A DNA stretch of 64,000 nucleotides from an uncultured Candidatus Saccharibacteria bacterium (lineage in GTDB: Bacteria > Patescibacteriota > Minisyncoccia > Phycocordibacterales > JACOZG01): positions 5,574 through 69,573 of the forward strand of contig CAYHYA010000001.1 of NCBI GenBank assembly GCA_964360815.1, in the 5' to 3' direction. Within the stretch, counting starts at the first letter, position 1. The number at the start of each line of letters is the position of its first letter. This document shows positions 1-64,000 of the stretch, one piece after another. A program made the position numbers and the translations under genes. The notes beneath the pieces were generated by a model. It did no database searches. It was not told the origin of the DNA and saw nothing but the letters and a program-made list of their open reading frames with translations.

Positions 1-157
1 TTTTTTGCTATTACACAGATAGATCAACCGAATAAATCTTTTATAATCTTTATCACTAAGAAAAATCTTTCTCTTTTCGACTCCACGATTATAAACATGA
101 TAATACTCCCCGGGAGCAAAACTAAACTTTCTCTCCATACCACCAATTATACACCAA

Positions 158-250
158 GATCCACCAAGGGCTTTCCTTGGGAAATTGTGGGTGTGGTATA
201 ATTTTAATTTTCCATGCAAAAATCCCCCGCCGTGAAGCGAGGGATTTTTG
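158..250. repeat. ~93-bp direct repeat, copy A (promoter-like AT stretch plus terminal hairpin); flanks the MazEF-like cassette
   Basis: Near-identical to 948..1040 (atccaccaagggctttccttgggaaattgtgg...aattttaattttcca.gcaaaaa.ccc..cgccgtgaagcgaggg..ttttt). Read directly from the sequence. Confidence 0.7.
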
Positions 251-351
251 TTAGTCCCGACGCTTTGGTCGGGATCCCTATTTTACATCGGGACTACCCG
301 ATCAGGTCAACCCTGACGTCGGCACAAGAAGCTAGGGGTTAATACTGGTAC

Positions 352-675
352 CTAAAATTTATATAATTTATTCCAAATTGAAACTATCTGGTCCTTATCA
401 CTTAAACTAAAAACACCAAGCTGTTTATGGATATCGCTTTTATTCAAACATGTAATCTTTGCTAATCTTACCCATGAGTCAAGCAATAATCCTGATTGTT
501 GCCAGTTTTTAATTTTATAGTCTCCTTTATTTTTTCGTTCAGTGGTTGTTATCGGTGCTAAGATAATGTCATCATCCCCGGTATCTAAAATAACAAGGGC
601 GGGGCGTTGTTTTTTCTTTCCGTCCATCTGATTAAAAACAACTAGGACAACTTCGCCAAATTTATATTTGGTCAT
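352..675 (-). CDS. MazF/PemK-family endoribonuclease toxin (type II TA)
   Basis: N-terminus FGEVVLVVFNQ..G.KKQRPALVILD and APITT motif typical of PemK/MazF. A small partner ORF lies upstream and overlaps by 14 nt. Confidence 0.55.
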   Translation of the reverse strand: MTKYKFGEVVLVVFNQMDGKKKQRPALVILDTGDDDIILAPITTTERKNKGDYKIKNWQQSGLLLDSWVRLAKITCLNKSDIHKQLGVFSLSDKDQIVSIWNKLYKF

Positions 676-853
676 AAATCGCGTCGGATTTATTATAAGA
701 TTTCAGAAATTTATCTTTAGAAGCCCTCCGCCACAGATTTTCATGTTCTTCGTTAATAACGGCATAGTTTAAAAGATTTTGGTATTCCAAGCGAGGAATA
801 ATCATTAAATCTTTTTCCATGATTAAATTTTTCGGAATTGTTATTGTCGTCAT
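662..853 (-). CDS. Putative antitoxin partner of the MazF-like toxin (MazE/AbrB-like)
   Basis: 63-aa ORF immediately upstream of and overlapping the toxin gene. The ITIPKNL..DLMIIP segment resembles the swapped-hairpin AbrB/MazE fold. The call rests on operon position. Confidence 0.4.
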   Translation of the reverse strand: MTTITIPKNLIMEKDLMIIPRLEYQNLLNYAVINEEHENLWRRASKDKFLKSYNKSDAIYDQI

Positions 854-947
854 CTTTCCATCCTACCACCGGACTATTGAATTTTCAAGCAATTTTAGTT
901 GTACCACTTGGAACTTGGAAGTCGGACTTCCAAGTGGGAATACATCA

Positions 948-1040
948 TATCCACCGAGGGCTTTCCTTGGGAAATTGTGGATGTGGTGTAATTTTAATTT
1001 TCCACGCAAAAACCCCTCGCCGTGAAGCGAGGGGGTTTTT
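948..1040. repeat. ~93-bp direct repeat, copy B; its 3' part (1008..1040) is a perfect GC-stem hairpin plus T-run, an intrinsic terminator
   Basis: Copy of 158..250. Hairpin CCCCTCGC-cgtgaa-GCGAGGGG followed by TTTTT and preceded by AAAAA, so it is bidirectional. It lies just 3' of the minus-strand gene 1056..3011. Confidence 0.7.
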
Positions 1041-1055
1041 CTAACTATCCGAATT

Positions 1056-3011
1056 TCAAATCTGACGAAAAAAGAATAATTCTACCTCTGGGAAAGTTTT
1101 GATGGAATTTTCGACATAATCGACAATTTCCTGACTCTGCTTTATTTTTGGGTTGAGCGTCAACCCTTTTTTAGCATACTCTCTTGCCTCTTTAAATTTA
1201 CCCATATAAATATAGGCCACGGCCTTTATCCAATATGATTGGGGATTTTGTGGTACTAATTCGATGGCTTCATCTAAAATTTTTTGGGCTTCATCTAATT
1301 TATTTACTTGGAATAAATTTTGGAAAATTAAAATATCCGCCAGGTTTAATTTGGCTCGAAAATGATCTGGATTATTCTTGATATAATTCTTGTATTCAGT
1401 TTCTATAACTACTAGCTCCTTTTTAAGATTCAGCGCAGTTGATGGACTAGAAAGCACTTCGGGATCAACGGTGATTGCGCGCTGGAAATCAGTTGATATT
1501 CTCCATAAAAAGGCGTGTGGATCAACCGGAGAAGAAATTAGTCTCGGATAAAGCGGGATACGTTCTTCGGCAGATTTTACCGCTCGCATTTGCCCATTAA
1601 CTATTTCGGCTTGCAGTAGGGGCGACAACCCCCAGACCGTTGACCAAATTACAAAAAACAACAAGAACACGGATAGGGGGTATGTGATTGCCGGCCTACC
1701 GGTCTCCCAGTTTACAGTTTTTCTAACTCTTTGAAACAGTATCACCGCCGAAACCATCATAAAAGCTAAGATTGGATAGGAAATCGAGGTTTCGAAAGCG
1801 GTTTGTAATTCTATAAAATGAAGTGGAAAATAAACTAACAAAATAGCCGACAATATTCGATCATTTTTTTCTGGGGAATTTAGGGCCGAGTAAACAAGAG
1901 AAAAAATAATAACAAGATAAACCAAAATATAAAGACCTAGGCCAACCGCTCCACCATCAACCAAATGATCGATGACCACATTATGTGCTCGATCAAGCCA
2001 CGCCTCATTTCCATATTCGTCTTGCAATACCCGATTATCGTAATGCGCCTCAAAGACTCGTTCAAAATTATCCATACCCCAACCAAAAACAGGTCTTTCT
2101 AGAAAAATTTTATTTGAAACTTCCCAAGTTATCGGTCTTACAGCCGTTGCCTGCTTAAGATATATTCTTTGTAGAAAACCATTTGGGGTTACGAGTGAGT
2201 AAGACGCCCAGGATATTAATAAAACACCGAAGCTCAAAATTGAGTAAGTAAAGATTTTTTTGTTTCGTTGATTTCTTATTTTAGAAATTAACCAAATTAA
2301 AATTAACGCGAACAAAGACAGAAAGATCACATAAGCCGACGCCCTAGCCTCTCCGACAAAAACCCCAGAAAAATCGCCAGACCAAACCTGACGGTTTAAT
2401 ATGTTGGGATTTATAATAAATGAGATTGGCAAAGCATACATCCACCACTTTTTGTGTTCAGATTGAAATAAGTAATATATAGATAACAAAAAAACGCCAA
2501 AAAGATACATCCCGGCAAAAGTGGAGTTACTCAAGGTAAAAGCATTGCCGGGATAATCTTTAAAAATTACACCCAGCCCGCCAGGGCCAAATAAAGAAAG
2601 AAGGGAATAAAATGAGGTTGAAAGTATAATTATTAGTAATATTTTTCTATATTTTTCTCGATCGGAAAATACTAACCACAAAATCCAAGCAAACAAACCA
2701 AGGTTGAGAAAATACCATAACCCCGTTGTTCTTGTCGCCAAAGACCAGAAAGAGTTGTCGAAATTAAAACCGACAAAAGCAGAAATAATGAGGGAAATAA
2801 AATAAAGAAGTAACAGGAGAAGAATTGGAGATTTTGGAATAACTAAAGTCTGTTTTTTTTTGAAAAGTTTGACAGCAAACCAGATAAGCAAAAGTGAAGT
2901 TGTAGCGATTAAAAAAATCGATCGCGTTGACGAACCACCATAAAGAAAAGATTGTATATTAATAAAAGGGAATAAGACAAAAAACAAATATATTAGATAT
3001 TCTGCAAACAT
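1056..3011 (-). CDS. Polytopic membrane protein with O-antigen-ligase-like (Wzy_C) domain and C-terminal TPR repeats; possible O-oligosaccharyltransferase
   Basis: About 12 predicted TM helices. The LDRAHNVVIDHLVDGGAVGLGLY block resembles the Wzy_C/PglL/PilO loop. The C-terminal ~200 aa are TPR-like (AIELVPQNPQSYWIKAVAYIYMGKFKEAREYAKKGLTLNP). The gene is AT-rich relative to its neighbours. Confidence 0.5.
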   Translation of the reverse strand: MFAEYLIYLFFVLFPFINIQSFLYGGSSTRSIFLIATTSLLLIWFAVKLFKKKQTLVIPKSPILLLLLLYFISLIISAFVGFNFDNSFWSLATRTTGLWYFLNLGLFAWILWLVFSDREKYRKILLIIILSTSFYSLLSLFGPGGLGVIFKDYPGNAFTLSNSTFAGMYLFGVFLLSIYYLFQSEHKKWWMYALPISFIINPNILNRQVWSGDFSGVFVGEARASAYVIFLSLFALILIWLISKIRNQRNKKIFTYSILSFGVLLISWASYSLVTPNGFLQRIYLKQATAVRPITWEVSNKIFLERPVFGWGMDNFERVFEAHYDNRVLQDEYGNEAWLDRAHNVVIDHLVDGGAVGLGLYILVYLVIIFSLVYSALNSPEKNDRILSAILLVYFPLHFIELQTAFETSISYPILAFMMVSAVILFQRVRKTVNWETGRPAITYPLSVFLLFFVIWSTVWGLSPLLQAEIVNGQMRAVKSAEERIPLYPRLISSPVDPHAFLWRISTDFQRAITVDPEVLSSPSTALNLKKELVVIETEYKNYIKNNPDHFRAKLNLADILIFQNLFQVNKLDEAQKILDEAIELVPQNPQSYWIKAVAYIYMGKFKEAREYAKKGLTLNPKIKQSQEIVDYVENSIKTFPEVELFFFRQI

Positions 3012-3028
3012 AATCTCAATGATAACAC

Positions 3029-3057
3029 AAAAACTCCCCCATGAAGGGGGAGTTTTT
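3029..3057. terminator. Bidirectional intrinsic terminator (AAAAACTCCCCC-atgaa-GGGGGAGTTTTT)
   Basis: Perfect 12-bp stem with flanking A-run and T-run, between the 3' end of 3107..5245 (-) and the start of 1056..3011 (-). Confidence 0.7.
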
Positions 3058-3106
3058 GCTAGCTAGTAACTAAAGCTATTCTACTAGACTTCTATCTAAT
3101 CTAAGT

Positions 3107-5245
3107 TTAGTTCAAACCAATATATGGTGTGACAAACTCATCAAGGTTAGAAGAATAGACAATGTCGGTAGTGTCATCGGTGCTGGTATCATCCCAGTAG
3201 AAACCACCGAGCGACAAACGATACTGACCAGCGGCCCCAACAGTCGGCAAGATAGCCGTTGCCGTTAAGGTGAAGGTCTCGGTCTGACCGTCAATAATCT
3301 CGTAGAGACCAGCGGCATTAAGAGTCGTGTCGGAATTAACCAAGGTCATAGTAACGCCACCAGTGGTACCCGTACCAGCTCGATCGACAACACCTGAAGT
3401 CTTGGCCGCTGTTACACCGGAAGTCTTGGCGTCAACAAGCGACGACACATAGATATTGCCACCGAAAGCGGTAATGCTGTACTTAAGCGTGAAGGTACCT
3501 TGATCATTAGGATCAGTGGTACTACCTCCTTCAGCCCCAACAGGCATAGGGGCACTCACCAATTTAAGCTGAACTCCCTTACTGCGAAGCTGATTGGCAT
3601 CAGTAGAAACCGAACCGGTCATATCGGCATCAGCTAACTTCGTATTGGACTCATCGCGGATATCAGCCAAACCAGTGTTGTCGGTTTCGGTCTCACCTAG
3701 AACGACAGCGATAGTATCGCCCTCGGAAAGAAGATTGCCGGCAGTAGCGCTAACGGGATTAATGTCAGCCCGAATCACAACCGTAACCGTATCTCCGGCT
3801 GGGATAGTGAAGTCAACATCATCAAAGAGTACCAGCTCCGTCAGATTAGTGCTGTCATCAGTGCTAGCCAAGGTGTAAGAAGTCGTAGTATCTCCACCAT
3901 AAGTAGCAGAACCGTAGGACTGACCGTCAATGATCAATTCAATGGCCGGAGACATATCACCAGCAATCACATCATCAACATCAACAGCATCACCAGTAAT
4001 AGTAACCATGACACCTAACTTCTTGATCTCTAAGGCGGAATCGCCTTCCGCTTCAAGCGTAAAGGAAGCTAGTTCCACATCCTGTTTAGTATCAGTGGTG
4101 CTGATTTCAGCAATATGGAACTTGTTAATGGCATCATCGTCTTCGGTAATCTTAAACTCTGAATCAGCAGCAGACGCGAAACTCTTGAAGTTAAAGGTAC
4201 GAGTACCAGTGCCTGGATCCTCGGAAGTGGAATCACCCCGTCCATCAACATAGCGAACGCTAGTGATATCAGCTGTCCATGAATCGGGATCATCATCGCT
4301 GGAATCCAAGTTGCTGACTGCCGACACGGCAATCGTTAATTCGGCCGTTTCGCCAGCCTTAATGATTGCTCCATCGTCCAAAGCAATCGTCTTGGTCCAG
4401 TTGTTCTCATCAGTAAACCCAGTACTATCAACGCGACCAACTTCTTCGCCATCGAGCCAAACAGATACTTCAGTCGCATAATCCTCGAAGTCAGAGGTGG
4501 TATTTGTGCTCTCATTGAAGACAACGCGAACGGCCGTGAGTTCGAGATCAGAATTATTATCTGCCTCAACCTCAAGACCAATCACCGGAACATCATCTTC
4601 ATCCTCACCAACAGGCTCGTTAGTGAGATCAGACATTAGGGTGTAATTCTCAACAACTCCTGTGCTACCGGTCAAGCCGGTGTCTGGGGTTGTACCGCCA
4701 CCTGTGGACGGCATACAGTTGTTCGAGAGCAAATTGCCGTTCGGACAAGTGGTGCCAGTCTGCGCCGGCATACAGTTGTTCGAGAGCAAATTGCCGTTCG
4801 GACAAGTGTTGCTAGACGAACCAGGACCCGGATTTACCGGCGGATAAGTACCACCAGTCGTCGCCATGATGGCGTTGTAGGTGATATTACCGTAATAACC
4901 GACAGCCGGAGCAACTCCGTGGTCGCCCTGCCATTTGGCCAAAGCGGCCTTGGTCTGCGGACCGAATGTACCGGTCGCGCCAGCCGGAATGGCATAGCCC
5001 TGCGACATTAACCATTGTTGGAGTTTGGTTACCTCCATACCGCTATTACCAACTGTCAAAGGCGGCATCGGCACAATGTCTGCGGACATTGAACCACCAC
5101 CCTGCAAAGCACCGATTTGGGCAGTCAGTTGGGCAATTTGGGCCATTAATTGATCAACGGTCATCGTCTGGGCGCTAACCGCACCAGAGACACCGAAGAT
5201 CAAGGCCAACGCGGCCAAACCGAAAATAAATTTCTTAATACTCAT
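3107..5245 (-). CDS. Secreted cell-surface protein: signal peptide, peptidoglycan-binding (PG_binding_1-like) domain, tandem CPNGNLLSNNCMP repeats, long acidic Thr/Asp-rich region
   Basis: N-terminus MSIKKFIFGLAALALIFGVSGAVSAQ is a signal peptide. TKLQQWLMSQGYAIPAGATGTFGPQTKAALAKWQ resembles a PG-binding domain. A 57-bp tandem DNA repeat at about 4709..4820 encodes the Cys motif twice. Confidence 0.55.
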   Translation of the reverse strand: MSIKKFIFGLAALALIFGVSGAVSAQTMTVDQLMAQIAQLTAQIGALQGGGSMSADIVPMPPLTVGNSGMEVTKLQQWLMSQGYAIPAGATGTFGPQTKAALAKWQGDHGVAPAVGYYGNITYNAIMATTGGTYPPVNPGPGSSSNTCPNGNLLSNNCMPAQTGTTCPNGNLLSNNCMPSTGGGTTPDTGLTGSTGVVENYTLMSDLTNEPVGEDEDDVPVIGLEVEADNNSDLELTAVRVVFNESTNTTSDFEDYATEVSVWLDGEEVGRVDSTGFTDENNWTKTIALDDGAIIKAGETAELTIAVSAVSNLDSSDDDPDSWTADITSVRYVDGRGDSTSEDPGTGTRTFNFKSFASAADSEFKITEDDDAINKFHIAEISTTDTKQDVELASFTLEAEGDSALEIKKLGVMVTITGDAVDVDDVIAGDMSPAIELIIDGQSYGSATYGGDTTTSYTLASTDDSTNLTELVLFDDVDFTIPAGDTVTVVIRADINPVSATAGNLLSEGDTIAVVLGETETDNTGLADIRDESNTKLADADMTGSVSTDANQLRSKGVQLKLVSAPMPVGAEGGSTTDPNDQGTFTLKYSITAFGGNIYVSSLVDAKTSGVTAAKTSGVVDRAGTGTTGGVTMTLVNSDTTLNAAGLYEIIDGQTETFTLTATAILPTVGAAGQYRLSLGGFYWDDTSTDDTTDIVYSSNLDEFVTPYIGLN

Positions 5246-5540
5246 AATTTTTACTTAATCTAATAATTTTACGCCGTATCGAACCGAAACGGCTATTGCT
5301 ACTAATTTTCTAAAACCTCTTGCGTCTCACGTAATTTTAAGATGCGAAACCAAGAGGACTTTAGCAAGATAAATAGGAGTAACAGGAATATTTGGTTGTC
5401 AAAGACCGCCAACGCGAAACAGTATACTACAACCTGGCAAGCGCTCGGCAAAACCCTTGTGGATAAATAGCCGATCGGCCAAGTTAGAGCAGTATAGCGG
5501 AAGCGACTAGAGGCGTCAATCCGTCAAACGCTCGGGGCGA

Positions 5541-6197
5541 CTAGACTTTACTATAGCGGCTCCAGCGCCGTTCGCCGGTTTTCTTAACCAAGCCAGCAGT
5601 GGTGAGATCAGTTAGTTCCCGTTGAACGGTTTTACCGCTAAATTCGGGTAAACTTTTAGCCACTTCTTTAATGGAGAGCCAGGCGCCCGGCCGAAGCGAT
5701 TGTAGGATGGCCGCCCGGCGATCGGCTTTGGTTTTCTTGTTTCCAGCCGTCGGTCCTAGCCGACGGGCTTTAGGGCCAGTTTTTAGCCGGCGCGCGGGCA
5801 AAACTTTAGCGGTTGGGGTCGGTAAGGTTGTCGCCGACTCAAATAGAGCCGAAAGATTGTTCGGTTCATGATTAAGCCAGTTTTGAAGCACCAGATATTC
5901 TTGACGCAACAGAGCAAAATTCATGGCTGAGGCCTGACGATCAAAAGTGGTAACATCAATCAAGGACAGCAATTTGGTGATATCGGACAAAGATTGGCCC
6001 GAGTTAGTGGCGAGCAATGCGAGCAAAACATCTAACGCCTTTTCTCTTAACCGCCACTTGATCTGGTCGTTGTCTGATAGGAAATTGGTGACTAAATATA
6101 AAGCCGAGGCGAGTTTTTCGGCTTTAAGGACAATTGGAGTTTTGTCTTTTATGTCCTTTTCTGGCATCTTGTCCTTTATTGAGCGTTCACCGGTCAT
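5541..6197 (-). CDS. Hypothetical protein with C-terminal winged-helix DNA-binding domain
   Basis: C-terminus WLSIKEVAKSLPEFSGKTVQRELTDLTTAGLVKKTGERRWSRY resembles an ArsR/DeoR-type wHTH. No family was recognised for the N-terminus. Confidence 0.35.
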   Translation of the reverse strand: MTGERSIKDKMPEKDIKDKTPIVLKAEKLASALYLVTNFLSDNDQIKWRLREKALDVLLALLATNSGQSLSDITKLLSLIDVTTFDRQASAMNFALLRQEYLVLQNWLNHEPNNLSALFESATTLPTPTAKVLPARRLKTGPKARRLGPTAGNKKTKADRRAAILQSLRPGAWLSIKEVAKSLPEFSGKTVQRELTDLTTAGLVKKTGERRWSRYSKV

Positions 6198-6277
6198 TTG
6201 TCTTTTATTATATCTAGGACAAGAGAAATGTCCATTAAATTAGGGCGGGGTGAGTCGGTTTGCTATAATCGTCAGTA

Positions 6278-8368
6278 ATGAAGCGATCGAAAACCCTGGA
6301 GCAGGTTGGCGAGGGGACGAAACATGGCGTCTTAGCGATTGCCGCTTTCGTCTTGGGGATCTTTTTCGTGTTGGCCAGTTTTGACCGCGCCGGCCGGGCC
6401 GGCGCTGGTTTACACCAATTTTTACGTCTGGTTTTTGGTTGGGGGTTTTTCCTATTTCCGGCCGTGCTGTTTTTCATCGGTTTGGCTTTACTGAAAGCCC
6501 TGCGTCCGCAAACTTTGAAACTGAAGCTTTGGGGTGGCGCGGTGTTTTTTATCGGCGGTCTCGGCCTGCTCGACCTCCTCTTTAACGCCGGTGGTTTGGT
6601 TGGTCAACTTCTGGCTAAACCGCTAATCGCTCTCTTTGATCGTTCGATCAGTGTGGTCTTTTTCGGTGCTTTAATTGTGACGGCGGTGTTAATTATTTTC
6701 GACACCCAGTTAACGCTCGAACGTTCGCTTTTTGGTTGGCGCCGCCGACCGAAAGTCGTTGCCGGTGAAGACGAAATGACCGTCAACGATCAGTTTGTCG
6801 GCGACAATAAATCGTTGCCGATCAAAGACTCCGGTTCAAGCGTCAGCAAGAGTCCAAACATCAAAGAAAACATCGAGTCGGAAACCGCCCCGCTCACGGC
6901 GGCGATTAAAAACAGCGGTCAAGGGAATCCATCGGAGTTTCGACCCCTGCCGCTTTCATTACTCGAGCGCGACGTGGGCAAACCGGTCTCGGGCGACATT
7001 AAAGCCAACGCCAACATTATTAAACGGACGCTGGCCAATTTCGGCATCATGGTGGAAATGGACGAAGTTTCGATCGGCCCCTCGATCACCCGCTACGCGC
7101 TCAAGCCGGCCGAGGGCGTGAAGCTCTCGCGAATCATTGCGCTCCAAAATGATTTGGCCTTGGCCCTCGCCGCGCACCCGATCCGCATCGAAGCGCCGAT
7201 CCCCGGCCTGTCGCTCGTTGGCATCGAGATCCCAAACCGCACCAAAGCGACGGTTGGTTTGGCCCCACTGCTCGGTTCCGCCGCCTTCTTGAATTCGCCA
7301 CTGTCGCTCTTGGTCTCGCTTGGCCGCGATATCTCCGGCGCGCCGCACTTCGCCAACCTTGCGCGCGCGCCACACATTTTAATTGCCGGTTCAACCGGCT
7401 CCGGCAAATCGGTGGTCATCCACACTTTCATCACTTCCCTGCTTTATCGCAATTCGCCGCAAGCATTGCGCCTGATTATGATTGATCCGAAACGCGTCGA
7501 GCTCACGCTGTACAACAAAATTCCTCATCTCTTAACGCCGGTGGTCACTGACGCGAAGAAGGCCATCGCCACGCTCAAGTGGGCCACGCAGGAAATGGAA
7601 CGGCGTTACGGCGTGCTCGAACAAGAAGCGGTGCGCGACATTCAGTCTTATCACAAAACCAAACCGGAAAACGTTTCTGAAATGCCTTACATCGTGATCA
7701 TTATTGACGAATTAGCCGACATTATGACCCGTTACCCACGCGAGCTCGAGGCGGTGATCGTCCGCTTGGCCCAAATGTCGCGCGCGGTCGGTATCCATCT
7801 CGTACTCTCGACGCAACGGCCATCGGTGGAAGTGATCACCGGTTTGATTAAAGCCAACATCTCCTCGCGCGTGGCTTTGCAAGTGGCCTCGCAGATTGAT
7901 TCGCGAACCATCTTGGACATGGCCGGCGCCGAAAAATTGCTCGGTTCGGGCGACATGCTTTATCTCTCCGGCGAACGCTCGAAGCCGTTGCGTTTGCAAT
8001 CGGCGTTTGTATCGGAGCCGGAGGTGAAGAAGGTGGTTGACTGGCTGGCGAGGAATTATAGCGACCGCCTGCCGGACGAATTACCGATCACCGAGCTTAA
8101 TCAAAAAAACGATTTAGGGTCGGGGTTGGATGAAGCGTTTGGCGACAATGGCGATGATGACGAACTTTATGAGGAAGCGCGCGAGATCGTCATCAGCGCC
8201 GGCAAGGCCTCGGCTTCTTATCTCCAGCGCCGCTTAAAAATTGGCTACGCCCGCGCGGCGCGACTACTCGATCTGCTCGAAGAGCATGGCGTGGTCGGTC
8301 CGGGCGAGGGCGCTAAACCACGGCAAGTTTTTGAAAGTTCGACCACGAACTCGGCCGAGACGGTGTGA
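6278..8368 (+). CDS. ftsK: DNA translocase FtsK/SpoIIIE
   Basis: N-terminal TM segments, a linker, then the motor domain with Walker A IAGSTGSGKSV and IMIDPKRVEL, and a C-terminal gamma-domain-like wHTH. Confidence 0.85.
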   Translation: MKRSKTLEQVGEGTKHGVLAIAAFVLGIFFVLASFDRAGRAGAGLHQFLRLVFGWGFFLFPAVLFFIGLALLKALRPQTLKLKLWGGAVFFIGGLGLLDLLFNAGGLVGQLLAKPLIALFDRSISVVFFGALIVTAVLIIFDTQLTLERSLFGWRRRPKVVAGEDEMTVNDQFVGDNKSLPIKDSGSSVSKSPNIKENIESETAPLTAAIKNSGQGNPSEFRPLPLSLLERDVGKPVSGDIKANANIIKRTLANFGIMVEMDEVSIGPSITRYALKPAEGVKLSRIIALQNDLALALAAHPIRIEAPIPGLSLVGIEIPNRTKATVGLAPLLGSAAFLNSPLSLLVSLGRDISGAPHFANLARAPHILIAGSTGSGKSVVIHTFITSLLYRNSPQALRLIMIDPKRVELTLYNKIPHLLTPVVTDAKKAIATLKWATQEMERRYGVLEQEAVRDIQSYHKTKPENVSEMPYIVIIIDELADIMTRYPRELEAVIVRLAQMSRAVGIHLVLSTQRPSVEVITGLIKANISSRVALQVASQIDSRTILDMAGAEKLLGSGDMLYLSGERSKPLRLQSAFVSEPEVKKVVDWLARNYSDRLPDELPITELNQKNDLGSGLDEAFGDNGDDDELYEEAREIVISAGKASASYLQRRLKIGYARAARLLDLLEEHGVVGPGEGAKPRQVFESSTTNSAETV

Positions 8369-8382
8369 TTACTTGACTGGTC

Positions 8383-8742
8383 ATGCGAACGATTTTTTTC
8401 CCCCGTTACTTGCTCCTCGTTATCTTTTTTATTTTGGTGGCCGGCTATACCGTCTACCAGTTGTCTGGGCTCTTCCGTCAACCGACTCTCGTGATTGAGC
8501 AACCGACCGATGGCCAAACCGTCACGGACGAACTGCTTGTGATTCGCGGACAAACCACCGGCTTGTCTGGCCTGACGGTCAATGACGAAAAATTGATTAT
8601 GGACGAGCGGGGTCAATTCGAGACTAAATTGCTCCTCGCCGCCGGTTATAATACAATCAGGGTCACGGGAACCGATCGGTTTGGCCGGATAATTACTAAG
8701 AAATTACAACTTGTTTATGCCCAAGAAAGAGAAGGAAGTTAA
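8383..8742 (+). CDS. Small membrane-anchored hypothetical protein
   Basis: N-terminal TM helix ([17 protein letters not shown]) followed by a beta-rich ~80-aa domain. It lies between ftsK and recA. Confidence 0.35.
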
Positions 8743-9748
8743 GTCAAGTGGTGTTGGGATTGAAGAAACTATTCATTCGATCCAGAGCCGCTTCGGCGAA
8801 GGCGCGATTATGAAGCTCGGCGACCAGCCGAAAGTTGGGGTCGGAGCGATGCCGACCGGATCGCTCGGCCTCGACCTCGCGCTCGGGATCGGCGGCGTGC
8901 CTCGCGGCCGGATTATTGAAATTTACGGTCCGGAATCGTCGGGTAAAACCACGCTCGCCCTGCACGTTGTGGCCGAAGCCCAACGCGCCGGTGGCATCTG
9001 CGCCTTTATTGCCGCCGAACACGCGCTCGATCCCGATTATTCGCGCCGGATCGGGGTGAAGGTGGACGACCTTTTGATTTCCCAACCCGACTACGGTGAA
9101 CAAGCCCTCGAGATCGCCGAGAGTTTGATCCGCTCGGGCAAAATTGACGTGATCGTGATTGACTCGGTGGCCGCCCTAACGCCGAAAGACGAGATCGAGG
9201 GCGACGTGGGTGCTTACCATGTGGGCAAGCAGGCCCGTTTAATGTCGCAGGCCCTGCGGAAGATGACGGCGATTGTGGCTCGATCGAAAACTGTGGTTAT
9301 CTTTATTAACCAGATCCGGATGCAGATCGGCGTGATGTTTGGCAATCCGGAAACGACGCCGGGCGGTAAAGCCCTGAAATTTTACTCCTCGGTGCGGCTC
9401 GACATTCGTCGCATTGCCCAAATTAAAAAAGGTGAAGAGGTGGTGGGTGGTCGCGTGCGGGTTAAGGTGGTCAAGAATAAAGTGGCCGCACCGTTTAAGG
9501 TGGCCGAATTTGATATTCTCTACAATGAAGGGATCTCACCCGAGGGCGAAATTATCGCGCTCGGCGAAAAGCAGGGTCTGGTGACAAAAAGCGGCACCTC
9601 CTACAGTTATCAACCGAAAGACAAAGACGGCAAGCCGCAGGGCGAAGAGATCAAGCTCGGGCGCGGCTATGACGCGGCGCGCACGTTCCTTCGCGATAAT
9701 CCGAAAATAAAAAGCGAGCTAGAAAAAAAGATTCGACTTCATGCTTGA
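8711..9748 (+). CDS. recA: Recombinase RecA (the start is more likely the ATG at 8717)
   Basis: [26 protein letters not shown] Walker A region, and L2-loop and C-terminal regions typical of RecA. Confidence 0.9.
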
Positions 9749-10322
9749 TTACAACGACATTAAACCGAAGAAGTTTATTATTCTCGATGGCGATCCTTAC
9801 GAGGTGCTCGAGTCGCACGTCTTTCGAAAACAACAACGCAAGCCGGTTAACGCTACCAAGCTAAAAAATCTAATCACCGGCGGCGTGCGCGAACATTCGT
9901 TCGCCGTAAGTGATAAGGTTGAAGAAGCCGGGCTCAACGAGCGCGAGGTCACTTATCTGTTCAGTAAAAAATGCCTGCCTGCCGGTGGGCAGGAATACTG
10001 GTTCTGCGAGGCGCAAGATAAAGCCAAGCGATTTAAACTGGAACCGGAAAAAGTCGCCGAGCAAATTAAATACCTTCGACCGAATGTTAATGTCCGACTA
10101 CTCACTTTCGGCGAGACCGTCCTTGGAATTAAAATTCCGATCAAGGTCGAGCTCAAGGTTAAAGAAGCGGCGCCGGCCGTGCGCGGCAACACCGTGCAGG
10201 GTGCCACCAAACAAGTGACGCTCGAAACCGGCTTCGTGGTCAACGTTCCAATGTTCGTTAACGAAGGCGACACGATTGTCCTCAACACCGAGACGGGAGA
10301 ATACGTGGAGCGAACGCAGTAA
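9741..10322 (+). CDS. efp: Translation elongation factor P
   Basis: 193 aa. [28 protein letters not shown]...[11 protein letters not shown] matches the N-terminal KOW domain and the three-domain length of EF-P. Confidence 0.8.
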
Positions 10323-10340
10323 TAATTATTATTATTCCGT

Positions 10341-10360
10341 ATCTCTACGATCGTAGAGAT
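10341..10360. promoter_or_regulatory. Perfect 20-bp palindrome ATCTCTACGATCGTAGAGAT between convergent genes (efp and a hypothetical)
   Basis: Read directly from the sequence. There is no adjacent T-run, so it is not a classic intrinsic terminator. It may be a protein-binding site or a weak bidirectional terminator. Confidence 0.3.
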
Positions 10361-10424
10361 GTGGCATATTTCAGCCAAACGAAAACCCCAAACAAAGATT
10401 TGGGATCTTCGCTTGGGGGTTGGA

Positions 10425-10907
10425 CTATGCACTGACATCGATGAGCTCAAGCGGGCTGATCGCCAACTCGTCAACGCCCCTGTTGTCGTTGTTGCCAACG
10501 ACAACAAACTTGGTGCCTTGGTACTCGACAACGTCACCAGTCTTGGATTCCGAGTTGATAGTTGGTGGGAGTGCCGGGTGAGGACCAGAAATTTCACCGT
10601 CCAAAGTTCGCCCGAAATAGAGGTACGGGATGTTGTGAGCGTCCAAAACTCCCCAACAGTCAAGCAACGGACCGTAGAAATTAGAACCACCAGACTCTGC
10701 CCTGTTCTTGATCGCCCGCTCCCTGTTCTCGTAAACTAGCACGGACAAAGGAATTGGCCCCTTGATCGGTTCGACGCAGAAACACTCATTGAACTCTCTG
10801 GTGAGACGCTTGCCGATGTCGGTGTTGAGGTCGACAGTGGCAAGTAAGTGCATGAGCAGTTGGTTCTTCGCGCCAATCTGACAAAGGGCTGGCCAATTAC
10901 GCTGCAT
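10425..10907 (-). CDS. Hypothetical protein (160 aa), no family recognised
   Basis: Long ORF whose coding potential is consistent with its neighbours. It is adjacent to the HicAB module. Confidence 0.3.
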   Translation of the reverse strand: MQRNWPALCQIGAKNQLLMHLLATVDLNTDIGKRLTREFNECFCVEPIKGPIPLSVLVYENRERAIKNRAESGGSNFYGPLLDCWGVLDAHNIPYLYFGRTLDGEISGPHPALPPTINSESKTGDVVEYQGTKFVVVGNNDNRGVDELAISPLELIDVSA

Positions 10908-11062
10908 GGCAATCTCCTCAATTTACAAAGAAACTAGTTTGGTAACCCAGAAACTCCAGATTTACAAACCAAACACTACCTTTACCCTAGCATGTTTCCA
11001 GTGATTTTGTCAAGCGATTTTTGGGATTACTATCGGAAAAGTTAAAAAATGCCTCAATGGAG

Positions 11063-11314
11063 CTATTTCATCCACTCGTTTTTCGGAATACCTGATTGAA
11101 GAATTATGCTTTTCAATGTTCTCGGCTTGAGGGCTTTGCGACCATGAAATTGCACCTGCACTTGTCTCGGGATACCGCCCTGATGACCGAAGTAAAAGTG
11201 GTGACTTCCCTCAACATGAGTTAGTGAAAAATTATGTTCTTTTAAAAAATTTACAACGTCATCGAATGTCCAGTTAAAAACTCTCCTAGGCATTAGCGAG
11301 CAACTGTGTCCCAA
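11063..11314 (-). CDS. hicA: HicA-family mRNA interferase toxin
   Basis: FLKEHNFSLTHVEGSHHFYF...TLKSIILQSGI matches the HicA/YcfA consensus (GSHH, TLKSILKQAGI). Confidence 0.7.
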   Translation of the reverse strand: MGHSCSLMPRRVFNWTFDDVVNFLKEHNFSLTHVEGSHHFYFGHQGGIPRQVQVQFHGRKALKPRTLKSIILQSGIPKNEWMK

Positions 11315-11609
11315 AACTAATTTCTTGATAAGGAGAAGGGATTGGCTTGTTATTGTTTAATTTAAACCAAAGATTTTCATATTCCGAATCCGTAACTTGA
11401 TTTAAAATATGTGGCCGAGATTTAATTTTTCTGGCCGAGTTGATATAACCGGTAATAGCACTGAATAGATTGTTTACCACTTCCTCCCGAGACTCACCGT
11501 CCACAACAATATTAAACTCAAGACCAGCCCCATACCAAACACCGTCTTCTCTAAAGACAATGAAACGAACCTTACCTTTCTGAAGAGTATTTTTGTATTT
11601 CATAATCAA
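11286..11609 (-). CDS. hicB: HicB-family antitoxin
   Basis: N-terminus FIVFREDGVWYGAGLEF is typical of the HicB N-terminal domain. It overlaps hicA by 29 nt and lies immediately downstream of rpsR. Confidence 0.65.
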   Translation of the reverse strand: MIMKYKNTLQKGKVRFIVFREDGVWYGAGLEFNIVVDGESREEVVNNLFSAITGYINSARKIKSRPHILNQVTDSEYENLWFKLNNNKPIPSPYQEISFGTQLLANA

Positions 11610-11626
11610 TTTCGCTCGGGACCGGA

Positions 11627-11827
11627 CTAACTCGAAGAGAAAGGTAACAGGGCGAGGAAGCGGGCGCGTTTAACGGCGATCGTTAGTTTGCGCTGATGCC
11701 GCGCGCAGAGACCGCTACGTCGTTTGCCGCTAATCCGTGAATATGGGTCCAGAAACTTCTTCAGTGTTTCCACTTCTTTGTAATCCGGATAACGGATGTT
11801 GTTGTTGCAAAAATAACAGTGCTTCAT
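11627..11827 (-). CDS. rpsR: 30S ribosomal protein S18
   Basis: CYFC...IRYPDYKEVETLKKFLDPYSRISGKRRSGLCARHQRKLTIAVKRARFLALLPF is the bS18 signature. Confidence 0.85.
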   Translation of the reverse strand: MKHCYFCNNNIRYPDYKEVETLKKFLDPYSRISGKRRSGLCARHQRKLTIAVKRARFLALLPFSSS

Positions 11828-11855
11828 TTTCGTTGATGGGTTTAGGTGACGGTAA

Positions 11856-12311
11856 TTAAAATGGAATATCGTCCGGGTTAATTTCTTCCCCCGGGTATTG
11901 GATGGTTTTCAATTCTTCCGGCGCCGGTGATGGACTACCAGCGCTTGGTCCACGGGGCGCGTCGGCGGGAGCACTGCCGGCGCCGGCTTTCGGTCCGAAC
12001 TGCACGCGATCGGCGACCACTTCCGTGCGGTAACGCTTACTGCCGTCTTGGGCGTCCCAACTGCGAGTTTGCATTCGGCCTTCCACCAAAACCGACTGCC
12101 CCTTTTTCAAATACTGATTGACGATCTCGGCCTGTTGGCCGAAAACGACAATGTTGTGGAACTGGGTGTCTTCTTGTTTTTCGCCGTTTTTATTTTTAAA
12201 TACCCGATTGGTCGCCAAACCGAAAGTCGTGACCTTGATGCCGGAGGGTAGGGCCTTGAGTTCCGGGTCACGCGTTAAGTTACCGATTAAAATCGCTTTA
12301 TTTAGATACAT
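11856..12311 (-). CDS. ssb: Single-stranded DNA-binding protein
   Basis: OB-fold N-terminus (MYLNKAILIGNLTRDPELK...), Gly/Pro-rich linker and an acidic C-terminal tail ending DDIPF. Confidence 0.85.
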   Translation of the reverse strand: MYLNKAILIGNLTRDPELKALPSGIKVTTFGLATNRVFKNKNGEKQEDTQFHNIVVFGQQAEIVNQYLKKGQSVLVEGRMQTRSWDAQDGSKRYRTEVVADRVQFGPKAGAGSAPADAPRGPSAGSPSPAPEELKTIQYPGEEINPDDIPF

Positions 12312-12843
12312 AGGTTCCGGTGGTTAAAAGTTGTTCAATTTCTTTGTCCATTTCGTCGGTGCTCATAACCGGTTTGTCTGGCGGATTGGCCACCGCTTCG
12401 CTAGTTGACGCCTCGTCGGTTCTCTTCTGCCGGTTTTGTAAATGTTTCTCTTGGGCTAAAGCCGCTTGGGAAATTTCGAGGAGAAGAAACCGGATCAACT
12501 CCGGAGTTTGGCGGAAGGTGGTCGCTAACTTAACCGCCGCCGCCGGTTGACCGCGGAAACGCAAGGCGCCAAAGTAGCTATCACGAAAAGTCACTCGTTT
12601 GTTCTCAATCAGTTTACGAATCGGATAGGAGAGAGACAGTTTCCGCGCTGGCCAATCCCCAACCACTTCCGCATTAACGGCACTAATAACTTGTTTGAGA
12701 TATTTATTCGTGGCCTCGTCCAATCCCTCGGCGGGAATTAGCGGCGACAAAAGATAACCGATTTCGTAGGTTTTATTATCGGTTTCGGGCTCAATCTCGA
12801 GCTCGTCATTGATCGGCTTTTTTTCGTGGTTTTCGCTCATCAC
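12298..12843 (-). CDS. rpsF: 30S ribosomal protein S6 (with N- and C-terminal extensions)
   Basis: YEIGYLLSP...RKLSLSYPIRK...VTFRDSYFGALRF matches the bS6 core. The rpsF-ssb-rpsR operon order is conserved. Confidence 0.7.
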   Translation of the reverse strand: MMSENHEKKPINDELEIEPETDNKTYEIGYLLSPLIPAEGLDEATNKYLKQVISAVNAEVVGDWPARKLSLSYPIRKLIENKRVTFRDSYFGALRFRGQPAAAVKLATTFRQTPELIRFLLLEISQAALAQEKHLQNRQKRTDEASTSEAVANPPDKPVMSTDEMDKEIEQLLTTGTYVSK

Positions 12844-12869
12844 TAGGTTGGCTCGATCGTAACATATCG

Positions 12870-13700
12870 TCAGCCAACGGGCAAACTGACGGCCGGCAAG
12901 TTAAAGAAGCGCCGTGCGTTAGCCAGAGTGGCTTCCTCGATCGCGGCTGGGGTTAAGTGACGCAAAATCGCCAACTGCTTAACCACTTCTTCAACATAAA
13001 CCGGTTCATTCCGCCGGCCGCGCTGTGGCACTGGCGCCACGAACGGACAATCGGTCTCGACCATTAACCGATCGAGGGGCAGCTTTTTAATTACTTCTTC
13101 AGCGTCAGCCCTCGGCTGACCCGCCTTGGGCGGGAAGGTGATCACACCGGTAAAAGACAAACTGAAACCCCGATCGAGAAACTGGCTGGCCGTTGACCAG
13201 TCACCGGCGAAAAAATGAACATTCGCCCGCAGGTCAACGGCCTGATTTTTAAAATTGGAAAGAACGCCGAGAACTTCGTCGTAGGCCCGACGAATATGAA
13301 GCATGAGCGGCTTCTTCACCTTGATCGCCAATTCGATTTGTCGTTCGAAAATTTCGACCTGTCGCCGCCCACTCTCGCTCGATAGGTCAAACTTAGGTTC
13401 TCGTGTGTCTAGTCCGCATTCGCCGATCGCCACCACTTTAGGCTGACTGGCTAACTTGGTCAGTTCGGAAAGAATATTGGCCACCTCACTCGGCGCAGGC
13501 AAGTCGGTTGGATGAAGGCCGACCGTCGCCCACATCTCCGGGTTCGCTTCGGCTAAAGCCACGGCCGCCTGCGAAGTTTCGAGATCAGTGCCAACGTTGA
13601 TCACGCCAATCCCCGCGGCCCGCGCTCGGCCAATCACCCGCTCCCGATCCTCGTCAAACTCCGGAAACTGCAAATGGGCGTGAATGTCGATTAGTTTCAT
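12870..13700 (-). CDS. tatD: TatD-family metal-dependent hydrolase (DNase)
   Basis: MKLIDIHAHL...GLHP...ECGLD motif pattern of TatD/YcfH. Confidence 0.8.
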   Translation of the reverse strand: MKLIDIHAHLQFPEFDEDRERVIGRARAAGIGVINVGTDLETSQAAVALAEANPEMWATVGLHPTDLPAPSEVANILSELTKLASQPKVVAIGECGLDTREPKFDLSSESGRRQVEIFERQIELAIKVKKPLMLHIRRAYDEVLGVLSNFKNQAVDLRANVHFFAGDWSTASQFLDRGFSLSFTGVITFPPKAGQPRADAEEVIKKLPLDRLMVETDCPFVAPVPQRGRRNEPVYVEEVVKQLAILRHLTPAAIEEATLANARRFFNLPAVSLPVG

Positions 13701-13724
13701 CCGTTCGATGATAACATAAAAAAA

Positions 13725-14123
13725 CCCCTGAAATCACGAAAGTGATTTCAGGGTACCTCACATCGCTGTTCACGCTTAGGGATGACAGCTCAAATGTGTT
13801 TTCCTGAAGTCAGGATTTTTAACTTCAGTAAGCCTTCTTGATAACGGCCAAGTGGCGAAGCCGGCATCGAAACATTTTTTTATCATCCTTGCGGTTTGGA
13901 AGTTCCAAAGTCGATGCGCGCCTTTTCCCAACCTTACCGCAAGAGTCAATTCACCTGGTGGCGGATGAATTAACGGTGTAACTCGTTGCCACCAATCCCT
14001 TTCTTGCTTTCGGCCATACGAGTTTTATGGGCGAAAGGAGGAGGGACAAAAAGGTTCAGGATTTCAGGGCTGTACCTCGTGCTTCCCTGAAGATTCGTGC
14101 TCGAGTTCCTGCAACCTCTTCTA
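13725..14123 (-). ncRNA. Candidate ~400-nt structured non-coding RNA (class unknown) with its own promoter and intrinsic terminator
   Basis: A 510-bp gap lacks any ORF of 60 aa or longer. A sigma70-like promoter lies on the minus strand (TTGACA, 16 nt, TATACT). The 3' end is a perfect 12-bp GNRA-capped hairpin (CCCTGAAATCAC-gaaa-GTGATTTCAGGG) plus U7. Several internal inverted repeats and a repeated GAUUUCAGGG(CU)GUACCUC motif are present. Confidence 0.35.
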
Positions 14124-14129
14124 CTTTTA

Positions 14130-14157
14130 AGTATACATGAGACATTGATTCTGTCAA
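14130..14157 (-). promoter_or_regulatory. Sigma70-like promoter for the candidate ncRNA (-35 TTGACA, 16-nt spacer, -10 TATACT)
   Basis: Read on the minus strand as cacTTGACAgaatcaatgtctcatgTATACTtaaaag, 50 bp downstream of the metG stop. Confidence 0.4.
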
Positions 14158-14210
14158 GTGTTTATTTATGATTGAGTGATCGGGTTACTAAAATACGCCT
14201 AAAAACAAGG

Positions 14211-15671
14211 TTATTTCCGTGGAAATAGCGGTGGGGTCGGTGGCTGATTGATCTTAATACCGTCAATGATTTTTTCAGCGGTTGCCGGCATAAAAGGTTT
14301 GAGCGCGACAGCCAGATCGGCCAAACCTTGAACCAGTTTGGCGATGTCGGCGCGGGCGGTGGTCGGATCAGTTTTGATTAAATTAAACGGTTGAGTTTTC
14401 TGGATGTAGGCATCGTGGAGACCAATCTGCCGCCAGATTTCGTCCATTGCCTGACTAAACTGATAACCGGCGAGCGGCGTGGTTAAATGACTAAAAGCCG
14501 AGATTGATCGGCGTTCGTAGACGAACGGTTGGGATAAATGCGCGCTCGCAAGCGTCATCACCCGACTAACTAAATTACCCAAACCGTTCGCCAGATTGGC
14601 GTTGTAACACTCTTTAAATTTTTCCAACGTGACATCAGTATCTTCGAACGGTTGGACGTGACGGAGGAGAAAATAGCGCACCGCGTCAGTGCCGTATTCT
14701 TCGACTAGCTTGAACGGGTCAATCACGTTGCCGAGCGATTTCGACATTTTCTGACCGCCGCTCGTGATAAATCCATGAATCACAATTTGCCGCGACGGTG
14801 GCAAACCAACCGACAAAAGCATCGCTGGCCACATTGCCGCCTGCTGACGAAGATTATCTTTGCCGGCAAACTGGGTGACTGGCCACCACTTGTTGAAGCG
14901 GTTTTCGTCAGCGGGCCAACCGATCGCGGAAATATAGTTGACGAGGGCATCAAACCAAACGTACATCGTGTGCGCCGGATCGTCCGGTACTGGCACGCCC
15001 CACGGTTGCTTGGCCACCGAACGCGAAATGGAAAAATCTTCCAGTCCCCGACCAACAAACTCCCGAACCTCGTTTAGCCGAGAATTCGGCACGACGAAAT
15101 CTGGCCGTGTTTCGTAAAGTTCAAGCAGTGGTTTTTGAAATCGCGAAAAACGAAAAAAGTAATTTTCTTCGGCAATTAGTTCGAGTGGTTGGTTGGGATG
15201 AAGGGGGCAGAGATTGTTCGTGAGTTCGGATTCCGTTTTTTCCAGCTCGCAACCAACGCAGTATTTAAGCTGGTAATCTTTTTTGTAAATATCACCGGCG
15301 GCGGCCGCCCGCCGCCAAAATTCTTGGGCCGCGGCGACATGGGCAGGGTCAGTGGTTCGAACAAAGTTGGCGTCCGGCAAAATGCCAAGCATCGGCAATA
15401 ATTGCTTGAAGCGACCGGCCGTCCGAGTGACGTAGGTCGCCGGATCAAGTCCGGCTTGACTAGCCGCTCGAAAAATTTTTAAACCATGCTCGTCGGTGCC
15501 AGTGTTAAAAAAAACTTCCCGGCCAATCAAACATTCGTAACGAACCATCGTGTCAACGAAGACCAACTCCAAAGCGAAGCCGATATGAGGATCAGCGTTA
15601 ACGTAGGGTAGGGTGGTGGTAAAATAACGCGGCTCAAGCATTCTCGGCAGCGATCCGCTTTCTCTGTTCAA
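14211..15671 (-). CDS. metG: Methionyl-tRNA synthetase (short form, no C-terminal tRNA-binding domain)
   Basis: PYVNADPHIGF (HIGH-like) and KMSKSLGNVIDP (KMSKS). Class I catalytic core with a MetRS-type connective peptide. Confidence 0.85.
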   Translation of the reverse strand: MNRESGSLPRMLEPRYFTTTLPYVNADPHIGFALELVFVDTMVRYECLIGREVFFNTGTDEHGLKIFRAASQAGLDPATYVTRTAGRFKQLLPMLGILPDANFVRTTDPAHVAAAQEFWRRAAAAGDIYKKDYQLKYCVGCELEKTESELTNNLCPLHPNQPLELIAEENYFFRFSRFQKPLLELYETRPDFVVPNSRLNEVREFVGRGLEDFSISRSVAKQPWGVPVPDDPAHTMYVWFDALVNYISAIGWPADENRFNKWWPVTQFAGKDNLRQQAAMWPAMLLSVGLPPSRQIVIHGFITSGGQKMSKSLGNVIDPFKLVEEYGTDAVRYFLLRHVQPFEDTDVTLEKFKECYNANLANGLGNLVSRVMTLASAHLSQPFVYERRSISAFSHLTTPLAGYQFSQAMDEIWRQIGLHDAYIQKTQPFNLIKTDPTTARADIAKLVQGLADLAVALKPFMPATAEKIIDGIKINQPPTPPLFPRK

Positions 15672-16683
15672 GATCGTTTAACAGTTCCATGAGCAGCGTT
15701 GCCGCCGGCACGGCAAGGAGAATACCCAAGAAACCGGCCAGTTTAGCGCCAGTGATTAGAGCCAAAATAACAATGATTGACGGGACCCCGACAATTTTTC
15801 GAACCACCAACGGGTAAAGTAAATGATTTTCAAATTGTTGGATTATGATGTAAAGACCGGCGACCAAGAGACCAGTGGCGGCACTCGCCGTAAAACCAAT
15901 CAAGACGGCCGGCACGGCCGAAAGCACTGGCCCGAAAACCGGAATCAACTCGAAGCCGGCGGCCATCAGGGCAAGAATCAGGGCGTGTTCAATTTGCAAG
16001 ATGCTTAAACCCAAATAGACAATCACGCCGACCAACAAGCCGAGCAGCATTTGTCCTTGCATCCAACGACCGATCTTTTGTTCGGAACGATGCCAAAGAT
16101 TGAGAACATATTTTTCGTGGCGGGCGGGAACAATCAAACGCAGAAAGTTCCCCACTCCATCGTCTTGAACCGCTAAATAAAACGAAACAACCACGATCAT
16201 CACGAAACTGAAAAAGCCACCGAAAACCACGCTGACTGCCTCAAAAAAACCTTTGGATAAACCAGAAAAAGCTCCCTGAATACTGGTTGAGAGGTTGGCG
16301 AAATAATTTAAATCCGAAATTTTAGAAATCAAGCCGCCGGGTGCGTTTAAGAAAGATAGCGAGCCAAGTTTGGCTGGTAGGGTAGCGGAGATTTCGATTA
16401 AGTCGCTAAAAACCGGAACGAAAAATAACGGCAACAAACTAAACAATAGAGCGAAGACGAGCACATAAACAACGAGCACGGCCGGGACACGCGGCAAACG
16501 ATAACGTCCCAACCAGCGCACCGCCGGTTCAATCGCCGAGGCGATCACCACCGACAGCAGGATAAGTAACACCAAGTCGCGAAGGTAGTAAAGAAACCAG
16601 AACAGGGTCAGCCATAAAACCACCCGGATAATTGAGGCCGAGGTTATGTCGATGGTCATCCCCTCCCGACGAGTTTCCAACAT
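15634..16683 (-). CDS. AI-2E family transporter (PerM/UPF0118-like membrane protein)
   Basis: About 8 TM helices. The length and hydrophobic pattern are typical of the AI-2E family. Confidence 0.6.
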   Translation of the reverse strand: MLETRREGMTIDITSASIIRVVLWLTLFWFLYYLRDLVLLILLSVVIASAIEPAVRWLGRYRLPRVPAVLVVYVLVFALLFSLLPLFFVPVFSDLIEISATLPAKLGSLSFLNAPGGLISKISDLNYFANLSTSIQGAFSGLSKGFFEAVSVVFGGFFSFVMIVVVSFYLAVQDDGVGNFLRLIVPARHEKYVLNLWHRSEQKIGRWMQGQMLLGLLVGVIVYLGLSILQIEHALILALMAAGFELIPVFGPVLSAVPAVLIGFTASAATGLLVAGLYIIIQQFENHLLYPLVVRKIVGVPSIIVILALITGAKLAGFLGILLAVPAATLLMELLNDLEQRKRIAAENA

Positions 16684-16723
16684 GGCCCAATTCTACTACA
16701 AACCGGCCAGCGATGGAAAGACG

Positions 16724-18169
16724 CTAATTCCCGATTTGGAAAATCCCCGACCCGCCGTAAATCGTTTCGCCGTTGACCACCGTGGAGAGACGGAACCAGT
16801 AAGAACCAGGTGTAATCGAGGCGAAAGCCACATTTTTACTACCAGTGTTCTGATTTAAGGAAGGAGTAAAATTACTAACTAATTGGTTATTGGGCGTCAT
16901 CAGTTCGACTCGAATTAGATTGCCATTGGGGACATTACTTGATGTCCAAGTCACCATTTTGGGCGAATCGGCCTGACGCCAAAGATTGTTCGCCAACGGG
17001 GCTGTCACATTGATCGAGGCGGTGGTTTGAGCTGGCGGCGGATTAGTACACTGGGTCGTATTGAGAGTGCAACTACCACTACAAATTAGAGAACCGAGAG
17101 AGTAACCATAAGAACCGCAAGTCAACGAACCGAAATTGTTGCCATCACATTGTTCTCCACCTTCAATTAAACCGTTACCACAAGTAGTCGCGGGCGGCGG
17201 CGGAACGGAAGTCGGAGCGGCGGTAAATTGGAAAATCCCCGACCCGCCGTAGATGTTTTGCCCGTTAACGACAGTGGAAAGACGGAACCAATAGGCGCCA
17301 GTCGGCAAACTGGAGTTGGTCAAACGACCAGACTCAACGCCGTCGTTTGCGGTAGTGAAATTAGAAAAACCAGTGGCCGGCTGATTGTTGGGGGTCCAGA
17401 GCTCAACCAAAATCGTGTTGCCGTCTGGAATGTTTGTGTCCGACCAATAAATCACCGGTCCGTTATTCACCGTCCATGAGCTGTTAGCCGGCGGCGAAGA
17501 CACATTGATCGTGACGGGACCAGGAGGAATCGGAGGTGAGGGTGGTGAAGTGAAATCGTTGCCGGTACTACCGCTTGCCGGCAGACAACTGTTCGAGAGT
17601 AAGTTGCCGTTCGGGCAAACAGAAGTCGAAGAGGGTGAACTGGCGGTAATGGTGAACCAGCGACTCCAACCGGTGATGGTCTCGCCGTTAACCGTAGTGG
17701 TGATTCGGACGCGATATTGGCCCGGCGCGGGCTGACTGTTCAAAACAAGGTTCTGCCGGCCGTCGTTTATAGTATTGAGAACACTTGTCGCACCGGTAAA
17801 TCTATCGGCCGAATTTAAAACTCGGACATCAACTAATGTTTCTGGCGGTAGGTCTTGACTCCACCACCGTACCGGCAATTCCGATCCGGCTTCATAACTA
17901 CCACCGCCCGGTACCGTGACGGTGATACTGGAGGTGGTGGTGGAATTATTAATGCTGGTTGAAATTCGTTGACCGATTGCTTGTCCCTGTAAAACTAGCA
18001 ACTGTTGTTGAAGTTGGGCGATCAAAGCATTGAGCTGGCTGATCAGTTGTTGCAAATAAGCCGCTGAGATGTTTTGCGTCTGCGCTTCGACTGGAGGTAA
18101 ATTGATAAAACCGATCGAGACGATAATTAATAAAAGACTAACAAAAACAAACCTTGATTTTCTATTCAT
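16724..18169 (-). CDS. Secreted repeat protein with three ~95-aa beta-domain repeats, a Myxococcus-type cysteine-rich repeat (CGNGxxExGEQCDxG) and the CPNGNLLSNSCLP motif
   Basis: Signal peptide MNRKSRFVFVSLLLIIVSIGFINLPPVEAQ. Internal repeats end ...YWFRLSTVVNG(Q/E)(N/T)IYGGSGIFQ. The DNA repeats at 16738..16803 and 17230..17296 were read directly. Confidence 0.55.
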   Translation of the reverse strand: MNRKSRFVFVSLLLIIVSIGFINLPPVEAQTQNISAAYLQQLISQLNALIAQLQQQLLVLQGQAIGQRISTSINNSTTTSSITVTVPGGGSYEAGSELPVRWWSQDLPPETLVDVRVLNSADRFTGATSVLNTINDGRQNLVLNSQPAPGQYRVRITTTVNGETITGWSRWFTITASSPSSTSVCPNGNLLSNSCLPASGSTGNDFTSPPSPPIPPGPVTINVSSPPANSSWTVNNGPVIYWSDTNIPDGNTILVELWTPNNQPATGFSNFTTANDGVESGRLTNSSLPTGAYWFRLSTVVNGQNIYGGSGIFQFTAAPTSVPPPPATTCGNGLIEGGEQCDGNNFGSLTCGSYGYSLGSLICSGSCTLNTTQCTNPPPAQTTASINVTAPLANNLWRQADSPKMVTWTSSNVPNGNLIRVELMTPNNQLVSNFTPSLNQNTGSKNVAFASITPGSYWFRLSTVVNGETIYGGSGIFQIGN

Positions 18170-18182
18170 GGTCCCAATTCTA

Positions 18183-18191
18183 CCCCCCCCC
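18183..18191. repeat. Homopolymeric C9 (G9 on the coding strand) tract 21 nt upstream of the start codon of secreted repeat protein 16724..18169
   Basis: Read directly: tacccccccccctgaatt. Confidence 0.8.
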
Positions 18192-18215
18192 TGAATTAGC
18201 GGGCAAGGTGGAATG

Positions 18216-18259
18216 TTGACAACCGAAAATCGGTCGAGTATGTTTATGATATTATCATA
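18216..18259 (+). promoter_or_regulatory. parDE promoter (TTGACA, 17 nt, TATGTT) with an overlapping 15-bp palindrome TATGATATTATCATA, the likely ParD operator
   Basis: Read directly, 16-60 bp upstream of the parD start codon at 18275. Confidence 0.45.
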
Positions 18260-18274
18260 TTAAATTATAGTACT

Positions 18275-18499
18275 ATGTCTACCTTATCCGTCCCCCTGTC
18301 GCCCACCCAAGAAGAATTTATCAAGAACATGGTCAAATCCGGTGCGGCGGCCAACAAGGCCGACGTGGTGCGCAAGGCCCTTAAACTGCTGGCCGAAGAA
18401 GAGGCCGTGATGACCGTGCTCAAGGCCGAGGAAGAATTTCGTCAGGGTAAATATTTCACCGGTGACCTAGAAAAAATCATTAGGAAATTTCCCGGCTAA
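18275..18499 (+). CDS. parD: ParD/RelB-type ribbon-helix-helix antitoxin
   Basis: SVPLSPTQEEFIKNMVKSGAAANKADVVRKALKLLAEEE matches the ParD consensus. Its stop overlaps the toxin start (ATGA). Confidence 0.65.
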   Translation: MSTLSVPLSPTQEEFIKNMVKSGAAANKADVVRKALKLLAEEEAVMTVLKAEEEFRQGKYFTGDLEKIIRKFPG

Positions 18500-18762
18500 T
18501 GAACTACTATTACGCGCCGTCATTCTTAAGGCAACTTAAAAAACTTGATCCAGCCATTCAAGCTGAAGCCATCGAAAAAATAAGTTTATTTAAAACCGGG
18601 GACTATGGTCGGCAACTAAAAGTTCACAAGTTAAGTGGTTGGCTAAATGATCGCTATAGTTTTTCTGTTGATTATCGCGTTCGAATCGTTTTCACCTACG
18701 TACACAAAAGAAAAGGTATCCTTTTTGTCGCAATCGGTGACCACGACGTGTACAAAAACTAG
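18499..18762 (+). CDS. parE: RelE/ParE-family toxin
   Basis: 87 aa. YRVRIVFTYVHKRKGILFVAIGDHDVYKN matches the C-terminal RelE/ParE signature. Confidence 0.65.
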   Translation: MNYYYAPSFLRQLKKLDPAIQAEAIEKISLFKTGDYGRQLKVHKLSGWLNDRYSFSVDYRVRIVFTYVHKRKGILFVAIGDHDVYKN

Positions 18763-20063
18763 CTTAAGCGTTTGGCCAGTTCATTAATTGGCACTCGTTC
18801 TTGTTTTCCGGTGTCGCGATCGCGCAGGGTCACCGTGTCGTCATCGAGGGTTTGAAAATCAATGGTGAGACAGGCCGGAGTACCAATCTCGTCCTGACGG
18901 CGATAGCGCTTGCCGATGTTGCCATGGTCGTCCCAAGCAAGCGCCGGTTGTTCTCTTTTAAGGGCGGTGTAAACGGTTCGGGCTTTGGCCACCAACTCCG
19001 GCTTATTTTTCAAAAGCGGAAAGACGGCCGCTCGAACCGGCGCGAGGCGCGCCGGCAAACGGAGAAACGTTCGCGGTTCGCCCCCCAACTCATCTTCGGT
19101 ATAGGCGCTGACGAGCACGGCTAAAATGGCGCGGCCGACCCCAAGCGAGGGTTCGATCACGTGCGGCACAATCTTTTCGTTGGTTTCTTGATTTAAAAAA
19201 GAGAGGTCAACACCACTCGAAGTCATGTGGCTTTTCAAGTCGTGATCAGTGCGATAGGCCAAGCCAAATAATTCTTTCTGGCCAAATGGAAACTCAAACT
19301 CGAAATCAACCGTTCGCTTGGAGTAATGGGCGCGATCGCCGTCGGTAATTTCTAGCTCGTGGATTTTTTTTGGATCAATTCCCACCGCCTCAATAAAACG
19401 CCAGATCTCCTTTTGCCACATCTCGAACGCGCCGCGCCAATCTTCCGGTTTAACGAAATATTCCACCTCCATTTGTTCCAGCTCGCGAACTCGAAACAGG
19501 AAATCGCGAGGCGCGATTTCATTTCTAAAGGCCTTGCCGATCTGGGCGATACCGAAAGGTAATTCCGGATGAAACGAGTCGACGATATTTTTAAAATTAG
19601 TAAAAATCCCCTGCGCCGTTTCCGGACGAAGATAGGCCAAAGAAGATTCGTCTCGGGTGGCACCGAGATTCGTTTCCAACATCAAATAGAACTGTCTCGC
19701 TTCACCCAACTTCCCACCACAGTCCGGACATTTTTCCGAGTCGGTTAAATGGTCGGTGCGAAAACGTCGTTGGCACTTTTCGCATTCAGAAAGCCGGTCG
19801 GCAAAACCGCGAGCGTGGCCACTGGCTTGGAGAACCTCCTGCTTAGTGACGATCGCCGAATCAAGACCATACATTTCCTCTCGGTCGGTGACAAACTGCT
19901 TCCACCACAATTGGGTTAGGTTGTTTTTGAGCGAAAGTCCATATGGTCCGTAGTCAAAAAAACCGGCCAGCCCACCGTAGATATCCGCGCTCGGATAGAT
20001 AAACCCGCGCCGTTTACACAGCGAGACTATTTTTTCCAATAATGACTGGTCAGAAGTAATCAT
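18759..20063 (-). CDS. glyQS: Glycyl-tRNA synthetase (alpha2 type)
   Basis: Class II motifs, a zinc-knuckle insertion (CEKCQRRF...CPDCG) and a C-terminal anticodon-binding domain. The length fits dimeric GlyRS. Confidence 0.85.
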   Translation of the reverse strand: MITSDQSLLEKIVSLCKRRGFIYPSADIYGGLAGFFDYGPYGLSLKNNLTQLWWKQFVTDREEMYGLDSAIVTKQEVLQASGHARGFADRLSECEKCQRRFRTDHLTDSEKCPDCGGKLGEARQFYLMLETNLGATRDESSLAYLRPETAQGIFTNFKNIVDSFHPELPFGIAQIGKAFRNEIAPRDFLFRVRELEQMEVEYFVKPEDWRGAFEMWQKEIWRFIEAVGIDPKKIHELEITDGDRAHYSKRTVDFEFEFPFGQKELFGLAYRTDHDLKSHMTSSGVDLSFLNQETNEKIVPHVIEPSLGVGRAILAVLVSAYTEDELGGEPRTFLRLPARLAPVRAAVFPLLKNKPELVAKARTVYTALKREQPALAWDDHGNIGKRYRRQDEIGTPACLTIDFQTLDDDTVTLRDRDTGKQERVPINELAKRLS

Positions 20064-21997
20064 GGGGCCACACGGTCGTCACCGAAATTAAATTCCGGAT
20101 CGTTTAATAATTTGGTGTCGAGCGCCCGGCGCTCGTAATTAAGAACCTGTCCGGTGTAGCCGTCAATACCCGTAAGCGTTGAGGCCGTAACCAGAACCGG
20201 CGCCTGACTGATCTGACTAACGCTCGGTTTCAGGGCTACCTGAAAAGCCAGTTCGCGGGCGGCCGACGACACACCTCGACCGGCCTCGACGGTCTCGAGA
20301 TCCCAAGTCACCTCGCCGGTAGCTTCGTTGAAACTGACTTTTTCTGTGGTTGGACTGATTAGGCCAAGCCAACGAACGTAGGTTGGTAGGGTCGCCTTAA
20401 CCGTGGCCTCGTGAACAGCATTCGAAGAATTGACCACCGACCAAACAATGGCATAGCTCGTTTCTAGGCCCACGCGTGGCGGCAACGGGCCGGTATTCAC
20501 AAACGGGCCGTTCCGACGTAAGACCTCGGCGGCCAGTTGGAAAACCGAATTAACTTTGATCCGTTGATTGATGCTTGAGTCCACCGGCTCGTCCGGCAAA
20601 CCGGTGGCGATTTGTCGGCCGGTAAAGCGAAAGGAAAAATTGATGTTAGGATTTTCTATAATTGATCGTTGGTTGTCATTACCAATTAACGGTTTAGTGG
20701 AAAAGGTGAAGCTCGCTTGACCGGTGGCTCCCGGTGCTAGTCGTGCTAACGCTGATTTAGTCCCGCGATGCCAAACGATTTTGTCTTCCGACGACTGATA
20801 AAAACCGTCAGCGACATTCACCGAGCGTTCGTCGAGTACGGCACCATCAATTAAAACCTCGATGCGCCCATCAATAATTTCGGTTGGCAGATTGTTGACC
20901 CAGGATAAATCGAGCCGCAACAAGTCGCCACTCGAAGTCGTTCGGTCGCCGCTTGCCGCTTGACCGTTAACCGTTACCGCCAAACCAACTTGCGGTCGTT
21001 TGATCGTCACCGGTTGAAACAATTCATCGTAAACCAGGTCAAGTTCCTCTTCCGTGGCACCGGTTTTAACCGAGCCGACAGAAAAGCGAAAAGACTTTGA
21101 ATCGTCCTGCTGACCATCAAGCGCGCCAACGAGCACAATTTTCTTTTGGCCGCCGGCCAGTAATTCTCCGAGGCGCCAAAAATTGTGGTTGGCCGCCGGC
21201 GCGGGTGTGGCGTTTTTGAAAGTAAAGCCCGGCGGGTAATCGGCTCGCAAAGCGAGATCTTTGACCGGGGAAGTTGAGTTGGCCAAAACTTCAAGCGTCA
21301 ACGTTAAGGGTTGACCGGCATTGACCTCGGCTGGCGAATCGATCGCCAAGGAAACCGGCGAATCAGTAATCAGATAGCGATACAGAAAAACCTTGTCGAA
21401 AATGGCGTTGGAATCAGCCAGACGATATTCGGCGGTAACTTTTATTTCTTGTTCGGCTTCTTTCTCACCAAAAACCACGGCTCGAATATCTTGACTAATC
21501 ACCGCCCCGGGTTTGATCGTGCCGAGCGCCCAACGCTCGCGAGTTAAAACTTTGGCTAGGTCGGTCGCCGCGCGCGTCCCGGCCGGATATTCCACCACCA
21601 AATCAACCGCCTGAAGAGCGGCGGTGTTGTGATTGCTGACCAAAATTTGTAACGACAGAGTTTCACCTGCGGCCACGGTTTTTTCGCCGGCGACGGTCAG
21701 ATCAACATTGGCTGAAGAGACCACGTTGCTGCCATGATAAAAAATGTAAGTTGCCGTCCCCACCGAACCAAGAAAGAACGCTAGCGCGATCAAGAAAATA
21801 AGGCGGAGAAAAAATGAGCGACGGGGAGGCGAAATGCTTTCTGCTTGTGGTGAAGACTGATCGCTCGACCAATCCGGGACAGCGGTGTCGGCCCGGCTAG
21901 ACGACAGGGCTGATCGCCGAAGCGGCACTGGTTTGTCGCCCAGAGCATACAGTTTACGCTTAAAGCGCTCGATTCTTTCTTCGCCCCCGTTTAGCAT
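20060..21997 (-). CDS. Membrane-anchored hypothetical protein with multiple beta-sandwich (DUF11/CARDB-like) repeats
   Basis: N-terminal cytoplasmic tail, a TM helix (FFLRLIFLIALAFFLGSVG), then ~550 aa of repeated beta-rich segments. It overlaps glyQS by 4 nt. Confidence 0.4.
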   Translation of the reverse strand: MLNGGEERIERFKRKLYALGDKPVPLRRSALSSSRADTAVPDWSSDQSSPQAESISPPRRSFFLRLIFLIALAFFLGSVGTATYIFYHGSNVVSSANVDLTVAGEKTVAAGETLSLQILVSNHNTAALQAVDLVVEYPAGTRAATDLAKVLTRERWALGTIKPGAVISQDIRAVVFGEKEAEQEIKVTAEYRLADSNAIFDKVFLYRYLITDSPVSLAIDSPAEVNAGQPLTLTLEVLANSTSPVKDLALRADYPPGFTFKNATPAPAANHNFWRLGELLAGGQKKIVLVGALDGQQDDSKSFRFSVGSVKTGATEEELDLVYDELFQPVTIKRPQVGLAVTVNGQAASGDRTTSSGDLLRLDLSWVNNLPTEIIDGRIEVLIDGAVLDERSVNVADGFYQSSEDKIVWHRGTKSALARLAPGATGQASFTFSTKPLIGNDNQRSIIENPNINFSFRFTGRQIATGLPDEPVDSSINQRIKVNSVFQLAAEVLRRNGPFVNTGPLPPRVGLETSYAIVWSVVNSSNAVHEATVKATLPTYVRWLGLISPTTEKVSFNEATGEVTWDLETVEAGRGVSSAARELAFQVALKPSVSQISQAPVLVTASTLTGIDGYTGQVLNYERRALDTKLLNDPEFNFGDDRVAP

Positions 21998-22024
21998 TTG
22001 ACGTATTATATCACAGCCCTCGAC

Positions 22025-22618
22025 CTAAAGATGGCTATGATAAAGCGCTTGTTCAATCAGCTTCGCCGTCAGTTGACGATGTGGAGTAAATTTCGCGAGC
22101 GCCAACTTCGACCAAGCGGTTGGTGGAACGAATGAATCAAGCTGTTTCGCCCCGGGCCAATAACCAAGAACTCCGAGCAGGCGCAGGGTAGCGACAAGTT
22201 CGTAATTTAAAACATCCTCCGGCGATAACTGTTGCTTGGTTAAAAAAACTAAGGCCTGTTCTAATTCCCGATAAACCCTCGGTCGTCGCCCCTCGGCGAC
22301 CACCAACCGGCCAAGCAAGTTAAGTAGGGCGACAAACTTAACGTGACGTTCCCGAACTAGTCCGGAGGCGTTCAAGAAAAATTCGTCCGGCTCGGCATGA
22401 ATTAGCCGCCAACCCATTCGACCGGCGACCAAACCCAGACGAACCGGTCCAAGATACTGAAGGGTGTAACGCAGTTTTGATTTCAATTCCCGAACACTAA
22501 CCGCGAGGGCCGTGACCCGACCAAGACGACTAGTGAATAAATCAAACAATTGATTCGACTCACCCACCGCGCGGCGGTTCAAAATAAAACCCTCGGTTTG
22601 ATAGAGGTGGCGAGACAA
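22025..22618 (-). CDS. recO: DNA repair protein RecO
   Basis: TEGFILNRRAVGESNQLFDLFTSRLGRVTALA matches the RecO N-terminal OB-fold consensus. Confidence 0.7.
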   Translation of the reverse strand: MSRHLYQTEGFILNRRAVGESNQLFDLFTSRLGRVTALAVSVRELKSKLRYTLQYLGPVRLGLVAGRMGWRLIHAEPDEFFLNASGLVRERHVKFVALLNLLGRLVVAEGRRPRVYRELEQALVFLTKQQLSPEDVLNYELVATLRLLGVLGYWPGAKQLDSFVPPTAWSKLALAKFTPHRQLTAKLIEQALYHSHL

Positions 22619-22622
22619 GTTA

Positions 22623-25600
22623 TTAGGTCGGCTTGATGATTTCTAAATCGAAAACCGGCGTGGCGGTCGTTTCCGCTGTTTCCTTGTCGGCCCGAACAAT
22701 TTCGATCTTCGAAAGCGTGGCCGTTTGCCAAAGAAATGACTCGGCGGCCTTGATCAGTTTTTCGCCCGAAGTACTCGTCGTCACTCGCAAGCTAGCCAAC
22801 TCGCCAGCCAGTAATCCAGATTTTTTTCGCTGATCCTGAATCTGTCGAACGAGTTCTCGTAAATCGCCCTCGAACTTTAGTTCTGGTGTGAGGGTGGTGT
22901 CTAGCTCAACCGTCGCCGCCAAATCATTTTGCCAAACCACTTCCTTAACATTAACTTCATCTTTGATTAAACTGATTAGCTCGTCGGTCAAATCGGGAGT
23001 GACTCCCCTGACGGCCAATCGAGCCAACGGTTGCCTGATCTTTATTCCGGCTTTAACCCGCGCCTCAAGAGCCAAAGATGCTAACTGACGAACCTGTGCC
23101 ATGTCGTTCAAAAGTTTTTCGTTCGCTGTTTCGCCAACAGTGGTTGTTTTATTTTTTTCGAGATTAGGCCAATCGGTTAGATGGACGCTGGTTGGGTCAG
23201 TGGGGTAACGAAGTTTCTGGTAAATTTGTTCGGCGAGAAACGGCGTCAAGGGAGCGAGTAAACGAGACAGTCGTTTAAGAATCTGCCCGAGCGCGAGCGA
23301 AGCGTGTTGGCGCTCGGCCGGTGAGCCAACGCGGAAACGATCTCGTGACCGCCGCAAATACCACTGCGACAGATCAGCCACAAACTCACGCAAGGCGCGA
23401 GCGGCGGCGGTGATCTCGTAACGTTCGAGTCCCCGCGTGACTTCAACCGTTAAACGATCCAGCAACAAATTAATCCACCGATCGAGCACCGGGGTTGCCG
23501 CCCGATCGGGCGGCTTGACGGTTTCAAGTTCAAGGTCAACTGGATAAAGTTCGTAGAAAGATAAGACGTTGGTGATTGGGTTTATAAATTTCTTAACCAC
23601 CTCAAAAACGGTTTGCTCGTCGAAGTTCTTCGACTCGCCGGGTTGATTGATGCTATACATCCAAAAACGCAAAGCGTCGACACCGTATTTGTCTATCATT
23701 AATTGCGGATCGACCACGTTGCCGACCGACTTAGACATTTTCTTACCGGCCGCGTCCAAAATGTGCCCCAGGCAAACGACGTTTTTGTATGGCGTTCCGC
23801 GGTCAAGAATCACGCCAATCGCGAGCAGGGTGTAAAACCAGCCACGAGTTTGATCAATGGCTTCGGCAATGTAATCGGCCGGATAAAGAATTTTGTCGGG
23901 GGTAGAAATTTGGGAAGCGAGCGGCATGGCGCCGGAATCAAACCAAACGTCCAGCACCTCGGGCACTCGTTTAAGCACTTGGCCACTTTCACTAACCAGT
24001 TCGAGCTCGTCAATAAACGGCCGGTGCAGATCAAGTTCATAGTCGGCGTTGTGCGGGAGTGGGACAAAGGGAATTTCTTTCACCTCGGCATTATTCAACC
24101 ATAAATCTCTCGAGATCTGCCCACTTCTCTCGTCATCGGCTCCTTCTGTCACCATCATGAGGGACTCGTAGGTGATCGCATGACCAACAATCAGGATTAC
24201 TTCGTTGGCGTGTTTTTTCTCTAAATCATAAATAAAACTACCGAAACGCCGCTTGGCCTCTTTTAAACTTTCTCCGTCGGAAGGAATAGCGGTGAAATAA
24301 TCGGGTACACCAACTGACCAATTATTAAATTCCGAGCTTGGTTTATCGCTATAAATTCCGAAATCATATTCCCGCAAACGGTTATCAAAAATAATTTCGG
24401 TCGGATTAAATTTAAGCTCTCTTACTACCAAATCAGCCGTTTCGCGACAGCGCACCAGCGGCGAAGAAAAAATTTTCGTGACACCGAGTTTACGTAATTG
24501 ATCAACACTTGCTACGACCTGCTTTTTCCCTGTCTCGGTTAGGTGGTAAAGAACGTGCTCGTTGTTTGTGAATAAGTCTTTTACCTGATGCTCACCTTCC
24601 CCATGACGCATGACCAAATACCGATTGCCCGAACGTTTCGTGTGGGCTTTAAGTTCGGCGAGTGATCCAATCACCACCCTTTCTTGACCATCAGTCGATT
24701 GCCAAACCGGTAAAGGCGTCCCCCAATAGCGTTCGCGTGAAATCGCCCAATCTTTAACCTCCGTTAACCACTCGCCAAAGCGGCCATTTTTTATATGTTC
24801 CGGCACCCAATTAATTTTTTGATTTTCGGACAACAATTTTTCTTTGAGGGCCGACATCTTGAGGTACCAGGAATCGCGAGCGTAGTAGATCAGCGGGGTT
24901 TTACAACGCCAACAAAAAGGATAGGTGTGGACGATGGACTCGGCTTGGAAAAGTTTCTGCTGGTGCTTTAGTTCGGTGACGATAAGTGGGCTAGCATCAT
25001 TAACCAATTGGCCAGCCCACAATTTGACCTCCGGCTTAAAACGTCCGTCTTCGGCCACCAGATGATATTTCGGCAAACCAACCGCCGTGCCGAGCGCGAA
25101 ATCATCCACACCATACATCACCGCCGTATGGACAATCCCGGTCCCCTCCTCGGCCGACACGAAGTCGGCCGGATAAATTTGGAAGGCGTTGGGCAATTTA
25201 TTTTTTTCGGCGGGCGGCAAATTATCGGCCAGAGACGAGAAAAGAGGGTGGTATTTCTGGCCAACCAATTCTCGACCAGGAACCGTCGAAATAACTCTAA
25301 CCGTTTCGGTGGTAAATAATTTAGAAACAAGACTGGCGAGTAAAATATATTTGCTGTTCGCCGCCTGAACCAGCGCGTATTCCAAATTCGGATTAACCGC
25401 CAAAGCGACGTTGCCGGGCAGAGTCCACGGCGTTGTGGTCCAAGCCAAAAAATAAGTCCCCGGGTCGTTGACCAATTCAAACTTAACGTAAACCGCCGTT
25501 GCCGTGACTTCGGTATAACCCTGGGCCAACTCGTGACTCGAAAGCGCCGTCCCGCAACGCGGACACCACGGAACCACTTTGTAATCTTGATAGAGCAGGC

Positions 25601-26123
25601 CGCGGTCGGCCGCGTGTTTAATGATGCTCCAAACCGACTCGATGTATCTCGGTTCATAGGTGACGTAGGGATGATCTTGGTCAATCCAAAAACCGATTCG
25701 TTCGGTAAATTGCCGCCAGTCGGTTAAATATTTCCAAACGCTGTCGCGACAACGCTGGTTGAAGGCGACGAGACCATACTGTTCAATCTCTTTTTTTGAT
25801 TTCAGGCCAAGCTGTTTTTCGACTTCGAGTTCAACCGGCAAACCGTGCGTGTCCCAACCGGCGCGCCGCGCCACCCGATAACCCTGCATCGTGCGAAAGC
25901 GCGGAATAATATCTTTGAACGCCCGGGCTTCGATGTGGTGGATCCCGGGCCGACCATTGGCCGTCGGCGGCCCTTCATAGAAAACGAAGTCACCCCGCGG
26001 CGCGGATTTTGTCAGTGACTGTTCAAAGATTTTATTCTCCCGCCAAAACTGAAGAATGGCTTCTTCTTTTTTAGCTAAATCTGATGGTTCGTTATTTTTT
26101 GGTTCGATCATTAACGAACGCAT
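22623..26123 (-). CDS. ileS: Isoleucyl-tRNA synthetase carrying an inserted histidine-phosphatase (PGAM-like) domain
   Basis: HIGH region PTANGRPGIHHIEARAFKD and KMSKS. About 200 aa (residues ~497-700, nt ~24026..24635) contain RHGEGEH...LTETG...SSPLVRCRETA...VGHAITY, the histidine-phosphatase signature. Confidence 0.85.
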   Translation of the reverse strand: MRSLMIEPKNNEPSDLAKKEEAILQFWRENKIFEQSLTKSAPRGDFVFYEGPPTANGRPGIHHIEARAFKDIIPRFRTMQGYRVARRAGWDTHGLPVELEVEKQLGLKSKKEIEQYGLVAFNQRCRDSVWKYLTDWRQFTERIGFWIDQDHPYVTYEPRYIESVWSIIKHAADRGLLYQDYKVVPWCPRCGTALSSHELAQGYTEVTATAVYVKFELVNDPGTYFLAWTTTPWTLPGNVALAVNPNLEYALVQAANSKYILLASLVSKLFTTETVRVISTVPGRELVGQKYHPLFSSLADNLPPAEKNKLPNAFQIYPADFVSAEEGTGIVHTAVMYGVDDFALGTAVGLPKYHLVAEDGRFKPEVKLWAGQLVNDASPLIVTELKHQQKLFQAESIVHTYPFCWRCKTPLIYYARDSWYLKMSALKEKLLSENQKINWVPEHIKNGRFGEWLTEVKDWAISRERYWGTPLPVWQSTDGQERVVIGSLAELKAHTKRSGNRYLVMRHGEGEHQVKDLFTNNEHVLYHLTETGKKQVVASVDQLRKLGVTKIFSSPLVRCRETADLVVRELKFNPTEIIFDNRLREYDFGIYSDKPSSEFNNWSVGVPDYFTAIPSDGESLKEAKRRFGSFIYDLEKKHANEVILIVGHAITYESLMMVTEGADDERSGQISRDLWLNNAEVKEIPFVPLPHNADYELDLHRPFIDELELVSESGQVLKRVPEVLDVWFDSGAMPLASQISTPDKILYPADYIAEAIDQTRGWFYTLLAIGVILDRGTPYKNVVCLGHILDAAGKKMSKSVGNVVDPQLMIDKYGVDALRFWMYSINQPGESKNFDEQTVFEVVKKFINPITNVLSFYELYPVDLELETVKPPDRAATPVLDRWINLLLDRLTVEVTRGLERYEITAAARALREFVADLSQWYLRRSRDRFRVGSPAERQHASLALGQILKRLSRLLAPLTPFLAEQIYQKLRYPTDPTSVHLTDWPNLEKNKTTTVGETANEKLLNDMAQVRQLASLALEARVKAGIKIRQPLARLAVRGVTPDLTDELISLIKDEVNVKEVVWQNDLAATVELDTTLTPELKFEGDLRELVRQIQDQRKKSGLLAGELASLRVTTSTSGEKLIKAAESFLWQTATLSKIEIVRADKETAETTATPVFDLEIIKPT

Positions 26124-26146
26124 GCTAGCATTTTTTTACGCGACAA

Positions 26147-26178
26147 AAAAGCCCCCGCGTGATGAGACGCGAGGGGCA
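26147..26178 (-). terminator. Intrinsic terminator (imperfect GC hairpin plus T6) between the hypothetical gene and the ileS start
   Basis: Minus strand reads GCCCCTCGCGT-ctcatc-ACGCGGGGGC followed by TTTTTT. Confidence 0.4.
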
Positions 26179-26207
26179 AAAATCAATCAAGGTTCAACCA
26201 AGGAAGG

Positions 26208-26705
26208 TCAACGTGACAAAAAGGCAAAAGCCACGCGGTTTTGGTCATCGTGATCAAAAGAACCCAAGGACACGGTCATTGACTCTGCGCCCTCTCTTCC
26301 GTCAATCACTAAAAGATGGAGCGGGTTTTCGTTCACGACGACGATCCGAGATAGACCGCATTTCAACAAACTTTCGTTAGAAATTTCCAGACGGAGATAG
26401 CAAGCGGCCTCAAGCGGTAAGGGCTTTCTGTTCTTTTGATTTTTCGTCAAAAGAATAACGTCGTCAAAAGAAAAAGATTCTTTGGGTAAACTCAAACCGC
26501 AAGCCGTTACAATGTCTACCGCATATCCGACCCCGTTTGTTGGACAAAAATCTTCCGACCGAAGAACGCGGAGCACATCGCCACTCAACGTAAAACCATT
26601 CTCATTGAGATACTTGAGCAACCCTTCCCCAGTAATTCCCCTTGACCGAATACTGTAACCAAATATTTCTGAGCGACGGTAATCATATCGTTGTTTCTCC
26701 CCCAC
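26208..26705 (-). CDS. Hypothetical protein (165 aa)
   Basis: ORF between argS and ileS. No family recognised. Confidence 0.3.
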   Translation of the reverse strand: MGEKQRYDYRRSEIFGYSIRSRGITGEGLLKYLNENGFTLSGDVLRVLRSEDFCPTNGVGYAVDIVTACGLSLPKESFSFDDVILLTKNQKNRKPLPLEAACYLRLEISNESLLKCGLSRIVVVNENPLHLLVIDGREGAESMTVSLGSFDHDDQNRVAFAFLSR

Positions 26706-26782
26706 GCGAGATCACCTCCTTTCTTTTTTTAATTAACCAATCCGACCAAATAACTAGCACGAATAGCCAGACGGGTTAATTG

Positions 26783-28474
26783 TTACATCTCCTCGGGAAT
26801 TGGGATGGCCAAAAGACCCAAGCCGTTTTCAAGCACTTGGGCCGTGGCCTCGGTTAAGGCCAAACGGTAAGACGCCCCCGAGTCGGAATCAATAATCTGA
26901 TTTGCGGCGTAGAAAGTGTTGAACACCGAAGCCAGTCCCAACAGATAACTAACAATCTGTTGCGGCGCATAAGTGGCGGCCGCGCGCGCGGCCGTTTCGG
27001 GAAAACGACCAAGCCAACGTTCCAAAATAATTACCGCGTCAGTGGAAGCATTAACAAACGTGGCCGTTAGACCACGCGACGCGGCCTTCTTCAGCACGGC
27101 CCGCGCCCGAACCAGAGTGTATTGCAGATAAGGACCCGAGTCCCCGGCGAGCGACAAGGCGTGATCCGGATCAAAAATAATATCCTGTCCGGGAGCTTGT
27201 TTCAAGATCCAATACTTAATCGCCCCGAGCGCCACTCGTTCCACGGTCTCGCTTCGAATCTTCTCCGCCAAGTCACGTCCAACCATCTTCGCCTTCACCA
27301 GTGTCGCGACCTCCTCGATCAAACCCTCGCCAGTGATCACATTACCGGCTCGTGACGACATTTTACCAGTCGCTAGACGCAACAGGCCATGACTCAAGTG
27401 TTTGGTTTTCGCGCCAACCGCCGGCGCAATCAAGTTTAAAACTTTCAACACCACGGCAAAATAGGCGTTCTGTTCGTTAGCCGTAACGATCAGCGACTGA
27501 TCCAATTCCGGTTCGAGAGTAAACTTTTCAGTATTCAAACCCAAATCCTTTGCTTCGTAAGTCGGCAAACCAAGAGCGTTAATGAAAACCCGCGTATGCA
27601 AACCATCCTTCTCACCACGGAAAATTATTGCGCCGTCCGTGCCTATTTCAAAAACACCTTTCTCGCGCCACCTTTCAACCAATTCTTGACCAAGCGGCGC
27701 GACGACACTTTCCAGAAAATAGTAATCGAACGCGGTGCCAAGTCGATGATAAATTTCTTCGAAATGAGCCAGGCTGACCTTCTTCCCTTGATCGTACAGT
27801 GCGTTGATCGCCTCGTCGCGGCGTTCAAAAATAACTTTATTCAGAGTTTCGATCGCGATTCGGGCGGCGGGATCAGTATCGTAAGCTTGACTACCACGCG
27901 CGTAGGCCTCGCCCCAACCGCGAATGTCCTCCGGCGGCTGCGGCAATAATCTCGCCGCCCAGATGGCTTTGGCCACATGCAGACCAACATCACCCTGATA
28001 ACAGGCCCGTTTAACCTTCGCCCCTTGCCACGACAGAAGTCGTGCGATCGCTTCGCCGATCGCGTTCGACATCAGGTGGCCGATGTGAAATTCCTTAAAC
28101 GGATTCGGGTCGGTGTACTCAACCATTATTTTCTGGTTGGCCAAAGTCGTGCCCCGACCGTAATTAGTTTTTTCCTGAATAACTTTTTTAATTTCTCCGC
28201 TAAAAAAATCTTTGGTTAAACGGAAGTTAATAAACCCCGGGCCGGCCGGCTCGACCGTGGCCACCATAGTGGGTAATGATTTTTTTAGTTCGACGACAAT
28301 CGTTTCGGCCAACGCGCGCGGCGCACGCTGGCCGGCTTGGGCCAAAACTAGAGCCACGTTGCTTGAATAATCGCCGTGACTTAAATCGGCGGTCGGCCCA
28401 AGCCAAAAGTCGGCCACCGCGAGACCGAGCGCGGCAAGAGCTTGATTAACTTGTTGGCGCAAAATTTCTGTCAT
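26783..28474 (-). CDS. argS: Arginyl-tRNA synthetase
   Basis: HIGH-type motif (FHIGHLMSNAIGEA), the N-terminal Arg_tRNA_synt_N region and a DALR-type C-terminus. Confidence 0.85.
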   Translation of the reverse strand: MTEILRQQVNQALAALGLAVADFWLGPTADLSHGDYSSNVALVLAQAGQRAPRALAETIVVELKKSLPTMVATVEPAGPGFINFRLTKDFFSGEIKKVIQEKTNYGRGTTLANQKIMVEYTDPNPFKEFHIGHLMSNAIGEAIARLLSWQGAKVKRACYQGDVGLHVAKAIWAARLLPQPPEDIRGWGEAYARGSQAYDTDPAARIAIETLNKVIFERRDEAINALYDQGKKVSLAHFEEIYHRLGTAFDYYFLESVVAPLGQELVERWREKGVFEIGTDGAIIFRGEKDGLHTRVFINALGLPTYEAKDLGLNTEKFTLEPELDQSLIVTANEQNAYFAVVLKVLNLIAPAVGAKTKHLSHGLLRLATGKMSSRAGNVITGEGLIEEVATLVKAKMVGRDLAEKIRSETVERVALGAIKYWILKQAPGQDIIFDPDHALSLAGDSGPYLQYTLVRARAVLKKAASRGLTATFVNASTDAVIILERWLGRFPETAARAAATYAPQQIVSYLLGLASVFNTFYAANQIIDSDSGASYRLALTEATAQVLENGLGLLAIPIPEEM

Positions 28475-28476
28475 GA

Positions 28477-29178
28477 TTATTTTTTAGACGGTTTTAACAG
28501 TTTCGCCACTCGCCGGTAAACCAATTCGTGAATGACCTCTTTTGGTTTAACCTGATTGTCTTGCTGACACTCAATTTTATACCAATTATTGTAACGTTTA
28601 ATAATACCGGAAGCATTTTTTTGCGATTCGACCAAGTGCTTGAGATTGTCTTCGGCCACATCGCGGCGACCTTCGGCGTAGCGTTTTTTAAAAGCCAATA
28701 ATTTGTTCTTCAATAATTCCTGACTCAAAGCAACCGACAAATGAAGATATAAAATCAGGTCGGGGCGCGGAATTTTAAAAACTTCGTATTCCATTTTTTC
28801 GAGCCAATGGAGAAAAAGTCGGCGATCGGCTTCGTCGGTGATTTTACTTCCCTGGTGAATCTGGTTGGCGCTAACGTAGCGATCGGCCACCACCGTATAG
28901 CCGGCGGCCAACCAGCGGCGGATTTGGCCGCTTGACTCAAAACGGTCGGCGGCATAAAGCACCGAGGCGACATGCGGATCCATTTCGATAAAGTCACCGT
29001 ATTTACCCGAAAGATACTCGCCGAGCAGTTTGCCGAAAAAGTTTTTGTAATAATTAGGAAACTCAACCGCCTTAGCCTTCTTCCCCTCGCGCCGCAAGCG
29101 TTGGACGAGTAGCGCCGCCTGGGTTGCTTTACCCGTACCATCAATCCCGTCAATGACGATAAATTTACCTTTGGCCAT
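28477..29178 (-). CDS. tmk: Thymidylate kinase-like (dTMP kinase)
   Basis: P-loop FIVIDGIDGTGKATQ and LYAADR LID/NMP-region similarity to Tmk. It is adjacent to glyA. Confidence 0.55.
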   Translation of the reverse strand: MAKGKFIVIDGIDGTGKATQAALLVQRLRREGKKAKAVEFPNYYKNFFGKLLGEYLSGKYGDFIEMDPHVASVLYAADRFESSGQIRRWLAAGYTVVADRYVSANQIHQGSKITDEADRRLFLHWLEKMEYEVFKIPRPDLILYLHLSVALSQELLKNKLLAFKKRYAEGRRDVAEDNLKHLVESQKNASGIIKRYNNWYKIECQQDNQVKPKEVIHELVYRRVAKLLKPSKK

Positions 29179-30394
29179 TTTTAAGCTGAGAATTTAAAAT
29201 TCGGTTGATTCGTCTGGCAATTGAGATCATGTCTTTTTCCTTTCGACCGCGCGTAGTTTCAGCAGCCGTTCCAACCCTGATACCCGACGGATCGACTGGC
29301 GAACGAGTGTCGAAAGGAATGTTATTCTTATTAACAATAATACCGTGTTGCTCCAATAAGTCACTCGCGACCTTACCCGACAAGCCCCGACCGTCCTGCC
29401 AAGTATCAACGAGAAGTAGGTGGGAATCCGTGCCACCGGTCACCAAGCGGAAGCCACCGCGCGATAATTCCTTGGCCAACACTTTAGCATTTTTTACCAC
29501 TTGACGGGCATACTTCTTAAAGGCGCTAGTGCTGGCTTCCTTCAGCGTCACGGCCACCGCGGCAATCTGATTTAAATGCGGACCACCCTGAAGACCGGGA
29601 AAAACCGCTTTGTCTATTTTTTTGTTTAGTTCACGCGCGTCAATTTTTGAGAAAATTAAAGCACTGCGCGGGCCGCGCAAAGTTTTGTGGGTCGTCGTTG
29701 TCACCACGTCGGCAAACGGAAACGGTGACGGATAAACCCGGCCAGCGACCAAGCCAGCGAGATGCGACAGGTCAACCAACAAGATCGCGCCAACGGTGTC
29801 GGCGATGGTGCGGAATTTCTGCCAGTCAATAATCCGCGGATAGGCGGTGTAACCGGCGACGATGAGTGCTGGCTTTTCCCGCGCGGCCAGCGCGCCGATT
29901 GCCGCATAATCAAGTTGTTCCGTTTGACGATTAACGCCGTAATAAACCGGCGACCAAAACTGCCCGGTGATAGAAACCTTGTGTCCGTGCGTCAAGTGAC
30001 CGCCATGATCGAGTGCCAACCCCATGATTTTGGCGCCGCGTGGCACGAGACCTAAATACACCGCCAAATTAGCCGGCGAACCGGAAAGTGGTTGCACGTT
30101 CACCGCCCAATCGCTACTTTTCAAACCGAAAAGTTTTAGTGCTCGCGCTTGGCAAAGTTCTTCAATTTGATCAACAATTTTATTGCCGCCGTAATAACGG
30201 CGGCCGGAATAGCCCTCGGCATATTTGTTCGTTAGCTCCGAACCGAGCGCTGTTAACACGTCTTTGGAAACATAGTTTTCCGAGGCGATCAAATTGATAA
30301 CTCGCTTTTGTCGCCCCCGTTCGGCTTTAATTAAACGTTCAATTGGTTTATCCAACATTGGCCATAAATTAGCATAAAGAAGATAAAGCCCCAA
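29165..30394 (-). CDS. glyA: Serine hydroxymethyltransferase
   Basis: LIASENYVSKDVLTALGSELTNKYAEGYSG...TTTTHKTLRGPRSALIF carries the PLP-lysine motif. Confidence 0.9.
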   Translation of the reverse strand: MGLYLLYANLWPMLDKPIERLIKAERGRQKRVINLIASENYVSKDVLTALGSELTNKYAEGYSGRRYYGGNKIVDQIEELCQARALKLFGLKSSDWAVNVQPLSGSPANLAVYLGLVPRGAKIMGLALDHGGHLTHGHKVSITGQFWSPVYYGVNRQTEQLDYAAIGALAAREKPALIVAGYTAYPRIIDWQKFRTIADTVGAILLVDLSHLAGLVAGRVYPSPFPFADVVTTTTHKTLRGPRSALIFSKIDARELNKKIDKAVFPGLQGGPHLNQIAAVAVTLKEASTSAFKKYARQVVKNAKVLAKELSRGGFRLVTGGTDSHLLLVDTWQDGRGLSGKVASDLLEQHGIIVNKNNIPFDTRSPVDPSGIRVGTAAETTRGRKEKDMISIARRINRILNSQLKNGQR

Positions 30395-30445
30395 CCGTTC
30401 GCGGTTGGGGCTTTAATTAGCCGGAATTAGCGATCAAAATGGGAG

Positions 30446-31180
30446 CTAGGCCGCTCCCGTTCCAAACTGTGATTGTTCCAGAACAAGAGTACCACAATCA
30501 CACGGACACCGACGACACTCCGGACAACCCGGAAAATATCTAGTTTCGATGGCCTGATTCAGATCAATTCTGATCAAGTTGGCCAGTGATAAGAGCCAAC
30601 TAATGACATCTGCACATTCAAGGGCGTAGTTCATTTCAAGATGATCAACCGACAAACCGGGAAAAATGTCGGCCCCACCGACAATGGCTCCCATCTCGCC
30701 AATTTCCATAAAAATACGGTTCAAGCAAACCGTCACTCCTCCAGATTGATGGTTTGCTAAGCCATAAATATTTTCCAGTGCCACCTGCGATTCACGCAGA
30801 GTGCGTCCATAAAGTCGACCGTTTTCACTATCAACACACCAATCTTTTCTATTGAAGCGCAGATCTCTTGGCGGACGATCCTTGGGACATTCACAAGGAC
30901 GCTTACCACAATAACTACACGCCGATCCAGACCACTTGAAGGCGAATGCCTCCGGCAAGGGTAGATCGTCAAAATAATTGGCGACCGCCATTAACCAGGC
31001 AAAAACATCGGCCAGACAATAAGCAGTGATACCGTGTTGATCTTTTCTCAGTGTCTCACCTAGTTGTCGACACGCAACAAGTAAACGAGTAAACCTCTTT
31101 TCCAGGGAAATAAAATAGTTGTTCCGTCGACCGTAGATACGACGAAAATGCGCCTGCCATTCAGCGAGAGTTCGATTCAC
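30446..31180 (-). CDS. Tandem MazG-like nucleoside-triphosphate pyrophosphohydrolase domains, each followed by a Cys cluster; candidate dimeric-dUTPase-type enzyme
   Basis: Two repeats with the MazG EExxE/D-like helices (LGETLRKDQ...CLADVFAWLMAVANYF and ECADVISWLLSLANLIRIDL). CSYCGKRPCEC and CPECRRCPCDC clusters are present. Confidence 0.4.
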   Translation of the reverse strand: MNRTLAEWQAHFRRIYGRRNNYFISLEKRFTRLLVACRQLGETLRKDQHGITAYCLADVFAWLMAVANYFDDLPLPEAFAFKWSGSACSYCGKRPCECPKDRPPRDLRFNRKDWCVDSENGRLYGRTLRESQVALENIYGLANHQSGGVTVCLNRIFMEIGEMGAIVGGADIFPGLSVDHLEMNYALECADVISWLLSLANLIRIDLNQAIETRYFPGCPECRRCPCDCGTLVLEQSQFGTGAA

Positions 31181-31270
31181 GATGGTTCTCCTTTTCTTAT
31201 TTTCTTTTCAAACAACAAAAACCAAACCAGCTTTCAAGCTAACCCTGTTTGATCGAAAACGCAAGTCTGG

Positions 31271-32569
31271 TTACTTCTTCTCCGCGATCGTCTGGCGGCC
31301 ACGACGGACGTCCCAGTCGTCCGGATCGAGATCGGAATAAAGTTTCAATTTAGGAAAGCGGCGAGCGAGAAAGTGGTGCATTCGGTGAGCCAGACGACGG
31401 AGCGTTGGATGAACCATTTTCCCCGAACGTAGTTCGGTCACATAAACCGCCGCCGGTAAGCCGTAAGTGACCCGGCCGGAGATGTTGAAACCCATCGCCA
31501 AATAATACTGCCGGAGTTCGGGCGGTGCTTTCAGTTTGGCCACGACTGATTTTTGATCACGGATTAGCTTTTCGGCTGTCCGCCGCGCTTCCATCGGCAA
31601 CTGGTCGAGATACCACTGATTGAAACCAAAACGAGGCGTCAAAAGCGGCATCCGGCAAACACCGTGGCGATGGCGTTGGAGATCGCGGAAAGAACCGAAA
31701 TCGAGCAGGAAATCAAACGTGCATTGGCCAAGCTCGCTGAAGAAATGGGGTAGATTGGTTTTACCTGGTCGTCTGGTTAAGAGATCGTGATAACGATCAA
31801 GTTCCGAATTTTTGATGTTGGTTTTAGCGTGCCAATCACCGGTGTAATTTTTCTCCAAATAATAGGTGCGGCGATCGCCAAGATACTGCCAATATTTTTC
31901 CTGTTCCGGATAGAGTTTGTGACCAAAACTGGACTGATACTTTTTCTGCAACTCCCCGTGAATCAGCTTCGCCACCGCCTGTACCTCGGGCAAGGGCCAG
32001 TGACGAAGCAGGGCGAGCTTGTCCCAGGCCTGACGAAGGTTGGTGTGCCAAGACAGTTGAGTAGTAATACCAGCTGGCAAAAAACCGCGTAAGCTGTCGA
32101 AGGTTCGGGCCTTGATCGCCCGTTCGTAAACCGGCTCGTCTTCCGCCGGCTGGCGCGGATATTTCAGCCGGAGATGTTGGGCGACAATCTCTTGGTTCTT
32201 GGTATAAAAATCTCGCCATTTTTCCAAAACTGATTTCGAAACGGTCGTTTCAAGCGGATCAATCATGGCTTGTTTGGATAAATCAATGTAGCGCGAGCTG
32301 GTTTCCTGGCCGGAATAAAGCGGCCAATCTTGAAGTGCCTTGGCCGCCAACATGGAAACGCCTTCGACGAAAAGTGTGGTCGAGCCACAGTCGGCGATGG
32401 AAGCGTGGCCGTAACCAACATAATATTTTTCCATGAACTTACCCGAACCGCTCTGGCGCACCTTCGCGACGTGCTGAACCACCGACTCGGCCGAGCGCGA
32501 ATAGAGCGCCTGCATCATCGCCGTGTCCTCCGGATTAAACTCGTCGTAGATGAAAATTTTCATGCTCAT
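31271..32569 (-). CDS. thyX: ThyX-like flavin-dependent thymidylate synthase, apparently a fused tandem duplication with complementary motif retention
   Basis: The N-half aligns to ThyX (MKIFIYDEF..., YSGQETSSRYIDLS corresponds to ASYNELSGRYSKLS) but lacks RHR. The C-half has FDFLLDFGSFRDLQRHRHG (ThyX RHR block) but lacks SxRY. Confidence 0.5.
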   Translation of the reverse strand: MSMKIFIYDEFNPEDTAMMQALYSRSAESVVQHVAKVRQSGSGKFMEKYYVGYGHASIADCGSTTLFVEGVSMLAAKALQDWPLYSGQETSSRYIDLSKQAMIDPLETTVSKSVLEKWRDFYTKNQEIVAQHLRLKYPRQPAEDEPVYERAIKARTFDSLRGFLPAGITTQLSWHTNLRQAWDKLALLRHWPLPEVQAVAKLIHGELQKKYQSSFGHKLYPEQEKYWQYLGDRRTYYLEKNYTGDWHAKTNIKNSELDRYHDLLTRRPGKTNLPHFFSELGQCTFDFLLDFGSFRDLQRHRHGVCRMPLLTPRFGFNQWYLDQLPMEARRTAEKLIRDQKSVVAKLKAPPELRQYYLAMGFNISGRVTYGLPAAVYVTELRSGKMVHPTLRRLAHRMHHFLARRFPKLKLYSDLDPDDWDVRRGRQTIAEKK

Positions 32570-32581
32570 CTCTTATTCTAA

Positions 32582-33601
32582 CTAGATCGAGCCAAAAGAC
32601 AAAGAACGCAAAAGATGCTGGCGTATTTTGTGTCCACGACAATGCTTTAGCACACCTAGATACGAAGTAAGATTGGCGGGAGTGATCTCGTCCCGATCCA
32701 ACCGCCGTAAAATGCGCCTTTTGGTCCGCGTTCGCAAAACTCGATAATGCGGCCGGGCGACGTACCCCAGATAATCAATTCCTTGGTGCAACTTACGAAT
32801 GATAATTTTGTCGGGATGCAAAGAAAGATTTAATTTGTTTTTCAAAAAATCAGAAATTGGCCAAATCAGGTTTTCTAAATAATCACGGCTTTGATGGACG
32901 ATGACAAAATCATCACAGTAACGCAGGTAATATCTGGCCTTAATTTCGTGTTTAATAAATTGATCAAGTTCGTTGAGATAAATGTTGGCAAAAAGCTGAC
33001 TGGTTACATTGCCCAGCGGTAAGCCACAACCAGGGATGATAGCGAAGCTCTCAACGACCGATCGAATTAGAGTGATAACACGGCTATCACCGATTACCTT
33101 TTCAATCAATGACAACAAGATAGCATGATCAATATTATCAAAAAACTTTTGAACATCACATTTTAAGGCGTAGCTTTGTGAATGATAATTACCACTGATC
33201 TTGCGAACAAAGGATTCTAGACGACTTACTCCACGATGCACTCCTTTGTTGAAGCGACAAGAATACGAGTCGTAAATAAAATGCCGATCAAAAAAATGGT
33301 ACAGTCCACGGAAAAGTGCTTGGTGTAGAACTCGGTCGAGCACCGGGGCCTTGTGGATATGACGTATCTTTGGGTCCCGAACGTAAAAAGATTGGTAGGA
33401 GGAGGGATGGTAAGCGTCGGAGACCAGATCAGCATGAAGTTTAAACAAATTATTTTCTAAATCGAACCCGAACTCCAAAACTTTGATTTTTTTGATTTTG
33501 CCGCGCTTGAATTCTCGCCAGGCATTGAGTAAATTAGACAGCGACACAACATGCTCCCACAACGACCAAGTAGACCCCCCCCCAACAGATTTCCTTGCCA
33601 A
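32582..33601 (-). CDS. Diversity-generating retroelement (DGR) reverse transcriptase
   Basis: RT motifs 1-7 with YCDD. Motif 4 reads LGNVTSQ, the DGR-specific [ILV]GxxxSQ that replaces QGxxxSP. 339 aa. The cognate TR and VR lie directly upstream. Confidence 0.8.
   Translation of the reverse strand: MARKSVGGGSTWSLWEHVVSLSNLLNAWREFKRGKIKKIKVLEFGFDLENNLFKLHADLVSDAYHPSSYQSFYVRDPKIRHIHKAPVLDRVLHQALFRGLYHFFDRHFIYDSYSCRFNKGVHRGVSRLESFVRKISGNYHSQSYALKCDVQKFFDNIDHAILLSLIEKVIGDSRVITLIRSVVESFAIIPGCGLPLGNVTSQLFANIYLNELDQFIKHEIKARYYLRYCDDFVIVHQSRDYLENLIWPISDFLKNKLNLSLHPDKIIIRKLHQGIDYLGYVARPHYRVLRTRTKRRILRRLDRDEITPANLTSYLGVLKHCRGHKIRQHLLRSLSFGSI
33575..33583. repeat. Homopolymeric C9 (G9 on the coding strand) inside codons 7-9 (GGG) of the DGR reverse transcriptase
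   Basis: Read directly: tagacccccccccaacag. The minus strand atggcaaggaaatctgttGGGGGGGGGtct encodes MARKSVGGGS. Confidence 0.8.
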
Positions 33602-33939
33602 TTGTTCATCAGTTAGGAGAATTATATAAGCATGTTTACCAAATTGGAAAGAAATTAAGTAAGGGCGACAAACTCGGCGTTTGGTCTAAAATAGAAATAG
33701 TGTGTTTGGAATGTCTTGAATTATCGATCACGGCCAGCTTGTTGCCATTAACATCAAAAACAGAGCCGCTTCGGCGATTAGGGTTAAAAATAGAAGTGAT
33801 GAAAAGGTTGATTAGGTTGTGTTGCGAAATTAAGATCATTGAAGATCGGGTTTATTTATGTTTAACTCAACCGTTACAGGAAATTTCCAAGATGACAGCT
33901 GGCTGGTACAAATACGCCAACCAAAAAGAGCGCCCTTAA
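33595..33939 (+). CDS. Possible Avd-like four-helix-bundle accessory protein (23S-rRNA-IVS family), encoded divergently from the RT
   Basis: ELYKHVYQIGKKLSKGDKLGVWSKIEIVCLECLELS resembles the IVS/Avd helix-1/2 pattern. The orientation is opposite to the TR and RT, which lowers confidence. Confidence 0.3.
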   Translation: MPIVHQLGELYKHVYQIGKKLSKGDKLGVWSKIEIVCLECLELSITASLLPLTSKTEPLRRLGLKIEVMKRLIRLCCEIKIIEDRVYLCLTQPLQEISKMTAGWYKYANQKERP

Positions 33940-33957
33940 GACGCCCCGTTTTGGTAA

Positions 33958-34076
33958 CACTACCTCACGAGTCCGACCATTCGGGTTGGCGTCGTCGCGA
34001 TTCCACCAATTGATCTTGAACTGTCTATCGTTCCAGTTGGCGTAGACGGCCTTGCCATCAGAGTTACGCGAACTCG
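33958..34076 (-). repeat. DGR template repeat (TR), 119 bp, Asn-codon (AAY) rich
   Basis: Aligns without gaps to VR 34352..34470. 13 of 15 differences fall at TR adenines (coding sense on the minus strand). The track's ORF 33874..34176 most likely just spans this non-coding TR. Confidence 0.8.
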
Positions 34077-34339
34077 CGTAGTATCCTTTCCCATCCATTC
34101 CACCGGCAATCTTAAAGTAAAATTGCCTGCGTTGATCCCGTGGTGTGGGGCAAAGTTTGCGGCCTGGTCTTATCAATCCTTACCGCCAGGAAAAGACACG
34201 CAGTGCTATTTAATCTTCTTGGCAAATCGTTATTCCGTGAACGGAACCGATTTATCAGCCGGGTTAAATTTTACAAATAAAAAAATCACCGCGCAACTCA
34301 ACAAAGAGACACGCGGTGATCTAGGATTAAAGGAAGAAG

Positions 34340-35143
34340 TTACGAGTTTAGCACTACCTCACGAGTCCGACCATCCGGGTGTGCGCCGTCGCGAAGCCAC
34401 CAACCGACCTTGAACTGTCTACCGTCCCAGTCGGCGCCGACGGCCCTGCCATCAGAGTAACGCGAACTCGTAATGGTCACGTTAATTAGGTCGAGATGAC
34501 CGCCCTCGATTTTTTGGTGGTGCAATGCTTCCAACAACATCCGCTCGCCAATGGTTGAGTATATAAGGCCACGTTGATCGAGTTGGTCCGGCGAAAGATT
34601 GGAGTATTCTTCACTTGGTTCCACCGCCCCTTCGGTCCAGAGAGCATAAACACTCTCTGGCCGAGGTTGGTTTATGGTAACGGCCTGATCGAGATTTTTC
34701 GTGTAACGAAAACACGGAAAAGCGACTTCGTTAACGCGGTAAATTTGATCGAGCGACAAGTTGGGGTCAACGACGAGTAGCGTTGGTTGCCGAAACCTAC
34801 CTGTCGGCAGGGTCGGCACGGTCAGTTTGTTCAAATCTATTCGTCGTTGGTGCTGATCAAGATAATATTGTTCCCACCACTCGAGATCGTTACCAATATT
34901 GACAGCATCGTCAGTCGCACCGATTAAGAAATTACCGACCCTTCTCTGCCATTCTCTTTTTTCCTTGACCAGTTTTTCGGCCTGATCAAAATCTATCGTT
35001 ATCGGCATCGCGTGAACCAAAGCACTGCAAATTTCCCTCGTTTGACCGAACGTCATCGGTTTCTTAACCACCGCTGGAACAGTACCGCTTTTACTCATGG
35101 TCAGTTTCCTTTCACTTAATTCAAAGACCCCGGCTAAAGGCAC
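34340..35143 (-). CDS. DGR target protein (variable protein); the C-terminal ~40 aa are encoded by the VR
   Basis: C-terminus ...SSRYSDGRAVGADWDGRQFKVGWWLRDGAHPDGRTREVVLNS compares with the TR-encoded SSRNSDGKAVYANWNDRQFKINWWNRDDANPNGRTREVV. No signal peptide was detected. Confidence 0.7.
   Translation of the reverse strand: MPLAGVFELSERKLTMSKSGTVPAVVKKPMTFGQTREICSALVHAMPITIDFDQAEKLVKEKREWQRRVGNFLIGATDDAVNIGNDLEWWEQYYLDQHQRRIDLNKLTVPTLPTGRFRQPTLLVVDPNLSLDQIYRVNEVAFPCFRYTKNLDQAVTINQPRPESVYALWTEGAVEPSEEYSNLSPDQLDQRGLIYSTIGERMLLEALHHQKIEGGHLDLINVTITSSRYSDGRAVGADWDGRQFKVGWWLRDGAHPDGRTREVVLNS
34352..34470 (-). repeat. DGR variable repeat (VR) at the 3' end of the target gene
   Basis: See the TR entry. 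The final ~21 nt (ggtcggactcgtgaggtagtg) are identical to the TR, including its adenines, which is consistent with an IMH-like unmutated end. Confidence 0.8.
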
Positions 35144-35258
35144 TCGTCACACGACAAGACCAAATTTTAGCACTTTTTTAATGATAGTAAATATAGATGG
35201 TTTTGTCAATAGGCAGGGTCAGTTATTCGTACTAGAATTCGGGGTGAAATAAACCATT

Positions 35259-35930
35259 ATGGCCCTATCGGATAAGCGAATTTTGGCGGAGAAAGAACGT
35301 GGCAAGATCGTCATCGAGCCGTTTCGGCGCGAGCACTTGAGCACTTCGAGTTATGACGTCACTCTGGGCGAATGGTTTTTCCGTGAACAGCCGCGGCCGC
35401 ACTATCATCATAAAATTTATAACATCTTTGACGGCCGACACACCGAGGAAGTTTGGGGGCGGAAAGCCCTGCGAGCCGAGCCGGCGGCTAAAGTTTTCCA
35501 AAAATTTAACTTCGAGTGGCAAGGTCTAAAACCGACCGACAAAATTATTCTCCTCGAACCGGGCGAGACCGTTCTGGCGCACACCGAAGAATTTATCGGC
35601 GGCCGCGAGCATATTACAACCATGATGAAGGCCCGCTCCTCGCTCGGCCGCGTCTTCGTATCGGTATGCAAGTGCGCTGGTTGGGGCGACGTTGGCTATA
35701 CCAACCGTTGGACGATGGAGATTAGCAACAATTCCCAGCATTATCTCATCCCGCTCAAAGTCGGCATGCGAATCGCGCAAATTATATTCTTCGACACCGG
35801 AGAAATTTTGGACAAAGATTACACTCGAACCGGCAAATATCAGTCGGAAGGTGATTTATCGAAAATGAAAAAACTCTGGCGGCCAGAAATGATGCTCCCT
35901 CGCCTCCACCAAGACGCCGGGAAAAAGTAA
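35259..35930 (+). CDS. dcd: dCTP deaminase
   Basis: LSDKRILAEKERGKIVIEPF...SYDVTLG and ARSSLGRVFVSV...WGDVGYTNRWTMEISN align with the Dcd/dUTPase-fold family. Confidence 0.7.
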   Translation: MALSDKRILAEKERGKIVIEPFRREHLSTSSYDVTLGEWFFREQPRPHYHHKIYNIFDGRHTEEVWGRKALRAEPAAKVFQKFNFEWQGLKPTDKIILLEPGETVLAHTEEFIGGREHITTMMKARSSLGRVFVSVCKCAGWGDVGYTNRWTMEISNNSQHYLIPLKVGMRIAQIIFFDTGEILDKDYTRTGKYQSEGDLSKMKKLWRPEMMLPRLHQDAGKK

Positions 35931-35938
35931 CTACGAAT

Positions 35939-36364
35939 CTACCCCACCACCTCGAGACCCATCGAGCGCGCCGTGCCGGCGATGGTCGCGCTGGCCGCTT
36001 CGAGGTCGGCGGTGTTTAAGTCGGGCAGTTTGCGCGCGGCGATTTCTCTAATTTGTGCGCGCGTCACTTTGCCGGCGCGACTGACTAAATTTTTTCCCGA
36101 GCCCTTCTCCACACCGGCCGCCTTCAACAACAGGCGCGAGGCCGGTGGTGTTTTCAAAACAAAATCAAACGTCCGGTCACCGTAAACCGACAACTCAACC
36201 GGGATGATATCGTCGCCCAAATCCTTAGTCGCGGCGTTAAACTTGCTGACGAAATCACCAATGTTGACTCCGGCCGGACCGAGCACTGTGCCGACCGGCG
36301 GCGCCGGCGTGGCTTTACCGGCCGGAATTTGTAACTTAATTTTCTTCTCAACTTTTTTAGCCAT
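35939..36364 (-). CDS. rplK: 50S ribosomal protein L11
   Basis: [43 protein letters not shown] is canonical uL11. Confidence 0.9.
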
Positions 36365-36373
36365 AATTTTTGC

Positions 36374-36919
36374 TTAAATTTTTTTAACTTGCAGGAAGTC
36401 GAGTTCGACCGGCGTTTCCCGTCCAAACATCGAGACCAGCACCTTAACCTTACCGCGATTTTCGTCTACTTCGGCCACCTTACCCTCAAAATCTTTGAAC
36501 GGGCCGTCGGAAATCTGGATCGCTTCGCCCGCCACTAAATCAATCTTGTGCTTAACTGTTTCCTCGCCCATCAATTTAAACAAATTTTCAATCTCGGTTT
36601 TCTCAAGCGGCACGGGCACCACGCCAGCACCGACGAAACCGGTCACGCGCGGCGTGTTACGAACGATATACCACGAATCATCGGTGACGATCATGTCCAC
36701 CAAAACGTAACCGGGATAAATTTTTTCCTCAACCGTTTGGCGTTTACCGCCCTTCATTTTAACTTTTTTCTCGAGCGGTACGACGACATTGAAAATTTTG
36801 TCCTCCATCCCGAGCGACTCAATCCGCTGACGCAGATTACGCGCCACGGTGTTTTCGTAACCGGCATAGGTGTGGACAGCGTACCAATTACGCTCGGGCT
36901 GTAAAACTTGTTTGGTCAC
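36374..36919 (-). CDS. nusG: Transcription termination/antitermination factor NusG
   Basis: NWYAVHTYAGYENTV (NGN domain) and a C-terminal KOW domain (GEAIQISDGPFKDFEGKVAEV). Confidence 0.85.
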   Translation of the reverse strand: MTKQVLQPERNWYAVHTYAGYENTVARNLRQRIESLGMEDKIFNVVVPLEKKVKMKGGKRQTVEEKIYPGYVLVDMIVTDDSWYIVRNTPRVTGFVGAGVVPVPLEKTEIENLFKLMGEETVKHKIDLVAGEAIQISDGPFKDFEGKVAEVDENRGKVKVLVSMFGRETPVELDFLQVKKI

Positions 36920-36923
36920 GAAG

Positions 36924-37100
36924 TTAAATTATTAGCTTGAGTAAAGAAACGAAAACCAGATCAAAAACCCCCAAAAGCACCGCCGACAAGAGCGAAAGAG
37001 CGATCACCACCACGGTAAAATTAACCGCCTGATTTCGACTCGGCCAATTGACCTGCTTAAGTTCTAAGACCGTTTCCTTCAGATAAGTGCTGATACTCAT
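36924..37100 (-). CDS. secE: Preprotein translocase subunit SecE (58 aa; below the ORF-track cutoff)
   Basis: Translated by hand: MSISTYLKETVLELKQVNWPSRNQAVNFTVVVIALSLLSAVLLGVFDLVFVSLLKLII. It has a single TM helix and occupies the conserved position upstream of nusG. Confidence 0.6.
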   Translation of the reverse strand: MSISTYLKETVLELKQVNWPSRNQAVNFTVVVIALSLLSAVLLGVFDLVFVSLLKLII

Positions 37101-37154
37101 AACAGGGTCAGCATACCACTGAACGTTGTTTTGTCAATTGTTTTAGGCGTTTAG

Positions 37155-37832
37155 CTAGATTGGCTGACCATTAACTGAAACCACAACCGCTTTAACCGTG
37201 GAGAATTGTTTGAGTGTTTCTGTGATTTGCGCTTTCAAGGTCGCAGCCAAACAGGTTTGTTCGGCGGCCGGCTCAAGCGCCGCCAACTCGCGGCTGAAGT
37301 CGGCGCGCGCCACGCCGCCAGCAATCGTCAAACTCTGAAGTTTGGTTTCGGAATTGATCGCGGTCGAGAGGCCGATCGCGGCATCGCTTGGCGAAACACC
37401 CTTCAGTAATTCGAGCAGGGCCGCGCGACCGACCGCCGAAGTTCGGGCGACGGTTCGGGCGATCGGCAAAACCGCCTGGCAACGCTCGCCCTGCGGATCA
37501 AGATTTTTATTGCGGAAATAAACACGGATGACCAGCGGTCCGGAAGTCGGCGCGGCCACGGCCGCGAGGTTGGTGTTAACTGGCGGCGGGTTTGAAACTA
37601 CCGACACGGGGTTGTCGGTCAAAGAAGTCGGGGCGGTTACCGACTCATCGGCATTTGTTCCCGTCTCTGATTCCGGTGATTCTAATTCAGTCGGGAGATC
37701 GCTCGGGGAATCACTGGGACGCAGAATCGGCCAAAGAATTACGCCGACAACCAGAATAATAATGATGATTAACCAGAGATTGCTTTTGCTATTCTTACCG
37801 TTCGGTGCCTGCGTTGGTACTGGTGTGGCCAT
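37155..37832 (-). CDS. Membrane-anchored protein with C-terminal GerMN-like domain
   Basis: N-terminal TM helix, a Pro/Ser/Thr-rich linker, then VRVYFRNKNLDP...ARTSAVGRAALLELLKGVSPSD...VSVNGQPI, a GerMN-like pattern. Confidence 0.4.
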   Translation of the reverse strand: MATPVPTQAPNGKNSKSNLWLIIIIILVVGVILWPILRPSDSPSDLPTELESPESETGTNADESVTAPTSLTDNPVSVVSNPPPVNTNLAAVAAPTSGPLVIRVYFRNKNLDPQGERCQAVLPIARTVARTSAVGRAALLELLKGVSPSDAAIGLSTAINSETKLQSLTIAGGVARADFSRELAALEPAAEQTCLAATLKAQITETLKQFSTVKAVVVSVNGQPI

Positions 37833-38150
37833 GTTTAGATTTAGCTAACGAAAAAATTAATAATAACCCGCATTCTAGCAGATTGAAAAATTTAAGCAAA
37901 TTAGGGTCAAAGAAAGCACCGTTCTCCCATGAGGATGGACGGTGCTCTCCGGAGGGGAAAGAAGCTATTATTTAAACACAATTCCTATTTAAGGTTACAC
38001 CCAACGACGGCTCTGGTAAAGAAAAACTGTGCATAACCATCGAGAGCGAAAACTTGGACAAACCAGTTCAGATATGTTAGCGTGAGGGTGGGTCTTTTCC
38101 GGTGACGTTAGCCGGATCAGACTTTTTTGGTCTTTACGAGGAGGAACAGC

Positions 38151-38510
38151 GTGGGGCAATGTAAACGACTAGCAAGACGACTGAAGGAACTGCGGGATCG
38201 GGCCTATATAAGTACGGGTGATCCAGAAGGGATTATTGACGTTGTTGAATCGCTTCTCACTTCTGATTATCTATCCGCCATAGGAACAAGTAGGGCTGAG
38301 CTATTAAGGTTGGCCCACCTCAATCTGTCGGGGTGTATCTTGGCGTTGATGGTAAAAAGATTGCCACCGGAAGAGTTTGAGAAACTCGCGGAGACGACAA
38401 GGGGTGCGATAGACAGAGAATATCTTGTTCCAAAAAATCTAGCTTCCGAGGATGAACAGTTGATCGATAGTCTCATTAGACAACCACAAGGCGAAACGGT
38501 GCTTGTCTAG
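38151..38510 (+). CDS. Hypothetical protein (the start is likely the GTG at 38151, preceded by AGGAGG)
   Basis: ORF with a strong RBS (acgAGGAGGaacagcGTG). No family recognised. Confidence 0.35.
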   Translation: MGQCKRLARRLKELRDRAYISTGDPEGIIDVVESLLTSDYLSAIGTSRAELLRLAHLNLSGCILALMVKRLPPEEFEKLAETTRGAIDREYLVPKNLASEDEQLIDSLIRQPQGETVLV

Positions 38511-38559
38511 AAACAAAACATTCAATCCCCCGGCGAAAGCAAAACTTTCGCCGGGGATT

Positions 38560-39579
38560 TTATTTCTCCCCTAACTCCGGATAAACTTCGAGTAGTTTTT
38601 GTAGGAATAATTTTTTGGCCGCGGGCATAGGCATCTTTAACACGGCCCCGGCGGCGGCGCGATGGCCGCCGCCGCCTAGCGCGGCGGATAATTTAGAAAC
38701 GTCAAACCTCTCCGCATCGCGCGTCCGCAAGCTCACCCGGATAATCTCCGGTTCGGACTCGGTTAGCGTCGCGCCGATCTCCCAGCCAACCACCGACTTC
38801 AGACGGTTGGCGATACTGATCCCTTGAGTGTCTTCGTAACGCAAACCGTGCGCCGCCCGTTGTTCAAGCGATAGAGCCACCAACGCCACTCGCCCACCGC
38901 CAAATACTTCGATCGAGCTTAGGGCTAGGCCCTCGTAAGTTAGTTGGCCGCAGGAATTGTTATTTTCTAACTGGAAAAGCAAAGCTGGAAAATCAGGCGC
39001 CAGTTTGACCAGTTCGGCGGCGGCAAGGAAGGTAGCCGCGGTCGTGCCCGGGTAACGGAAGCCGCCAGTGTCGCCGAAAATGCCGAAAAATAAATTGGTG
39101 GCGCTGGCCGGGGTTAGTTTAATTTCCCAAAGTCGGAACAACTCATAAAGAATCTGGCTGGTGGCCGGATAATTTGTGGCCACCAGATTGATCTGGCAAA
39201 ACGGTTTAGTGGTGACATGATGATCGATCAGGATTGTTTTGAGCGTTGGCGGAAAAGTAACTTGGCCCAAGCTACTGATTCGTTCCGGCGCACCAACATC
39301 TAAAACCAAAAACAGGCCGAAGCTGGCCGGATCAATTTCCAAATAATTTTTTGGCACGATGCTTTCGTAACCCGGGAGAAAAGAGAGGTATTCGGGCATG
39401 GGCGAATCACCCTTGATCACGACGGCCTCTTTGCCGAGCGCGCGCAGAACGTGAGACATGGCTAGCGCCGAACCAACCGAATCCGGATCAGGGTGAGGGT
39501 GGAGGTGAAGCAAGACCCGCTTGGCTGATTTGATGACGGTAAAAATTTCTCGCGCCAGTTTCTCTTGCTCGTTAGTCAT
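38560..39579 (-). CDS. nrnA: DHH/DHHA1 phosphoesterase (NrnA-like oligoribonuclease / pAp phosphatase)
   Basis: HPDPDSVGSALA (DHH motif I), IDHH, and the C-terminal DHHA1 GGGHRAAAG. Confidence 0.75.
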   Translation of the reverse strand: MTNEQEKLAREIFTVIKSAKRVLLHLHPHPDPDSVGSALAMSHVLRALGKEAVVIKGDSPMPEYLSFLPGYESIVPKNYLEIDPASFGLFLVLDVGAPERISSLGQVTFPPTLKTILIDHHVTTKPFCQINLVATNYPATSQILYELFRLWEIKLTPASATNLFFGIFGDTGGFRYPGTTAATFLAAAELVKLAPDFPALLFQLENNNSCGQLTYEGLALSSIEVFGGGRVALVALSLEQRAAHGLRYEDTQGISIANRLKSVVGWEIGATLTESEPEIIRVSLRTRDAERFDVSKLSAALGGGGHRAAAGAVLKMPMPAAKKLFLQKLLEVYPELGEK

Positions 39580-39661
39580 ACTCTCAAGTAAAGCAGACGA
39601 AAAGAAAAACCACCAGCAACCTCTACGGTTACTGGTGGGTGTGGTGTGCGCTTGTATTCCG

Positions 39662-40309
39662 TTAATTTAGTGTTTTGATGATTTTGTTCCAGAAATCGCG
39701 TCCACGTCTGAACCAATCTCGTCGGCGGAGAACAGCAACACTCGCTCCCAACAGAGAGAGGGTTCCTGGTTCCGGAATCGGCGTGCCGCGGAGAACAAAA
39801 GAATCAAATCCCATTCGATCGCCAGCGGAGGAAAAATCTCCGATTAGACGAAAAGCGAAATTAGGATTATCGCTGGCTTCCGGCGGCAGGGCCAGAGATT
39901 CTAAAATCCAGTCGCTTTCGTTCATGTTCGTGTAGAAAGCAAGTGGTTTCCAATCTTTCGAATCGGGGGTCCACTCAACTCGCATCACGTCATCAATCTC
40001 GAGCGCCCCCCTAACCTGTTCGGCAAACTCCAAAATCAAACCATGAAAGCCGACCGTGGAAATTTCAAGAAGCAGCGTGCCGTCCGGCCCACCACTTATT
40101 CCACTAAAGTCGGCGCCCCAGTCTCCCTCGAAGGCCGCCGCATCAGACGAGATAAGTTGCCATCGCCCATTAGCACCGGTCCATCGATCAAATGCTTGAT
40201 TGGGGCCGCTGATTTCGAATCCATCCTCGAATAGAATATCGGCCGAAACCCCCCCCACCATCAACAGAGGTAAGAGTAAAACCAGTCGCGACTTTCTTCT
40301 TCCACCCAT
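39662..40309 (-). CDS. Secreted protein with C-terminal PEP-CTERM sorting signal
   Basis: Signal peptide MGGRRKSRLVLLLPLLMVGGVSA. C-terminus IPEPGTLSLLGASVAVLRRRDWFRRGR is PEP followed by a TM helix and an Arg-rich tail. Confidence 0.55.
   Translation of the reverse strand: MGGRRKSRLVLLLPLLMVGGVSADILFEDGFEISGPNQAFDRWTGANGRWQLISSDAAAFEGDWGADFSGISGGPDGTLLLEISTVGFHGLILEFAEQVRGALEIDDVMRVEWTPDSKDWKPLAFYTNMNESDWILESLALPPEASDNPNFAFRLIGDFSSAGDRMGFDSFVLRGTPIPEPGTLSLLGASVAVLRRRDWFRRGRDFWNKIIKTLN
40249..40256. repeat. Homopolymeric C8 (G8 on the coding strand) in the signal-peptide codons of the PEP-CTERM protein
   Basis: Read directly: gaaaccccccccacca. The minus strand gtgGGGGGGGtt encodes VGGV. Confidence 0.8.
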
Positions 40310-40425
40310 AAACTGTCTCCTTTTCTCAAAAACAAAACACTAAAAACCCAAGACACGCGCCCGGGTCTTCTTCAAGTTCAAGGATCAACTTAATCCGGTG
40401 AGGATACTAACACAACTAGATTAAA

Positions 40426-41043
40426 TTATCTAGAGTCAAACAAATCGCTGTTGGGAAAACGGATTTTCGGTTTCGGCTTCTCGCTCGCGTGACGGTAGCC
40501 AAGTGCGAGCAGGGCTTTCGGGAAAAAATGTTCGGGTAGCTTAAGAACGGTCTTCACGCCAGCCGGATTGAAACCCTCCATCGGGCAAGCATCAATTTCG
40601 AGTTCAGCGGCGGCGGCCAGAGCGAAGCCGAGCGCGAGATAAGTCTGGCGCGCCGCCCAACTCTCGGCGGCCGGCGCATCAAGACCAGCGGCGAAATCGG
40701 TCATCATTTTTTCATACCCCGCCAGCGTCGCCCGAAGGGCGGCTTGGCCGCCGGTGGCCAGTTCAAAATAAGCGTTGATCCGATCCGAGATGTCGGTGCG
40801 AGCCGAGAAAACGAGCAAATGCGAGCCGGTCGTCACCTGTTCCTGACCCCAAGCCAAATCCTTTATTTTTTCGCGCAAGTCTTTGTCCGTGACGATTGTC
40901 ACATGGAACGGTTGCAACCCGAACGAAGTCGGGGCCAAACGGACCGCCTCAAAGATTTTGGCCAGTTTGTCCGGCGCGATCGTTCGACCATCAAACTTTT
41001 TGGTAGCATAACGCCAAGAAAGATTATTTAAAAATGATGGCAT
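40426..41043 (-). CDS. Nitroreductase-family NAD(P)H oxidoreductase
   Basis: RYATKKFDGRTIAPDKLAKIFEAVRLAPTSFGLQPFHVTIV is the nitroreductase fold signature. Confidence 0.7.
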   Translation of the reverse strand: MPSFLNNLSWRYATKKFDGRTIAPDKLAKIFEAVRLAPTSFGLQPFHVTIVTDKDLREKIKDLAWGQEQVTTGSHLLVFSARTDISDRINAYFELATGGQAALRATLAGYEKMMTDFAAGLDAPAAESWAARQTYLALGFALAAAAELEIDACPMEGFNPAGVKTVLKLPEHFFPKALLALGYRHASEKPKPKIRFPNSDLFDSR

Positions 41044-41278
41044 GTTTTAAAAGTAAGTTAAGCGTAACAAAAAAAGGGCCCGAGTGCAAACAGCACCACG
41101 GGCCCCAGAAATATCACTCGCGACAACGACACAATCATCATACACAACCAACAACGACCAAAAATCAAATCATCGCTTTTTCCTCCTTTCTTTTCCCATT
41201 TAAAGACAGCTCGATTCTATGTCAGATACTATCGTAAACCATCACCAAATCAAAGTTGTCGCTTGTGGATAAATTGAT

Positions 41279-42364
41279 TTAGTGACCAAAGATGATGTTG
41301 GCCAGGTCGCGACGAACGGCATTGATTGCCCGACTATCGGCCGGCGGATGTGGATAGGTTCGATTGGTCAACATGACGAACGCTCGCCCGCCAACCGGAT
41401 CAACCGCGATCAGGGTACCGGTAAAACCGGACTTGTAGAAAATTCGCCGGTCGTCAGGTAAATCAATCATTTCTGACTGGCCGATGGCCCAACCCAATCC
41501 AGCTGTCCGATTTATTGACCCTTCAAGCTGGTTCGTGGACATCGCCTCGACCAGGTTTGCCGAAAAATATTTCCGGCCACCCTTAATCCCCTTGTTCAAG
41601 AGCATCGCCAAAAATTTAAGTAGGTCCGGCGCGGTCGAAAACAGGCCAGCAATGGCCGTGGGCCTCTTTTTCCCGAGAACGAAGGCGGCTTCATCGTGAA
41701 CCACGCCGCGGACCTCTCTCTTGCGCCAAATATCGTCAATCTCGGTCGGAGCAATGCCCGCGGACAGGTGTGTCTCGGGCGAATAGTTGGTCCGCGCCAT
41801 TCCCAGGGGGTTGAAGAATTTTTCGGCAGCGAGGCGGTCGAGGCGAGATCCGGTAACTTTCTCGACCACCAAACCGATCAGCAGGGCGGTCGGATTGGCA
41901 TAGACATGGTGACTACCGGGCGGGCATTTAAGCGGCGCCTTAAAAACAGTCTCCCAAATTGCCTCGGCCGAATGTCCGGTGCGAGCCAATTCCGAGAGTG
42001 CTGGCAGTTCAAGATCGAGGGTGTAGGTTAACAGGTGCCAAATTGTGACCGCCTGTTTGTTTTCCTCGGTTCCGAACTCCGGTACATAACGAACCAACGG
42101 ATCGTTTAGTTTGACCTGGCCACTGTCGATCAGCTGTAAGAGTAAGGACGTTCCGACAACCGATTTAGTCAGCGAGGCCAGATCATAGACCGTTTCTGTT
42201 TCAACCAACGGCGAGTCGAGGTCGTAAGTCAGTCGGCCGACTGGCACGATTTGCTGTCCACCATTGGAATGAACCAATCCGACCACGCCACCCGGGAAAA
42301 CCCGGTCGGCAATGGCCAGTGCCAATCGCTTGGTAATGAATGATAGAAGTCCGACTTCCATCAA
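41279..42364 (-). CDS. Serine hydrolase of the beta-lactamase/PBP4* family
   Basis: SxxK motif (DLASLTKSVVG) and class-C-like length. Confidence 0.65.
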   Translation of the reverse strand: MMEVGLLSFITKRLALAIADRVFPGGVVGLVHSNGGQQIVPVGRLTYDLDSPLVETETVYDLASLTKSVVGTSLLLQLIDSGQVKLNDPLVRYVPEFGTEENKQAVTIWHLLTYTLDLELPALSELARTGHSAEAIWETVFKAPLKCPPGSHHVYANPTALLIGLVVEKVTGSRLDRLAAEKFFNPLGMARTNYSPETHLSAGIAPTEIDDIWRKREVRGVVHDEAAFVLGKKRPTAIAGLFSTAPDLLKFLAMLLNKGIKGGRKYFSANLVEAMSTNQLEGSINRTAGLGWAIGQSEMIDLPDDRRIFYKSGFTGTLIAVDPVGGRAFVMLTNRTYPHPPADSRAINAVRRDLANIIFGH

Positions 42365-43299
42365 GTTTTTAAAAGCGCCCGCATCATTCGGGTTAAACCA
42401 ATCCCGCCGCCAAAACGAGGAAAAAATTTTAGCGATAAGAAATCTTCCAACTCACGTTCAACTCGCGCCCGGCCGAAGTGCTCGAAAAGTAGTTTGGCAT
42501 AAGCCCCGTCACTGATAGTGTGGAATTGTTTGCGCATTACCTCTGGATCGACGCTCCGTTCAGCCGAACCAATTGTCTCCATACCGGCGATGATCACGTC
42601 AATTTTGTGGGCATGTTTGCCATTCTTCATCATATTCCAAAACGGCGAGGTGTGAAGCGGAAAACGCTCCAGGAAAAAAACTGGCCCAAACTCTTCGGAC
42701 ATTTCGCGCTCGTGCTCGCTGGTTAATTCCGATGCTTCGTAATAATCGGCCATCTCGTCATAAGTGCGATGCGGATAATTCCGCCGGTCGCCGAAACCAA
42801 GATGTTCGCAGAGTTCGGCTTCGAGCTGGCGGAGGTCATCAATCGTACCAGCGGATTCAAATTCAAACATCGGGAAAATGATTTCGTGTCGACCAGGGAT
42901 CGGATTTTTCTCATTGCGATAACTGGTGCTGACACAAAAGACCCCGGGTAGAGACGGGTCGTTCAAAAGTTCGTATTCGAGCCACATTTGTCCGGTTTGC
43001 GGCAAGGGCCAAGTTTCTCCGGCGTAGTCGTAAGTGGCAATCGTTGTCGGATCCTCGCAGGCAGCCAAAATACTTAACCGATCTTGAGTGTGCACTTCGT
43101 GGAAACCTTTACCCAGGAAAAATTGTCGGAGCTTGTTCACTGTTTGGCTATAACCTTTCACGTTTTTTGTCGCTCGATAATTATTGATCATATTTTGGCA
43201 AAAAAATAACCCCGCGGTGGTGGGGGTGACTAACTTTTTAATAACTTGATTAATAAATACTGACCAAAACTTTTTTTCATATTCGCTAGATTGTAGCAA
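42361..43299 (-). CDS. Class-II aaRS-like catalytic-core protein without anticodon-binding domain; best guess is AsnA-type aspartate-ammonia ligase
   Basis: Motif-2-like YRNEKNPIPGRHEIIFPMFEFE and motif-3-like FGGGIGLTRMMRALL (close to E. coli AsnA GGGIGQSRLTMLLL). 312 aa. Confidence 0.4.
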   Translation of the reverse strand: MLQSSEYEKKFWSVFINQVIKKLVTPTTAGLFFCQNMINNYRATKNVKGYSQTVNKLRQFFLGKGFHEVHTQDRLSILAACEDPTTIATYDYAGETWPLPQTGQMWLEYELLNDPSLPGVFCVSTSYRNEKNPIPGRHEIIFPMFEFESAGTIDDLRQLEAELCEHLGFGDRRNYPHRTYDEMADYYEASELTSEHEREMSEEFGPVFFLERFPLHTSPFWNMMKNGKHAHKIDVIIAGMETIGSAERSVDPEVMRKQFHTISDGAYAKLLFEHFGRARVERELEDFLSLKFFPRFGGGIGLTRMMRALLKT

Positions 43300-43342
43300 C
43301 CCTGCCCCAAGCTGGAGAAGAAGAAAGGTGGATATCTACGAT

Positions 43343-45131
43343 CTAATGCAGTCCGATTTGATATTCGTAAAGTCGGCGATAGGCACCAGCCGGTCGCGTG
43401 ATCAGTTCCTCGTGTGTGCCCGTTTCAACGATTTTTCCTTTCTCGAAAACGAGGATCAGGTCGGCTCGACGAACTGTTGACAGGCGATGCGCGATGATAA
43501 AGGTGGTCCGTCCGCGCATTAGTGCTTCCAGCGCTTCCGTGACAATTTTTTCGGTCGCCGCACCAAGAGCGCTCGTTGGTTCATCGAGAATCAGGATGGC
43601 TGGCTCGCGCAGCATGGCTCGAGCAATCGCCACGCGCTGTTTCTGGCCGACCGACAACTTAATTCCCCGCTCGCCGACCACCGTCTCATATTTCTCGGGA
43701 AACTTTTCCACAAAATGGTCAATGTGGGCCTCTTTAACCACCCGCTTAAACACCTCGTCGGCTACGGCGAATGTGCCGTAACGAATATTTTGTCCAATCG
43801 TGTCGTTGAAAAGTGCGATCTCTTGTGGCACCACGGCGATCTGGCGGCGTAAACTGGTTAGGTTGAGCTTGCGGGTATCTATTCCGTCAACCAACACCGC
43901 ACCGGTCGTGGGAAAGTAGTAACCAGAAATCAAAGAAACGGCCGTTGATTTGCCAACCCCCGACTCGCCAACCAGCGCCACGGCCTGTCCGGGTTTAATT
44001 GCAAAGTTTAAATTTTCCAGCACTAGCGGTTGAGTCGGTGCGTAGGCAAAAGAAACGTTATTGAAAGAGACGGCGCCCTTCAAACTCTCTGGCGTAACAG
44101 CGTTAGTGGGAAGATAAATTTCTTCCGGTTCTTCAAAAATCTCTTCGGCGTGGGCGGCGGCCGTGATGCCGTTCTGGACCGTTTGCCAACTGTGCCCAAG
44201 CGCCACGAACGGCCCAAAAAACATCATCGCGTAACCGTTAAGCGCCACGAGCTCGCCAACACTAATCATCTGACTCGCGATCAAACGAACGGAAAAAATG
44301 AACACGGCCAATTGGGTGAGGAAAACAATTGTTCGCTGGAAAAAGCTAACGTTGTTCCAACGTCGTTCGAGCTTTAACCAAACATCACGCGTTTTTTCCA
44401 ATAAATTAGTTTCAACTTTTTTGGTCTCATAATCTTCACTGGAGGCCTGTTTAACACTTTCGATTTGCTGAACCACCGCGGCCGCGTCATCCCAACCCTG
44501 ATTCCAGGAACGATGCGCTAGCGAGTCCAGTGCCGCGACTGGTCGAATCATTTTGATTAAAATTATGGAGTAAAACAAAACTCCGAGAGCTAAAATTCCA
44601 GCCAACGAGTAATTAATCTTGGCGGCCAAAACAATCCCGATGATTACGCTTAAAAATTGCGGGGCCACAGCAACAACTCGATTCATAATTGCCGACACCC
44701 GCCAGCCGGCCTGACTAATTTTCAAGAGCTCACCGTTGATGTGCGTGTTCTTATGATAATTTAGCGGTAAGCGAAAGAGGCGGCTAAAACCATCGGTTTG
44801 AATTTTGAAGTGAAGTGTGATGTCTAGGTGACGGCGCAACCGATCCATGAACCAAAATATTGTTGGCCACGAGTTGGATGACGACCCAGATCAGAAGCAG
44901 AGACGTCCAGAGCGGCAAAGAATCAATGTTTTGATCCGCGACCCCCTTCGACACTTCAATCAGGGCATCAAAAAATCGTCCGGTGACATAAGGGACCGAA
45001 CCGTTGGCCAAAGCCGAGACCAACCCGAGAAAAGTTAGCAGAATTAATTCATTCTTAAACGGCCGGAGGTGGCGACGAATCGCTCGCAACCCTTTCCTAA
45101 CTTCACCTTTTTCCTTGATCGTATTTTCCAT
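43343..45131 (-). pseudogene. ABC exporter (fused TMD-NBD, MsbA/Sav1866-like) interrupted by a frameshift near 44784..44850
   Basis: The ORF at 44784..45131 encodes a typical N-terminus with TM1-2 and stops. The ORF at 43343..44848 continues in another frame with TM3-6 plus the NBD (Walker A GESGVGKST, LSVGQKQR, ILILDEP). The two ORFs overlap by 65 nt. Confidence 0.5.
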
Positions 45132-45159
45132 TTTAATGAAACCCCTCTATCTCTAGATC

Positions 45160-45468
45160 TCACCTTCGCTCAAGAGCACGCAACACCGTGGCGGAAACAA
45201 AATCCTTTCGTGCCTCACCTAACACGGGTAATACCGCCAGCACAGATGCGTTTTTTGTAGGAATAAGTTCAACCTTTCCTCCGTTAAACTCAGTGAGATG
45301 GGTTAAAAACTCATCAAGCCATGACGGAGTAACAGTAAGCACTCCATCAAAATCGACCTGAATTGGTGTATCAGGATTAAGTTGTGGACGAATAGCATTA
45401 AATGCCTCTAGTCCTGCTGGGCGAGAAACGAGTACTGTGCCAAATTTTTTAAGTTGAATAGTTTGCAT
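45160..45468 (-). CDS. STAS-like (DUF4325-type) small protein, a putative partner-switching antagonist
   Basis: 102 aa, with no recognisable motif beyond the STAS-like length and pattern. It lies immediately downstream of the GHKL-ATPase gene. Confidence 0.35.
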   Translation of the reverse strand: MQTIQLKKFGTVLVSRPAGLEAFNAIRPQLNPDTPIQVDFDGVLTVTPSWLDEFLTHLTEFNGGKVELIPTKNASVLAVLPVLGEARKDFVSATVLRALERR

Positions 45469-45480
45469 TTGTAATATTTT

Positions 45481-46206
45481 CTAAAACATTATAACCGCAT
45501 ATGCCCCACGAACATTCCCGTCAGCCATTTTGATGCGCATCGGTCCGGGGCTAGTGGGAATATTGACGACACCGACACCAGAGCGAAACAAGAGGCCGAC
45601 CTCCTTTGATTCAGCGACCCGGCGAACGACCTTGAGTCCATTACCGCGCTTCTCGGGATTTCTCCCTGAAACTATTTCTGTAAAAGCCACATTAAGGGCG
45701 TCGACATCGGTGTCGAGATTTGGCCTAACCTGTTTAAGTGTAGTTTTGACACCACGCCCCCGATCCGCAAGAACAATAATCCGCTTAGCAATACTATACG
45801 CGTAAAATATACCTGACACATCGGGCCAATTACCAACATTGTGGGCGAAGGAGTTGTCGCCAATTTCTCCTGCAACCAGGGTAACCAGCGAAGCTAAATC
45901 TTCTGAAACCTGGCCAACGTTCTGTAGTTCAGCACCCATCTTGGCAACTCGACTAGTGAAGCGATCTGATCGTTCGCAATAATACTCACTCGGGAGCTCT
46001 GGGGGCAAGGCGCTTGTTGCCCAGGCCAACCCCAATAACTGCAGGTTAAGGGCAAAACTCTTTAGATCGCCTAAGGCGTAATAACGTTGTTTCCCCACAC
46101 TCCGCTCGGAATTAAGCCGACCAGATTTCTCCCAGTTACGTAGGGTTTGCACTGATACGCCTAGTATCTTTGCGGCCTCTCCTACCCTCACTTTTCCCTC
46201 ATTCAT
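45481..46206 (-). CDS. MerR-type HTH fused to a GHKL (HATPase_c, RsbW-like) domain
   Basis: N-terminus VGEAAKILGVSVQTLRNWEKSGRL (MerR HTH). C-terminus GEIGDNSFAHN...ADRGRGV...GNGLKVV (N, G1 and G2 boxes of the GHKL ATPase/kinase). Confidence 0.5.
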   Translation of the reverse strand: MNEGKVRVGEAAKILGVSVQTLRNWEKSGRLNSERSVGKQRYYALGDLKSFALNLQLLGLAWATSALPPELPSEYYCERSDRFTSRVAKMGAELQNVGQVSEDLASLVTLVAGEIGDNSFAHNVGNWPDVSGIFYAYSIAKRIIVLADRGRGVKTTLKQVRPNLDTDVDALNVAFTEIVSGRNPEKRGNGLKVVRRVAESKEVGLLFRSGVGVVNIPTSPGPMRIKMADGNVRGAYAVIMF

Positions 46207-46393
46207 AACGTTATACTATACGATAAACCTATAAAAGTCAACAAATATTAGCAGGTTTAGTTGTAAAACCTACAATTTTGAGATAATGATGGAAGTCCGA
46301 CTTTCATCATTACAAAGGCCTTGCTACATTTTCACGAAGGCGATCTTTAAAACTTTCATTCCTTCTGTAGATTAGTATCAATTAAGACGGCGA

Positions 46394-47308
46394 TTAAATT
46401 TGATATACAACATGAGTCTTTTTGATAGTATCCACTCGTTTGAAACTTCTCTTCAAAAAATCCTGCCCCACATTTTCAGAACCCTGTAATGACAAAAGCC
46501 TGGTGTGAATAAGTTTTTCTTTCAGACATCTAAGACCTTCCCATAATAAATATCTCATTAAATTAGACTGATTTTTATTAATTATTGCATTAGCAAAAGT
46601 TACTATATCCATTGGAGTGTAGAATGAAACCGCGATCAATTTCCCATCGTTAAAATGAGAAAATCGTTGCTTGTTTTCTATTTCTTCCGAAAAGAAAAAA
46701 TTATGTGCATCTATGACTTCTTTAGAGTTTTCGGCTCCCTTCTTGTTCAGATGGTCAGCATAATCACGCAAAAGCTTTCTATCCTCATTTTCATGGTCTT
46801 TAGAATAATCACTGCTTACTATTCCCTGTTCTTTTTTAAACTTGCGGATAACTCGAATCGTAGAGTGACGTACTGAATCGGGCTTTAAATTTAAGATTGA
46901 ATCAAAATCAGATACATATTCCGGAAATGTGTTATCGTCTCTAAATGAAAATTTACTCCATGGTTCAGTAGTTTCTATAAAACCTACGGCTTTCAAATCT
47001 TCAAGTTCTTTGAGATCAACATTTTTAACTAAAATTGAGCACTTTTCCTTTGTGTCGGCAATAAAATTGCTCAATATTTGTTGCCGATCTTTCCCTAATC
47101 TATTTACTACAACAAGCTGATTGTCTTTTGGTCGAAAATATAAAATCGACCCATCTTTTTCATATACAAAGCCCGTATCTCTTGTTGATTGAATAATGTA
47201 CGGCCAGTTATTCTCAAATGATAACTTGCCTACTTTAGACTTTTTTAGATAGTCGTAAAATAGCTTCTCATCATTAGATTTAATTGGTCTTACATTTGGC
47301 ATATCCAT
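46394..47308 (-). CDS. AT-rich hypothetical protein (304 aa), likely horizontally acquired
   Basis: The ORF and its flanks (46210..47390) are visibly AT-rich compared with the neighbours. It sits immediately 3' of tRNA-His. No family recognised. Confidence 0.4.
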   Translation of the reverse strand: MDMPNVRPIKSNDEKLFYDYLKKSKVGKLSFENNWPYIIQSTRDTGFVYEKDGSILYFRPKDNQLVVVNRLGKDRQQILSNFIADTKEKCSILVKNVDLKELEDLKAVGFIETTEPWSKFSFRDDNTFPEYVSDFDSILNLKPDSVRHSTIRVIRKFKKEQGIVSSDYSKDHENEDRKLLRDYADHLNKKGAENSKEVIDAHNFFFSEEIENKQRFSHFNDGKLIAVSFYTPMDIVTFANAIINKNQSNLMRYLLWEGLRCLKEKLIHTRLLSLQGSENVGQDFLKRSFKRVDTIKKTHVVYQI

Positions 47309-47390
47309 TTTAGTATCCTCATATCCAAGTTTATCGGGTTGAAACTGATTTCACAGCTTAATAAAAAGCTATTTTTTAAAAATCCTCAAG

Positions 47391-47465
47391 TGGGGTGCTC
47401 GGAGGGAATCGAACCCTCATTACCGCCTCCACAGGGCGGAGTTTTACCACTAAACTACGAGCACC
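47391..47465 (-). tRNA. tRNA-His (anticodon GTG) with genomically encoded G-1 and 3' CCA
   Basis: Folded by hand: acceptor GUGCUCG/CGAGCAC, extra 5' G pairing with C73, D-stem GUUU/AAAC, anticodon stem CCGCC/GGCGG with loop CUGUGGA, T-stem GAGGG/CCCUC with loop UUCGAUU, and CCA. Confidence 0.85.
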
Positions 47466-47484
47466 ATCTTGATCGTCATCGCCT

Positions 47485-48039
47485 CTACCGATAGTGCGGC
47501 GATTGCTCCTTTATACCAGACCGGTGATTAACCAGTCTAGCGAGCGCGTAGAGTAAGGACGAGAGACGATTAAGATAAGCTAGCGTGGCTTCACCTATTT
47601 TAACCTGTTTTTCTTCACGGGCACGGACTACCCGTCGCTCGGCACGACGAGCGACGGTGCGAGCGTAATCTAACAGTGCCGCCAGTTCCGTGCCGCCAGC
47701 GATGAAAAAAGATTTGATTGGTGGCAATTCGTTCTCGATTTCGTCAATAATTTTCTCGAGCGCGCTGACTTTTTCGGTGACGATCATTTTAGCGGCGCCA
47801 GCCAGTTCGGCCTGAATGATAAAAAGATTGTGTTGAGCTTGTTCGAGAACCTGAACCAGTGCGAGCGACTTCGGTTTAACTTTTACCTTTTGACTTTTAA
47901 CCTTACAGAACCCGAGCAACGAGTTGAGCTCATCCATTGCGCCAAGCGCTTCGGCCACGGCTGAACTTTTCGATAATTTCTGATCACAACCAAAAATCTT
48001 GGTGGTGCCACCATCACCCTTACGGGTATATAAAGCCAT
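47485..48039 (-). CDS. PduO-type ATP:cob(I)alamin adenosyltransferase family protein
   Basis: MALYTRKGDGGTT...ALGAMDELNS corresponds to IYTRTGDKGET...GTVDELNS of Cob_adeno_trans. Confidence 0.6.
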   Translation of the reverse strand: MALYTRKGDGGTTKIFGCDQKLSKSSAVAEALGAMDELNSLLGFCKVKSQKVKVKPKSLALVQVLEQAQHNLFIIQAELAGAAKMIVTEKVSALEKIIDEIENELPPIKSFFIAGGTELAALLDYARTVARRAERRVVRAREEKQVKIGEATLAYLNRLSSLLYALARLVNHRSGIKEQSPHYR

Positions 48040-48153
48040 GACTCCATCATAACGAATCGTTTATTGTTTGACAAATAATCAAAGCGGTGATAGTCATGGG
48101 GCGGTGTTGATTTTAGTTCCTTACAAAAAACCAAGCCCTGAAAGGAGTTCGAG

Positions 48154-49431
48154 ATGATACCGATGCCAAGTATTGACCCGTATCTGTTTGAGAAAATCGA
48201 AGTGGACGGAGTGCCGGTTCACGTTAAAAATTGGCCAAACAACGTTGGTTGCTGCATTAGAATCATTTTTCACGTTGGGGCGCGACACGATCCAAAAGGT
48301 AAAGCTGGTCTAGCCCATCTGTTTGAACATTTACCGTTCAATGGTTGTGCGGATTACCATGACCACCAAACGATCAGCCGAGTAAACGATGACCTCTTTT
48401 ATGGATCCCTAAACGCCCATACCGGTTTTGAACAGACTTGTTTCCACGGCTGGATACCAGATCTGTCCCGAGCAACCGAAGCAATCACCTTCCTCTCTAG
48501 TTTGGTTAACCGTCCGCTCCTTGATAAAGATCAGTTCGCGCGGGAAATTGGTGTAATCGAACAGGAGATCTGGAAAGATTTTGCTAATGGCGCCGATGTT
48601 GAGTTTTGCAAAAGGGTTCGTCGTTTACTCTATGGTGATCATCCATTTAGTGAACAGGCGCGACCTTACGGTTGGCCAGACACGATTAACCAGATAACCA
48701 TAGGAGATTGTCTGGACCATCACAATCAATATTACCATCGAGGAAATTGTGAAATTGTTCTTGTTGGTAACATTACCTCGGAGATGGCTAGGCAATTCCT
48801 TCCTCCCCTCACGGGCGTTATGTCCGAAGGGTTGGGACGGGCGTGGCCGCGGATCTACGAATGTCCAGGCCCCCTAGAGAAAGAGGTGGTGATCTCTCGA
48901 GCTCGTGATCTGGGGCTAGCGAACACTCGGAATGCCCAGATCAGAATTAGCCGTTTGTGTTCAGTGGTGGATTGGTCGGATGCAACCGTCTGGGTAGCCG
49001 GGTCGATCATTAGAGAGCGTCTGTTTGAGATCATCCGCCAAGAAATTGGTGCGACCTATTCACCATCCTTCAATCACCAGAAATATTCAGACCATCAGTT
49101 TGTCACCGGCTTGATCGTGGTTGATCCATCCAGCGTAACCCGGTCCCGCCAAGCCGTCCGAGATTCAATTGACTGGCTTGCGGAAGATTCGTCTGAAGTT
49201 GAAAAATTGTTCAAAGACAAGAGGGCGCGGCGGATTGGCGAGCTGAAGGCGGCCGAACGAACCGCGGCTCAGATTGCCAGAAGCGCAGAGGAGGAGATTG
49301 TTACCACGGGAACTAAGACTTTGTTCCGGGAGATTGAAGAACTTGAACAATTAGGGCGGGAGGAAGTTGTTCGGTTTGCGGCCACCGAGCTGTCTGAAGA
49401 AAGACTGTTCTGGGTGATTGTTGAACCGTAG
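48154..49431 (+). CDS. M16-family (pitrilysin/insulinase-like) zinc metallopeptidase
   Basis: Inverted zincin motif HLFEHLPF (HxxEH) near the N-terminus. Two-domain length. Confidence 0.65.
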   Translation: MIPMPSIDPYLFEKIEVDGVPVHVKNWPNNVGCCIRIIFHVGARHDPKGKAGLAHLFEHLPFNGCADYHDHQTISRVNDDLFYGSLNAHTGFEQTCFHGWIPDLSRATEAITFLSSLVNRPLLDKDQFAREIGVIEQEIWKDFANGADVEFCKRVRRLLYGDHPFSEQARPYGWPDTINQITIGDCLDHHNQYYHRGNCEIVLVGNITSEMARQFLPPLTGVMSEGLGRAWPRIYECPGPLEKEVVISRARDLGLANTRNAQIRISRLCSVVDWSDATVWVAGSIIRERLFEIIRQEIGATYSPSFNHQKYSDHQFVTGLIVVDPSSVTRSRQAVRDSIDWLAEDSSEVEKLFKDKRARRIGELKAAERTAAQIARSAEEEIVTTGTKTLFREIEELEQLGREEVVRFAATELSEERLFWVIVEP

Positions 49432-49511
49432 CCCGTAACCATGGGCACAACCAAAACACCGTTCCGGAATTATCCGGCGCGGTGTTTTTTATTCAAACTA
49501 ATTCAAAACAA

Positions 49512-50054
49512 CTACCGGCTAACGCTGATCGTCTCGCCGTCTTCGGCATCACAGGCCCCAACGGTGATCGAGCCAGTAGAACTACGCGAGATATAGTAAC
49601 CAGTCATGTCATCGAGCGGGTCGGTGTCCCAAGTGGCGGCACCGGCCGGACTAACCGGAATTCGCGGCAAATAACCGTCGGTCACAAGACCAGCGGTGCC
49701 ACTTTCCAAAACCACGCAATTATTGCCATCGTTCACGATCGAACAAGAAGTATTGCAACCAGTGCTTGGCACCGTTGTTTCGTTGTTGCTGATCATAAAG
49801 TTCTCTCCGGCGGCCAAATCGGCAACACTGAAACCGGTCGGCCCATCCAAGTATCGTCCGCCGTTGTCGACTTGGTCAACTTTGATCGCGCTTAAAATCG
49901 CCGTCACGTCCGTCCAGCGTGCGGCATTGCGCGCGTCGGCAAAACGTTGTAGCGGATCAAGCGACACAAACACCACGCCGGCCAAAATGGCGATGATCGC
50001 AATGACGATCAAAAGTTCGATGAGGGTAAAACCTTTTTTCTTAAACATAAACAA
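49512..50054 (-). CDS. Type IV pilin / pseudopilin (prepilin N-terminal methylation domain)
   Basis: KKGFTLIELLIVIAIIAILAGV is a class III signal peptide with the G/F cleavage site and Glu+5. Confidence 0.75.
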   Translation of the reverse strand: MFMFKKKGFTLIELLIVIAIIAILAGVVFVSLDPLQRFADARNAARWTDVTAILSAIKVDQVDNGGRYLDGPTGFSVADLAAGENFMISNNETTVPSTGCNTSCSIVNDGNNCVVLESGTAGLVTDGYLPRIPVSPAGAATWDTDPLDDMTGYYISRSSTGSITVGACDAEDGETISVSR

Positions 50055-50056
50055 AA

Positions 50057-51577
50057 TTATGGGATTATTAATTTTTTAATCGCGTATTGTTTACTGATCC
50101 AACCAATCTCTATTTTATACCATTCACCATCCGTCTCCAAGAGTGGATAATTCTCCTCCGGATAAACCTTGCCCACAACCCCGAAGGTTGGCCCCGGACC
50201 AGCGCGAACGTTTAACCACCCGGTTGGCGTGACCGTGATGACGACCATCTCAACTTCCTCGACTGGCGGCGAAGTGGTGGCCAGCTCCGAAGAGATCGAG
50301 ATGGTGACTGGCGAGATCGCCGAGGGAACAGTTTCGACCGGACTCTCAACTTTCGCCGGCTTGCTTGGCTCAAGGATTTGTCGGTTTTGTCGGAAAAGAT
50401 ACCAACCGCTGCTAACCACTAAAACCAAAAAAACTCCCGTCATGGCCACCCTAAGTCCGTAGCGCGAACCACTTCGGTCGTGCTGACCGTCCAACCGGAA
50501 ATTTAGCTCTTCGCCACTACGCCAGCGCGATGAACTAAATTCTTTAAGCGCTAATCCAATCGCCTCAAGATAAACGAGCGGTTGATTGAGAAAAAACGAG
50601 TGCGCCAAATTAACTGGTAACTCCAAATTAGATTTAAGGTAGTCACTCAAACCCCGCAAATGGCTACCGCCGCCGGCCAGAAAAAGTGAATCAACCTTAC
50701 GCCCCGACCATTGTTCGTAGTAGTCGAGAGTCACCTTCAGTTCGTCGCGCAAGACCACCAAATTCTTGAGCAAAACGGTGAAAACTTGATGGTCGGGATT
50801 AGTTAAACCGATCTCCTTCTTCATTTCTTCGGCTTCGCTTGAGGTGATTTTTAAGTTTTTAACCAGGTCGGTGGTCAACATTTCCGCGCCGTAATTCAAA
50901 ATTCGCGAATAACGCAGGCCGCCGCGCTCAAAAATCGCCACATGGGTGGAGACCGCTCCGAAATCAACCACGGCAAGTGGGCCGGCGGGTGAACCATTAA
51001 TCGAGGCCTCGGCTGGCGCGACGCTCCGAAACAGCGCGCTCGTTTCAAGATCAAATTCAACCGCCCAACCAAACGACTGGAAAAATTTTTGCCACCGTTC
51101 AAGAAACGAGCGGCTAACCGCCGCTAAAAGAAAATTGTCGCCACTCAAACGCTTGTAAGTAACCACAAGATCGTCGGCCTCGATCGGGACATTCTCCTTC
51201 GCTTCGCGCAAAACGCGCGCCCGCCACTCTTCGGCGGTGTGGGGTTGTTGTTCAGCTGGGCAAACAAAGGCGTGGAGAAAAACTTGCGTCTCGGGCAAGC
51301 CGAAATAAAGGCGGCGCGGGGTGATTGGTTCAGGTTTGGCTAATTCCAAAACACTTTTGACCGCGGCGGCCAAGCGAACTTCGTCTTTAATCACTCCCCG
51401 CTCAACCACACCGGCGGGCAAAACTTGTCGACCGAGGGCCGTCACCTCAAGCTGACGGCCTCGTCGAACAATTTCAGCCACCTCAATACTTCGATCGGCC
51501 ACATCGAGACCAACCGCCGCTTTAGAAAAAAAGTTTAAGCGCCACATGTTAAAAATTATTCCGCTGGCTCGGACCAA
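50057..51577 (-). CDS. pilM: PilM-like actin-fold pilus assembly ATPase fused to a PilN-like TM segment and a C-terminal SH3b-like domain
   Basis: N-terminal ~330 aa resemble PilM (GLDVADRSIEVAEI...). A TM helix at ~aa 370 (VFLVLVVSSGWYLF). C-terminus GWLNVRAGPGPTFGVVGKVYPEENYPLLETDGEWYKI is SH3b-like. Confidence 0.6.
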   Translation of the reverse strand: MVRASGIIFNMWRLNFFSKAAVGLDVADRSIEVAEIVRRGRQLEVTALGRQVLPAGVVERGVIKDEVRLAAAVKSVLELAKPEPITPRRLYFGLPETQVFLHAFVCPAEQQPHTAEEWRARVLREAKENVPIEADDLVVTYKRLSGDNFLLAAVSRSFLERWQKFFQSFGWAVEFDLETSALFRSVAPAEASINGSPAGPLAVVDFGAVSTHVAIFERGGLRYSRILNYGAEMLTTDLVKNLKITSSEAEEMKKEIGLTNPDHQVFTVLLKNLVVLRDELKVTLDYYEQWSGRKVDSLFLAGGGSHLRGLSDYLKSNLELPVNLAHSFFLNQPLVYLEAIGLALKEFSSSRWRSGEELNFRLDGQHDRSGSRYGLRVAMTGVFLVLVVSSGWYLFRQNRQILEPSKPAKVESPVETVPSAISPVTISISSELATTSPPVEEVEMVVITVTPTGWLNVRAGPGPTFGVVGKVYPEENYPLLETDGEWYKIEIGWISKQYAIKKLIIP

Positions 51578-51963
51578 CGTCGCACCTCAACCGTTCGTTC
51601 GCCCAAACCAACCGTCACGACAACCGTTTTGGTGAAGGCGGCGAGTTGACCGGTTACCGTCACCACTCTTTGTTGTCCACCCGAGTTAACAACTTCTATT
51701 ATACACGAACCAGTAAGTAGCGGCAGGCCGGGCGCGGGCTGGCCCAGATAGTTTTGGTCTAGCCGCAAACGTTCGAGGGCCTCCTCAACACAGCCGTCCG
51801 CGAGCGCCCCGGCGCGCGCCGCGCCGATCAAATAACCAAAATCAAGCGCGCCCAAACCGAGCAACGAGGCGTTGAGCGATAAGATAAGAGCCGTGGCACC
51901 AATCACCACAATGGCCACCAGCGCCAAGAAGCCGCGTTGATTATTTTTTGCTTGTTTAATCAT
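51556..51963 (-). CDS. Minor pseudopilin-like protein (GspK/PilX-like N-terminal anchor)
   Basis: RGFLALVAIVVIGATALILSL is an N-terminal hydrophobic anchor. It lies in the pilus operon. Confidence 0.4.
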   Translation of the reverse strand: MIKQAKNNQRGFLALVAIVVIGATALILSLNASLLGLGALDFGYLIGAARAGALADGCVEEALERLRLDQNYLGQPAPGLPLLTGSCIIEVVNSGGQQRVVTVTGQLAAFTKTVVVTVGLGERTVEVRRWSEPAE

Positions 51964-52457
51964 TGACGCAAACTAATCACCGTTCTAACTTCGATTTCGT
52001 AAGCAAAATCGGCTGACGCGGGCTCACGATAACGAAGCGTAAAACTAGCGCGTAGATTATCTCGAGCGTCGTTGGGCTCGGCTAAATTAGTAAAAAGCAG
52101 GTTGGTCAGTTCAACGGCCCCGCCGGAAACTTGAACGGCGGCTTGACCAGCCGTGGTTAACCATAAGACTCCGTCGAGTAATTCAAATTTCCGACCTGGT
52201 TCCGGGCTGGGACGAGTCAATTCCAGCACAGTGGCCGCGCTACCCGCCGGCGGATTAACGATGGCCGTGGCGGCGCGCACTTCTCTGGCAATGATCGAGG
52301 TAACGATTTGCGCGTTCGCCTCGACTTCAACTGCGACATAATTCTTGTCCCGCACCGCACCAAGAGAAAGTATCCAAATCACCAAACTCGTCAACACCAA
52401 ACTGACGAGTGTGAGGTAAATTACAAATTCGACCAAAGTAAAACCTTTTTTCATCAT
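51960..52457 (-). CDS. Prepilin-type pseudopilin
   Basis: MMKKGFTLVEFVIYLTLVSLVL is a class III signal. Confidence 0.6.
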   Translation of the reverse strand: MMKKGFTLVEFVIYLTLVSLVLTSLVIWILSLGAVRDKNYVAVEVEANAQIVTSIIAREVRAATAIVNPPAGSAATVLELTRPSPEPGRKFELLDGVLWLTTAGQAAVQVSGGAVELTNLLFTNLAEPNDARDNLRASFTLRYREPASADFAYEIEVRTVISLRQ

Positions 52458-54295
52458 TTGTAATTTATTCTGACCGCTCCAACCACGGGCGTGGTGTTGC
52501 CGTCACCGGTTAAAAAGACGCGATATTGTAACCACTGGTTGCCGTTATAACTCTGATCAACCAGCGCGCCGCGCGCGACCGTAAAATCTGGCGACCAAAC
52601 CGCCGCGGCGAGACCGGCTTGGCTTGAAGCAACACGAATTTGAAAACGCACGGTGCAGGTCGGACTACAAGCGGGCAAAACTTCATCCCAACCAATCAGT
52701 TGAATTGGTGACGGGTTGCCGAGATCAAAGGCCGAAGATATCAGTTCGCCGGCCGTCTCATAACCACCGCCGGTCAAGCGTAAAATTACGCCGTTGTTAC
52801 CGACCGCCCAACCAGCGCCAACCGAAGGCAAGACCAAACCATTAAGCGTTCGAATTGTGCCGGTGAGCAAATCGTTCCAATTCGTGCCGTCAAATTGACG
52901 ACTCGTGCCATTTGAACCAACCACCAAACCACTAAGTCCGACCGAACCCTCAACTTCATTCCAGGTTTGACCGCCAGTCGAGTAAACGGTATTCCAGTTG
53001 CCGCCGTTCCAACGTCTGATTTGGCCATTCGTGCCGGCGACCCAACCATCGTTCGCGGTGAGCAGGAAAACGCTGTTCCAGGTGACACTGCCGAAGTTGA
53101 TAAAAGAATTCCAACTTGCGCCGTTCCAACGAACGATCGCGCCACTGCCACCAACCGCCCAACAATCATTAGGACTCACACACCAGACGCTGTTTAGGTT
53201 GACGTTCGGCGCGGTCGGAGCTGGCCCGATTCGCGACCAAGCACTACCGTTCCAGTGAAGCGTGAGTGGGCCGCCCGAGCGAATCCCGACCACCCAACAA
53301 TCGTTATTGGTTAGGCAAAAAATACTGTTCAAGCCAACATCGGGAATGGCCGCGACCGGATTGAACCGGGTCCAACCAGTGCCGCCAGTATTCCGAATAA
53401 TCAATTCACCGCCACTCGCGTTGCCAACGGCCAAGCAGTCGCCGGCGCTCACGCAAAAAACACTGTTCAGGTTAACATTCGGAATGCTCGCCGACGGGCT
53501 GACTCGTGACCAAGCGCTACCGTTCCAGTGTAAAATCATTTCGCCCTGGTTCGCCACCGGCCCACCGGTAATGGCATTACCGACCGCGAAGCAATCGTTA
53601 GCACTTCGGCAATGAACATCGTTCAGGGTTTGCGTGGTTGGAGAAATTTCGTTAACCCAAACCAACGGCCGAGAGCGCAACTTCAGTTCCCCGCCGGTCT
53701 GGTCTAACCGACCGTCATCACTTAAATAGCGCGTTGGATCAGACCAACTGACCTGTCCGGCGCCGCCCGACCAGTCGGTTTGCACCCAGTCATTCGAATC
53801 CCAGTTAGTGAAGAGGGTGGCCCGCTCGACTTCGTTGTTCGCCCCCGAAGCCGCCGACCAACTAACCATCACTCGAGCGGTCTGACTCTCAAGGTCAATG
53901 GTGCCGGCGGGACAAACAACGATGGCGCGAGTAGCGTCACGACACACTGGAGCGAAAGAAGTGGTGCGAGTAAATTGACCAACTGTTTCCGTGGTCCCCT
54001 CGCCCAAGAAACGCCATTGCCCGCTCGTCGAGGTGGCGACACTTTGCGTAAAAACTAATTCGTTCCACGCACCATCGCGAATCGAGCGCACTGCCTCGAG
54101 ACCCTCATCGGCTAAAGCCGCGGCGGCAAGATAGTCGCCGCCTTGAATTAAAGAAGTGAAACCGCCAAGCGTTAACGACACCATCACCGCGGCGAGCAAA
54201 GCGAAAATCGCCAAGGCGATAATCACCTCCATTAAGCTTTGGCCGCGGCGGCCAAAATTCGGAAAATTAATTTTCTTCAACCAAGCCAAGTTCAT
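52454..54295 (-). CDS. Large minor pilin with prepilin N-terminus and ~6 beta-propeller-like repeats; putative pilus-tip adhesin
   Basis: GQSLMEVIIALAIFALLAAV prepilin signal. Repeats of WNGSAW/WNGASW...N.LNSV.C....DC.AVG are YCF48/BNR-like propeller blades. Confidence 0.55.
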   Translation of the reverse strand: MNLAWLKKINFPNFGRRGQSLMEVIIALAIFALLAAVMVSLTLGGFTSLIQGGDYLAAAALADEGLEAVRSIRDGAWNELVFTQSVATSTSGQWRFLGEGTTETVGQFTRTTSFAPVCRDATRAIVVCPAGTIDLESQTARVMVSWSAASGANNEVERATLFTNWDSNDWVQTDWSGGAGQVSWSDPTRYLSDDGRLDQTGGELKLRSRPLVWVNEISPTTQTLNDVHCRSANDCFAVGNAITGGPVANQGEMILHWNGSAWSRVSPSASIPNVNLNSVFCVSAGDCLAVGNASGGELIIRNTGGTGWTRFNPVAAIPDVGLNSIFCLTNNDCWVVGIRSGGPLTLHWNGSAWSRIGPAPTAPNVNLNSVWCVSPNDCWAVGGSGAIVRWNGASWNSFINFGSVTWNSVFLLTANDGWVAGTNGQIRRWNGGNWNTVYSTGGQTWNEVEGSVGLSGLVVGSNGTSRQFDGTNWNDLLTGTIRTLNGLVLPSVGAGWAVGNNGVILRLTGGGYETAGELISSAFDLGNPSPIQLIGWDEVLPACSPTCTVRFQIRVASSQAGLAAAVWSPDFTVARGALVDQSYNGNQWLQYRVFLTGDGNTTPVVGAVRINYK

Positions 54296-54719
54296 TGATC
54301 GTGATCATCCTCTGACCGCTCGCTTCGTGATCCAAGGTGACGCTACCGGCGGCGAGCGGCGCGCCGAGAGAATTAAAATTGAGGTCGTTAGCTAGCAAAG
54401 TTGTCGAGACGCGAAGCGCTGGCGGCAAATCAACGATGCGATCGTATTCAACAATTCGACCGGTGCAGTCAACCCCTTGATAAAGAATGTAGCGATCGGC
54501 TGGCGGACTGGCTTCAAAACAAACGCCGTGATGAGCGGCGTTCAAGCCAACCACACTCCGTTCGCGCGCCAAACGCATGGTTTGGACGAGCTGGCTCGTT
54601 TCTTCGTTCAACTGTGTTGTCACCGCTAAGTTGCCGTAAAGCGGTAACACCGTCACTCCGACCAACAAAAAAATTGCCAACACTAAAAGCAGTTCGACCA
54701 AAGTAAACCCCGCGCTCAT
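54267..54719 (-). CDS. Prepilin-type pseudopilin (GspH/FimT-like)
   Basis: MSAGFTLVELLLVLAIFLLVG is a class III signal. Confidence 0.6.
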   Translation of the reverse strand: MSAGFTLVELLLVLAIFLLVGVTVLPLYGNLAVTTQLNEETSQLVQTMRLARERSVVGLNAAHHGVCFEASPPADRYILYQGVDCTGRIVEYDRIVDLPPALRVSTTLLANDLNFNSLGAPLAAGSVTLDHEASGQRMITINELGLVEEN

Positions 54720-54756
54720 GGGGTAAGTATAATCTAAATTGGTGATTTAATTAAAA

Positions 54757-55326
54757 TTACGGGAGAAACTGAAGCAGGAACCATTGTCTCGACGTGTCAG
54801 AGGAAAAAACCGAGATAACCTGATAGGTTAATGTATCATCAAAAAACGTGTCCACCATGTTGGTTGGGATATTATCTATGTTTTCTACTGTACCCATCAG
54901 AGCAACCTTGTAATCTCGACCCTGCGAATCTGTTTTGTACCAGTAACCCAAATCCGGATTACTGGATGGACCAGAGGGGTCAGCGGGTCTGGGGTCTAGA
55001 TATTGAGATATCGCCGCTAGTTTATTGGGGTCATGGTAATCGTTGTTCGTGGTGGGGCAATCCCAACAATCAAGTCCGGCTGACGTTATTTCGGTTCCGC
55101 CAATAAAAATATCATCTGGATAACGACCATAATCTGTCTTATACAACTCCAACGCGTTTCTTAATTGAATTAAGTCCTGCACACGTTTTGAGTCGCGGGC
55201 TTTGGCCCGGGCTTGGGCGAGGGAAGCAAACACAATGCTCGACAAAAGGGAGATAATCGCGATGACGACTAAAATTTCGATCAGCGTGAACCCCCCCCTC
55301 TTTTCTGTTCGTTCTGTGTTCTTCAT
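54757..55326 (-). CDS. pilA: Type IV major pilin (PilA/GspG-like)
   Basis: RGGFTLIEILVVIAIISLLSSIVFASLAQARAKARDSKRVQDL matches the GspG/PilA consensus. The leader contains a G8 tract. Confidence 0.7.
   Translation of the reverse strand: MKNTERTEKRGGFTLIEILVVIAIISLLSSIVFASLAQARAKARDSKRVQDLIQLRNALELYKTDYGRYPDDIFIGGTEITSAGLDCWDCPTTNNDYHDPNKLAAISQYLDPRPADPSGPSSNPDLGYWYKTDSQGRDYKVALMGTVENIDNIPTNMVDTFFDDTLTYQVISVFSSDTSRQWFLLQFLP
55291..55298. repeat. Homopolymeric C8 (G8 on the coding strand) in the prepilin leader of the major pilin gene, immediately before the G/F cleavage site
   Basis: Read directly: gtgaacccccccctctt. The minus strand agGGGGGGGGttc encodes RGGF. Confidence 0.8.
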
Positions 55327-55364
55327 TTTACACTTTAGATCGTAGCAGTTTTTGTTTGTCCTGA

Positions 55365-56441
55365 CTATCGCCTAATATTGCCCGTGATTTGGTAGATCGG
55401 CGTGATGATCGAAAGGGCCAGACCGGCGACGACAAAGCCGATCAAGAGCAATAGGATTGGCTCAAGAATGGTGGACAAAGATTTGGTGGTGGCGTCAACT
55501 TCGTCCTCATAGAAATCGGCGAGATAGAAAAAGGTGTCCTCAAAGCGTCCCGAGACTTCGCCAACTCGAACCATTCGGGCAAACAGGCGCGGGAAAAGTT
55601 TGGGAAACCGTTCCAACCCGTCCGAGAGCTTCAGGCCCCGACCGACCTCGCTCGTCACCTCGCGCAAGGCGCGACGGTAATAAAAATTGTTTAAAGTTTT
55701 TTCGGTAATCGTTAGGGCCTCGTCAATATTGATGCCACTTTTCAATAGCAAGCCAAGCGAACTGGCCGTGCGCGCTAAATTAAGGTTACTGGCAAGACGC
55801 CCCGAGCCAGGCGAACGCAAAATTAACCAATGGGTCAGCGGGGCCATAAAACCCTGATGGAGTAGCCAGCGCAGAAATGCGACAACCACAATGAACCCGA
55901 CAAGGAAGATGAGTCCGCGGCGATCAACGAAGTCGGCCAACCAAATCAGCCAACGCGTGGTGAACGGCAGATCAATTTTCAAACCCCGAAAGAGCGGGGT
56001 GATCTTCGGCAGGATAAAGAAGGCGATCGTTAAACCAAGACCGATCGTTGAAACTAGCACGATGGCCGGATAAATCATCGCGCCCCTAACCTTCGATAAC
56101 AGATTGCGCTCTTTTTCCAATTCGCGGGCGAGGTTGGCCAAATTGGTCGCCAGATTACCGGAACGCTCCCCCGCATAAACCGCGCTGACGAAAATGCCGG
56201 AAAAAATTCTGGGAAAGACGGTGAGGGCCTCGGCGAACGATGATCCCGACTCGACGGAACGCTCGACGCGAGTGAGCGTCCGCCGCAGGGCGCCAGTGGC
56301 AGAATCAATAGACACGGCGAGCGCTTCGGTTAGAGTTAAGCCGGCCCCGAGCATCACTGATAAGTGTTTGGCGAAAAGGGCTTTCTGGGTTAAGTTGACG
56401 CCGCCCCAACTGATTTCTTTTTTTAACCAACCGTTAGACAT
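55365..56441 (-). CDS. pilC: Type IV pilus / T2SS inner-membrane platform protein (GspF/PilC family)
   Basis: Two repeated GspF domains, 3 TM segments, 358 aa. Confidence 0.75.
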   Translation of the reverse strand: MSNGWLKKEISWGGVNLTQKALFAKHLSVMLGAGLTLTEALAVSIDSATGALRRTLTRVERSVESGSSFAEALTVFPRIFSGIFVSAVYAGERSGNLATNLANLARELEKERNLLSKVRGAMIYPAIVLVSTIGLGLTIAFFILPKITPLFRGLKIDLPFTTRWLIWLADFVDRRGLIFLVGFIVVVAFLRWLLHQGFMAPLTHWLILRSPGSGRLASNLNLARTASSLGLLLKSGINIDEALTITEKTLNNFYYRRALREVTSEVGRGLKLSDGLERFPKLFPRLFARMVRVGEVSGRFEDTFFYLADFYEDEVDATTKSLSTILEPILLLLIGFVVAGLALSIITPIYQITGNIRR

Positions 56442-56447
56442 ACCAGT

Positions 56448-58139
56448 TCAAATTTTAGTCACTCGCAAAACTTCTTCGAGCGTGGTGAGGCCGGATAAAA
56501 CTTTATCCACGCCGTCCTCGAGCATGGTCGTGAGCCCGGCGCGACGGGCCGCTTGAACAATTTCGTTCGACGCGGCCCGCGCTACCACGAGTGCCTTGAT
56601 CGCATCATCCATCTCGAGCACTTCAAAAATGCCGACTCGCCCCTGATAACCAGTCTGACTGCAGACCGTGCAACCCTGTCCATGATAAAAAGTTAATTTG
56701 GTTAAACTGCTATAACCGCGGTCTTTAAAAATTTGTTTCAGTTCCGGCTCATCGACAATCAATTTTTTAGTTTCCGCCGAAGGTGCGGCCGAGACCCGAC
56801 AACGATCGCAAACTTTCCGCACCAGCCGCTGGGCGATAATTACGTTGATTGTCGAAGCGACGAGAAATGGTTCGATCTCGAGGTCAAGGAGTCGCGGTAG
56901 CGTGGTGGCGGCATCGTTCGCATGGAGCGTGGAGAGAACGAGATGGCCCGTCATGGCCGAATTAACGGCAATACCGGCGGTTTCCTCATCCCGAATTTCT
57001 CCAACCACGATAATGTCCGGATCCTGACGCACGATTGCCCGCAAACCCAAAGCGAAAGTTAGGTTAGTTTTCGGGTTAACCTGAATTTGGCTCACCCCTT
57101 CGATGTCATACTCAACCGGATCTTCGATCGTGGCCACATGAACGTCTCGCGTATTTAAAATTTTTACGACGGCGTAAACCGTCGTGGTTTTACCAGAGCC
57201 GGTCGGACCAGTGACCAGAATCATCCCGTGCGGATTATCTATCGCCCGTTTAACCTTAACTAAATCGGTCTCGCCCAAACCCAAATCCGTTAAGCTGAAC
57301 TTCCGGCTCTGTTCAGAAAGTAGGCGGAGCACGACATTTTCGCCATCAGTCACCGGCACGATGGACACGCGCACATCAATCGGTTCATTTCGAACCATAA
57401 ACTGGAGCTTGCCGTCTTGCGCCGAACGGTGTTCGTCGGTGCGCATCCGGGCGAGAATTTTGATGCGCGTTAAAATGACGTCAGACAAACCCCGTGGCAA
57501 TTCCAAAACATCGTGCATGACTCCATCAATCCGAAAGCGCACCAGCACTTTCTGTCGCGTTGGTTCGATGTGGATGTCCGAGCACTTATTCTGGTGACCA
57601 TATTGGAAAAGTAGGTCAACCAAGCGAATCGTCTGCTCGTCGCGCCCTTCTTTACTCAAGCGTTCGTCGAGTACTCGTTCTAGGGTTGACTCAAACTCGG
57701 ATTTCAAACTACCTTTGTAATTATTTAGGGCTTCGTCAAGATCGCGCCGCGTAATCAATCCCGCGATAATTCGTTCGCCCAAACGCTTTTCGAGCAAGTG
57801 CACCGTCGCCAGATCAGACGGATCAACCATGCCGACCTTGATTCCCTCACGCGAGCGCGATACGGCAATCACCCCGCGATGTCGCGCCACCATTTCCGGC
57901 ACTCGACTAAAAATCGCCGACTCAATCTTTTCGCGCCGGAGATCAAACCAGTGAAGATCCTGCGCCTCGGCCACCAAGCGGGCCAGATCGCTATCGCGGA
58001 TCAAGTCTTTATCAACCAAGACATCCCACAACTCGCGGTGCTCGGCCTGACTGGCAGTGACGGCCAACTCGAAATCGGCCAGTTTAAGATGACCTGGGGT
58101 GACGAGAATATTTTTTAATTGAGCGGTGGTTAGAGGCAC
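56448..58139 (-). CDS. pilB: Type IV pilus assembly ATPase (GspE/PilB family); the start was revised to the GTG at 58139, 1 nt after the upstream response-regulator stop
   Basis: Walker A LVTGPTGSGKTTT, Asp and His boxes, and a C-terminal tetracysteine (CDRC...CTVC). The track's ATG start would overlap the upstream gene by 113 nt, so a coupled TAAcGTG start is preferred. Confidence 0.8.
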   Translation of the reverse strand: MPLTTAQLKNILVTPGHLKLADFELAVTASQAEHRELWDVLVDKDLIRDSDLARLVAEAQDLHWFDLRREKIESAIFSRVPEMVARHRGVIAVSRSREGIKVGMVDPSDLATVHLLEKRLGERIIAGLITRRDLDEALNNYKGSLKSEFESTLERVLDERLSKEGRDEQTIRLVDLLFQYGHQNKCSDIHIEPTRQKVLVRFRIDGVMHDVLELPRGLSDVILTRIKILARMRTDEHRSAQDGKLQFMVRNEPIDVRVSIVPVTDGENVVLRLLSEQSRKFSLTDLGLGETDLVKVKRAIDNPHGMILVTGPTGSGKTTTVYAVVKILNTRDVHVATIEDPVEYDIEGVSQIQVNPKTNLTFALGLRAIVRQDPDIIVVGEIRDEETAGIAVNSAMTGHLVLSTLHANDAATTLPRLLDLEIEPFLVASTINVIIAQRLVRKVCDRCRVSAAPSAETKKLIVDEPELKQIFKDRGYSSLTKLTFYHGQGCTVCSQTGYQGRVGIFEVLEMDDAIKALVVARAASNEIVQAARRAGLTTMLEDGVDKVLSGLTTLEEVLRVTKI

Positions 58140-58140
58140 G

Positions 58141-58539
58141 TTAAGAGTGACGAGCGCGAGCGAGTTCGGCTTTAATTTTTTCCACCACGGTTTTAATCTC
58201 CACGTCCGACTTAACCAAATAATCGCTCGCCCCGAGCGCTTTGGCTTTGGCAATATCGGTGTCCTGTCCCAGGTTCGACAACACGATCACGGGCGGGGGT
58301 TTCGCCACTCGTCCCAACTTCATTTCCGCTAAAACCTCAAAACCGTTTTTCCGGGGCATGATCAGGTCGAGTAACACCAAATCGGGCGCCTCGCTTTTAA
58401 TCTTGTCGAGCGCCTCTTCGCCGTTGATCGCTTTGATCACGGTAAAACCCGCGCGCGTCAGCTTGTCGCCCAGGGCGACGGAAAGAAACTTGTCATCCTC
58501 GGCGAGCAGGATTTTGCCCAATGTTTTTTCTTCAGACAC
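58141..58539 (-). CDS. Single-domain response regulator (CheY-like receiver)
   Basis: ILLAEDD...DLVLLDLIMP...VIVLSNL...K carries the receiver Asp and Lys signature. There is no output domain. Confidence 0.75.
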   Translation of the reverse strand: MSEEKTLGKILLAEDDKFLSVALGDKLTRAGFTVIKAINGEEALDKIKSEAPDLVLLDLIMPRKNGFEVLAEMKLGRVAKPPPVIVLSNLGQDTDIAKAKALGASDYLVKSDVEIKTVVEKIKAELARARHS

Positions 58540-58548
58540 AAAATTTAT

Positions 58549-59676
58549 TTAATTTAAACCCTTGATCCCCTCTTTTTTGCTCATTCCGCTAAGCGGCAAG
58601 GTAACAGTGAAAGAGGTGCCTTGGCCCTCGAGCGAATCAAACCAAATTTGGCCACCGGCCGCTTCAACAATCGCTCGAACGATATAAAGACCGAGGCCAG
58701 TCCCCTCGGCTTCTTTATCCCTAATATTATCAGCCCGAAAGAGTTTCGTAAATATTTTCCCACGGGCGGCGTTCGGAATGCCATAGCCGGTATCGGTCAC
58801 TTTAATTGAAACCTGCTCCCCAGCGCGACTAATCGTTAACGTAATCGTCCCGCCGGCCGGCGTGTACTTAACGGCGTTCGAAAGGAGGTTTTGAAAAATG
58901 ATTCGCACCAACTTGGGATCGGCGTTGATCACCGGCACGGCCGGATCGTATTGCTTGTTCAGAGAAAGATTTTTGGCCGCCACTGGCGGCGCCAGTTCGA
59001 CCAACACTTCGTCGGCCACGGCCGCGAAATTGGTCGGTGCCGGATCAATGGCGAAAGTGCCAAGTTCGATCCGCGAAACGTTCAACAGCGAATTCACCAA
59101 TTCGACCATCCGCCGGTTGGAGTCTTGCAAGTTATGGAGATACTCACGCTGTTTGTCGTTCAACGGACCAACCTCTTCTTCGAGCATCATCTCCGAATAC
59201 CAGTTAACGGCCGAGAGCGGGGTTTTCAGTTGATGCGAAGCCAAAGAAACAAATTCCGTCTTGGCCTGATCAATCTCCTTCTCTTTAGTGATATCGCGAA
59301 ACAAAATGATCGCGCCGGAAACTTCGTTGTGGGTTAAAAGTGGCGCGATCATCATCGCCACGGGAAACCAGCGCCCATTCTTGGCCTTGACCGAAATTTG
59401 GTCGAGCAAACTAATCGAGATGATGTTTCGTTCAGCCATCGCCTTCTCGATCGGCAAAGAATCGTAAGACAACTCTCGGCCGTCGCGGCCGGAAACTAGA
59501 ACCGTGCGAATGTCTTGACCGGTCGCCTCGGACGGCGCCGTACGCAAAAGAATGCCGGCGGCCTGATTCATTAAAATCACGCGGCGTTCATTATCAATGG
59601 CGATCAACCCTTCGGCCATTGACGACAAGATGGCATTGAGCTGATTTTGCTTGTCTTTTGATTCTTCGTCGTCCAT
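58549..59676 (-). CDS. Cytoplasmic PAS-domain sensor histidine kinase
   Basis: PAS region (LIAIDNERRVILMNQAA), HisKA H-box (FVSLASHQLKTPLSAV) and HATPase_c N/G boxes (NAVKYTPAGG...DTGYGIP...GTGLGL). Confidence 0.75.
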   Translation of the reverse strand: MDDEESKDKQNQLNAILSSMAEGLIAIDNERRVILMNQAAGILLRTAPSEATGQDIRTVLVSGRDGRELSYDSLPIEKAMAERNIISISLLDQISVKAKNGRWFPVAMMIAPLLTHNEVSGAIILFRDITKEKEIDQAKTEFVSLASHQLKTPLSAVNWYSEMMLEEEVGPLNDKQREYLHNLQDSNRRMVELVNSLLNVSRIELGTFAIDPAPTNFAAVADEVLVELAPPVAAKNLSLNKQYDPAVPVINADPKLVRIIFQNLLSNAVKYTPAGGTITLTISRAGEQVSIKVTDTGYGIPNAARGKIFTKLFRADNIRDKEAEGTGLGLYIVRAIVEAAGGQIWFDSLEGQGTSFTVTLPLSGMSKKEGIKGLN

Positions 59677-59769
59677 TAGTGGGAATTATAACGCATCAGC
59701 CAGCGAACAAAAAACGCCCCGTCTAACTTTAAGTTTAAGACGGGGCGTTACTGTCGCCGCTTCCCACTT

Positions 59770-59991
59770 TTATTCTCTTACCAAAAAATGCACCGTATAG
59801 TAGGGTCTATCCACTCCATCCGCCGAACCGTGCCATTGAAAACTGTCGAAAATGATCGCGGTTCCCTGTTTTTCAGATAACTTCCGAAACCTCCTGTTCC
59901 TTTTCTTCAAAACTTTAAATCCCAACTCGATAATTTCACCATCAACATCGCCATTTTTCCTGGCCGGAACGCGAGCAACAAACGGCTTCAT
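59770..59991 (-). CDS. Small hypothetical protein (73 aa)
   Basis: Its start overlaps the upstream small ORF's stop (ATGA). No family recognised. Confidence 0.2.
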   Translation of the reverse strand: MKPFVARVPARKNGDVDGEIIELGFKVLKKRNRRFRKLSEKQGTAIIFDSFQWHGSADGVDRPYYTVHFLVRE

Positions 59992-60176
59992 CTGACCCTC
60001 GCGACAAAACCAAAACCTAGAGGTAGGCGTAGCTGATCTTTCTCATTGCTCCTTTGTCGCAGCCGTTTAAGCCTCCGGGCACGTTCATTTTTACAATCAA
60101 GACATCCCGACCCCTCGATCGACCCCCTATTACCACATTTCCCGCAGATGCCAACGGTATACCCTTTTTTATTCAT
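59988..60176 (-). CDS. Small zinc-ribbon-like hypothetical protein (62 aa) with a basic tail
   Basis: CGKCGNRGSIEGSGCLDC is a C4 pattern. The C-terminus is Arg/Lys-rich. Confidence 0.2.
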   Translation of the reverse strand: MNKKGYTVGICGKCGNRGSIEGSGCLDCKNERARRLKRLRQRSNEKDQLRLPLGFGFVARVR

Positions 60177-60259
60177 GCCCGACTACCTCCAGTTGAATCG
60201 GAGCCCGGTTTTCGGGTTAACGCAACCCGAACTAATCCAACGCTAGTTTAACCAATTGG

Positions 60260-62716
60260 TCAAACCGCGTCAACCTCGGCCAACCGGCAGTAACGCTGCC
60301 GCGCGAAGAACTTTCGAATTTCTTCCACCACGAGAATCGAGGCGGCCACGGCGATTAGCGCGAACCACTCCGACCAACCAAGCGGCACGGTGTGCAAAAA
60401 CTTTTGTAACCACGGATTATAAATAACCAGTAGTTGTAAAGAGATGACGATCGCGGTGGCGCCGAGCAAAAACTTGTTGGTGAAAAAATTAATTTGAAAA
60501 ATTGACTTCGTTTCGTGTCGACAGTTCCAAGCATTGAACCACTGGAACACCGCTAGCCCGGTCAACGCGACCGTTTGCGCATGGGCCAGATCGACGGCAA
60601 AATATTTCTGAAACAAATATAGTGTCCCCAGCATCATCGGCAAAGACATCACCAACATCCTCTGAACCATCAACTTGTCAACCAAATATCTTTTCGGCCG
60701 TTCAAAATTCCCCTTCAGCAAGCCGGCCTCTTTCGGTTCCATCGCCAGAGCCACGTCGAGGAAGCCATCGGTGACAAAGTTCAACCAAATAATTTGCGCC
60801 GGCAAAAGCGGTAAGGGGTAACCAAGAAAAAGCGCGCCCACAATAGTTAGGACTTCGCCCCAACTGGTGGAGAAGAGATAAAGAATGACTTTCTTGATCG
60901 TTTTGTAAATACTTCGGCCCTCTTCCACCGCCGACACGATACTGCCAAAATTATCATCCAACAGAACGATATCCGCGGCCTCTTTGGCCACTTCGGTACC
61001 GATCCGACCCATCGCCACGCCAAGATCAGCCGCCACGAGCGACGGCGCATCGTTGACGCCATCGCCAGTCATCGCCACGACTTCGCCGCGCGCTCGATAA
61101 GCGTTCACGATGCGTAGTTTGTGTTCCGGCGTGACCATGGCAAACACCGAAGTCTTGGCGAGCGCCAATGATAAATCGTGAGCCGAAAGCTGGTCAATGT
61201 CTTGACCGGTGAGAACGGTGTCGCCTTCTCGGTAAATGCCCGCTTCGCGGGCAATCGATCGCGCCGTGACCTTGTGATCGCCAGTAATCATCACCACGCG
61301 GATGCCGGCCTCGCGGGCGCGCGCCAAGGCCGCCGGCACTTCGGCCCGCAAGGCGTCTTTCATCCCCAAAAAGCCGACAAAGGTCAGCGCGTGGATTTTG
61401 GTCGAGGATAATTCTTCCGCCGGATGATCATCCTTGGCCACCGCTACCACCCTTAAGCCCTCCCGCGATAAAGACAGAAAAACATTTTCCAGTTCATGTC
61501 GTTTTTCCACCGACAACTCATGTTGACCGGTTGAACTCCAGATTTTTCGACAGAGACCGAGAATGGTTTCCGGTGCGCCGACTACTGTCAATAATTTACC
61601 GCTACTCGACATCGCCTCGCGATGAAGCGTGGCGTGATATTTAAGATTGTAATCAAACGGGATTTCGCCAATGAGGGGTGACTCGCGTTCGAGATCGTCT
61701 TTATGGAAACCAAGTTTTTTGGCCAGAACGAGCAGGGCGGCTTCGGTCGGATCACCGGCCACGCGCCAAATTTTATCAGTGGCGGAAAAGATTACTCGCG
61801 CGTCGGCGCAAAACGCCGCCATTTTCCCCACCAACACCAGTTCGGGGTGATTGAGCGGATCAATCACGGCTCCCGCGAGCTGGATTTCCCCGGTTGGTTC
61901 ATAGCCAACGCCGCCGACCGTAAAGATTTTTCCATCAGAGTAAACCTTCCTGATGACTAATTCGTTTTTCGTGATCGTCCCAGTTTTATCCACGGCAATG
62001 ACCCGAGCTTGCCCCAGCGCCTCAACTGCCTGAAGTCTTTTAACCAGAGCGTGATTTTTAGACATTCGCCAAACACCCGTGGCCAAAACGAGCGTCATCA
62101 CGATTAACAAACCTTCGGGAATAATGGAAACGGCGAGCGAAACCACGGTGGTAAACATCTCCTTGGTTGGCTGACCGGAAATCGCCCCGAGAATAAACAA
62201 ACCGGCGCTGATGCCGGCCACGACCCAGATAATCAAGCGTGATAAGTTGCGGATATCGTTTTTGAGTGGGATCTCCGTTTCGTTTATCGCCACGGCTTTA
62301 GAGATTTGGCCGACGGCAGTATGGACACCGGTGGCCACAACCAACGCGCGACCACTGCCGGCCAAGACCTGCGTGGCTTTGAAAATCAGGTTCTTGTGCT
62401 CTGGGGTTTTGTGAACCGGCTGGGATTCGCCGGTTAGGGCGGCTTCGTCAATTTTCAAATTAGCGGCGGTGATAATTCGCGCGTCGGCTGGCACCTTCTC
62501 CCCGCCACGGAGAATAACGATGTCCCCGAGCACGACCTCATGGTCGGGCACGATCAGTTCTTCACCATCACGAACCACCGTGGCGGTTGTTTCAACAAAC
62601 TTTTTCAGAGCCAAAAGGGTGTTCTGTGTTCGACCTTCTTGAACTGTGCCGATCAGCGCGTTAAAGACCAAAACGGCGAAAATGATCGCGCCGTCAACCG
62701 TCTCCCCCAACGCCAA
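60260..62716 (-). CDS. Cation-transporting P-type ATPase (Ca2+/Mg2+-type). The N-terminal ~60 aa continue in frame upstream to ~62890 without a canonical start codon
   Basis: DKTGTITKN phosphorylation motif, TGDGVNDAPSL hinge, 10 TM pattern. The Cation_ATPase_N-like segment ITLTELFQTLESNERGLSRAEAARRLERHGRNKL lies in frame at 62717..62890 but is preceded by TAA with no ATG/GTG/TTG. Confidence 0.8.
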   Translation of the reverse strand: MALGETVDGAIIFAVLVFNALIGTVQEGRTQNTLLALKKFVETTATVVRDGEELIVPDHEVVLGDIVILRGGEKVPADARIITAANLKIDEAALTGESQPVHKTPEHKNLIFKATQVLAGSGRALVVATGVHTAVGQISKAVAINETEIPLKNDIRNLSRLIIWVVAGISAGLFILGAISGQPTKEMFTTVVSLAVSIIPEGLLIVMTLVLATGVWRMSKNHALVKRLQAVEALGQARVIAVDKTGTITKNELVIRKVYSDGKIFTVGGVGYEPTGEIQLAGAVIDPLNHPELVLVGKMAAFCADARVIFSATDKIWRVAGDPTEAALLVLAKKLGFHKDDLERESPLIGEIPFDYNLKYHATLHREAMSSSGKLLTVVGAPETILGLCRKIWSSTGQHELSVEKRHELENVFLSLSREGLRVVAVAKDDHPAEELSSTKIHALTFVGFLGMKDALRAEVPAALARAREAGIRVVMITGDHKVTARSIAREAGIYREGDTVLTGQDIDQLSAHDLSLALAKTSVFAMVTPEHKLRIVNAYRARGEVVAMTGDGVNDAPSLVAADLGVAMGRIGTEVAKEAADIVLLDDNFGSIVSAVEEGRSIYKTIKKVILYLFSTSWGEVLTIVGALFLGYPLPLLPAQIIWLNFVTDGFLDVALAMEPKEAGLLKGNFERPKRYLVDKLMVQRMLVMSLPMMLGTLYLFQKYFAVDLAHAQTVALTGLAVFQWFNAWNCRHETKSIFQINFFTNKFLLGATAIVISLQLLVIYNPWLQKFLHTVPLGWSEWFALIAVAASILVVEEIRKFFARQRYCRLAEVDAV

Positions 62717-62907
62717 AATTGTTGCCCCGGCGGCTAAAAGAATATAAATTAACGGACTTTGAAATTGGCGCAGAAAGATCAGCGCCAGATGGTCAGTTTT
62801 AGCACTGGGTAATTTGTTTCGACCGTGGCGCTCAAGCCGGCGCGCCGCTTCGGCGCGGCTTAAACCGCGCTCGTTGGATTCAAGTGTTTGGAAGAGTTCG
62901 GTGAGAG

Positions 62908-63312
62908 TTATGGATTGGAATTAAAAGACTTAAACCACTCTTTGGCGTTCCTTGGCCAACCCAGCATAAAGAGCAGAGCAAGCGGCGCACCCCAGTTGGC
63001 CGAACGTTCAACGAAATCCCAAGCGGGATCAGGCCCAATTGGCCAGCGAATCAGGGCTGTCCATAACCCCCAAAGGGCCATCCAGAGTACCGCCAAACGA
63101 ATCGGTTTGATGAGAACGAGGATTGCGAGCAGGAGGTCGACCAGTCCAACCAGAAACAAAAGGTTGACGATTAAGCCGGTTTCGGTAATCCCTACGGCGT
63201 TAAAATACTTAAACCAACCCTCTTTACCCTGCAAAGCGAAAACACCATGACCAATAAACTCGCCAGCGACCGCCACCCGCAAAATCCACTCGACTAATTT
63301 TGAATTATTCAT
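62908..63312 (-). CDS. DoxX-family membrane protein
   Basis: 134 aa, 4 TM helices, GHGVFAL region as in DoxX. Confidence 0.5.
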   Translation of the reverse strand: MNNSKLVEWILRVAVAGEFIGHGVFALQGKEGWFKYFNAVGITETGLIVNLLFLVGLVDLLLAILVLIKPIRLAVLWMALWGLWTALIRWPIGPDPAWDFVERSANWGAPLALLFMLGWPRNAKEWFKSFNSNP

Positions 63313-63334
63313 AGTGATTCAATTATATCTCGAA

Positions 63335-63961
63335 TCAAGCTTGTCTAATATAACGCCTGTTGATAGTGATCGAGGTATACCCGAGAGCAATAAACACGAA
63401 ACCAAGAATCACGAGGGCAATCGGCCAACCGACCGAGTCGTAAAAATACTCGCTGGTGATATAAGAGACATGCGCGATTAAAAAAAGCGTGCTCCAAAGA
63501 AGCAGGCTACGATTTTTGAGGCGGGCGGACAAAAAGAGCCCGATGAGCACGATCAAGAAGAAGAATCCCTGCCACGGCGGTGAATCGAAAACCCGCGAAA
63601 AAGCGGCGGCTAAAAATCCGCCACTACCAAAGAAATAAAGCACGTCGAGTAATTTTTTATTCCAACCATCACGGAAAGCTTGAGCGAGTAAAAGATAGCT
63701 CGCCCCCACCACCATGGTGAGGTAGGCATATAAATCGTCGTGTCGATACGCCGGTCCCGGGGTCAGGGCTTCGATCAAGAGGTAAATAAAAGCCGTGCCG
63801 TTGGCGATAGCAAAAAAAGTCAGTAGCGGATGCTTGTGAATAGTGCTTAGCAACAAATAAAAACCACAGATCACGCCAAACACCAGCGCCACCGGCCCCA
63901 AAGAAACGAAATCTACACCGAGCTCGTGAAGCGTGACCAGCGCGCCACCCGGAATCAACAT
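63335..63961 (-). CDS. Polytopic membrane protein, hypothetical (may extend beyond the window end)
   Basis: 6 or more TM helices. The ORF is open to the window edge. Confidence 0.3.
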   Translation of the reverse strand: MLIPGGALVTLHELGVDFVSLGPVALVFGVICGFYLLLSTIHKHPLLTFFAIANGTAFIYLLIEALTPGPAYRHDDLYAYLTMVVGASYLLLAQAFRDGWNKKLLDVLYFFGSGGFLAAAFSRVFDSPPWQGFFFLIVLIGLFLSARLKNRSLLLWSTLFLIAHVSYITSEYFYDSVGWPIALVILGFVFIALGYTSITINRRYIRQA

Positions 63962-64000
63962 CCCGCCGAGAAAGTGGAAAATTACTCCGAGCTTGTCCGC

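Follow-up and report, generated by a model that had tools for sequence, protein, structure and literature searches.

The diversity-generating retroelement (DGR) of Bordetella phage BPP-1 (mtd-avd-TR-brt) is the mechanistic prototype of its kind, and DGRs of the candidate phyla radiation (CPR/Patescibacteria) were reportedly treated by Paul and colleagues in 2017. According to Wu et al. 2018 (PMC5758913), 90% of CPR DGRs have architecture B3, TR-(avd)-RT, and Patescibacteria have a DGR clade of their own (clade 2; Roux et al. 2021, PMC8144416). The mechanistic knowledge found so far concerns elements of another layout than those of this clade. In BPP-1, the template repeat (TR) is followed on its 3' side, before brt, by a structured RNA (the spacer, Rfam RT-10 motif; PMC5737381, PMC8867640).

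The locus described here is located within a 64-kb stretch of DNA that was analysed as a whole (the window). Its cassette order is target with variable repeat (VR), TR, avd on the opposite strand and reverse transcriptase (RT); with a reverse-strand avd separating TR from RT, and a target that precedes them in the orientation of RT, it corresponds to type B3 as defined in PMC5758913 (Table 1). CPR B3 DGRs have the same gene order and orientation and likewise carry VR at the C-terminus of a small protein without annotated domain, in a chromosomal housekeeping region. The element is in all probability a genuine DGR of the ordinary CPR/Patescibacteria type with architecture B3. The best explanation of the locus as a whole, which takes this identity together with the TR-RNA, cDNA and VR-replacement mechanism proposed below, is considered probable. 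The element adds to an already known kind of DGR and shows no difference in kind from CPR B3 elements; as a single instance it matters little, since it is one more DGR in a lineage known to be rich in them. A sequence-only reading had proposed an RT, TR, VR and target gene with adenine-specific mutagenic homing. All the features that it named were found where it had placed them, and every test run agrees with this identification.

Table 1. Features of the DGR locus (positions in the window; strand relative to the window as read).
Feature	Position	Strand	Remarks
DGR RT	32582..33601	-	339 aa from in-frame TTG; Pfam RVT_1 E=7e-21
G9 tract (C9 on avd strand)	33575..33583	-	between 5' ends of avd and RT
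avd (accessory variability determinant)	33595..33939	+	114 aa from TTG; opposite strand to TR and RT
TATAAT box, candidate RT promoter	33621..33626	-	11 nt upstream of ATG 33609; TTTCCA-18-TATAAT match
A-tract/stem/T-tract hairpin	33920..33955	-	immediately 3' of TR, overlaps 3' end of convergent avd; dG -22.9, z=-2.6
TR (template repeat)	33955-34076	-	gapless alignment with VR
TR-leader, conserved structured RNA	34080..34261	-	directly 5' of TR, ~180 nt; covariation
TR-leader P1	34258-34261 with 34220-34223	-	covariation model
TR-leader P2	34248-34253 with 34224-34229	-	covariation model
TR-leader P3	34242-34246 with 34233-34237	-	covariation model
TR-leader P4	34188-34199 with 34081-34092	-	double changes in 11/12 pairs
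TR-leader P5	34119-34127 with 34105-34113	-	double changes in 9/9 pairs
-10-like box TAAAAT	34268-34273	-	alignment A6; TATAAT or TATACT in relatives; ~7 nt before structured RNA
12-bp hairpin + U7 (34276-34282)	34283..34322	-	~27 nt past VR end, 18 nt past stop; dG -23.8, z=-6.2
Target gene	34340..35098	-	252 aa + stop; N-terminal helical region ~17-83; C-terminal C-type-lectin/FGE-like domain ~105-250
VR (variable repeat)	34349-34470	-	codons ~210-250 of target
Promoter-like site TTGACA-17-TATCAT, 11/12	35181..35209	-	consensus match only; upstream of target

Several characteristics are shared with BPP-1: an RT with an I/LGxxxSQ motif, an Avd accessory protein, adenine-specific transfer from TR to VR, TR codons rich in AAY, a lectin-fold variable domain (here predicted), and an identical 3' segment with a hairpin downstream of VR. 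However, BPP-1 has its avd in the same orientation as TR and brt, whereas avd is antisense here, and the BPP-1 target is a phage tail fibre, whereas the present one is a chromosomal protein of 252 aa without signal peptide.

The central evidence is the relationship between TR and VR. The gapless repeat recognised in the sequence-only reading stands, although its length is 122 nt and not 119; recounting within those 119 nt gives 16 differences with 14 at TR adenines, in place of the 15 and 13 first reported, and the full 122 nt contain 17 differences, again with 14 at A. Given 32 A among the 122 TR bases, the probability that at least 14 of 17 differences fall at A is 2.2e-7. The codon changes AAC>TAC (N214Y), GAT>GGT and GAC>GGC had been overlooked. 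The three remaining differences are T>C at 34351, a C>A at 34382 that turns GCC into GCA, and a T>G at 34438 within TAC>GGC. They may reflect some drift and count to that extent against the preferred reading, but they are not unusual: 2-3 non-adenine differences in 16-17 are inside the range of the relatives, in which pooled non-A and A differences number 11 vs 132 and 23 vs 257 in two groups. The identical stretch at the 3' end of VR and TR measures 23 nt (34352-34374) rather than 21 and is followed by divergence; a GC-only 14-mer of the BPP-1 type is not present in it. Adenines of TR occupy codon positions 1-2 in 29 cases out of 32 and include seven AAY codons, and about 10^17.5 protein variants are possible. 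An adenine-masked scan, a check that had been proposed at the outset, revealed no third copy of TR/VR in the 64-kb window.

The same bias is found in related loci. In 56 of them the great majority of TR/VR mismatches fall at A, and the individual counts of differences at A are 12/14 in one relative (L004) and 16/19 in another (L001). In one RT cluster (P0085), seven groundwater contigs carry two VR haplotypes differing at 19 columns, 19/19 of which correspond to TR adenines, and TR, avd and RT are invariant among them. These data are interpreted as natural DGR activity in this lineage.

The 339-aa RT and its LGNVTSQ motif, both noted earlier, were confirmed. The protein contains LPLGNVTSQLFANIY, and the motif-4 signature, at residues 196-202, fits [LIV]GxxxSQ; the NCBI call is shorter, with 326 aa from the TTG at 33562. 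Its best solved relative is 8ub7 (E=2e-40), which we take to be the Bordetella phage bRT, the entry being labelled only "Reverse transcriptase". The sequence IGSLTSQ of 8ub7 is aligned to LGNVTSQ, and a group II RT comes next among solved structures, at 5.5e-22. More than 6600 RT homologues were found, the named ones all from Patescibacteria, as are the nearest relatives (46-64% identity).

A full-length Avd is present between TR and RT: the product covers positions 1-104 of the 104 in the NCBIfam profile DivGenRetAVD (E=4.6e-11) and also matches Pfam bAvd (E=5e-7) over its full length. A point against it is that the Avd scores stay under the curated cut-offs (30.6 vs 40 bits and 43 vs 80 bits). 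The earlier observation that this reading frame is divergently oriented is correct, but the orientation is no anomaly, since it is that of 90% of CPR DGRs (PMC5758913) and since all of the relatives in which an avd could be detected (70/70) have it in this place and on this strand. Indeed, most of the points that had been listed as unusual are ordinary for CPR DGRs.

The arrangement of RNA features around TR differs from that of BPP-1, with a terminator hairpin 3' of TR and a covarying structured RNA 5' of it. No RT-10-like motif is found between TR and RT, an interval that is occupied by the antisense avd. In the leader, covariation is strong: 86.6% of cells are paired vs 38-51% in slid controls, and the covariation score is 0.64 vs at most 0.19 in controls, a value reached by 0/500 shuffles. 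A covariance model (R1) has a single match in the window (114 bits) and matches in 53 of 89 sources, and these end 0-15 nt before TR in every case compared with TR coordinates. No Rfam family matches the leader or reaches the gathering score anywhere in the window; at E<=1, only two chance matches, on the terminator, were obtained between 33850 and 34400.

The -10-like box that precedes the leader could be the promoter of a separate TR transcript. Immediately 3' of TR, where the sequence-only reading had proposed to look for a hairpin, one was found that resembles a bidirectional terminator, and a strong hairpin is present no more than 55 nt from the TR end in 52 of 56 relatives (median z=-4.3). 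The hairpin that follows the target gene is its predicted terminator and is also a candidate for the DGR inverted repeat downstream of the IMH; a comparable post-target hairpin (z<-2) occurs in 36 of the 56. Conservation is what suggests these transcription units and promoters, as well as a role for the leader RNA. The leader RNA, the bidirectional terminator hairpin and a poly-G tract (see below) represent, as judged from the related sequences, three lineage-wide features, and the accessible literature searched, the CPR DGR survey included, contains no description of them. Together, the window and its relatives define three testable CPR parts, an RNA of ~180 nt abutting TR, a bidirectional terminator and a strictly placed poly-G:C tract, which make the mechanism of CPR DGRs approachable by reconstitution.

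In the mechanism proposed, TR would be transcribed alone, from the -10 box through the 180-nt structured leader and TR to the terminator. The RT, with Avd, would bind this leader-TR RNA, copy TR into cDNA and misincorporate opposite adenines. The cDNA would then replace VR, with a 3' boundary provided by the 23-nt identical segment and aided by the hairpin after the stop. The ligand-binding face of the target could in this way take as many as about 10^17 forms.

The G9 tract, to which attention had already been drawn, is real and lineage-wide: 56 of 80 related loci have a G7-G12 tract where avd and RT meet, and only two other G/C runs of at least 7 occur in 422 kb. Both the avd TTG and the RT core are found 12 nt downstream of the G9 tract, and because of its length a conserved upstream ATG is not in the frame of the RT body. 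This ATG (33609) opens MNNWQGNLLGGG, colinear with the N-termini of relatives, and a G10 tract would restore its frame. Since the upstream ATGs are not in frame, RT (33601, 33562) and Avd (33595) are left with TTG starts only. The upstream ATG (MNNWQ...) is a possible rather than a proven start of RT: the Avd codons TTG CCA ATT GTT CAT, of which it is the reverse complement, account for its conservation, and its frame relative to the RT core across relatives (6:7:10) is random, as expected if it is merely the reverse complement of an Avd His codon and not a start. The candidate RT promoter lies within the 5' coding region of avd, and similar boxes are present in the sequences of several relatives; since these bases also code for the conserved (L/I)YK of Avd, conservation of this box does not constitute independent evidence.

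Other explanations of the tract were also rejected. A selected GGG peptide motif in RT does not fit the codon usage, GGG representing 17.7% of Gly codons in RT bodies and almost always all three of those in the tract; moreover, in distant relatives the in-frame ATG downstream of the tract would leave it outside the RT reading frame. Nor does the tract appear to be a general Shine-Dalgarno mimic, since the next start is ~12-15 nt away in some distal loci and many proximal loci are without a downstream start. Like the poly-G contingency loci of Campylobacter and Neisseria (PMC4965091, PMC5084427), which also have a G8-G12 run at the 5' end of coding regions, the related loci differ in reading frame between lineages. 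Unlike in these, the tract is flanked by two genes in head-to-head orientation, and its coding role is putative. In 22 contigs retrieved without length bias, no change of tract length within a lineage was observed in the consensus sequences, in which minority variants are invisible; the difference in length among close genomes or samples that characterises phase-variable loci is accordingly not seen at the consensus level.

The tract is central to the main alternative, which accepts the locus as a real DGR but regards this copy as silent, either recently inactivated or OFF, with G9 separating the ATGs of RT and Avd from their frames and VR frozen. This is a minority reading, unlikely but with some substance. 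With G10, RT would read MNNWQGNLLGGGSTWSLWEHV, colinear with its closest homologue P0005 (MNNGQRSRAGGGANWSFWSHV). The same VR and G9 recur in another assembly of this organism (L089, GCA_038063275.1), which is identical over 4792 nt save one SNP in RT. In the P0042/P0043 lineage, where a G8 tract (20/20 contigs) likewise leaves the upstream ATG out of frame, VR is invariant wherever covered (about 15 of the 20 contigs, many of which may be re-assemblies of the same samples), and the P0085 lineage, in which VR varies at adenines, is in frame. Finally, 11 of 58 relatives have no in-frame ATG, GTG or TTG for RT. Against this, the in-frame TTGs of RT and Avd keep all conserved domains, and the frame of the upstream ATG is random across relatives. 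The out-of-frame loci are not decaying, since their TR/VR mismatches are as clean as those of in-frame loci (8.2% vs 7.7% non-A), and the in-frame P0057 lineage is likewise without VR variation. A link between tract phase and DGR activity was not retained, the lineages being too few (one out of frame with invariant VR, one in frame and variable, one in frame and invariant).

The notion that the locus is not a DGR, but a 122-nt repeat created by partial gene duplication or gene conversion beside an unrelated RT (retron, group II or defence), is effectively refuted and extremely improbable: although group II RT/maturase scores best for the RT among NCBIfam families (138 bits, well short of the 300-bit cut-off) and some database sources name homologues "retron-type", it is contradicted by the adenine bias (P=2e-7), the same layout and bias in dozens of independent loci, the presence of Avd, the E-value of 8ub7, which is 18 orders of magnitude better than that of group II RT, and an RT that approaches the cut-off of no retron or Drt family in NCBIfam.

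An ordinary, genuine DGR is the preferred reading. A more speculative extension, which we regard as doubtful, is that hypermutation in the Patescibacteria DGR lineage, this copy included, might be gated and templated in a manner unlike that of Bordetella: slippage at the G:C tract shared by the 5' ends of avd and RT would control both genes, the template would be a separate small RNA with an RT-recruiting domain 5' of TR, and snap-back of the terminator hairpin beside the TR end could prime cDNA synthesis. If such gating were true, slippage at the DNA or RNA level would make mutagenesis stochastic or heritably switchable.

VR encodes the last ~40 residues of the target. Homologues and the NCBI call place the start of this protein at ATG 35098 instead of the GTG at 35143 favoured earlier. 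Its last ~120 residues are predicted to adopt a C-type-lectin/FGE fold: in a fold check suggested by the sequence-only reading, the C-terminus models as CLec/FGE-like and VR lies within that domain. A relevant Pfam match is found in 0/56 family members (no FGE-sulfatase, DUF1566 or similar), and no PDB sequence matched the target profile with an E-value below 0.25. Sequence similarity of the target to the variable proteins TvpA (2y3c), Mtd (1yu0) and TaqVP (5vf4) was detected neither by Pfam nor by this profile search; the N-terminal ~100 residues of the target, a small helical region, distinguish it further from them. In comparison with C-type-lectin/FGE-fold DGR variable proteins, this member is without lipoprotein or secretion signal, and the protein is probably cytoplasmic or peripherally attached; a hydrophobic N-terminal helix is present in 16 of 56 family members.

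The description of the target as leaderless is correct for this protein if it refers to the lack of a signal peptide. It does not hold for the mRNA, which is probably not leaderless: a promoter-like site ~75 nt before the ATG implies a 5' UTR of ~75 nt, and a Shine-Dalgarno-like run, AAAGGAAA, is visible in the sequence.

The position of the element between thyX and dcd had been considered unusual. A functional link with nucleotide metabolism was rejected, since related cassettes sit in different contexts, adjoining HicAB/S14, HisRS/peptidase M16 or purF and an efflux-pump gene.

Although an exact-protein look-up gave no match and a word-indexed search only 3 proteins, the target is not very rare: an exhaustive profile search revealed at least 1125 clusters at 50% identity, with unannotated members of ~245 aa. 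A member of this family is located directly upstream of RT, on the same strand, at 27 of 85 RT loci. Being large and unannotated, with a predicted lectin-fold C-terminus, the family merits definition. One stand-alone member is found near thyA-tmk-dut.

The element is a diversity-generating retroelement (DGR), ordinary for the known CPR (Patescibacteria) lineage to which it belongs; the value that the case adds lies in lineage-level features, which appear to be undescribed, and not in the instance itself. The DGR call of the sequence-only reading was correct: the template repeat (TR) and the variable repeat (VR) differ at 17 positions, 14 of them at TR adenines, and are accompanied by a reverse transcriptase (RT) with the motif LGNVTSQ and by an avd gene. 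That reading had recognised the repeat, but its length of 119 nt was too short and its counts were slightly off (15 differences, 13 at adenines, where this span holds 16 and 14); the identical 3' stretch of TR and VR measures 23 nt, not 21 nt. With 32 A among the 122 bases of TR, the adenine bias would arise by chance with a probability of 2.2e-7. The three non-adenine differences (T>G at 34438, C>A at 34382 and T>C at 34351) are within the range of relatives, although such differences had been read as a hint of drift or decay. Read in the target frame, TR has 29 of its 32 adenines at the first or second position of a codon; with seven AAY codons and 21 codons open to recoding, ~10^17.5 variants are possible. 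A scan of the 64-kb window for additional VR copies, a check proposed earlier, found no third TR/VR copy.

Features of the DGR cassette in the window
Feature	Coordinates	Strand	Remarks
G9 tract	33575-33583		between head-to-head 5' ends of avd and RT; same junction in related loci L004, L008 and most of L009-L088
RT	32582-33601	minus	match to Pfam RVT_1
avd	33595-33939	plus	NCBIfam DivGenRetAVD (E=4.6e-11) and Pfam bAvd
Hairpin 3' of TR	33920-33955		directly 3' of TR; A-tract, stem, T-tract; overlaps avd 3' end
TR	33955-34076	minus	122-nt gapless direct repeat with VR
Leader RNA	34080-34261	minus	~180 nt, directly 5' of TR; covariance model (R1) match 114 bits
VR	34349-34470	minus	122-nt gapless direct repeat with TR
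Target gene	start ATG 35098	minus	252 aa; start as in homologues and NCBI record

The best solved relative of the RT is 8ub7 (E=2e-40), which appears in the search listing as plain "Reverse transcriptase" and which we take to be the Bordetella phage DGR RT (bRT); its IGSLTSQ aligns with LGNVTSQ. The next is a group II RT at E=5.5e-22. The avd matches span the whole of both profiles, with both scores under the curated cut-offs. RT homologues number more than 6600, including a 483-aa protein (P0070) with an extra Pfam PF03167 (uracil-DNA glycosylase superfamily) domain, which would make it a fusion of a DGR-type RT with a UDG-like domain.

In a comparison set of 80 related species loci, avd is antisense to and directly upstream of RT in all 70 with a detectable avd, and TR/VR mismatches fall overwhelmingly at A across 56 loci. 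The divergent avd, previously listed as unusual, is thus ordinary for CPR: the window and its relatives have the B3 layout TR-(avd)-RT, reported for 90% of CPR DGRs (Wu et al. 2018, PMC5758913). The thyX..dcd context, also singled out, is not conserved among related cassettes. The adjacent ThyX (31271-32569, minus strand) is unusually long (432 aa), the Thy1 profile covering only residues 18-210, and a 244-aa ORF at 30446-31180 (minus strand) carries two Cys-rich CxxC...CxC motifs without a Pfam or NCBIfam match. The closest cassette (L004) has a target 56% identical to that of the window, the same layout and 12 of 14 TR/VR differences at A. The Candidatus Vogelbacteria locus L001 (6001-7335, GCA_016181425.1) is a decayed cassette that keeps target, VR, TR (with A as the site of 16 of 19 differences), leader RNA and a 40-aa C-terminal remnant of avd; the RT is lost, and a peptidase M16 gene then follows. 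At another related locus (L008, 4614-4737 versus 5045-5167), VR has a 1-nt indel relative to TR and the last ~20 target codons are frame-shifted.

Although uncharacterised, the target family is a large one. A word-indexed search returned only two other target clusters, and an exhaustive profile search 1125 clusters at E<=1e-3, nearly all of 230-260 aa, whose named members are Patescibacteria, Wolfebacteria and Vogelbacteria. The adjacent target belongs to this family in 27 of 85 loci. Within 4 kb of two full-length members (L005 4001-4732 and L006 4001-4756) there is neither TR nor avd nor RT; these two could be either remote targets or paralogues without diversification. The L006 copy has thyA-tmk-dut nearby, echoing the thyX/dcd neighbours in the window. 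The target of the window has no match in Pfam, NCBIfam or PDB sequences; its structure was modelled with a 56-sequence alignment (pLDDT 90.5). The gene had earlier been called leaderless; its mRNA probably is not, because a promoter-like TTGACA-17-TATCAT lies ~75 nt upstream of the ATG. No segment of the protein is hydrophobic (maximum KD19 0.73), and the earlier statement that it lacks a signal peptide holds for it. Across the family localisation may nevertheless vary, since a hydrophobic N-terminal helix is present in 16 of 56 members.

Among relatives the 272-nt interval from VR to TR is conserved. The terminator of the target (12-bp stem and U7, z=-6.2) is followed by a conserved -10-like box and then by the leader RNA, an element with five helices. 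In the alignment of this leader the share of paired cells is 86.6%, as opposed to 38-51% in slid controls; the covariation score is 0.64 against <=0.19, and none of 500 shuffles attains the observed value. The long-range helix P4 (12 bp, with double changes in 11 of 12 pairs) closes the domain 4 nt before TR. R1 has a single match in the window and matches in 53 of 89 sources, some outside the training set; all those compared with TR coordinates end 0-15 nt before TR, and none occurs at DGR-less homologues of the target. The leader lies at 970-1134 in L004 and at 6838-7015 in L001, where it is kept despite the loss of the RT. It matches no Rfam 15 family, and so none of the RT-associated motifs that Weinberg et al. 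described. The structured RNA of BPP-1 is located 3' of TR (PMC5737381, PMC8867640), whereas that of the window is located 5'.

A hairpin downstream of TR had been suggested as a check, and a strong one is present in 52 of 56 loci (median z=-4.3), usually as A-tract, stem and T-tract and common to the convergent avd. It is probably a bidirectional terminator, and with such a geometry the 3' end of the RNA could snap back next to the end of TR. In the mechanism that we propose, a separate TR RNA consisting of leader, TR and terminator would be made and recognised by RT with Avd; cDNA synthesis through TR, with misincorporation opposite adenines, would yield a cDNA that homes to VR. Through the pairing of its A- and U-tracts, the terminator would set the RNA 3' end beside the TR end, as a possible primer.

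The G9 tract, noted earlier as slippage-prone, is real and more interesting than was stated: a G7-G12 homopolymer occupies the avd/RT junction in 56 of the 80 related Patescibacteria DGR loci. On the RT strand of all 80 loci (422 kb) there are 58 G-runs of at least 7 nt, 56 of them at the junction and mostly of 9 or 10 nt, with no C-run of at least 7 nt and no A or T run above 8 nt. The distance of the tract from the conserved (L)P(I/V)(I/V)H start of Avd is tightly fixed, at 12-27 nt in nearly all loci; from the RT core the tract lies 11-79 nt away. RT gene calls of relatives begin MN(N/Q)(R/W)Q....GGG; in the window the same N-terminal peptide, MNNWQGNLLGGG, opens out of frame at ATG 33609, which G10 instead of G9 would put in frame. 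As an RT start this upstream ATG seems ambiguous, because it is the reverse complement of the His codon of Avd, it falls in a random frame with respect to the RT core across relatives (6:7:10), and in the rest of these RT genes GGG accounts for a mere 17.7% of Gly codons. The homopolymer is, by this low GGG usage, conserved at the nucleotide level. A canonical in-frame start is absent for RT in 11 of 58 loci and for Avd in 13 of 43; TR/VR pairs are no less clean at out-of-frame than at in-frame loci, which show no sign of decay in either case. Tract length is stable at the consensus level (G8 in 20/20 contigs of one lineage, G9 in 2/2 here). The tract may make expression depend on slippage, mediate classical phase variation, serve as part of a promoter or RBS, or act at the RNA level; no mention of it was found in the DGR literature searched.

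A second assembly of the same organism (L089) differs from the window by one SNP in 4792 nt, with VR and G9 unchanged, and the consensus of the two gives no evidence of ongoing VR variation in this copy. Seven groundwater contigs (L100-L106; VR at L100 830-952) carry an RT of cluster P0085, 55% identical to that of the window. Two VR haplotypes occur among these samples, differing at 19 columns, 19/19 at TR adenines, with no change in TR, avd or RT; judged from such sequences, the DGR lineage is active in nature. The divergence of L106 upstream of VR may stem from two sequences having been joined at the repeat during assembly. Among contigs with RTs of a further cluster, P0057 (L107-L115), the four that span VR are identical and 5/9 end at VR or within ~60 nt of it, as assemblies would be expected to do where VR is heterogeneous or where they meet the TR/VR repeat.

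Follow-up and report, generated by a model that had tools for sequence, protein, structure and literature searches.

A probable phase-variable poly-G switch shared by the reverse transcriptase and Avd-like genes of a Patescibacteria diversity-generating retroelement

A G9 tract where two divergent genes begin

A 64,000-nucleotide stretch of DNA from an uncultured Candidatus Saccharibacteria bacterium (GenBank assembly GCA_964360815.1, contig CAYHYA010000001.1, positions 5,574 to 69,573; hereafter the window) contains a diversity-generating retroelement (DGR) with a run of nine G residues near the start of its reverse transcriptase (RT) gene. The initial annotation proposed that slipped-strand mispairing at this run could toggle RT translation and thereby DGR activity, which raised the question of whether the tract is a genuine switch or a chance homopolymer. 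Positions 33575-33583 of the window read CCCCCCCCC on the + strand, which is G9 on the - strand that carries the RT, and in the longest mechanical ORF (32582-33601, TTG start, MARKSVGGGS...) these bases are codons 7-9, as originally described. A first-order Markov model of the window predicts approximately 0.4 G/C runs of 9 or more and approximately 1.6 of 8 or more, whereas the window holds 2 and 4, respectively, with none of length 7. All four are G on the coding (-) strand and lie within 60 nt of a gene start. An independent assembly of the same organism (contig L001, 99.94% identical over 6681 bp with no indel) also has G9.

Comparison with related loci showed that, while the core idea of the initial annotation is supported, its anatomy requires correction. 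The TTG start at 33601 is an ORF-finder artefact that arises from the Pro-Ile codons of a gene on the opposite strand, and the conserved RT start is instead ATG 33609. Relative to this ATG, the G9 allele of the window is OFF rather than ON, and G10 is ON. In addition, the same tract is read as Pro codons by the divergent, overlapping avd gene, so the proposed switch acts on both proteins. The features of the locus are as follows.

33575-33583 (-): G9 homopolymer (C9 on the + strand), shared by the N-terminal coding regions of RT (Gly codons) and Avd (Pro codons), 24 nt after ATG 33609 and 21 nt after ATG 33551
33607-33609 (-): conserved ATG start of the RT, the antisense of the Avd His5 codon CAT, out of frame with the RT body with G9
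32582-33574 (-): RT body downstream of the tract (Pfam RVT_1, E=7e-21; motif LPLGNVTSQLFANIY)
33457-33609 (-): 50-codon ORF that ATG 33609 yields in the G9 state (the OFF product)
33551-33553 (+): ATG start of Avd on the far side of the tract, the antisense of the RT His17 codon CAT, out of frame with the Avd body with C9
33551-33616 (+): 21-codon ORF that ATG 33551 yields in the C9 state (the OFF product)
33584-33939 (+): Avd body (bAvd-like four-helix bundle); the mechanical ORF is 33595-33939, with a TTG start
33621-33650 (-): promoter-like site for the RT transcript (TTTCCA, 18 nt, TATAAT)
33927-33947 (-): terminator-like hairpin plus T run just after the template repeat (consensus scan only)
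33955-34076 (-): template repeat (TR)
34349-34470 (-): variable repeat (VR) at the 3' end of the target gene
34340-35143 (-): DGR target gene (267 aa, no Pfam hit)

The assignment as a DGR is supported by the [IVL]GxxxSQ-type motif of the RT and by the 122 nt TR/VR pair, which has 17 mismatches, 14 of them at TR adenines. A homology search with the RT returned 6557 homologues at E<=1e-20, and the named ones among the best 120 come from Patescibacteria-type MAGs. The Avd assignment is less certain, as the full-length bAvd match (E=5e-07, 30.6 bits) falls below the 40-bit curated cut-off, although NCBI names the protein a four helix bundle protein and homologues lie on the opposite strand next to the RT in 141/161 loci. 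The -10 of the promoter-like site ends 11 nt before ATG 33609, so the mRNA would be nearly leaderless, and a -10-like hexamer at the same 11-nt distance is the mode in relatives. However, this site overlaps the ELYK codons of Avd and the two constraints cannot be separated, so the promoter reading rests on consensus only. The terminator-like hairpin would end the TR transcript before it runs antisense into avd. The DGR region has no Rfam hit, and folding of the RT 5' region indicated no structure (z=+0.9).

Conservation of the tract and of the interlocked reading frames

To determine whether the tract is conserved, we examined related Patescibacteria DGR loci. A G7-G12 run lies within 150 nt 5' of the RT core in 105 of 149 loci, with runs of 9-10 as the mode, against 6 G runs and 0 C runs of 7 or more in 786 kb of flanks of the same loci. 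Interestingly, five tract-less relatives carry (TG)n, (GT)n, (CT)n or (TGTCC)7 at this position, so what is conserved is a mutable repeat at this place, whatever its sequence. In loci of the same type as the window (68 non-redundant), an ATG with a frame open to the tract exists on the far side for RT in 70/71 cases and for Avd in 68/71, whereas the baseline at random antisense positions is 0.28, 0.18 and 0.08 per frame. The RT frame is open from tract to core in 67/68 loci, against 30 and 2 for the other two frames.

The conserved peptide MN[NQ][RW]Q upstream of the tract initially resembled a conserved RT N-terminus, but it is fully determined by the antisense of the LPIVH codons of Avd, and synonymous sites were therefore analysed instead. 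His codons between tract and core in the RT are CAT 85, CAC 0, and in the Avd N-terminus they are CAT 64, CAC 2, compared with a background of 62% CAT (p=1e-18 and 1e-11, respectively). Codons that would place stops in the antisense frame are depleted: Leu TTA+CTA account for 3/100 against 31% (p=2e-12), and Ser TCA for 0/63 against 17% (p=6e-6). The loci are related and the counts are not fully independent, although synonymous sites at 45-65% amino-acid identity should be saturated. These data indicate selection for the two ATGs and for open antisense frames. Each ATG is embedded as the antisense of a His codon in the partner gene, and both reading frames cross the tract.

The codons on the two strands are aligned on both sides of the tract, so a single tract length sets the frame of both genes at once. 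In the window, lengths 7, 10 and 13 are in frame for both genes and give a 341-343 aa RT and a 128-130 aa Avd, while G9 is out of frame for both. In accordance with this coupling, RT and Avd phases agree in 58/63 loci (p=2e-22). Five relatives of the same architecture that lack the repeat and use mixed Gly codons are in frame for both genes (5/5), whereas only 28% of tract-bearing loci are in frame. The repeat-less loci have Ala-Thr-Ser opposite Gly-Gly-Gly, which, together with the variation in tract length and phase, led us to reject the possibility that dual coding of Gly3 and Pro3 forces the GGG/CCC sequence.

Length alleles in otherwise identical contigs

The ON allele predicted for this organism does exist. 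The 342 aa RT predicted for G10, which begins MNNWQGNLLGGGSTWSLWEHVV, is on record as an exact match, and its contig (L184) comes from the same groundwater well (Hainich H51, replicate R3), is 99.7% identical to the window and has G10. Both genes are in frame in this contig, where Avd reads MLPQRPSRPPPQQISLPIVH from ATG 33551 through to its stop, and 3 of the 6 SNPs that separate it from the window fall in the VR (within 8 nt of VR). The L184 and L001 contigs have low coverage (2.5x and 4x). Further samples of the organism were sought by exact look-up of ThyX, which found nothing, and of the dCTP deaminase, which gave only the L001 contig and a contig that stops short of the tract. Genome and metagenome scans gave no locus more than 63% identical to this RT; same-species evidence came only from exact-sequence look-ups.

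In a second species, 30 contigs with identical flanks carry G7 (1 contig), G8 (2), G9 (15) and G10 (12), where only 8 or 11 is in frame for both genes; the in-frame G8 is rare. The tract is the commonest difference outside the VR, and the VR varies between samples while the TR does not. Two further pairs of contigs differ only in the tract, one with G8 and G10 across 5766 bp and the other with G10 and G9 across 3649 bp. In contrast, another well-sampled species has G8 (OFF) in all 10 samples, and nine of ten predicted in-frame RT proteins of other species are not in the collection searched. Across assembled loci, the phases (ON 18, OFF1 21, OFF2 26) are what chance alone would give (p=0.47), with no sign of selection for ON at the consensus level.

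Collectively, this comparative evidence, obtained from assembled sequence alone, suggests that the tract is probably a phase-variable switch of DGR activity. In this model, RT is translated from ATG 33609 and Avd from ATG 33551, yielding the N-terminally extended proteins MNNWQGNLLGGG-RT and MLPQRPSRPPPQQIS-Avd, and replication slippage changes the tract by one or a few bases, such that most cells carry an OFF allele and a minority carry an ON allele that makes both proteins. DGR mutagenesis of the target gene would therefore itself be stochastic and heritable. RT, Avd and DGR RNA are necessary and sufficient for cDNA synthesis in the Bordetella phage DGR (PMC6182149). The use of the far-side ATGs as start codons, the lack of active protein from OFF alleles and the reversibility of switching within a lineage are all inferred, and some RT could be made in the G9 state, as two in-frame TTG codons exist (33601, and 33562 as annotated by NCBI). 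We consider it somewhat more likely than not that such a bidirectional frameshift switch, built on a G/C homopolymer or another simple repeat, operates throughout the Patescibacteria-specific DGR lineage.

Alternative explanations and related systems

The most plausible alternative, although unlikely, is that RNA polymerase stuttering or ribosome slippage on the G run supplies a small fraction of in-frame RT and Avd from any DNA length, with length variation as a tolerated by-product of constitutively low expression. The uniform phases of assembled loci would be expected if every length is equally serviceable, the VR varies between samples of a population whose consensus allele is out of frame, and homopolymers of this length appear to support slippage in cases such as Thermus dnaX, IS elements and Shigella mxiE. 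However, known programmed slippage sites appear to keep a fixed frame offset among orthologues, whereas all three phases and true in-frame alleles occur here, and the in-frame reading of all relatives that lost the repeat indicates that direct reading works and is what selection keeps when no switch is present. The di- and pentanucleotide repeats of other relatives have no transcriptional-slippage counterpart that we are aware of, and bacterial RNA polymerase slippage seems best documented on A/T rather than G/C runs. The two mechanisms are not mutually exclusive.

It is less likely still that the tract is non-coding, with RT starting at TTG 33562 and Avd at TTG 33595, and that it tunes promoter or 5'-UTR spacing in the 32-nt divergent intergenic region or mimics a ribosome-binding site. 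The NCBI call of this RT (326 aa) does start 12 nt after the tract, and in 28 relatives of a different type (type ii) the RT has its own ATG, most often 13 nt after the tract, where the tract is followed at once by a TAnnnT hexamer, most often with 7 nt between hexamer and ATG, and stop codons separate tract and ATG in several cases. This layout fits a promoter-spacer switch (hif, porA, opc type), and such a role remains plausible for the RT in type ii relatives, and another gene of the window has the same layout (G9-TAGAAT-7 nt-ATG). However, about 30 window-type loci have no in-frame ATG, GTG or TTG anywhere 5' of the RT core at their present length, the RT frame is open through the tract in 67/68, and the CAT-only His codons and avoidance of antisense stops have no explanation if nothing is translated across the tract. 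The predicted RT promoter also places the tract downstream of the predicted transcript start, and the repeat-less loci read in frame from the far-side ATGs. The exact anatomy of the initial annotation, with RT starting at TTG 33601, G9 as the ON state and only RT switched, is very doubtful: this TTG is in frame at G9, and a second species has the same in-frame TTGGCAA start in one phase, but it derives from the antisense of the Avd CCA-ATT codons, is absent where Avd has Pro-Leu or Pro-Val, has no Shine-Dalgarno sequence and lies 8 nt inside an ATG-started frame that contains the family N-terminus, while Avd is affected as well. A chance homopolymer or assembly artefact, despite the low coverage for this organism and the error-prone sequencing of homopolymers, is contradicted by an enrichment of several-hundred-fold over background across 149 loci from many projects, by reproduction of the same allele in 10 to 15 independent assemblies, and by identical pairs that differ by 2 or 3 bases.

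The tract is comparable to the poly-G/C contingency loci of Campylobacter jejuni, Neisseria (e.g. hmbR and hpuA) and Helicobacter, in which a G/C homopolymer of about 8-12 bases in the 5' coding region moves a gene between intact and truncated frames, different lengths occur in otherwise identical genomes and many alleles are OFF (PMC8355987, PMC3786947; homopolymeric tracts at 5' ends in general, PMC2831843). Here, one tract is read on both strands by two divergent, overlapping genes, the regulated function is a targeted mutagenesis machine rather than a surface structure, and the hosts are free-living groundwater Patescibacteria rather than host-adapted pathogens. A single repeat that switches two divergent genes also appears to operate in the Haemophilus influenzae hifA/hifB system (van Ham et al. 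1993), where a (TA)n repeat would act on -35/-10 spacing and thus on transcription, whereas our evidence points to reading-frame control. Phasevarions, based on phase-variable mod methyltransferase genes, seem to share the two-layer logic, but with epigenetic regulation of many genes in place of adenine-directed hypermutation of one target gene. Compared with the Bordetella phage BPP-1 cassette (mtd-avd-TR-brt), the locus shares an RT with the LGxxxSQ motif, what appears to be an Avd-like four-helix protein and a TR/VR pair with adenine-specific differences, but avd is inverted and overlaps the RT 5' end antisense, the start codons are interlocked across a homopolymer, and a terminator-like hairpin separates TR from avd and RT. 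In the literature searched, including the full texts of Wu et al. 2018 and Roux et al. 2021, we found no paper linking DGR RT or Avd with homopolymers or phase variation, and no paper on contingency loci in Patescibacteria; as far as we could find, this gene arrangement is undescribed.

Constant diversification of a working ligand-binding protein should be costly, and a repeat-driven switch of both essential proteins would explain how a population keeps most cells stable while a few explore. Tract length would then provide a sequence-only read-out of whether a DGR is armed in a given sample, and the model predicts a link between in-frame allele frequency and VR diversity. Many RT and Avd genes of this lineage are mis-annotated, with wrong starts or truncated calls, and surveys that need intact ORFs will under-count or misjudge them. 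Notably, the other G8-G9 tracts of the window lie at the 5' ends of three surface-protein genes, so contingency loci may be a general strategy in these small-genome, episymbiotic bacteria.

The poly-G tract and its locus

Window positions 33575-33583 are C9 on the + strand, which is G9 on the strand that carries the reverse transcriptase (RT). In the longest mechanical ORF (32582..33601, TTG start, MARKSVGGGS...) these bases form codons 7-9, as stated in the initial annotation. The window contains only four G/C runs of 8 or more (18183 C9, 33575 C9, 40249 C8 and 55291 C8), all of which are G on the coding strand and lie within 60 nt of a gene start, whereas about 1.6 runs of 8 or more, and 0.4 of 9 or more, are expected. 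There is no G run of 6 or more on the + strand; all six G/C runs of 6 or more are C on this strand, which is G on the strand that carries most of the genes, and their lengths are 6, 8 and 9 with nothing at 7. A second assembly of the same organism (contig L001, NCBI GCA_038063275.1, Hainich groundwater well H51 replicate R1) also has G9, with 4 SNPs and no indel over 6681 bp.

The locus appears to be a complete DGR, in which the - strand features below are listed in order, followed by the + strand gene that lies between TR and RT:

34340..35143, - strand: a 267-aa target gene
34349-34470, - strand: the variable repeat (VR), within the target gene
33955-34076, - strand: the template repeat (TR)
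33947-33927, - strand: a terminator-like hairpin plus T run
32582..33601, - strand: longest mechanical ORF of the RT (RVT_1, E=7e-21)
33595..33939, + strand: a bAvd-like four-helix protein

Avd and RT are therefore divergent, and their 5' ends overlap at the tract. VR has 17 mismatches to TR, 14 of them at TR adenines. The three mismatches not at TR adenines are T33 to G, C89 to A, and T120 to C near the 3' end. The hairpin lies directly after TR and overlaps the 3' end of avd on the other strand. It could end the TR RNA, or it could be part of the DGR RNA element that binds Avd.

Conservation of the tract and inferred start codons

We fetched 160 related loci, all from Patescibacteria-type MAGs and metagenomes and 45-63% identical in amino acids. 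Of the 149 loci with at least 120 nt of upstream sequence, 105 have a G run of 7 or more within 150 nt 5' of the RT core (G7 x6, G8 x12, G9 x42, G10 x31, G11 x11, G12 x3), while the remaining 786 kb of the same loci holds six G runs and no C run of that length. Five loci without a G tract carry another simple repeat at the same place, about 25-100 nt 5' of the RT core: (TG)~11 in L047, (GT)~9 in L061, (GT)~7 in L131, (CT)~7 in L069 and (TGTCC)7 in L156. The avd frame stays open through these repeats (HTHT.., RERE.., GQDRTGQ..), and what is conserved there is a mutable repeat, whatever its sequence. Two further loci, L119 and L126, have degenerate tracts combined with poly-A runs (G5AG3 plus A7, and A7G6 plus A8, respectively). 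Both are out of frame from the conserved ATG, and the switch may have moved to an A run. About 30 further loci have no repeat, and their avd ATG and RT ATG lie back to back, 4-10 nt apart.

A bAvd homologue lies on the opposite strand next to the RT in 141 of 161 loci. In the 71 loci of the same type as the window (68 non-redundant) there is no ATG between the tract and the RT core, and about 30 of them have no in-frame ATG, GTG or TTG at all at their present tract length. Despite this, the RT frame is open from tract to core in 67/68 loci, against 30 and 2 for the other two frames. Instead, an ATG with a frame open to the tract lies on the far side of the tract, both for the RT (70/71) and, on the other strand, for Avd (68/71), whereas random antisense positions give 0.28, 0.18 and 0.08 per frame. 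The ATG of the RT is the antisense of a conserved His in Avd (..LPIVH..), and the ATG of Avd is the antisense of a conserved His in the RT (GGG-LNSH-IF). Protein-level conservation of these histidines cannot explain this, because the synonymous sites are constrained. His codons in these two short segments are CAT 85, CAC 0 in the RT and CAT 64, CAC 2 in Avd, compared with 62% CAT in the RT bodies (p=1e-18 and 1e-11). The sense codons whose antisense is a stop are almost absent: Leu TTA+CTA 3/100 against 31% (p=2e-12) and Ser TCA 0/63 against 17% (p=6e-6). Selection therefore keeps an ATG and an open frame running to the tract on both strands, and we infer that both genes are read through the tract, as Gly-n in RT and Pro-n in Avd.

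Five relatives with the same architecture (L004, L018, L036, L135 and L161) have mixed Gly codons and no repeat, and all five are in frame for both genes from exactly these ATGs. The initial annotation had suggested that relatives encoding the glycines with mixed codons would argue for coincidence; such relatives do exist, but they are rare and all are in frame.

Codons on the two strands are aligned on both sides of the tract, so the same length puts both genes in or out of frame. RT and Avd phases agree in 58/63 loci (p=2e-22), and among tract-bearing loci the three phases are about equally common (in frame 18, the two out-of-frame phases 21 and 26; p=0.47). In this window, G9 is out of frame for both genes, where ATG 33609 (- strand) gives a 50-aa peptide and ATG 33551 (+ strand) a 21-aa peptide. 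In contrast, G10, G7 or G13 gives a 341-343 aa RT (MNNWQGNLLGGGSTWSLWEHVV...), and the same lengths give a 128-130 aa Avd (MLPQRPSRPPPQQISLPIVH...). TTG 33601, at which the initial annotation began the RT, is a by-product of the CCA-ATT codons of Avd and is not conserved, while the NCBI call starts at TTG 33562, after the tract.

Length polymorphism within species

The predicted G10 RT of this organism exists as an exact sequence in the protein collection (P0121), and its contig (L184) comes from the same well, replicate R3. L184 is 99.7% identical to the window over 2344 bp and carries G10, with both genes in frame. Three of its six SNPs lie within 8 nt of the VR, where L184 equals TR, and the C89/A90 pair of the TR/VR alignment is exactly where L184 differs from the window.

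In a second species, one 90% cluster holds N-terminal variants of an otherwise identical RT. On 30 fetched contigs with identical flanks the tract is G7 x1, G8 x2, G9 x15 and G10 x12, and only 8 or 11 is in frame, again for both genes. By contig counts, the in-frame form is about 3 of 61. The tract is the commonest difference outside the VR, and the VR differs between samples while TR is invariant.

Other identical pairs of contigs also differ in tract length. L152 (G8) and L159 (G10) have no other difference in 5766 bp, L052 (G10) and L160 (G9) have none in 3649 bp, and L097 (G9) and L108 (G12) also differ. L159 additionally carries a second copy, 91.7% identical, of the avd-5'/RT-5' region on the same contig (104-655 versus 2485-3036; L152 2236-2785), which suggests two related DGR cassettes side by side. 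There are also counter-examples, as a species sampled 10 times is always G8, which is out of frame, and L102 and L104 are both G9. The only four differences between the latter two 5993-bp contigs (three A/G, one T/A) cluster within 13 nt at positions 4233-4245, inside the 577-aa gene downstream of the RT rather than in the recognised VR, and this may be a second, remote DGR target.

Proposed mechanism and comparison with known switches

A promoter-like site (TTTCCA, 18 nt, TATAAT) ends 11 nt before ATG 33609, and the same spacing is the mode in relatives. The RT mRNA would then be nearly leaderless and would contain the tract. The region has no Rfam match and no stable fold. RT and Avd together with the DGR RNA are necessary and sufficient for cDNA synthesis in the model DGR (PMC6182149), so replication slippage at the tract would arm or disarm the whole element, as the initial annotation had proposed for the RT alone. 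The use of the far-side ATGs, the lack of active protein from OFF alleles and the reversibility of switching are inferred from sequence comparison, without expression or read-level data. The tract is probably a phase-variable switch, where most cells would be OFF and a minority ON.

Transcriptional or ribosomal slippage could alternatively supply in-frame product from any tract length. This fits the uniform phases, but not the repeat-less in-frame loci, the non-homopolymer repeats or the unconserved offset. A purely non-coding promoter or UTR role does not explain the codon constraints, although it probably applies to the RT in 28 relatives (type ii) in which the RT has its own ATG, most often 13 nt after the tract, and the tract abuts a TAnnnT hexamer. 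In those loci the tract would switch the frame of Avd only. Chance or artefact is excluded by the enrichment of the tract across related loci and by the repeated recovery of the same alleles in the two multiply sampled species.

The proposed switch works like the poly-G contingency loci of Campylobacter and Neisseria, and in controlling two divergent genes at once it resembles the Haemophilus hif repeat. It differs from both in that it is read on both strands, its start codons are interlocked antisense and it controls a mutagenesis system. No report linking DGR RT or Avd with homopolymers or phase variation was found in the literature searched. Roux et al. 2021 describe a Patescibacteria-restricted DGR clade (clade 2), to which we infer that this family probably belongs.

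The three other long tracts of the window also lie near gene starts. At 18183-18191 (- strand), upstream of gene 16724..18169, G9 is followed at once by TAGAAT, then 7 nt, then the ATG of a 481-aa secreted repeat protein with a signal peptide, while TTGCCC lies 18 nt upstream of the TAGAAT. This looks like a promoter whose spacer is half homopolymer, feeding a leaderless mRNA, and is the same layout as the type ii DGR loci. At 40249-40256 (- strand), in gene 39662..40309, G8 lies inside the signal-peptide codons (..LLMVGGVSA..) of a 215-aa protein with a weak C-terminal PEP-CTERM-like match (19.7 bits against a 20.7-bit cut-off), making this a candidate frameshift-type contingency gene. At 55291-55298 (- strand), in gene 54757..55326, G8 encodes R-G-G just before the G|FTLIE prepilin cleavage motif of a type IV pilin-like protein (N_methyl, E=1e-07), which is a candidate phase-variable pilin.

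Follow-up and report, generated by a model that had tools for sequence, protein, structure and literature searches.

A G8 tract in the signal-peptide region of a PEP-CTERM-type protein gene from a groundwater Paceibacterota bacterium: a candidate slipped-strand switch

In a stretch of 64,000 nucleotides (hereafter the window) from a Paceibacterota (CPR) bacterium of Hainich groundwater, a run of eight guanines lies in the signal-peptide region of a gene for a small, apparently exported protein. Does this run serve as a slippage site that switches a surface protein on and off, or is it an incidental product of the codons used at this point? Homopolymer-driven phase variation is textbook knowledge for host-adapted pathogens. 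CPR/Patescibacteria are believed to live in attachment to other cells, relying on pili and surface proteins. In full-text literature searches, we found no report of SSR or homopolymer phase variation in Patescibacteria/CPR.

The window contains the housekeeping genes for aminoacyl-tRNA synthetases, RecA, FtsK, EF-P, NusG and L11, and it further has a DGR and a cluster for type IV pili. The nearest relative in the genome collection, H43-bin015_1 (a "Patescibacteria group bacterium" MAG from well H43), shows 65% identity in the DHH gene that neighbours the gene under study. Beside DHH this relative has a toxin-antitoxin pair and L5, and the PEP-CTERM gene is missing, indicating that the latter is an accessory gene. 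No G run of at least 7 nt was found in 12 kb of the H43-bin015_1 locus, which thus offers no orthologous tract for comparison.

The gene and protein that carry the tract

The tract, its gene and the immediate surroundings comprise the following features:

40249..40256, minus strand: G8 homopolymer, candidate slipped-strand switch, in codons 18-21, GTG GGG GGG GTT (V18-G19-G20-V21)
39662..40309, minus strand: 215-aa ORF with ATG start, encoding a signal peptide, a choice-of-anchor-J/CBM-like domain of about 150 aa and a PEP-CTERM-type tail (from HMM matches and family alignment)
40241..40309, minus strand: signal-peptide coding region, residues 1-23, MGGRRKSRLVLLLPLLMVGGVSA (cleavage site placed by inspection and family alignment)
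39719..39781, minus strand: PEP-CTERM-type sorting motif, residues 177-197, PIPEPGTLSLLGASVAVLRRR (from a Pfam match below the cut-off and the invariant P-E-P)
40317..40322, minus strand: Shine-Dalgarno sequence AAGGAG, 7 nt upstream of the ATG (read from the sequence)
40342..40370, minus strand: terminator-like hairpin between the upstream nitroreductase gene and the PEP-CTERM gene
39610..39638, minus strand: terminator-like hairpin of 12 pairs with a T-run, just downstream of the ORF

The G8 tract reported in an earlier note on this DNA was confirmed, with the proviso that the guanines stand on the minus strand: positions 40249-40256 read CCCCCCCC on the plus strand (C8) and GGGGGGGG on the minus strand, which is the coding strand. 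The tract begins 53 nt past the first base of the ATG, and a homopolymer of at least 7-8 nt, as is expected of a contingency locus, is therefore present inside the ORF. The terminator-like hairpins that flank the ORF on both sides suggest that the gene is monocistronic.

The N-terminus of the protein (MGGRRKSRLVLLLPLLMVGGVSA/DILFEDGFE, the slash marking the putative cleavage point) has, by inspection, a basic n-region, a hydrophobic core and a VSA/D cleavage-type site, and in an alignment with 19 homologues the conserved mature domain starts exactly where the putative Sec signal peptide ends. The earlier placement of the tract within a signal peptide, in the MVGGVSA region, was thus correct.

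An exhaustive HMMER search of 1.84 billion representatives identified 331 homologues at E <= 1e-3; of these, 116 pass E <= 1e-10. The protein had seemed to be an orphan in a word-indexed search, which matched only the protein itself; the HMMER result overturned this status. Many homologues are 190-210 aa long, and in some cases the domain forms the N-terminus of a very large protein. At least one homologue cluster contains a Candidatus Paceibacterota MAG protein. One homologue, P0135/P0283, has GGGGGGG inserted behind its signal peptide. The best homologue shares 43% identity with the window protein, and the search found no close orthologue in which the tract could be compared.

We aligned the window protein with 19 small homologues (20 members in all, 31-39% identity to the window protein). 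The signal peptides are variable across this alignment, and the domain of about 150 aa is conserved, with W50, W120, W134 and D169 invariant. At the C-terminus P179-E180-P181 is likewise invariant in all 20 sequences, followed by a hydrophobic stretch and then an Arg cluster. PF07589 was matched by 13 of the 20 members and TIGR02595 by 11, choice-of-anchor J by seven (each at E <= 0.01), Reelin_subrepeat-B by eight and CBM_4_9 by four. Gly-Gly is not conserved at the corresponding position of the signal peptides of the homologues, indicating that the amino acids do not force the G8 tract.

The designation "PEP-CTERM protein" used in the earlier note therefore holds at the level of the family, whose members share the signal peptide, the domain and the invariant P-E-P tail. 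The window protein itself has the P-E-P, the hydrophobic helix and the Arg-rich cluster near its C-terminus (residues 177-197, PIPEPGTLSLLGASVAVLRRR) but falls below both curated cut-offs, with 19.7 bits against 20.7 for PF07589 and 14.4 bits against 16 for the NCBIfam model TIGR02595. The choice-of-anchor J model (NF038128) gave 13.8 bits, also below its cut-off of 30. A further 18 residues follow the RRR cluster; the homologues end 0-12 residues past the Arg cluster. No exosortase was found among approximately 50 ORFs of the 64-kb window that were scanned with Pfam or NCBIfam, and no other PEP-CTERM tail is present there, that of ORF 39662..40309 being the sole one. A single-sequence AlphaFold model of the 215-aa protein had a mean pLDDT of 41 and was unusable. 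Judged from its sequence and its family, the ORF is predicted to encode a small exported protein whose domain is carbohydrate-binding-like and whose tail is of PEP-CTERM type.

Long G tracts in the window and in related pilin genes

The G8 tract had been counted as the third long homopolymer of the window. This count needed correction, as the window has four G/C tracts of at least 8 nt, all of them G on the minus strand. The three sister tracts are:

18183..18191, minus strand: G9 in the 18-nt spacer of a promoter-like site, TTGCCC-18-TAGAAT (consensus match only), upstream of ORF 16724..18169 for a secreted 481-aa repeat protein
33575..33583, minus strand: G9 at the 5' end of the DGR reverse-transcriptase ORF 32582..33601
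55291..55298, minus strand: G8 in the prepilin leader, at the cleavage site, of the type IV pilin ORF 54757..55326 (N_methyl), where AGG GGG GGG TTC encodes R-G-G/F

Homologues of the secreted 481-aa repeat protein carry PF18998.

The lengths of G/C runs in the window are distributed bimodally, with 861 runs of 3 nt, 199 of 4, 38 of 5, two of 6, none of 7, two of 8 and two of 9. A/T runs decay smoothly over the longer classes (102 of 6 nt, 37 of 7, two of 8 and one of 9). In Markov simulations, the four runs of at least 8 nt compare with expectations of 0.2 (order 2) and 0.7 (order 3), an over-representation of the kind that is looked for in contingency loci, and the six runs of at least 6 nt, two of which are 6-7 nt long, with expectations of 6.6 and 12.4, respectively. 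Order-5 nulls were given less weight, as the tracts themselves contaminate the model. A synonymous-codon shuffle of 54 ORFs returned 0.6 expected coding runs of at least 8 nt, against three observed (P = 0.02, a modest significance that rests partly on tracts other than that at 40249-40256), and 10.8 expected coding runs of at least 6 nt, against five observed.

Codon usage in the window makes the tract a rare way of writing its peptide: the probability of G8 given V-G-G-V is 0.006. GGG accounts for 14.6% of Gly codons and AGG, the rarest Arg codon, for 3.9% of Arg codons. Only four of the 94 Gly-Gly pairs in the window are written GGG-GGG, and all four lie inside long tracts. Each of the four long tracts, moreover, has G on the sense strand and lies between -22 and +53 nt of a start codon. 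For about 54 genes in 64 kb, the probability that all four would be 5'-proximal and sense-oriented is roughly 1e-5, an estimate for which the interval was chosen post hoc. Thus, short G runs are avoided and long ones are present at gene starts, which is the pattern of contingency loci.

We additionally compared the pilin tract with that of relatives. The pilin homologues come from Patescibacteria, Vogelbacteria and Paceibacterota, and seven of 34 have an (R/L)GG/F leader. DNA was compared for three lineages with the RGG/F leader, represented by P0033 (a Vogelbacteria MAG, L008), P0011 (L009) and P0017 (L010-L012), and in all three RGG is written AGG GGG GGG (G8), as in the window. With the window gene and a further gene whose tract is G9, described below, AGG GGG GGG is found in five divergent pilin genes, the others sharing 46-50% amino acid identity with the window pilin where measured. 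Under window codon usage, the probability of AGG GGG GGG given RGG is 8e-4. Downstream of the tract, codons agree pairwise in 49% of cases over the 35 conserved-residue columns, and among 21 other conserved columns with 4-6-fold degenerate residues only two keep one codon in all five genes. As the tract codons are identical and those of other conserved columns rarely so, the pilin tract itself is conserved, and not only the peptide that it encodes.

The fifth of these genes lies on a contig from Hainich well H52 (L014, coverage 2.5x). Its tract is G9 and the frame is broken, the leader reading MNLRARGGVHSN and then a stop; the gene call for this pilin (P0048) starts 28 residues inside the full-length prepilin. 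With one G taken out (G8), the frame runs through a complete prepilin, MNLRARGG/FTLIELLVVIAII and onwards. The G9 may be a natural OFF allele, or a homopolymer sequencing error due to low coverage. P0127, an almost identical pilin in another MAG, has F13V as its sole difference; the underlying T-to-G change extends the run to G9 in frame, and this G9 too may be either real or a homopolymer-edge error. The pilin homologue P0040, which has no N_methyl match, was considered as an OFF allele and rejected, as it has only a mis-called start at a locus without the tract.

Further tracts were identified in the Vogelbacteria relative L008, where a 66-aa membrane protein has G8 at +67 and the methyltransferase of a HinfI-like R-M system has G7 at +172. 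Both runs are 5'-proximal, and in both the sense strand carries the G.

Consequences of slippage and explanations of the tract

We modelled the products of different tract lengths at 40249-40256. G8 yields the protein of 215 aa, G7 and G10 yield products of 70-71 aa, and G6 and G9 products of 39-40 aa. A change of -1 (G7, 70 aa) or +1 (G9, 40 aa) thus switches a full-length to a truncated product, as is expected at a contingency locus. After a frameshift, the sole restart for the remaining ORF would be a TTG, which lies 125 aa from the end and gives no signal peptide. The early stops and the want of a proper restart indicate that a slip of +1 or -1 would be a clean OFF. A gain or loss of three nucleotides would lengthen or shorten the signal peptide by one Gly.

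No length variation was seen at 40249-40256 in four of four assemblies, comprising the window and L001, L002 and L003, which are ENA and Logan assemblies of the 0.1-um fraction of Hainich well H51 at 2-4x coverage. When contigs were sought by exact protein match to the nitroreductase and DHH genes on either side, all that came back had G8 and stemmed from well H51. No record matched the 125-aa product that an OFF allele would give, and a scan of metagenome contigs with a DNA pattern in which 5-14 bases could separate the flanks yielded the known G8 contig and no other. As these assemblies are replicate samplings of one well at 2-4x coverage and probably represent a single population, the uniform G8 neither confirms nor refutes switching.

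The rate at which such a tract would switch depends on repair: a G8 tract under active mismatch repair switches much more slowly. Weak or absent MutS/MutL is common at contingency loci without being obligatory. Neither mutS nor mutL was found among the annotated ORFs of the 64-kb window. Mismatch-repair status differs between CPR lineages (PMC8406219).

The earlier note had proposed a candidate slippage site controlling expression of the protein. In favour of this proposal are the truncation on +1 or -1, the excess of long tracts, the 5' placement and, for the sister pilin tract, the codon-level conservation and the one frameshifted G9 allele; against it stands the uniform length at 40249-40256 in four G8 assemblies that are probably not independent of each other. 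We regard the slippage-switch reading as plausible and indirectly supported, and we infer both a useful switching rate at this tract and its upkeep by selection. That G8 is a slipped-strand mispairing switch of a surface protein, and one of several contingency loci in the genome, has in our estimate an even chance of being right.

Under such a mechanism, the G8 run at codons 18-21 would now and then gain or lose one G during replication. The in-frame G8, which is the state in all assemblies seen, would be ON; G7 or G9 would shift the frame inside the signal peptide and lead to a dead-end peptide of 70 or 40 aa, corresponding to OFF, and a later slip would put the frame back. Partner contingency loci would act at the pilin, at the promoter of the secreted repeat protein and at the DGR reverse transcriptase. 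Mixed surface phenotypes would in this way persist within clonal populations of a small bacterium that is probably surface-attached.

It might instead be that V-G-G-V simply happens to be written GTG GGG GGG GTT, the run then being a mild indel hotspot that is unselected and has no regulatory role. The signal peptide is unconstrained in the family, such that any codons may drift there, no variant was seen among the four G8 assemblies, and the shuffle still expects 0.6 coding tracts per window, with a probability of 0.11 for two or more. An incidental run sits poorly, however, with the strong depletion of G/C runs of 6-7 nt in DNA where runs of 8-9 nt are present, with the 5'-proximal position and sense-strand G of all four long tracts in surface- or diversity-related genes, and with the codon conservation of the sister pilin tract, which uses the rarest Arg codon and a minor Gly codon. 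We consider this explanation rather unlikely. The orientation and placement of the tracts could also reflect a role in mRNA, as a Shine-Dalgarno-like (anti-SD-pairing) pause site or a structure in the leader-coding region that slows translation during emergence of the prepilin leader or signal peptide and aids membrane targeting. The sense strand carries G and not C in seven of seven tracts when those of L008 are included, three tracts lie at codons 7-21, two of them in exported or membrane proteins, and the nucleotide-level conservation of AGGGGGGGG in pilin leaders fits an RNA function equally well. Five or six guanines would suffice for a pause, yet runs of 6-7 nt are nearly absent and the tracts are 8-9 nt long; one tract lies in a promoter spacer and another in a cytoplasmic reverse transcriptase; a G9 frameshift allele exists for the pilin; and a further explanation of the preference for sense-strand G is that Gly-Gly is tolerated better than Pro-Pro. 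An mRNA-level element is thus improbable.

Homopolymers of at least 8 nt can provoke RNA-polymerase slippage in some bacteria, and slippage of the polymerase, or programmed frameshifting by the ribosome, would yield two products from one DNA allele. The efficient tracts known for this are A/T runs of at least 9 nt, however, the alternative frames here encode peptides of 39-71 aa with no recognisable domain, and it is the in-frame product that is the conserved family protein, making such dual production very improbable. As for a sequencing or assembly artefact, such as poly-G from two-colour chemistry or a mis-called tract length, contig coverage is low (2-4x), and the RGGF to RGGV difference beside the pilin tract in P0127 resembles a homopolymer-edge error. 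The same G8 is present in the window and in three other assemblies, though, with the family-typical ORF of 215 aa intact, and it lies internal to the contigs and not at read or contig ends, such that we give an artefact hardly any credence.

Comparison with known systems

Seen against known phase-variable loci, the G8 tract is probably a known mechanism in a new lineage, and not a new mechanism. As a single tract it has a modest practical value, flagging a candidate phase-variable surface protein and warning annotators that a frameshift at this point may be real. What merits a read-level test is the wider pattern: 64 kb hold four tracts, the G8 of the pilin leader is conserved in the clade and has a frameshifted G9 allele, and another tract lies at the start of the DGR reverse transcriptase.

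More tentatively, the Paceibacterota may possess a multi-gene "phasome" of G8-G9 tracts that takes in the pilin (with its clade-conserved tract), PEP-CTERM-type and secreted repeat proteins, R-M methyltransferases and the DGR reverse transcriptase, an idea that we hold to be possible without leaning towards it. If true, surface variation in these ultra-small episymbionts would be layered, a strategy not described in the literature searched. Stochastic switching of the pilin, of sorted surface proteins and of the DGR would explain heterogeneity of attachment and of phage or host interaction in clonal populations, and apparent "pseudogenes" and frameshifts in CPR MAGs would become biologically meaningful. 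The read-level test would be a simple one, answerable from existing metagenomes.

To our knowledge, PEP-CTERM systems have not classically been described in CPR/Paceibacterota. The window protein differs from classical PEP-CTERM proteins in its scores below the cut-offs, its 18 extra residues and its CPR host, and in that the 64-kb window holds no exosortase. It resembles the PEP-CTERM/exosortase-sorted proteins (TIGR02595/PF07589) that have a choice-of-anchor J domain in its signal peptide and its small domain of beta-sandwich type, and the P-E-P, hydrophobic helix and Arg cluster are common to it and its 19 homologues.

Homopolymers in promoter spacers mediate phase variation in Bordetella fim (poly-C) and in Neisseria porA and opc (poly-G). 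The likeness to these systems belongs to the G9 at 18183-18191, whose promoter is a consensus match only; the G8 at 40249-40256 differs from them in being intragenic.

In Listeria monocytogenes, the poly-A tract of inlA exemplifies 5'-proximal homopolymers as gene-inactivation switches, and poly-A/T tracts are over-represented (Orsi et al. 2010, PMC2831843). The G8 tract is alike in its 5' place in a surface-protein gene and in the very short truncated product that follows a shift. It differs in that A/T runs are unremarkable in the window, where only the G tracts stand out.

The closest parallels are found among the poly-G/C contingency loci of Campylobacter jejuni, with counterparts in Helicobacter, Neisseria and Haemophilus. 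Switching rates of 1e-4 to 1.6e-3 per division apply to poly-G tracts of C. jejuni without mismatch repair, and the lengths discussed range from G8 to G11 (PMC8355987). The present host differs in being a free-living or episymbiotic Paceibacterota of groundwater, and not an animal pathogen, and no tract-length polymorphism was seen at 40249-40256 among the four assemblies. The window is nevertheless like these loci in having 5'-proximal G8-G9 tracts on the sense strand, several of them in one genome, with a gap in length between the short runs and the long tracts. It further resembles them in the targets, which are surface structures and, in the relative L008, an R-M methyltransferase, and in the early truncation that follows a change of +1 or -1.

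The PEP-CTERM-tailed protein and its homologues

The PEP-CTERM-type tail of the protein that carries the G8 tract in its signal peptide is followed by 18 extra residues, all of which are missing from its aligned homologues (19 of 19).

39662-39718, minus strand: extension DWFRRGRDFWNKIIKTLN, 18 residues following the PEP-CTERM-type tail

Beyond this genome, one or more Paceibacterota MAGs also encode PEP-CTERM-type proteins; no exosortase gene was seen within the 64-kb window. We additionally noted, in the homologue P0135/P0283, an insertion (GGDPDSGGGGGGGINLRH) with seven glycines in succession directly after the signal peptide, which may be encoded by a long poly-G tract.

A retroelement with a G9 tract at its reverse transcriptase

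The region at window positions 32582-35143 (minus strand) is a complete diversity-generating retroelement (DGR).

32582..33601, minus strand: reverse transcriptase (RT) ORF, RVT_1 match (7e-21)
33955-34076, minus strand: template repeat (TR)
34349-34470, minus strand: variable repeat (VR), forming the 3' end of the target ORF
34340..35143, minus strand: target ORF, 267 aa, without a Pfam match

The two repeats, each of 122 nt, share 86% identity, and almost all differences between them fall at TR adenines. The G9 tract at 33575-33583 (minus strand) has the TR on one side and the RT core on the other; at this length the RT frame starts at TTG 33601 and encodes 339 aa. G10 brings an ATG farther upstream (33609) into the frame, giving 342 aa, and at G8 or G11 the sole remaining start is a downstream TTG, giving 326 aa. 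Since these lengths yield different RT starts, slippage could, speculatively, modulate RT translation, and with it the activity of the DGR.

Directly downstream of the RT is a ThyX-like ORF of 432 aa (31271-32569, minus strand), with a Thy1 domain confined to residues 18-210 and a C-terminal half without a Pfam match. Elsewhere in the window, a class I aminoacyl-tRNA synthetase of 1166 aa (IleRS/ValRS-like; 22623-26123, minus strand) contains an inserted histidine-phosphatase (His_Phos_1) domain at residues 503-670.

G tracts in a promoter-like spacer and in pilin leaders

A further G9 tract lies upstream of a 481-aa secreted repeat protein.

18177-18206, minus strand: promoter-like site TTGCCC/TAGAAT, its 18-nt spacer filled by the G9 tract

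The ATG of this protein lies 7 nt after the end of the -10 hexamer, a spacing that points to a leaderless mRNA or one nearly so. With G8 the spacer would be the optimal 17 nt; assembly L005 likewise has G9 here.

The G8 tract of the pilin leader was found in the same codons in divergent Paceibacterota pilins.

Prepilin-leader tract AGG GGG GGG TTC (R-G-G|F): window 55291-55298; L008 (Vogelbacteria relative) 10029-10036; contigs L009 93-100, L010 2112-2119 and, as G9, L014 74-82

In L014, from Hainich well H52, the tract is G9 and the pilin is frameshifted. The pilin P0127 of another MAG has the leader RGGV, a T bordering the tract being replaced by G.

We noted two further tracts in L008. The first is a G8 (19781-19788) at +67 (AAG CGG GGG GGG ATG) in the gene of a 66-aa membrane protein. 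The second, a G7 on the sense strand (18097-18103), lies at position +172 of the N6_N4 methyltransferase gene in a HinfI-like R-M system, possibly a candidate phasevarion.
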